A stretch of DNA of 16,580 bases, from NCBI GenBank assembly GCA_048882385.1, contig JBHLRQ010000073.1, positions 1-16,580 on the forward strand, written 5' to 3'. The translations under genes and the position numbers were made by a program. The DNA comes from Candidatus Thorarchaeota archaeon (GTDB taxonomy: Archaea > Asgardarchaeota > Thorarchaeia > Thorarchaeales > Thorarchaeaceae). This document shows, in pieces, positions 1-16,580 of the stretch. The notes under the pieces were generated by a model, which saw nothing but the letters and a program-made list of their open reading frames with translations, ran no database searches and was not told the origin of the DNA. Numbering within the stretch: position 1 is the stretch's first letter; every line of letters begins with the position of its first letter.

Positions 1-908
1 TCTTGATAGAGTGGATACTGTTCATACTCTGTATCATCTGAGTTGAACCAAGTGAGTTGGAAGGAAGCGAGAATTCCCAAGTCGTTCATTCTCAGTAGCT
101 GGTCGTCTCTAAGAAGGACGAGATGTTCCATACGATGACGGTAAAGCTCGTTCGACTCTCCTCCTAAAGCTGTTTCGAAGGAATTCATGACCACATCTGT
201 TGCATTGTCTGTTACGCTATGAACGGCGATCTGGTATCCTGCCTCATGAGCCTCCTGCACAAATGCATCAAGCTCGGTCTGGGTCAAATAGTGCTGCCAA
301 GTGGTGATCCAAGCATCCATTAGGATCTTCACTCCTGCAATCCTTAACATTGAACTAAATTCTTGTCTAGGTTGGTATGCTTGATACCAATCTCCAAAAT
401 CCTGTCCACCCCGACTCATTGTAAGATAGACATTGACACGAATGCGAAGATTGTCCTGCTGATCTAAGGCTATCAGTTCACCCAAGGTATTTGGATTCGC
501 AGTCATTTCTGTAATGCTTGTCCATCCATTGCTCAGGGCATTCTCCATCGCTTCATCTGGCAATGATTGGTTCAGAACATCTCGACGACGTATCCAATGA
601 GCATGGGAATCAATAAAGCCTGGAGTAAGGGTTCTTCCATCAAGGTCAATAACGCGGGTGTTTGGTCCAGCCATTGCAAGGATGTCACTCTCATTACCGA
701 TTGCGAGAATGGATTCTCCTTGGATGGCCAAAGCCTCAGCTTGCTCAGGGTATTGCTCCATCGTGATGATTGTGCCGTTGTGAATTATTGTATCAGGTGA
801 GAGCTCCTCTTCATCGGCTGAAAATCCCTGTGAGGTGAAACACATGGGAGATGATAGTATGAGTGTGAGAACAATCACAACGATAAGATGTGACTTATTT
901 TGATTCAT
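1..908 (-). CDS. Secreted metal-dependent amidohydrolase (YtcJ/Amidohydro_3-like), 3' part outside the window
   Basis: Not in the ORF track; translated by hand from ATG 908 and open to the window edge. MNQNKSHLIVVIVLTLILSSPMCFTSQG (signal-peptide-like), IIHNGTIITM, VIDLDGRTLTPGFIDSHAH (HxH), GVKILMD, GYQIAVH, RHRMEH. Confidence 0.9.
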   Translation of the reverse strand, partial: MNQNKSHLIVVIVLTLILSSPMCFTSQGFSADEEELSPDTIIHNGTIITMEQYPEQAEALAIQGESILAIGNESDILAMAGPNTRVIDLDGRTLTPGFIDSHAHWIRRRDVLNQSLPDEAMENALSNGWTSITEMTANPNTLGELIALDQQDNLRIRVNVYLTMSRGGQDFGDWYQAYQPRQEFSSMLRIAGVKILMDAWITTWQHYLTQTELDAFVQEAHEAGYQIAVHSVTDNATDVVMNSFETALGGESNELYRHRMEHLVLLRDDQLLRMNDLGILASFQLTWFNSDDTEYEQYPLYQ

Positions 909-1004
909 CTTGCCAACACTGAACCTAAACTTTGTTCAGGGCTTTGGCTTAAGTCTTCCGGCTTTGGAGTTCAATTTCGTCATTGTCAGGGGTGATGATC
1001 TATC

Positions 1005-1451
1005 CTAGCTCTTCTTTGGTTCAAGCTTCTGAACAGCACGTGCAGGATTTCCTGCGACCATTGTCAAAGGAGGGACATCCTTACTCACCACCGCGCCTGC
1101 AGCAACAATTGCCCCTTCTCCAACAGTGACTCCTGGAAGAATAATAGATCCAGCTGCCAGCCACGCACCCTTTCCAATCACCACTTTCTTTGGGCCTTCA
1201 TGAAAGATCTTCCTTTTCTGATGATAAGGACTTGCACCTGAGTGAGCCATCAGTTTTACACCCGGTCCTATGCTTGCCCAATCTCCTATCTCAATATACT
1301 CCGGATACTCACCATCCACTAAGACCTGAAATCCCATGTAAACCCCTTTTCCTATCTTGACACCACATTTTCGGTACACACTTGCTCTGAATTGGTATGA
1401 TGGTGCCAACCAAGCAAGAATTCGTAAGAATCTTCCAAGCAGTTTACCCAT
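1005..1451 (-). CDS. Hexapeptide-repeat (left-handed beta-helix) acyltransferase, maltose/galactoside O-acetyltransferase-like
   Basis: GVKIGKGVY, IEIGDWASIGPGV, VVIGKGAWLAAGSIILPGVTVGEGAIVAAGAVVSKDVPP...GNPAR. Confidence 0.93.
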   Translation of the reverse strand: MGKLLGRFLRILAWLAPSYQFRASVYRKCGVKIGKGVYMGFQVLVDGEYPEYIEIGDWASIGPGVKLMAHSGASPYHQKRKIFHEGPKKVVIGKGAWLAAGSIILPGVTVGEGAIVAAGAVVSKDVPPLTMVAGNPARAVQKLEPKKS

Positions 1452-1457
1452 ATCTCA

Positions 1458-2435
1458 TCACCTTGCTCCTCTTCTCCATAAGACTCTCCTCAGGTAGTCT
1501 GAGAACACCCAATTGTCGATATCTCCAGTAAGAAGAAGACAGAATGTACTGTCACCTCTCCATTTGCCATGAGTATTCCAGTATTTCACTGCCTCTGTTG
1601 GAGTTGTGCACCACGCTCCAAGACTATGAGCGTGTTGTGTGACATCCTTTAGGCACTGTGAAAACTCAGATTGCCCCATTCTGATAGGGTGCAGATCAAA
1701 CATTATGACTCCATTTGTCTGAGCTGCGTTACTCACTTCTTTATTTAGCGCTCTTGTAACATCCTTTGGCCCCATCCCTAGTCTGTCAATCATCAGATCG
1801 TCACTTTGGATGTTTAGAGGTATATACGTGACCTTGGACTCTTGTCCATCAAAATCTGTATGGAAAAATTGAGTCTTCTCACGGTGTTCTGGTCTGTATC
1901 CGAACCCGCCATCCCAAAGAAGTCCTACTTGCTCCAATAGGAGCGGCATATCATCTGTATAGTTATCGTATGGTGCTCTGAATCCTGAAATATCAATCCC
2001 TAAATTCTTGAATACTTGAAGGCTAAGTCTAAGATCCTTCTCTCTCTCTTTGGCTGAAAGGGTGGGGTATCGTACGTGATTGTATCCGTGACTAGCGACT
2101 TCATGTCCTTCATCCGTAATCATCTTTACAAGCTCAGGCTTCATTTTGGCTACTGATGCGACTGTAGGAAATGCAAATCGACCATTTGCTTCATCAAGAG
2201 CCGAGAACATGTTTTGCAGTATTGTAGTGAATGGAGTCCGGTGAAGTTTCAGCATACGAAACAGCTGTCGAGGAGCTCTCAAACCCCATCTTCTGCTCAG
2301 CTGCCCAACATAGTTTTGTCCGAACACAGTTTCCACCATTTCTGTAATAGGTTCTGTCTTATGCGACTCTTTCAAAAGGATTCCGACCGCCATCATAAAT
2401 CGCGCACTCATGGGAACACTTATCGAAGAAGTCAA
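1458..2435 (-). CDS. Polysaccharide deacetylase (CE4/NodB family)
   Basis: GHEVASHGYNH (HxxxH metal motif), GFRAPY, VIMFDLHP. The motif-1-like LLTGDID lies near the C-terminus. TTG start is preceded by GAGG; a later ATG start is possible. Confidence 0.88.
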   Translation of the reverse strand: MTSSISVPMSARFMMAVGILLKESHKTEPITEMVETVFGQNYVGQLSRRWGLRAPRQLFRMLKLHRTPFTTILQNMFSALDEANGRFAFPTVASVAKMKPELVKMITDEGHEVASHGYNHVRYPTLSAKEREKDLRLSLQVFKNLGIDISGFRAPYDNYTDDMPLLLEQVGLLWDGGFGYRPEHREKTQFFHTDFDGQESKVTYIPLNIQSDDLMIDRLGMGPKDVTRALNKEVSNAAQTNGVIMFDLHPIRMGQSEFSQCLKDVTQHAHSLGAWCTTPTEAVKYWNTHGKWRGDSTFCLLLTGDIDNWVFSDYLRRVLWRRGAR

Positions 2436-2470
2436 ACCTCTTTCTGCTATCTTAGAAATCAGGTGAGAAG

Positions 2471-2875
2471 ATGAAGCTGAGTCATATTGGAATCCTTGTG
2501 ACAGATATCGAAGCAGGCATCAAGAATCATGAGAAACTGTTTGGATACAAACAGATAGGTCCCATTGTTGATGACCCAGTTCAGAAGGTTAGAGTTGTTC
2601 TTATGGGAATCTCGGAAACAGACCCAGTTAAGATTGAGCTCATCTCTCCTCTTTCTGATGACTCTCCAGTTGCTGATCTTCTAAAAAAACGACAGTCACT
2701 ATACCATCTGTGCTATGCTGTGTCTGATATTGAAGCAGCTAAAAAGAAAGCTCGAGAGAATGGAGCTGTCATCATTTCACAGCCAGTAGAAGCTCCGCTC
2801 TTCGATGGTCGAAAAATCTGCTTTCTTTTCACTCGAGACCATTATGTAATTGAATTGGTGGAAGGAGATCATTGA
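2471..2875 (+). CDS. VOC/glyoxalase family protein (methylmalonyl-CoA epimerase-like)
   Basis: LSHIGILV, KIELISP, LYHLCYAVSDIE, VIELVE metal-ligand pattern. SD AGGTGA at 2461-2466. Confidence 0.9.
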   Translation: MKLSHIGILVTDIEAGIKNHEKLFGYKQIGPIVDDPVQKVRVVLMGISETDPVKIELISPLSDDSPVADLLKKRQSLYHLCYAVSDIEAAKKKARENGAVIISQPVEAPLFDGRKICFLFTRDHYVIELVEGDH

Positions 2876-2914
2876 ATCACGATCTCGCTAGTGCAATAAT
2901 TGCTCTAGGACTAG

Positions 2915-3859
2915 TTATTCACTTCTCACTCCACTATCTACCACAAATACCTTGGAGAATAGATCGAACAATGGTTCAACATAGCTGATATTCATCTTTG
3001 AGTAGACGAAGTTACACATGTCAATGAACCTGTCTGCCCTTTCATCCGCATATTCCTCTATTCCGATGATCTTCTTCGTTCTTTTTGCTAGGTCTCTCAC
3101 AAGTCCCCTTGCACCTTTGTCTTCTGCAAAGAGTTCAGTTGCTTCTTGTTCAACTCTTTTCAGTTGACTCTTTACGCGTATATCGGATACATCATCTGCT
3201 CCAAAGCTCTTGACAACATCCATTAGAACATCCAGGACACCATTATGAAGTCCTGCAACCAAAGCTTCGATTTCATAAGCGGTAAAACGTACGGTTGTAC
3301 CATCTTCTGTGAGCTGCCATTTTAGGTCGCTACTTCTGCTCACAGTTATCTTTCGTTGACCTATGACAATCATCTCGTCGAAGAACCTGGAGTCTATACT
3401 ACTTCGTAATGCTGTCTTGATAATGGCAGCCTCTGGAAGCTTGACCCGTATTGAATTCCCTCCATTTGTGATGACCAAACACAGGCCATTTGAAGGTTGT
3501 ATCTTTTTCACATAATCCGACGGTGGTGCCACTTCTACAGGGGGTAGATGTTTCAGCTTTTCAGCCAGCTCTCGGACTTCAGCTTCTGAGCAGATGTAGG
3601 TTTGTCTGTCTCCAGAGATTGAGATAGTGCCATCATCTGCTCTTTCGAAATCTATTCTGTTTCCACCACCCACATCTGTAGTTTTATGGTATGTTTGCTT
3701 ATAGCTACGTGCTGTTTGCGCAAGTTTCTCTAATGCTGCGGATATCATATGGGCTTCTCCATATCCCATAGTAATCTCTGCGTTCCCCTCGGTTCCGCGG
3801 CCAATACCAAGGGCTCCATCCTGTCTTATCTTGACGTACATAACCAGCCACCGAGTCAT
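2915..3859 (-). CDS. Hypothetical protein with four internal ~40-aa beta-beta-beta-alpha repeats and a helical C-terminal region
   Basis: 314-aa ORF; ATG 3841 (MYVKIRQ) is an alternative start. Repeats are visible by eye; no catalytic motif recognised. Confidence 0.8.
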   Translation of the reverse strand: MTRWLVMYVKIRQDGALGIGRGTEGNAEITMGYGEAHMISAALEKLAQTARSYKQTYHKTTDVGGGNRIDFERADDGTISISGDRQTYICSEAEVRELAEKLKHLPPVEVAPPSDYVKKIQPSNGLCLVITNGGNSIRVKLPEAAIIKTALRSSIDSRFFDEMIVIGQRKITVSRSSDLKWQLTEDGTTVRFTAYEIEALVAGLHNGVLDVLMDVVKSFGADDVSDIRVKSQLKRVEQEATELFAEDKGARGLVRDLAKRTKKIIGIEEYADERADRFIDMCNFVYSKMNISYVEPLFDLFSKVFVVDSGVRSE

Positions 3860-3953
3860 GAATGTGAGTCTTTTGTTGAAAACTTTTCTGGAGTTTCTTC
3901 AGACATATCCGAAATGTCAAAAGAACAGGAACTACCTCATAATTTGACCAATC

Positions 3954-4127
3954 ATGGCTGAAGATGAGATTTGTGAAATCACCCTCATATTACATGATCT
4001 TTCTGATGACAGGATTGTATGTCCTTTCAGTGAAGGTAGATGGAAAAAGGTAGGTGATGCTCTTATTCTCTTCATGCTCGTTGGAATGCCTATTCTCTAT
4101 CTAATTGCTATTTTGATGACTATTTAG
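3954..4127 (+). CDS. Putative 57-aa small membrane protein with one C-terminal TM helix
   Basis: MAEDEICEITLILHDLSDDRIVCPFSEGRWKKVGDALILFMLVGMPILYLIAILMTI*. Fills an otherwise empty gap and ends 20 nt before a strong hairpin. Shorter than any ORF in the supplied track. Confidence 0.6.
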   Translation: MAEDEICEITLILHDLSDDRIVCPFSEGRWKKVGDALILFMLVGMPILYLIAILMTI

Positions 4128-4147
4128 AACTAAAATGTGCAGAATTG

Positions 4148-4175
4148 TATGCAGGAGGCGTAACGCCTCTGCATA
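4148..4175. terminator. GC-rich hairpin between convergent genes, possible bidirectional terminator or 3' stabiliser
   Basis: TATGCAGGAGGCG-TAA-CGCCTCTGCATA: 12-bp stem with a one-nt bulge, between the stops at 4127 (+) and 4183 (-). Confidence 0.5.
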
Positions 4176-4182
4176 ATCGATT

Positions 4183-4542
4183 CTAGATTGAATCTGTAAC
4201 ATCGAAAGCTAGAGTACCTGCTTCCTTTGTTTTTAGAGAGAGGTCTATCTTGTGTTCTCCTTCTGAAAGAGGCTCTCCCTTTACGATGAGTTCAATCTCT
4301 ACTCCAACTTTTATCGGAAAGGTATTTTCTTCACTTATATCAGACCCTAGGATTTCAATACCTTCAGATCTAATAGTCAGGTCGTCAAGACTATACTCAT
4401 TTCCATCCACCTTTATTGGTGCCACCGCTGTTGTAGTACCTGGTGATAGTGAGTTCTTCAGTTTTAACATAAAGCCGCCTTCGACGTTTTCGAGGCTCCC
4501 TTTGATGTAGAGTTTTCTAAGTAAGAACGCTGGAATTTGCAT
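4183..4542 (-). CDS. Conserved-looking hypothetical small beta-rich protein
   Basis: 119 aa, MQIPAFLLRKLYIKGSLENVEGGFMLKLKN..., with an alternating beta-strand pattern. GGAGG and a TATA-like CTTATAAAA lie upstream on the minus strand. Confidence 0.8.
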   Translation of the reverse strand: MQIPAFLLRKLYIKGSLENVEGGFMLKLKNSLSPGTTTAVAPIKVDGNEYSLDDLTIRSEGIEILGSDISEENTFPIKVGVEIELIVKGEPLSEGEHKIDLSLKTKEAGTLAFDVTDSI

Positions 4543-4591
4543 TTGTCATTTAGCCTCCACTAATACTGAGACAGCCAGCAAACTTGTGAAT

Positions 4592-4647
4592 CTTTTATAA
4601 GTTCCGAAGTAGAGCCACGACTATTTTTTGGTCACAAAATGTATAAG
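4592..4647. promoter_or_regulatory. Candidate back-to-back archaeal TATA boxes for the divergent 119-aa and 122-aa genes
   Basis: CTTTTATAAG at 4592-4601 and CAAAATGTATAAG at 4635-4647, each roughly 50 nt from the nearest start codon. Confidence 0.4.
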
Positions 4648-4697
4648 CCATCATGATTCGTCTGAGCATGAAACACACAGCATAAGGAGAGAAATGG

Positions 4698-5066
4698 TTG
4701 CAGTTTGATTTCTTCGACATTTTTGGTGACATCTTTGGAACATTCTCAATAATGATCATACTTATTCCCATAATCATGGTGGTTGTTGTTGTCATAATCG
4801 TGTTTACTGTGTGCAGAGCTGGATCCAGTGTGGCTACACAGGTAGCTCGAGGTTTTACTATTGAGGCACCTTCTTTTGTAATTCCTGAGAGACATCGTGG
4901 TCATCAGCGATCTGATGGTTCCGAGATAAGAACAGTCAGACTACCTGAAAGGTGTCCGTCATGTGGTGCAGCATTGTCTCATGAAGGAATTGACTGGACT
5001 GGACCCCTTGAGGCTAAATGTAATTATTGCGGAGGTACTGTCAGAGCCAATTTTGAACGTGTCTGA
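4698..5066 (+). CDS. Membrane-anchored zinc-ribbon protein
   Basis: Long N-terminal hydrophobic segment (IMIILIPIIMVVVVVIIVFTVC) and C-terminal CPSC...CNYC. TTG start after AGGAG. Confidence 0.8.
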   Translation: MQFDFFDIFGDIFGTFSIMIILIPIIMVVVVVIIVFTVCRAGSSVATQVARGFTIEAPSFVIPERHRGHQRSDGSEIRTVRLPERCPSCGAALSHEGIDWTGPLEAKCNYCGGTVRANFERV

Positions 5067-5214
5067 TAACCTACTATCCCGCCAATGCTTAGATAATACA
5101 ATCACACTTAGTTTATCAAATCAAGTTCGTATCAGTTAATGGTACCGAGATTGAACATTGGGTAAAGTATTTCAAAGATATATCACAAACAAATGCTTCA
5201 AGAGGATTAACTAC

Positions 5215-5490
5215 ATGGTCGAAGCTCTGGAGATGCAGGAGGATGGGACTACTCTGGATGTAGACTTGACAGAAGAAAGTCTTCAAGCTGACCGTGTTTT
5301 CTGTGTAGTTGATGATACAAACAAGAATGTCTACATCTGGCTGGGCAAAGAAGCAAATGTACGAAAACGGTTTGTTGGAGCTCAGACAGCAAGCAAAATT
5401 CGAGGAGAACTCAGTACGGGGTTCAGGGTCCGTTCGCTGGACCAAGGAGATGAACCTGTAGCTTTTTTCAACTCCTTGAAACGTGACTAG
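5215..5490 (+). CDS. Single-domain gelsolin/villin-family protein (Asgard ProGel-like)
   Basis: SLQADRVFCVVDDTNKNVYIWLGKEANVRKRFVGAQTASKIRGE...VRSLDQGDEPVAFFNSL fits the gelsolin-domain pattern (IYxWxG, long helix, V..QG.EP..F). ATG 5215 after GAGGA is preferred to TTG 5158. Confidence 0.85.
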   Translation: MVEALEMQEDGTTLDVDLTEESLQADRVFCVVDDTNKNVYIWLGKEANVRKRFVGAQTASKIRGELSTGFRVRSLDQGDEPVAFFNSLKRD

Positions 5491-5552
5491 ATACTAGCTA
5501 TTCCGTAACATTATATAGCACACTAGGCTACGAACGTTGAGAGGTCAATAGT

Positions 5553-6596
5553 GTGAGAGGATTGATGAAAACCGCTCGTGGGGTTGGGAATCTTGAGCTG
5601 AAGGAGATTGAAAGACCAACACCAATGGGGGATGAAGTCCTAATCGAAGTAGCTGCAGCTGGTATTTGTGGAACTGACATTCACATCAAGCATGATCAGG
5701 CTTTCTACAACCCTCCTGTTGTCCTTGGGCATGAATATTCTGGAAAGGTGGTTGAAATTGGAGGTGACGTGACATCTGTAACGGTAGGTGATCCTGTTGT
5801 TTCTCCAGCAACTGCTTATTGTGGTAAATGTCATCAATGTAAAACTGGGCATATGAATAGATGTACAGCAACCGACAAGAGAATTCTTGGAACATCCAAT
5901 GCCAATGGAGCTTTCGCGAAGTACCTGATTGTACCCGATTATATAGTACATAAAGTACCAACGAAAGTATCAATGGAAGAGGCAGCACTTGCTGAACCCT
6001 TTGCATGTGTTGTACACTCGGTGATTGACAAGACTCCAATTTGTCCCGGTGATGTCGTAGTTGTTCAAGGACCTGGAACTATGGGCTTAATGGCAACTCA
6101 AGTCGCTAAGTCAATGGGAGCAGGAAAGGTCATAGTTACTGGTGTGACTGCTGATGAATGGCGCTTTGATATCGCAAAGAAAATTGGTGCTGACATGACT
6201 ATTGATGTACAGAGTGAATCTGACCCGGTTGGAATTGTCAATGCTGAAACTGATGGTCGAGGTGCTGATGCAGTCATCGAGGCGTCTGGAGCCTGCGTGG
6301 CTTGTACACAGGCTTTGGACTTTGTAAAAGTGGCTGGACATGTTACACTTCTGGGGGTTCGAGGCCAACCAGCAAACATCGATCTTGATCCAATCATCAC
6401 TAAAGAACTCACCATGTCTGGAACTTGGGGGACTCTGCCATCTTCTTGGGTGACAACACTTAGGCTCCTGTCTTCGCGTAAAGTAGATGTTACACCACTC
6501 ATCACTCATAGAATCAAACTCTCAGAATGGGAAAAAGGGTTTGATCTGATGGAAAGCCAAAAAGCAATCAAGGTTCTCTTCACTAGTTTTGAGTGA
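5553..6596 (+). CDS. Zn-dependent medium-chain dehydrogenase (sorbitol/threonine dehydrogenase-like)
   Basis: GICGTD, LGHEYSG, structural Zn CGKCHQC...C, LAEP, GPGTMG nucleotide-binding motif. Confidence 0.95.
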   Translation: MRGLMKTARGVGNLELKEIERPTPMGDEVLIEVAAAGICGTDIHIKHDQAFYNPPVVLGHEYSGKVVEIGGDVTSVTVGDPVVSPATAYCGKCHQCKTGHMNRCTATDKRILGTSNANGAFAKYLIVPDYIVHKVPTKVSMEEAALAEPFACVVHSVIDKTPICPGDVVVVQGPGTMGLMATQVAKSMGAGKVIVTGVTADEWRFDIAKKIGADMTIDVQSESDPVGIVNAETDGRGADAVIEASGACVACTQALDFVKVAGHVTLLGVRGQPANIDLDPIITKELTMSGTWGTLPSSWVTTLRLLSSRKVDVTPLITHRIKLSEWEKGFDLMESQKAIKVLFTSFE

Positions 6597-6961
6597 ATCT
6601 GGATGGTGCACTTATGTTCCTAACAAAGGATATTGACTCTGAAGAATATCCAATCTATAATCAGCCTGGTATGAAAGGTGTACGACGAAGACCACTTCTC
6701 AATCCTGACAATTCCTCGAAGAACTTTGCAATTCGCATGTACACCATCGAATCCGGTGGACACACATCGTACGATATTCATCCACACGAACACGGAGTGT
6801 ACATATTCAGTGGGGAAGTAACAGTTAAGATTGGAGAGCAGGAATTACTTCTACACACTGGAAATGTTCTCCATATAGGTGGTAATGAACCCCATCAGTT
6901 CTTCAACCACGGAACAGAACTCGTGAAATTTCTGTGTGTGCGAAACTTTACTACTGTCTAG
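6593..6961 (+). CDS. Cupin-2 domain protein
   Basis: HPHEHGVYIFSGE...GNEPHQFFN metal-binding motifs. GTGA overlap with the dehydrogenase stop; ATG 6614 is an alternative start. Confidence 0.9.
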   Translation: MNLDGALMFLTKDIDSEEYPIYNQPGMKGVRRRPLLNPDNSSKNFAIRMYTIESGGHTSYDIHPHEHGVYIFSGEVTVKIGEQELLLHTGNVLHIGGNEPHQFFNHGTELVKFLCVRNFTTV

Positions 6962-7316
6962 GCGCCCAAGCATCAAGACAATCTTGAATTGTTGCTATAT
7001 GGGAAGCAGCAGGACCCCCACCCATCACTATTGCAACAGAACAAGCCTCCATGATCTCTTCTCTGGTAGCACCCAATGAAAGGGCTTGTTTGGTGTGATA
7101 TACCATGCATTCCTCACATGGTGAAAGAATTGATGCAACTATACACATCATCTCCTTTACCTTCGCAGAGAGAGCACCATCCTTGTGTACCGCCTTCTGT
7201 AAGTCGGTAAATGCATTTCTCACATCAGGGATATCCCTGTTGAGTGCTCCAAAATGTTTCATGAAGCTCTTTAGGGTCTTCTCAACTTCGTCAGTTGTCA
7301 TTAAATCATTCCTCAT
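6951..7316 (-). CDS. Carboxymuconolactone decarboxylase/AhpD family protein with CxxC
   Basis: DGALSAKVKEMM...PCEECMVYH...ALSLGATREEIMEA...MGGGP. ATG 7301 after GAGGA is a likely start. Overlaps the convergent cupin stop by 11 nt. Confidence 0.92.
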   Translation of the reverse strand: MRNDLMTTDEVEKTLKSFMKHFGALNRDIPDVRNAFTDLQKAVHKDGALSAKVKEMMCIVASILSPCEECMVYHTKQALSLGATREEIMEACSVAIVMGGGPAASHIATIQDCLDAWAPRQ

Positions 7317-7326
7317 GTTGAGAGGT

Positions 7327-8121
7327 TCATGGGACTGGTGTCCCCAGATTCCATGTTGGCTTTGAATAGCGGCTCTGATATAAAACCTGTGAAGTGTCCT
7401 TCTCCTCCTTAGTTAGCTGGCCAATCTTCGATGATCTTCCTGATACTGACTCAATGCTCTCTACAATCGCCTGTTTAATTTGATCTAGCTCTGGACAGTT
7501 GTCTATTTCATTAGAGATGTTCGTCACTACATCTCTCTTACTCTCTGTGCATCTGATTCGAAACCGGTCACGGAGATATTTCGGCTGATTCTTTGGTGGG
7601 TTCAAGCTCTCTCTTAGGGAGGTCAAGTCTGAGCATACTAATAATGTGCCATGTAGGAAGGCAACACCACGTTTGAGCCATCCTGCAGTTCCAGTTATTT
7701 TGAGTTCACCAATTCTTATACATGATCGAATAGGGTCATAATTTGCAGGGATACCAATGGATTGTAAACCAGCTGCGACTGAACCAATAAATCTCTCATA
7801 GATTTCTTTCAATGTTCTTGGCACAAATCTTTCCATCTTATTAACACAGATTGAAAAGTTAAGATTACCCTGGTCATGATAGACTGTGCCGCCACCAGTG
7901 AATCGCCTGGCAATTGCGATTCCGTTCTTTCTACAGAAATCAAGATTGACTTCTTCATGTACGCATTGAAATCGCCCAATCACCACTGCCCTATCAGATT
8001 TCCAAAAACGAAGTGTGTTCTCCTTTTCTTCTTGTTTGGACATAGTCCTAGCTAGACTCTCATCTATTGAGAGATTCCGAAAAACATCAAGGTCGATCTC
8101 TTCAATGATTCGCCAGGACAT
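7327..8121 (-). CDS. lplA: Lipoate-protein ligase A, catalytic domain only
   Basis: TLRFW, VVIGRFQ, RRFTGGGTVYHDQGNLNFS, KITG, HGTLL; ends at YSKPTWNLG. Confidence 0.9.
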   Translation of the reverse strand: MSWRIIEEIDLDVFRNLSIDESLARTMSKQEEKENTLRFWKSDRAVVIGRFQCVHEEVNLDFCRKNGIAIARRFTGGGTVYHDQGNLNFSICVNKMERFVPRTLKEIYERFIGSVAAGLQSIGIPANYDPIRSCIRIGELKITGTAGWLKRGVAFLHGTLLVCSDLTSLRESLNPPKNQPKYLRDRFRIRCTESKRDVVTNISNEIDNCPELDQIKQAIVESIESVSGRSSKIGQLTKEEKDTSQVLYQSRYSKPTWNLGTPVP

Positions 8122-8175
8122 GAATCAATCACTCTTCTATGACCTTAGCAACAATCATTGATTAGCTTGTTGTTA

Positions 8176-8317
8176 GCCGGTGGATAAATTAGGTTGCTCT
8201 CCACCGGCGGGAGGCCCCAGAGCAACGGTTGAGGCTTGGAGCAGATGTCGTATTCGAGGCTGACACGAAATGATACGTGTCGAGATTCGGTCTGCTCTCT
8301 TCAATATAAGGTCCCCC
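8176..8317 (+). ncRNA. Putative structured non-coding RNA of unrecognised family (H-type pseudoknot plus branched stem-loop)
   Basis: GCCGGTGGA(8176-84)/TCCACCGGC(8200-08) interleaved with GTTGCTCT(8193-8200)/AGAGCAAC(8219-26). Also TTGAGG/CTTCAA, GGAGCAGAT/GTCTGCTCT and TGACACG/CGTGTCG. Strand inferred only from G-U wobbles. Confidence 0.55.
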
Positions 8318-8336
8318 TGATAATTAGAGCCGAAAT

Positions 8337-8657
8337 TCATGCTAGGTATTGACCACATTCATGACATGAAATGGAGCCAGGTTTCAGCTTTGTCCCGCAA
8401 TATGGACATTCTATCCTAGTGGCTTGCTGGTCGAAAGGTTGAGAATCTAGAACAAATCTTCCGGAGGCGTTGATATTCTTGAGTCCTATTGCGTCTGCAT
8501 AGAATTCTGTGAATCCACAATCTGCGCATGTGAAACTCTCTAGTGTTGCAGACGAAAATCCCGGTAAGTCAATTCTAATATGGTGTTGTCCGTAGACTCG
8601 GTGAGGTCCAGCTATTCTGGTTCCTCTACATTTAGGGCATGTTTTTGTACGAATCAT
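8337..8657 (-). CDS. Double zinc-ribbon protein
   Basis: CPKC...CADCGFTEFYA and CPYCG...CHECG. GAGAGGGAG directly upstream of the ATG. Confidence 0.85.
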   Translation of the reverse strand: MIRTKTCPKCRGTRIAGPHRVYGQHHIRIDLPGFSSATLESFTCADCGFTEFYADAIGLKNINASGRFVLDSQPFDQQATRIECPYCGTKLKPGSISCHECGQYLA

Positions 8658-8760
8658 CTCCCTCTCAAAATAGATTTGTGATTGAAACTAGATAATGCTT
8701 TGGTAAAGTTTAGACCCTTTCAATCCAGGTTTTTGATGATATCGAGAAAAATCTGTATAG

Positions 8761-9990
8761 CTATATCTTCATCATGTATGGATTTTCTAGAGTTTCCTTG
8801 AGGGATTGCAAAAACTGTCCTGCTGGTGCACCATCAAGAACTCGATGGTCTACTGCACAGCTTGCCATCATCGTCGAACGTATGACAATTTTATCCTCTA
8901 CTACCACTGGCTTCTTCTTGATTTGCCCTAGAGCAAGGATTGCTGATTCTGGTGGATTGATCACAGGAATGAACAAGTCGACTTTGAACGGTCCTAGATT
9001 AGAAACAGTGAAAGTGCTTCCTGTGAGCTCCTCTGGTTTCAACTCATTAGTCTTGGCCCTTTTACCGAAGTCCTTTGTTTCCATTGCAATCTGAGTGATT
9101 GACTTCTTGTCTGCATTTCTGACGGTGGGTACGATGAGTCCATCCTCTGTGGCCATAGCAACACCAATGTTCACTTCATCAAACATGACAAGGTCATTCC
9201 CAACCAATGTCGCGTTGAACTTGGGGAAGCGTCCAAGTGTGTCTGATACTGCTTTCACAATGATGTCATTAAACGAAATTCTAATACCGTGCTTTTTCTG
9301 AACCTGCTGATTGATCTCATCTCGAAGCTCCACGACTTCTGTCATATCAATCTCAGTAATCATTGTGATGTGAGGATTCTGTGAACTCTGAGTCATTCTT
9401 CTAGCAATGGTTCTTCGTAGTGGCGTCAGAGTCGTTACCTGTTTCACTTTCCGTTCATCTGAAATAGTGATTTGAGGACCACTTTGCACAGCAAGAACAT
9501 CCTTCTCCACTATTCTTCCCCCTTGACCAGTACCAACAACAAGAGAAAGATCAATACCTAACTCCTTTGCTTTCTTCTTGGCTCGTGGAGATGCTTTGAT
9601 TTTTCCGCTGGGTAAGCGAGTTTCAGCAGAAACAGCTTTGCCAACTTCTCGTGCTTTTGGAGTTGTATCAGAAGGTGTAGGTATTGAGAAGGTGGGTGTC
9701 ACACCTGCTGCTTGGTTCAGCTTCCTAGGCATTAAATCAGGGACTTTTTCGCCTTCCTTACCAATATAGGCAATGGGTTCACTGATAGGAATCTCGTCAT
9801 CTACATCGCAGAGTATCTTTAGCAAGACTCCGTCTGCAGGTGACTCCAATTCAAACTCATTCTTCTCACCGAAGATCTCAACAATTGGTTCGCCTTGTTT
9901 TACTTTGTCACCCTCTTTTTTCAACCACTTGAGTATGACACCATACTCCATGGCTACACTCATGCGCTGCATGATCATGGTTGCTACCAT
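8761..9990 (-). CDS. pdhC: 2-oxoacid dehydrogenase E2, dihydrolipoamide acyltransferase
   Basis: Single lipoyl domain (WLKKEGDKVKQGEPIVEIFGEK), peripheral subunit-binding domain (ASPRAKKKAKELGIDL...GTGQGGRI), catalytic DHRVLDG. ATG 9990 follows AGGTGA; the ORF track starts at GTG 9999. Confidence 0.95.
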   Translation of the reverse strand: MVATMIMQRMSVAMEYGVILKWLKKEGDKVKQGEPIVEIFGEKNEFELESPADGVLLKILCDVDDEIPISEPIAYIGKEGEKVPDLMPRKLNQAAGVTPTFSIPTPSDTTPKAREVGKAVSAETRLPSGKIKASPRAKKKAKELGIDLSLVVGTGQGGRIVEKDVLAVQSGPQITISDERKVKQVTTLTPLRRTIARRMTQSSQNPHITMITEIDMTEVVELRDEINQQVQKKHGIRISFNDIIVKAVSDTLGRFPKFNATLVGNDLVMFDEVNIGVAMATEDGLIVPTVRNADKKSITQIAMETKDFGKRAKTNELKPEELTGSTFTVSNLGPFKVDLFIPVINPPESAILALGQIKKKPVVVEDKIVIRSTMMASCAVDHRVLDGAPAGQFLQSLKETLENPYMMKI

Positions 9991-9999
9991 CTGACTCAC

Positions 10000-10974
10000 C
10001 TATACTATTTCACGGATGGCCTGTGCTATGCGTTTGTTGTCTGGAATGAAATACTGTTCAAGTGGTGGACTGAAGGGGACTGGAGTGTCTGGAGCGTTTA
10101 CTCTCTTGATGGGTGCGTCCAACCAGTCAAATGCCTCCTCCTGGACAATGGCTGCAACCTCCGCGGTCGTTGCGCCTGTCTTGGTCTCTTCTGTCACAAG
10201 AACAAGTCTTCCAGTCTTCTTTACTGAGTCTATAAGCGTCTTCGTATCTAAGGGGGCAAGTGTTCTAGGGTCAATGACCTCTACACTGATTCCCTCTTTC
10301 TCAAGCTCTTCTGCTACTTCTAGGGCTTTATGAAGCATAAAGAAGGTTCCCCAGACTGTGACATCTGCACCCTCTCTTCTTACATGAGCCTGACCAAAAG
10401 GTATCGTATAGTCTTCATCAGGAACCTCTTCTTTTCGGTCATAAACCAGTTTATGCTCAAAGAACATGACAGGATCAGGGTCTCTGATTGCTGTCTTTAT
10501 GAGACCTTTAACATCATAGGCAAATGCTGGAACTGCTATTTTCAGTCCCGGAGTGTGCATGAACCATGACTCCAAACTCTGTGAGTGGTGGGAGGCAATG
10601 TTCTTTCCTCCTCCAAAGACACTTCGTAGAACTAGTGGTACTGATGTCTGCCCACCAAACATGTAACGCATTTTCGCTGCCTGATTGCAGACCTGATCCA
10701 TAGCCAAAGTAATGAGGTCCCCAAACATGATTTCTGCTACCGGAATGAGACCTGTTATTGCAGCGCCAACAGCCGCACCTGCAATTGTATTCTCAGAGAT
10801 AGGAGTGTCTCTTACTCTTTCTACACCAAACTCCTCTGCCAAACCTTTTGTAACTTTGAAGGCTCCTCCCCAATTGAGACCGACATCTTCTCCCATGATG
10901 AAGACACGTTCATCGCGCAACATCTCCTCGCGGAGACCAGTTCTGAGGGCTTCTCTGTATGTTATCTCAGGCAT
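10000..10974 (-). CDS. pdhB: 2-oxoacid/acetoin dehydrogenase E1 beta subunit
   Basis: MGEDVG, DTPISE, AEIMFGD, HHSQSLE, FFEHK, EVIDPRTLAPLD. Substrate (pyruvate, acetoin or branched-chain) cannot be resolved from sequence. Confidence 0.95.
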   Translation of the reverse strand: MPEITYREALRTGLREEMLRDERVFIMGEDVGLNWGGAFKVTKGLAEEFGVERVRDTPISENTIAGAAVGAAITGLIPVAEIMFGDLITLAMDQVCNQAAKMRYMFGGQTSVPLVLRSVFGGGKNIASHHSQSLESWFMHTPGLKIAVPAFAYDVKGLIKTAIRDPDPVMFFEHKLVYDRKEEVPDEDYTIPFGQAHVRREGADVTVWGTFFMLHKALEVAEELEKEGISVEVIDPRTLAPLDTKTLIDSVKKTGRLVLVTEETKTGATTAEVAAIVQEEAFDWLDAPIKRVNAPDTPVPFSPPLEQYFIPDNKRIAQAIREIV

Positions 10975-11961
10975 CTAAAGCACCTCCGCAAAGACATCTG
11001 TGAGTGCATCTTCCGGTTTGGGGTACTCTGCTTTCTTGGCAAAGTCGCCGGCTTTCTCAACTGCCTTGGATATTTTGGTATCGATCTTCTCAGCTTCCTT
11101 TTCAGTGAGGGCTCCTCGTTCAATTACAATCTCACGAATTATCCGCACTGCGTCTCTTTCGTCACTCAACCAGTGATTTGCTTCATCTTCGGGTCTGTAT
11201 TTGGCTTGATCAAAACGCGAATGTCCTCTCATTCTGTATGTCTGACACTCTATCAGTGTAGGACCTCCGCCATCGCGAGCACGCTTTACTGCTTCAACAG
11301 TTGCTTCATACACTTCAAGGGCATTATTTCCATCCACAACAACACTAGGAATACAATATCCCTCTGCTCTCTGTGCGATTGTCGCACTCGGACAAGTCAT
11401 TTTGATTGGAGTTCCCATAGCATATAGATTGTTTTCGACAATCCAGATCAGTGGTAGTTTCCAAATAGCTGACATGTTCAGCGATTCTCCGAAGGTCCCG
11501 TTGTTCGATGCACCATCTCCAAAGAAACATGCTACAACATCCTTTGTGCCTCGCATTTGACAAGAAAGAGCTGCACCGACTGCGATTGGAAGACCCGATG
11601 CAACCACACCTGTGGCACCTAACACTCCCACATCAAACTGAGTTATGTGCATTGAACCGCCCTTGCCTTTGCATGATCCACTCTCTTTTCCAAGCAATTC
11701 AGCCAATGCTGCGTTCATATCAGCTCCTTTGGCAATAACATGACCATGTCCTCGATGAGTGCTTTGAATCCAATCAGTCTTCTTAAGAGCTGTAGTTACT
11801 CCGGCCGCTACTGCTTCTTGTCCCAAATATAGGTGAAGTGTGCCTGGTACGAGGTTTTCACCAAAGAGGTCCCATACTTTTTCTTCAAATCTACGTACTT
11901 TCAGGGTTCTTTCAAAGAGCTCCTTCAGTATCTTATTATCAACTGTCATTGTTTCAATCAA
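10975..11961 (-). CDS. pdhA: 2-oxoacid/acetoin dehydrogenase E1 alpha subunit (TPP-dependent)
   Basis: HLYLGQEA, STHRGHGH, GKGGSMH, FFGDGA...ENN TPP motif, TYRMRGHS. ATG 11949 is an alternative start. Confidence 0.95.
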   Translation of the reverse strand: MIETMTVDNKILKELFERTLKVRRFEEKVWDLFGENLVPGTLHLYLGQEAVAAGVTTALKKTDWIQSTHRGHGHVIAKGADMNAALAELLGKESGSCKGKGGSMHITQFDVGVLGATGVVASGLPIAVGAALSCQMRGTKDVVACFFGDGASNNGTFGESLNMSAIWKLPLIWIVENNLYAMGTPIKMTCPSATIAQRAEGYCIPSVVVDGNNALEVYEATVEAVKRARDGGGPTLIECQTYRMRGHSRFDQAKYRPEDEANHWLSDERDAVRIIREIVIERGALTEKEAEKIDTKISKAVEKAGDFAKKAEYPKPEDALTDVFAEVL

Positions 11962-12063
11962 CTACCTAGTCTGACTGAGAGCCTACGGGCGCCTCCTCCA
12001 ACTTTGTCTGATAAAGGCTTCGAAGTGGATTTTTCTGTTTGGTACTTAACTATTGAACTACTA

Positions 12064-12250
12064 TCTGTACATTGAAGAACACTAGTGTACAGAGCTAGAT
12101 TCTGGATTTATGTGTGTTTAGATACACAATGTAATATTAGTACTTTTGTTATTCTGTAAGTGTAGGGATGTGGAATCTCTAAGTTGCGACAAGAAGCAAT
12201 GGAGTGGATTGGATCATCTTCCGCATCCCATTATATTTCTTTTTTACATC
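12064..12250. promoter_or_regulatory. Divergent control region with several inverted repeats and a T-tract
   Basis: TCTGTACATT(12064-73)/AGTGTACAGA(12084-93); TGTGT/ACACA (12111-28); GGGATGTGGAA(12165-75)/TTCCGCATCCC(12219-29) followed by ATTATATTTCTTTTTT. Confidence 0.45.
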
Positions 12251-12322
12251 AATAGGCGGTCCTAAGAGTTCTTATTGTGGTTTGCATAGCCCAACTTGGC
12301 ACATTTCTGGGAGTGTCTTCAG

Positions 12323-12727
12323 ATGAGCTCGGTTGGAGTAAACGCATTGGTCACATCCGGACGCACCCTCAAACAAGGTCGTGGAATGGAAATTGGAAAA
12401 CTCAGTTCAGAGTACTTTGAAGAAGTTTCTGTATGTGAGATGGACAAAGTAACATTTGAGGCCTTAGGAATTGAAGAGGGAGATCCTATCCGGGTTGAAA
12501 CCATTCATGGTAAAGTCGTGGTGAAAAGCAGGTTAGACCGTAGAGCCGAACCCGGTGTTGTATTCATTCCATGCGGGCCCTATGCGAATGCCATCACTGG
12601 AACAGATACAGAAGGTACTGGTATGCCTGATTACAAGAGCATCGAAGCTCAACTCTTTCCAGCAAAAGGCGAACAGGTACTGAGTGTTAAAGAGTTGCTG
12701 ACTAAAATGGTGGAGGAATCTAAATGA
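12323..12727 (+). CDS. fwdD: Formylmethanofuran dehydrogenase subunit D
   Basis: LVTSGRTLKQG, GKL..EYFEEVSVCEM, GVVFIPCGPYAN, TEGTGMPDYK. ATG 12323 after GGGAGTG is preferred to TTG 12296. Confidence 0.93.
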   Translation: MSSVGVNALVTSGRTLKQGRGMEIGKLSSEYFEEVSVCEMDKVTFEALGIEEGDPIRVETIHGKVVVKSRLDRRAEPGVVFIPCGPYANAITGTDTEGTGMPDYKSIEAQLFPAKGEQVLSVKELLTKMVEESK

Positions 12728-14025
12728 GGGATGGCACTTATGACCATATAGTCTGTGTGTTCTGCGGATGTCTTTGTGATGACATACAACTTGAGGTCCA
12801 AGATAATAAGATTACAAGTAACGAGAATGGCTGTGCAATAAGCAAAGCAAAGTTCCTACATCATGCAGAGGACAGATTGGAGGGTCCTGCAATTCGCGAG
12901 AATGGAACCTCAAAAACAGTCACTTTGAAAGAAGCTGTAGCAAAGGCTGTTGATATTATAGCGAATTCAAAACGGTTGCTTGTATATGGTCTAAGTTCTA
13001 CTGAGAATGATGCTCATAGAGAAGCCTACAAGATTGCTGAAGAAGCTGGAGGTGTTGTTGATAATACATCCTCTGTCTGTCACGGTCCAACAATTTTGGG
13101 TACACAAGAATCAGGTGAGGCAGTTGCAGCTCTGGGCGAAGTTCGACATAGATCTGACCTTGTTATCTACTGGGGATCAAATCCTCAGTTTGCACATCCT
13201 CGACATATGAATCTCCACACGAGAGCAGCAGGTGAGTACATTAAAGATCCAAAGAACGAAAGGAAGATTTGGGTCGTTGATATCCGCAAGACAATAAGCG
13301 CTGGAGTTGCTGACAAGTATATTCGCATTGATCCTGGTTCAGACTTGGAGGTCATCTCAGCACTTCGTGCCATTATTAGAGGAAAGATATTAGATGTTGA
13401 AGATGTCGGTGGAGTGTCAATAAAGGAACTCACAGAACTTGCAGAAATTATGAAGAATACGAAATATGGAGTTCTCTTCTTTGGTCTTGGTTTAACACAA
13501 TCCAAGGGTCGGCATCGTAATATCGATGCAGCAATCCGACTCATCCAAGATTTGAATTATCACACAAAATGGAGTATGATGCCAATGAGAGGTCACTATA
13601 ATGTTGCGGGTGCCAACAAAACCTCAACATGGCAGACCGGATACCCATACGCAGTTGACTATGCACGTGGATACCCCAGATATCAACCTGGAGAGTTTAC
13701 TGCGGTCGACATGCTAGCTAGAGGTGAAGCTGATGTTCTTCTGAACATCGCAGCAGATCCAGCAGCTCACTTCCCAAGGGACTCCTTGAAACATATGGGT
13801 AACATTCCAATAATCAATCTGGATCCAAAACAAAACATGACTTCGCTACTTGCTACAGTCAATATACCTACTGCAATAGCAGGTATAGAGTGCGATGGCG
13901 CAGCAGTACGAATGGATGGACTCCCTCTCTACCTCAAGAAGGTGGTGGAACCTCCTGAGGATTTCTTGCCAGACCGAGATGTCCTCAAAATGATATATGA
14001 TGAACTAAGGAGGGTGAAGAAATGA
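12724..14025 (+). CDS. fwdB: Formylmethanofuran dehydrogenase subunit B (W/Mo-pterin)
   Basis: CVFCGCLCDD...C [4Fe-4S] ligands, DNTSSVCHGP (metal-ligand Cys, TGT codon), YWGSNP..AHPRH, PMRGHYNV, WQTGYPYAVD. Confidence 0.96.
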   Translation: MRDGTYDHIVCVFCGCLCDDIQLEVQDNKITSNENGCAISKAKFLHHAEDRLEGPAIRENGTSKTVTLKEAVAKAVDIIANSKRLLVYGLSSTENDAHREAYKIAEEAGGVVDNTSSVCHGPTILGTQESGEAVAALGEVRHRSDLVIYWGSNPQFAHPRHMNLHTRAAGEYIKDPKNERKIWVVDIRKTISAGVADKYIRIDPGSDLEVISALRAIIRGKILDVEDVGGVSIKELTELAEIMKNTKYGVLFFGLGLTQSKGRHRNIDAAIRLIQDLNYHTKWSMMPMRGHYNVAGANKTSTWQTGYPYAVDYARGYPRYQPGEFTAVDMLARGEADVLLNIAADPAAHFPRDSLKHMGNIPIINLDPKQNMTSLLATVNIPTAIAGIECDGAAVRMDGLPLYLKKVVEPPEDFLPDRDVLKMIYDELRRVKK

Positions 14026-15764
14026 GTAAAGACACAATTCTCACAAATGGTAGAGTCTATGACCCAATGCATGGAATTGAAGACGAAGTTATGGATATCT
14101 GTATTTCAGATGGTAAAATTGTCGAGAAAGTTAATGCGTCCGCAAAGAAGATTGACCTCAAGGGCAAGCTTGTGATGGCAGGTGGCGTTGACATGCACTC
14201 CCACATTGTTGGAAGTAAAGTAGGCTTTGGTCGTGCGATGTGCCCAGAAGATCACCGGAAGGATCCTGTTCCAAAGACCAAAGACACACGAGGTGGTGTC
14301 GGCTACACGATGCCCAACTCCTACGTGATTGGATATCGGTACTCGGCAATGGGTTATACAACAGTGATCGAACCTGCGCTCCCCTCCCTAAAGGCACTTG
14401 GTTCTTGGGAGGAAATGGAGGATCTGCATAACCTAACCTCAGGTCTACTTCCTTTATTTTGTAATAGTATGATAACCTTCGACTATGTCAAAAAGGGTGA
14501 CATGAGTGGACTAGCAGCATTCATTGCGTGGACCCTGCGGAGTGTTGGCGGGCTAGGTGTAAAGGTTGTGAATCCTGGAGGTACATATGCTTGGGCACAT
14601 GGTGTAGACCTTCGAGACCCCGACGGCGAGGTGCCAGGTTGGGGCATTACTCCCAAGGAGATTACCCGAGGTCTTTGTCAGGCGGTCGAATCTTTAGGTC
14701 TGCCTCACATGATGCACTTTCATCCGAACAATCTCGGACGCGTTGGAAATGTTGAAACCACCATTGCCCAACTTGATAGCATCAAGGACATCAAGGGACA
14801 CGGAGGTCGTAAGCATATCTGTCATCTGACTCACATGTCCTTCGAAACTCTAAGCAGTGTCGAAGGTGGAGGTACTGAATGGGGTGACATAGAGTCTGGT
14901 GGTCTGAAATTTGCTGAATATATGAACAAAAACAAGCATTTCACAGCAGACATGGGGCAGATCACTTTCGGTCCTGCTACAACAATGACGGGCGACGGTC
15001 CATTTGAATTCTATCTCTACCAATTAACTCAGGGTAAGTGGACAAATATTGCTGTTGATGTAGAACTTCCCGGTGGGGCTGGAATAGTTCCCTATACATA
15101 TAGTCCCAAGGCTGCTGGAAATTCGGTACAATGGGCAATACCTCTGGAGTTTGCACTAAATGTTGATGATGTCTGGCGCTGTATTATCAGCACAGATCAT
15201 CCGAATGCAGGACCATTCACAAAATATCCATTGGTCTTCTCATGGTTAATGAGCAAGAAACAGCGCGACATATGGATGGAGGACATGCACAAGTTTGCGC
15301 ACGAACGTTCAATACTTTCATCAATTGAAAGAGAATGGAGTCTCTATGATGTTGTGATATCCACGCGCGCATCACCTGCTAAGATCTTAGGCATAGAGAA
15401 ATCGAAAGGTCATCTTGGTGTTGGTGCTGATGCTGATGTTTCAGTATACGATGTTGATACGACAAAGGTCGATTTTGCTAAGAATCCCGAGAAGATAATC
15501 AAGACCTTCTCAACATCCTATCTCACCTTCCTTGGAGGAAAACAGGTTGCAAAGAAAGGTAAGGTGAAAGGAACTCCTAACGAGGGAGTTCTGACCATTC
15601 ATCCCAAGCTCAACGAATCTCTGTGGGAACGAATCAACAAAGAGCTTGAGGTGAAGATGAACGCATGGTATTCACACTCCTTCTATAACTATCCAGTACC
15701 AAAAAGATATCGTGAACATCTAGAGAAGAAGACCTTAGTCGATTCAACATCGATACCAGCTTAG
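14022..15764 (+). CDS. fwdA: Formylmethanofuran dehydrogenase subunit A (binuclear amidohydrolase)
   Basis: GGVDMHSH, GYRYSAMGYTT, VKVVNPGG, HFHPNNLG, HLTH, TTMTGDGP, STDHPNAGPF, KGHLGVGADAD. Confidence 0.96.
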   Translation: MSKDTILTNGRVYDPMHGIEDEVMDICISDGKIVEKVNASAKKIDLKGKLVMAGGVDMHSHIVGSKVGFGRAMCPEDHRKDPVPKTKDTRGGVGYTMPNSYVIGYRYSAMGYTTVIEPALPSLKALGSWEEMEDLHNLTSGLLPLFCNSMITFDYVKKGDMSGLAAFIAWTLRSVGGLGVKVVNPGGTYAWAHGVDLRDPDGEVPGWGITPKEITRGLCQAVESLGLPHMMHFHPNNLGRVGNVETTIAQLDSIKDIKGHGGRKHICHLTHMSFETLSSVEGGGTEWGDIESGGLKFAEYMNKNKHFTADMGQITFGPATTMTGDGPFEFYLYQLTQGKWTNIAVDVELPGGAGIVPYTYSPKAAGNSVQWAIPLEFALNVDDVWRCIISTDHPNAGPFTKYPLVFSWLMSKKQRDIWMEDMHKFAHERSILSSIEREWSLYDVVISTRASPAKILGIEKSKGHLGVGADADVSVYDVDTTKVDFAKNPEKIIKTFSTSYLTFLGGKQVAKKGKVKGTPNEGVLTIHPKLNESLWERINKELEVKMNAWYSHSFYNYPVPKRYREHLEKKTLVDSTSIPA

Positions 15765-15777
15765 CAACTAAAGGCTG

Positions 15778-16575
15778 GTGCCTGTCTTGTCACCAAAAGA
15801 GGAAGACCCCTTTGAGAACCTTTCCCCGGGGTATGAAGGAGTAGGAGAGTTCTATGACCTCTTTGCAGACAATGCAGATGTGCCCTTCTACATTAAATGC
15901 GCTGAGCAATTTGGTTCACCAATACTAGACCTGGCTGCTGGTACTGGTAGAGTGACTTTTGCTCTTGCTCAGAAAGGACATGAGATTGTGGCTCTTGAGC
16001 AGTCTCCGTCAATGCTTTCTAAAGCAAAGAGTCGCCTTCAAAACTTTCCTATTCAAATTGCGAACCGAATTACCTTGATTAAAGGTTCCATGATTAATTT
16101 CAATCTTGAAAAGAAATTTCGATTGATTATAATCCCAACCTCTTTCGCACATGCATTGACATCTGAAGACCAGCTTTCCGCTCTTCGGTGTGTAAGACGA
16201 CACCTGCAGGATGACGGGAGATTCATTCTGGATTTATTCCCTGCTGGGCTGCAATACGAGCGAGCCTCATTTGAAGACACGCCAATAGAACTAGATGATG
16301 GTCGGTCAGTAACACGAATTGGACAGATTCATTCCGACCTCGCAAAACAACTAATGAGAGTCGATCTACAATATCTTGTGCGTGACTCTAATAACCAGTT
16401 GATTGACAAATTAGATATTGTTTCTGGAGTCGCTCTGATTTTCAATAGAGAGGCAGACCTCCTTATTCGACTTTCTGGATTTGAAGTTGATGAAGAGTTT
16501 GGAGATTTTGAAGGTAATCCATACACTTCAGAATCTGGGAGAAGAATATTCATTCTCAGAAAAAAGGATGAATAG
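15778..16575 (+). CDS. Class I SAM-dependent methyltransferase
   Basis: FYDLF...DVPFY, ILDLAAGTGRV (motif I), ALEQSPSML, GSM..F, HLQDDGRFILD, SGFEV..FGDF. Confidence 0.92.
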   Translation: MPVLSPKEEDPFENLSPGYEGVGEFYDLFADNADVPFYIKCAEQFGSPILDLAAGTGRVTFALAQKGHEIVALEQSPSMLSKAKSRLQNFPIQIANRITLIKGSMINFNLEKKFRLIIIPTSFAHALTSEDQLSALRCVRRHLQDDGRFILDLFPAGLQYERASFEDTPIELDDGRSVTRIGQIHSDLAKQLMRVDLQYLVRDSNNQLIDKLDIVSGVALIFNREADLLIRLSGFEVDEEFGDFEGNPYTSESGRRIFILRKKDE

Positions 16576-16580
16576 GAGAG

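What the first reader, a model, noticed from the sequence alone, without database searches (positions are those of the whole stretch)
8145..8320. Unrecognised pseudoknotted RNA-like element inside the lipoyl/2-oxoacid dehydrogenase block
Seen: the 215-nt gap between the Zn-ribbon gene and lplA is more GC-rich than other spacers here and is largely base-pairable. It holds an H-type pseudoknot with two perfect Watson-Crick stems that compete for T8200: S1 GCCGGTGGA/TCCACCGGC (9 bp) and S2 GTTGCTCT/AGAGCAAC (8 bp), with an 8-nt loop 1 and no loop 2. Next comes a long stem (TTGAGG 8229-34/CTTCAA 8299-8304; GGAGCAGAT 8238-46/GTCTGCTCT 8290-98) closing a junction with two inner hairpins (TCG-TATT-CGA; TGACACG/CGTGTCG). 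Loop 3 GGGAGGCC (8209-16) can pair 7/8 with GGTCCCCC (8310-17), giving a second knot. A further 10-bp hairpin lies at 8145-8176. Most non-canonical pairs are G-U on the + strand, antisense to both neighbours. I could not fit it to tRNA, 5S, SRP, RNase P, HDV, hammerhead, twister, pistol, glmS or a SECIS. Inference: a new archaeal ncRNA, ribozyme or cis-regulator of lplA-ahpD. The long stem ends in TTCAA, as some IS200/IS605 right ends do, so an orphan TnpB omega-RNA/MITE remnant is an alternative.
Basis: partly seen in the sequence, partly recalled or inferred. Interest (0 to 1): 0.85.

Follow-up and report, generated by a model that had tools for sequence, protein, structure and literature searches.

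The report
Conserved small RNA gene beside lplA
The gap between two metabolic genes holds a well-conserved, previously undescribed small folded RNA gene that was found only in one class of Asgard archaea, and its job is still unknown.

Summary
No Rfam 15 family matches. The core is window 8173-8284 (-). A TATA-like box (8303-8311) sits 28-30 nt before hairpin P1 in 59 of 65 homologues. Covariation supports P1-P3. Wobble pairs number 36 G.U against 1 A.C on the minus strand. The loop-loop helix has one compensatory change. A covariance model finds one copy per genome in 65 of 87 genomes of the class, and none in 124 genomes of 26 other families. Relatives are titled Thorarchaeota. The RNA usually sits 39-140 nt upstream of lplA. 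One genus keeps it without lplA or E2, and five genera have lplA with no full homologue upstream. I therefore read it as an independent small RNA gene. In two relatives a TnpB-carrying insertion interrupts the gene and restores it.

The parts
8173..8284 (-). Core of the small RNA: P1, single strand, P2, P3
   Evidence: Full-length match to model R1 (123.7 bits). Fold z = -4.38. Single copy in this genome.
8303..8311 (-). TATA-box-like promoter element (CCTTATATT on the minus strand). The inferred transcription start is about 8282-8285.
   Evidence: A CTTAWAT-type motif starts 28-30 nt before the first P1 pair in 59 of 65 homologues, 31-34 nt in 5, and is absent in 1. The start site is inferred from the usual archaeal TATA-to-start spacing (recalled), not measured.
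8262..8281 (-). Hairpin P1 (GACACG 8281-8276 / CGUGUC 8267-8262, 8-nt loop)
   Evidence: 5 of 6 pairs show changes on both sides in 65 sequences. RNAalifold predicts it independently.
8236..8261 (-). Nearly invariant single strand AGCCUCGAAUACGACAUCUGCUCCAA. The blocks CCUCGA and GACAUCUGCUC are invariant in 28-29 sequences.
   Evidence: Invariant columns. It is unpaired in the consensus apart from an invariant 3-bp UCG/CGA hairpin. A 19-nt stretch of it (8233-8251) stands again behind tnpB in two relatives.
8214..8235 (-). Hairpin P2 (GCCUCA 8235-8230 / UGGGGC 8219-8214, 10-nt loop)
   Evidence: 6 of 6 pairs show changes on both sides in 65 sequences. P2 is absent in three genera.
8176..8208 (-).
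   Evidence: 7 of 9 pairs show changes on both sides and 99.3% of cells are paired.
8220..8226 (-).
   Evidence: Pairs with 8193-8199. 100% paired in 40 distinct sequences, 6 pairs invariant, 1 pair U-A to C-G in L199.
8193..8199 (-). P3-loop half of the loop-loop helix (GAGCAAC)
   Evidence: As above. Both halves occur only in the genus-type sequences and are missing together elsewhere.
8159..8172 (-). Genus-specific conserved motif CAACAAGCUAAUCA between P3 and lplA. It may be the lplA promoter.
   Evidence: Conserved block. It lies 33-47 nt before the lplA ATG. Its role is inferred only.
7327..8121 (-). lplA (lipoate-protein ligase catalytic domain), the downstream neighbour
   Evidence: PF21948 E = 9e-47.
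8337..8657 (-). 106-aa double Zn-ribbon protein, the upstream neighbour. It is not a TnpB remnant.
   Evidence: Two CxxC...CxxC ribbons. The PF07282 hit is below cut-off with no passing stretch. The protein is conserved at about 100 aa across the class. Its stop codon varies between TGA, TAA and TAG among relatives.

Best explanation
Window 8173-8284 (minus strand) is the gene of a structured small non-coding RNA of about 110 nt. The family is restricted, as far as searched, to one class of Asgard archaea (Thorarchaeota by the record titles of relatives).

It is transcribed from its own archaeal TATA-type promoter (8303-8311), starting just before hairpin P1. The RNA folds into three hairpins. 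In this genus the loops of P2 and P3 pair with each other over 7 bp and lock the 3' half into a compact body. That leaves a nearly invariant 26-nt strand exposed between P1 and P2.

I infer that this exposed strand is the working part, either as a base-pairing seed or as a protein-binding site. C/U-rich CCUCC-like stretches, found in a loop or joiner of most homologues, may belong to it too. I also infer that the RNA acts as an independent, probably trans-acting molecule, and is not an obligatory leader of lplA.

Shown: conservation, strand, fold, promoter-like motif at fixed spacing, copy number, distribution, and uncoupling from lplA. Inferred: transcription itself, the two ends, and the mode of action.
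For: No known family matches: Rfam at gathering cut-offs on the window and E<=10 on 8000-8500 give 0 hits, and there is no tRNA.

Conservation exceeds that of the flanking genes. The element is 74-90% identical in nucleotides in 23 of 24 congeners, while LplA is 57-73% identical in amino acids.

Fold. On a MAFFT alignment of 29 sequences, 96.3% of cells pair and 16 pairs change on both sides, against 3.4 in shuffles (0 of 500). Slid controls give 32-46% paired. RNAalifold finds P1, P2 and P3 on its own. On 65 model-aligned sequences, 97.8% pair and 18 of 21 pairs change on both sides.

Strand: 36 G.U against 1 A.C. Fold z is -4.38 on the minus strand against -2.13 on the plus strand.

Not coding: 1- and 2-nt indels occur between conserved blocks.

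Promoter: the TATA-like motif sits at fixed spacing in 64 of 65.

Copy number and range. There is one copy per genome in 65 of 87 genomes of the class, spread over 10 of 17 genera. Two hits occur only where the locus is split or duplicated. There are 0 hits in 124 genomes of 26 other families of the phylum. 31 further copies lie on metagenome contigs with the same synteny.

Independence from lplA. All 4 genomes of genus g23 keep promoter, P1, single strand and P3. In the two loci read in detail (L055, L103) a convergent gene follows the RNA. Their best lplA match is 25-32% identical, and E2 was not found with this query. In G050 the RNA and lplA lie on different contigs. In 4 of 5 genera checked that lacked a hit (g16, g18, g21, g27), lplA has no homologue upstream; in g24 only a diverged one was found.

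Selection on the gene. In two relatives a mobile insertion in the gene brings its own promoter and P1, so that a full-length copy is kept (114.4 and 112.3 bits).
Against: There is no expression data: no RNA run was listed. Promoter, start and 3' end are therefore inferred.

Only 20 of 65 homologues have a run of four or more T within 40 nt after P3 (7 have five or more). The window has none before lplA. Here transcription could run on into lplA, which would make the RNA a 5' leader.

In 56 of 64 relatives' loci lplA follows on the same strand, and in 52 of them it follows after only 39-140 nt.

No target was found. The complement of the single strand has no match within 3 mismatches (23-mer) in the genome. 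14-mer matches with up to 2 mismatches fall in ordinary coding sequence. Complementarity to a relative's 16S and 23S rRNA is no better than for shuffles.

The loop-loop helix rests on a single compensatory event and is not conserved outside the genus. The 'invariant' strand is replaced in the diverged g24 homologue.

Kin are not independent, and the 65-sequence alignment was fitted to the model.
Confidence: 0.55

Rival explanations
1. It is a cis-acting 5' leader (riboswitch or attenuator-like) of the lplA-ahpD transcript. The pseudoknotted fold would sense a signal and control read-through or translation of lplA.
For: lplA follows on the same strand in 56 of 64 relatives' loci, in 52 of them after 39-140 nt. 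The same holds in 27 of 31 metagenome copies. The window has no T-run between P3 and lplA, and only 20 of 65 homologues have a T4+ run after P3. GCCUCG in the single strand could compete with GCCUCA (P2) for UGAGGC, which would give an alternative pairing; this was read from the sequence and not tested.
Against: The RNA is kept in 4 of 4 g23 genomes. In the two loci read in detail a convergent gene follows it, and orthologous lplA and E2 were not found in the genus. lplA has no such element upstream in g16, g18, g21 and g27. In G050 the two lie on different contigs. The gap is 285-697 nt in 4 loci. Several genera have T5-6 runs right after P3, followed by a second TATA-like box before lplA. 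No pairing with the lplA ribosome-binding site or start is conserved (read). No riboswitch family matches.
Confidence: 0.25
2. It is a DNA-level element without RNA function: a recombination or attachment site, or an operator, kept for protein binding.
For: Three kinds of insertion hit the locus. One is the TnpB-linked insertion after ...GCCTCGAATACGAC in G013 and G016. The others are a 1.6-kb and a 2.9-kb insertion after P3, the 1.6-kb one flanked by a 26-nt direct repeat. The most conserved block is not base-paired.
Against: The strand asymmetry of wobble pairs (36 G.U against 1 A.C) and the compensatory changes in three helices are not expected for a duplex DNA site. A promoter-like motif sits at fixed spacing.
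Confidence: 0.06
3. It is an orphan TnpB omega-RNA, an IS200/IS605 right end or a MITE remnant.
For: The upstream Zn-ribbon ORF gives a near-threshold PF07282 hit (26.2 bits against a cut-off of 26.3). A 19-nt stretch of the element equals the sequence that follows tnpB in G013 and G016.
Against: The element is single-copy in the genome by BLAST and by model. The Zn-ribbon protein is a conserved small protein of about 100 aa with two ribbons and no RuvC part. Neither the BLAST of the gap nor model R1 matched the genome's own TnpB locus on C94; its 3' region was read. The element has its own promoter-like motif, and synteny is conserved over a whole class. In G013 and G016 the shared 19-mer sits where the guide would be, so the host gene would be the target and not the scaffold.
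Confidence: 0.03
4. It is a plus-strand RNA antisense to the operon.
For: S1, S2 and P1 also form on the plus strand. The plus-strand fold has z = -2.13.
Against: 36 cells are G.U on the minus strand, which are A-C mismatches on the plus strand, against 1 the other way. The plus-strand-only helices (long stem, 8145 hairpin) are not conserved. The conserved TATA-like motif is placed for minus-strand transcription.
Confidence: 0.03

Closest known systems
Trans-encoded regulatory small RNAs with an unpaired seed and C-rich, anti-Shine-Dalgarno-like loops (for example RsaE/RoxS of Firmicutes; recalled, not tested)
   Same: Small size, apparently its own promoter, stable hairpins flanking a highly conserved unpaired stretch, and C/U-rich CCUCC-like motifs in loops or joiners. 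One copy per genome.
   Different: No sequence or model similarity to any Rfam family. It is archaeal. No target was identified. It has an intramolecular loop-loop helix.
Pseudoknotted riboswitch leaders (H-type knots such as the preQ1 and SAM-II classes; recalled)
   Same: A knotted fold lying just upstream of a metabolic gene on the same strand.
   Different: The knot is a kissing contact between two hairpin loops and is genus-specific. The RNA persists without the gene, and the gene persists without the RNA. No expression platform was found.
TnpB omega-RNA / IS200-IS605 right end
   Same: 19 nt of the invariant strand are identical to the stretch right behind the conserved 3' end of the tnpB-linked scaffold in two relatives.
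   Different: The window's element is single-copy, has no adjacent tnpB and has no scaffold similarity. It matches the guide or target, not the scaffold.
tRNA and tmRNA genes as insertion sites of integrative elements that rebuild the gene (established knowledge, recalled)
   Same: In G013 and G016 the inserted DNA carries its own copy of part of the RNA gene, so an intact gene remains.
   Different: The 5' part, including the promoter, is replaced, not the 3' part. No integrase was recognised. The only gene shared by the two insertions is a TnpB-family nuclease.

Membership tests
Any Rfam 15 family (including ribozymes, riboswitches, SRP, RNase P, 5S, snoRNA-like, SECIS) | A covariance-model match at or near the family's gathering score | tested here: not met
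   0 matches at gathering on the whole window. 0 matches at E<=10 on 8000-8500, both strands.
tRNA / tmRNA | Cloverleaf detected by ARAGORN | tested here: not met
   0 genes in the window.
Riboswitch / cis-regulatory leader of lplA | Always lies in the 5' leader of the regulated gene | tested here: not met
   56 of 64 loci have lplA downstream. But 4 of 4 g23 genomes keep the RNA without orthologous lplA. In G050 the two are on different contigs. lplA has no element upstream in g16, g18, g21 and g27.
Riboswitch / cis-regulatory leader of lplA | An expression platform: a regulated terminator, or sequestration of the ribosome-binding site | tested here: inconclusive
   T4+ runs follow P3 in 20 of 65. 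No conserved pairing with the lplA start region was seen. No dedicated search was run.
Riboswitch / cis-regulatory leader of lplA | Binds a ligand | not testable with these tools
   Needs in-line probing or ITC.
TnpB omega-RNA / IS200-IS605 end | Overlaps or directly follows a tnpB gene | tested here: not met
   The upstream ORF is a 106-aa double Zn ribbon with no RuvC part. Its PF07282 hit is below cut-off with no passing stretch.
TnpB omega-RNA / IS200-IS605 end | Several copies per genome, or similarity to the scaffold of resident TnpB loci | tested here: not met
   Single copy by BLAST and by model. Neither search matched the resident TnpB locus C94, whose 3' region was read.
MITE | Multicopy, with terminal inverted repeats and a target-site duplication | tested here: not met
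   Single copy. Syntenic across a class.
SECIS element | Serves an in-frame UGA in a neighbouring gene | tested here: not met
   E2, the Zn-ribbon gene, lplA and ahpD are open without an internal TGA. The Zn-ribbon stop varies between TGA, TAA and TAG among relatives. No Rfam SECIS hit.
Independent archaeal small RNA gene | Its own promoter (TATA box about 25-30 nt before the start) | tested here: met
   The motif is at fixed spacing in 64 of 65. Function as a promoter is inferred.
Independent archaeal small RNA gene | A discrete transcript with a defined 3' end | not testable with these tools
   No RNA run was listed. T-runs follow P3 in only 20 of 65.
Independent archaeal small RNA gene | Kept independently of the neighbouring genes | tested here: met
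   g23 and G050.
   S1: 7 of 9 pairs change on both sides. S2: 100% paired, with one compensatory change, in the genus-type sequences only. It is a loop-loop helix between P2 and P3.

The most novel reading that the evidence does not exclude
This RNA gene is the dedicated homing site of a TnpB-based mobile element. In two species the gene is interrupted at exactly the same base. The inserted DNA ends with a TnpB-family nuclease gene. Its 3' scaffold is followed, at the position where a paralogue's sequence becomes unrelated, by a 19-nt perfect copy of the RNA's invariant strand. That position and length would fit a hard-wired guide against the empty site. Next comes a replacement promoter plus P1 that rebuilds a full-length RNA gene. 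A 3-nt ACA insertion in the rebuilt copy changes the bases just 5' of the target, which might protect the occupied allele. If this is right, an RNA-guided nuclease drives site-specific spread into an important non-coding RNA gene and repairs that gene as it goes.
Probability: 0.3. Interest if true: 0.8.

Novelty: new member of a known kind. Interest (0 to 1): 0.6.

Why it matters
Very few non-coding RNAs other than rRNA, tRNA, SRP RNA, RNase P RNA and guide RNAs are described for Asgard archaea. My literature searches found nothing on this one. This is a single-copy, class-wide RNA with a clear fold, an apparent promoter and an almost invariant exposed strand. It is a concrete and easily synthesised object for finding an Asgard-specific RNA-protein or RNA-RNA interaction. 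Its model (R1/R2) can serve as a marker for Thorarchaeota contigs. The linked TnpB insertion, if confirmed, would give a natural example of a guide-bearing element targeting and restoring an RNA gene. It would also give a testable target-plus-flank pair for an Asgard TnpB.

Tried and rejected
Known families: Rfam at gathering and at E<=10, and ARAGORN, found nothing.

Selenoprotein/SECIS idea. It was raised by weak NCBIfam hits of the Zn-ribbon protein and AhpD to (seleno)protein families. I rejected it because reading TGA as Sec adds only a short tail, the ribbons are complete, and the stop codon varies among relatives.

TnpB remnant idea for the Zn-ribbon ORF: rejected.

Small ORF 8173-8358 (61 aa, minus strand): no Pfam hit, and 1-2-nt indels among relatives break any frame.

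Trans target search. The 23-mer complement with up to 3 mismatches hits only itself. The 14-mer with up to 2 mismatches hits ordinary coding sequence. rRNA genes were not found in this genome. Against a relative's 16S and 23S, the longest complementary run was 8-9 nt, no better than shuffles.

Loop-loop contacts outside the genus: none better than shuffles in a consistent way.

Viral contigs with the core pattern: 3 stretches. All are weak by the model (18.7 bits or less) with GC 0.61-0.65, so I take them as chance.

Metagenome scan for the tnpB-guide junction: 0 stretches.

Expression: no RNA holder was listed.

Cargo of the G013 insertion: the 399-, 414- and 568-aa ORFs have no convincing family. 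No integrase, TnpA or Cas1 was recognised.

A paper on TnpB diversity (PMC10691335; passages read with 'find' only) describes Asgard-linked TnpB groups with a hypervariable stretch before a GTTCACTCA motif. Here GTTCACTCA lies about 33 nt before the 19-mer, so the arrangement differs and the guide assignment stays tentative. Supplements of that paper were not seen.

Literature searches gave listings only. One search was badly framed (any 2 of 5 terms) and says nothing.
Full report
WHAT IS THERE. The 215-nt gap 8122-8336 lies between a 106-aa double Zn-ribbon gene (8337-8657) and lplA (7327-8121). Both are on the minus strand, inside a block E1alpha-E1beta-E2-ZnR-[gap]-lplA-ahpD. The gap is richer in G+C (0.49-0.51) than the E2/ZnR spacer (0.33). 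No Rfam 15 family matches, either at gathering cut-offs on the window or at E<=10 on 8000-8500. ARAGORN finds no tRNA. The stretch occurs once in its genome.

CONSERVATION. A DNA search found the element in 23 of 24 other genomes of the genus at 74-90% identity, and in 0 of 16 genomes of other families drawn from the phylum. It is syntenic between ZnR (or E2) and lplA. It is better conserved in nucleotides than LplA (57-73%) or ZnR (54-78%) are in amino acids. Between the conserved blocks there are 1- and 2-nt indels. The overlapping 61-aa ORF is therefore not a gene.

STRAND AND FOLD. The mismatches in S1 on the plus strand are A-C, which read as G.U on the minus strand.

On the minus strand the order is as follows:
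- a TATA-like box CCTTATATT (8311-8303);
- a variable spacer;
- hairpin P1 (8281-8276/8267-8262);
- a nearly invariant strand AGCCUCGAAUACGACAUCUGCUCCAA (8261-8236);
- hairpin P2 (8235-8230/8219-8214);
- a 5-nt joiner CUCCC;

Seven bases of the P2 loop (GUUGCUC, 8226-8220) pair with seven of the P3 loop (GAGCAAC, 8199-8193).

On a MAFFT alignment of 29 sequences the four helices are 96.3% paired. 16 pairs change on both sides, against 3.4 in shuffles (0 of 500), and slid controls give 32-46% paired. RNAalifold finds P1, P2 and P3 by itself, plus an invariant 3-bp UCG/CGA hairpin. The 112-nt core folds with z = -4.38 on the minus strand and -2.13 on the plus strand.

The long stem is 54.0% paired against 54.1% in shuffles. 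The second knot is 72.6% against 71.2%. The 8145-8176 hairpin is 48.0% against 51.4%. The 5' arm of the 'long stem' is the invariant strand. Its supposed partner lies in the variable spacer between the TATA box and P1, which is probably not transcribed.

DISTRIBUTION. A covariance model built from 28 sequences (R1) finds the RNA in 65 of 86 genomes of the family, in 10 of 16 genera. There is one hit per genome, except in three genomes where the locus is split or duplicated. The class holds these 86 genomes plus one other, which has no hit. A broader model (R2) hits 18 of 26 family genomes and 0 of 124 genomes of 26 other families of the phylum. 'Not found' in incomplete genomes is not absence.

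On the 65 model-aligned sequences, 97.8% of cells pair and 18 of 21 pairs change on both sides. That alignment leans towards the model, and kin are not independent. Record titles of the closest lplA homologues read Candidatus Thorarchaeota, with a few reading Promethearchaeota, Hermodarchaeota or archaeon.

A pattern scan of metagenome contigs gave 80 loci, of which 31 are true by R2 (55 bits or more). In 27 of the 31, lplA follows within 140 nt. One of these, L199, has GUUGCCC/GGGCAAC where all others have GUUGCUC/GAGCAAC. This is a compensatory U-A to C-G change in the loop-loop helix, which is otherwise invariant and 100% paired in 40 distinct sequences. Outside the genus this contact is not conserved, and P2 is missing altogether in g23, g28 and g15.

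PROMOTER AND ENDS. A CTTAWAT-type motif starts 28-30 nt before the first P1 pair in 59 of 65 homologues, 31-34 nt in 5, and is missing in 1. With the usual archaeal spacing (recalled), the start would fall 0-3 nt before P1. The 3' end is less clear. Several genera have T5-6 runs just after P3, followed by a second TATA-like box before lplA. But only 20 of 65 have a T4+ run within 40 nt, and the window has none. No RNA run was listed for this locus, so none of this is measured.

LEADER OR INDEPENDENT GENE? In 56 of 64 relatives' loci lplA follows on the same strand. The gap is 39-140 nt in 52 of them and 285-697 nt in 4. Of the 8 loci without lplA, 2 are cut by a contig end, 1 carries an insertion, 4 are g23 and 1 is G050.

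Against an obligatory leader:
- All 4 g23 genomes keep promoter, P1, strand and P3, and none of their four loci has lplA or E2 within 2 kb. In the two read in detail (L055, L103) a convergent gelsolin-like gene follows the RNA; in L103 a polyprenyl synthase lies upstream.
- In g23 the best lplA match is 25-32% identical, and E2 was not found with my query. The genomes are 83-93% complete.
- In G050 the RNA and lplA are on different contigs.
- In five genera without a model hit, lplA is present. In g16, g18, g21 and g27 no RNA was found upstream. In g24 there is only a diverged version that keeps promoter, P1, a P2-like stem and P3 but lacks GACAUCUGCUC.

I therefore favour an independent small RNA (0.55) over a leader (0.25).

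HOW IT MIGHT WORK (inferred). P1 and the P2/P3 body frame an exposed, nearly invariant strand. Most homologues also carry a C/U-rich CCUCC-like stretch in a loop or joiner. This layout is what base-pairing regulators and protein-binding RNAs look like. I found no target.

A TnpB ELEMENT TARGETS THE GENE IN TWO RELATIVES. In G013 the match is split. Promoter, P1 and GCCTCGAATACGAC are followed by 6.4 kb of foreign DNA (L057 1431-7822). This DNA ends in a 447-aa ORF of the TnpB family:
- PF07282, E = 6e-15;
- NF040570, E = 1e-27, 97.4 bits against a cut-off of 100;
- TnpB and Cas12f structures, E about 2e-9.

Eleven bases after its stop comes ACGACATCTGCTCCAAGCC, identical to 19 nt of the invariant strand. 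Then comes a diverged second promoter plus P1 plus GCCTCGAATACA, and then the rest of the gene. The rebuilt gene scores 114.4 bits. G016 has the same right side and the same left junction, but different cargo.

Between the two genomes the figures are as follows:
- TnpB is 81.9% identical;
- the last 400 nt of tnpB are 87.8% identical;
- the 19-mer plus replacement segment is 87.1% identical;
- the adjoining host part of the RNA is 74.7% identical;
- lplA is 68.0% identical in nucleotides and 63.3% in amino acids.

So TnpB, the 19-mer and the replacement 5' half behave as one unit that is younger than its surroundings.

The window's own genome has a 47%-identical TnpB on contig C94. Its 3' scaffold aligns with the G013 one up to ...GGTCWT and then diverges, which is where the 19-mer starts. 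That placement fits a guide. It is not proven, and it differs from the arrangement described for Asgard Cas1-linked TnpBs in PMC10691335 (passages read). No integrase or TnpA was recognised.

VERDICT. The finding is a real, new, class-restricted structured RNA gene. The strand and the larger architecture are wrong.

Noticed in passing
L057 (G013:C21:41500-50500) 1431-7953; L059 (G016:C8) 72-1518; L046 (G016:C33) 1577 onward: A TnpB-family gene sits at the right end of an insertion in the RNA gene. It is followed by a 19-nt copy of the RNA's invariant strand and by a replacement promoter plus P1 that rebuilds the gene. The left junction is the same in both genomes, but the cargo differs. The module is more alike between the two genomes (82-88%) than the flanking host DNA (68-75%).
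   Followed up: partly
Own genome contig C94:9723-11300 (from /data/genome.fa): A TnpB homologue, 47% identical to the G013 one. The last part of its 3' scaffold (...AGCAGGTCAT) occurs twice, 87 nt apart, and each copy is followed by unrelated sequence. This may be a remnant of an earlier insertion at the same place.
   Followed up: partly
L060 (G011:C346) 1514-3119; L149 and L168 (metagenome contigs): A 1.6-kb (G011) or 2.9-kb (L149, L168) insertion lies between P3 and lplA. In G011 it is flanked by a 26-nt direct repeat (TGATTTATCCACCGGCTAACAACA.G) and holds a 255-aa membrane-protein ORF. No transposase was seen.
   Followed up: partly
L263 (G065:C3) 1270-1440: A diverged homologue in genus g24. 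The TATA-like box, P1, AAUCGAAUAC, a 9-bp P2-like stem and P3 with a CCUCCCUCC loop are kept. The GACAUCUGCUC block is absent. It scores only 16.4 bits.
   Followed up: partly
A4 rows L122, L090-L093, L096 (genus g25); window 8220-8235: The 5' arm and loop of P2 resemble the invariant strand (CCUCG-ACAUCUGCUC in g25; GCCUCA-ACCGUUGCUC in the window). P2 may have arisen by tandem duplication of that strand.
   Followed up: no
Window 8337-8657 (-): The Zn-ribbon protein gives a weak hit to NCBIfam 'zinc ribbon-containing (seleno)protein DG' (E = 6e-5, 23 bits against a cut-off of 130) and ends in TGA. Relatives end in TAA or TAG, so this is a plain stop. Some relatives carry two tandem paralogues of this gene (L032, L034, L050).
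   Followed up: partly
L058 (G020:C119) and L023 (G020:C152): One genome bin holds two copies of the E2-RNA-lplA-ahpD stretch on two short contigs (2662 and 1818 nt). One copy lacks the Zn-ribbon gene. Strain mixture in the bin is the likely cause.
   Followed up: no
L103 2211-2477 (-), L055 1031-1423 (+): In genus g23 the RNA gene is followed by a convergent small gene whose product looks gelsolin-like by eye (...VYLWKGS...). No family search was run on it.
   Followed up: no
Window 8159-8172 (-) and equivalents: A conserved 14-15-nt motif, CAACA(A/G)(G/A)(C/T)TAAT(C/G)AG, lies 33-47 nt before the lplA ATG in the genus. In genus g25 a different box (GTTTAAGG/GTTTAATG) occupies the corresponding place. 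These are probably the lplA promoters.
   Followed up: no
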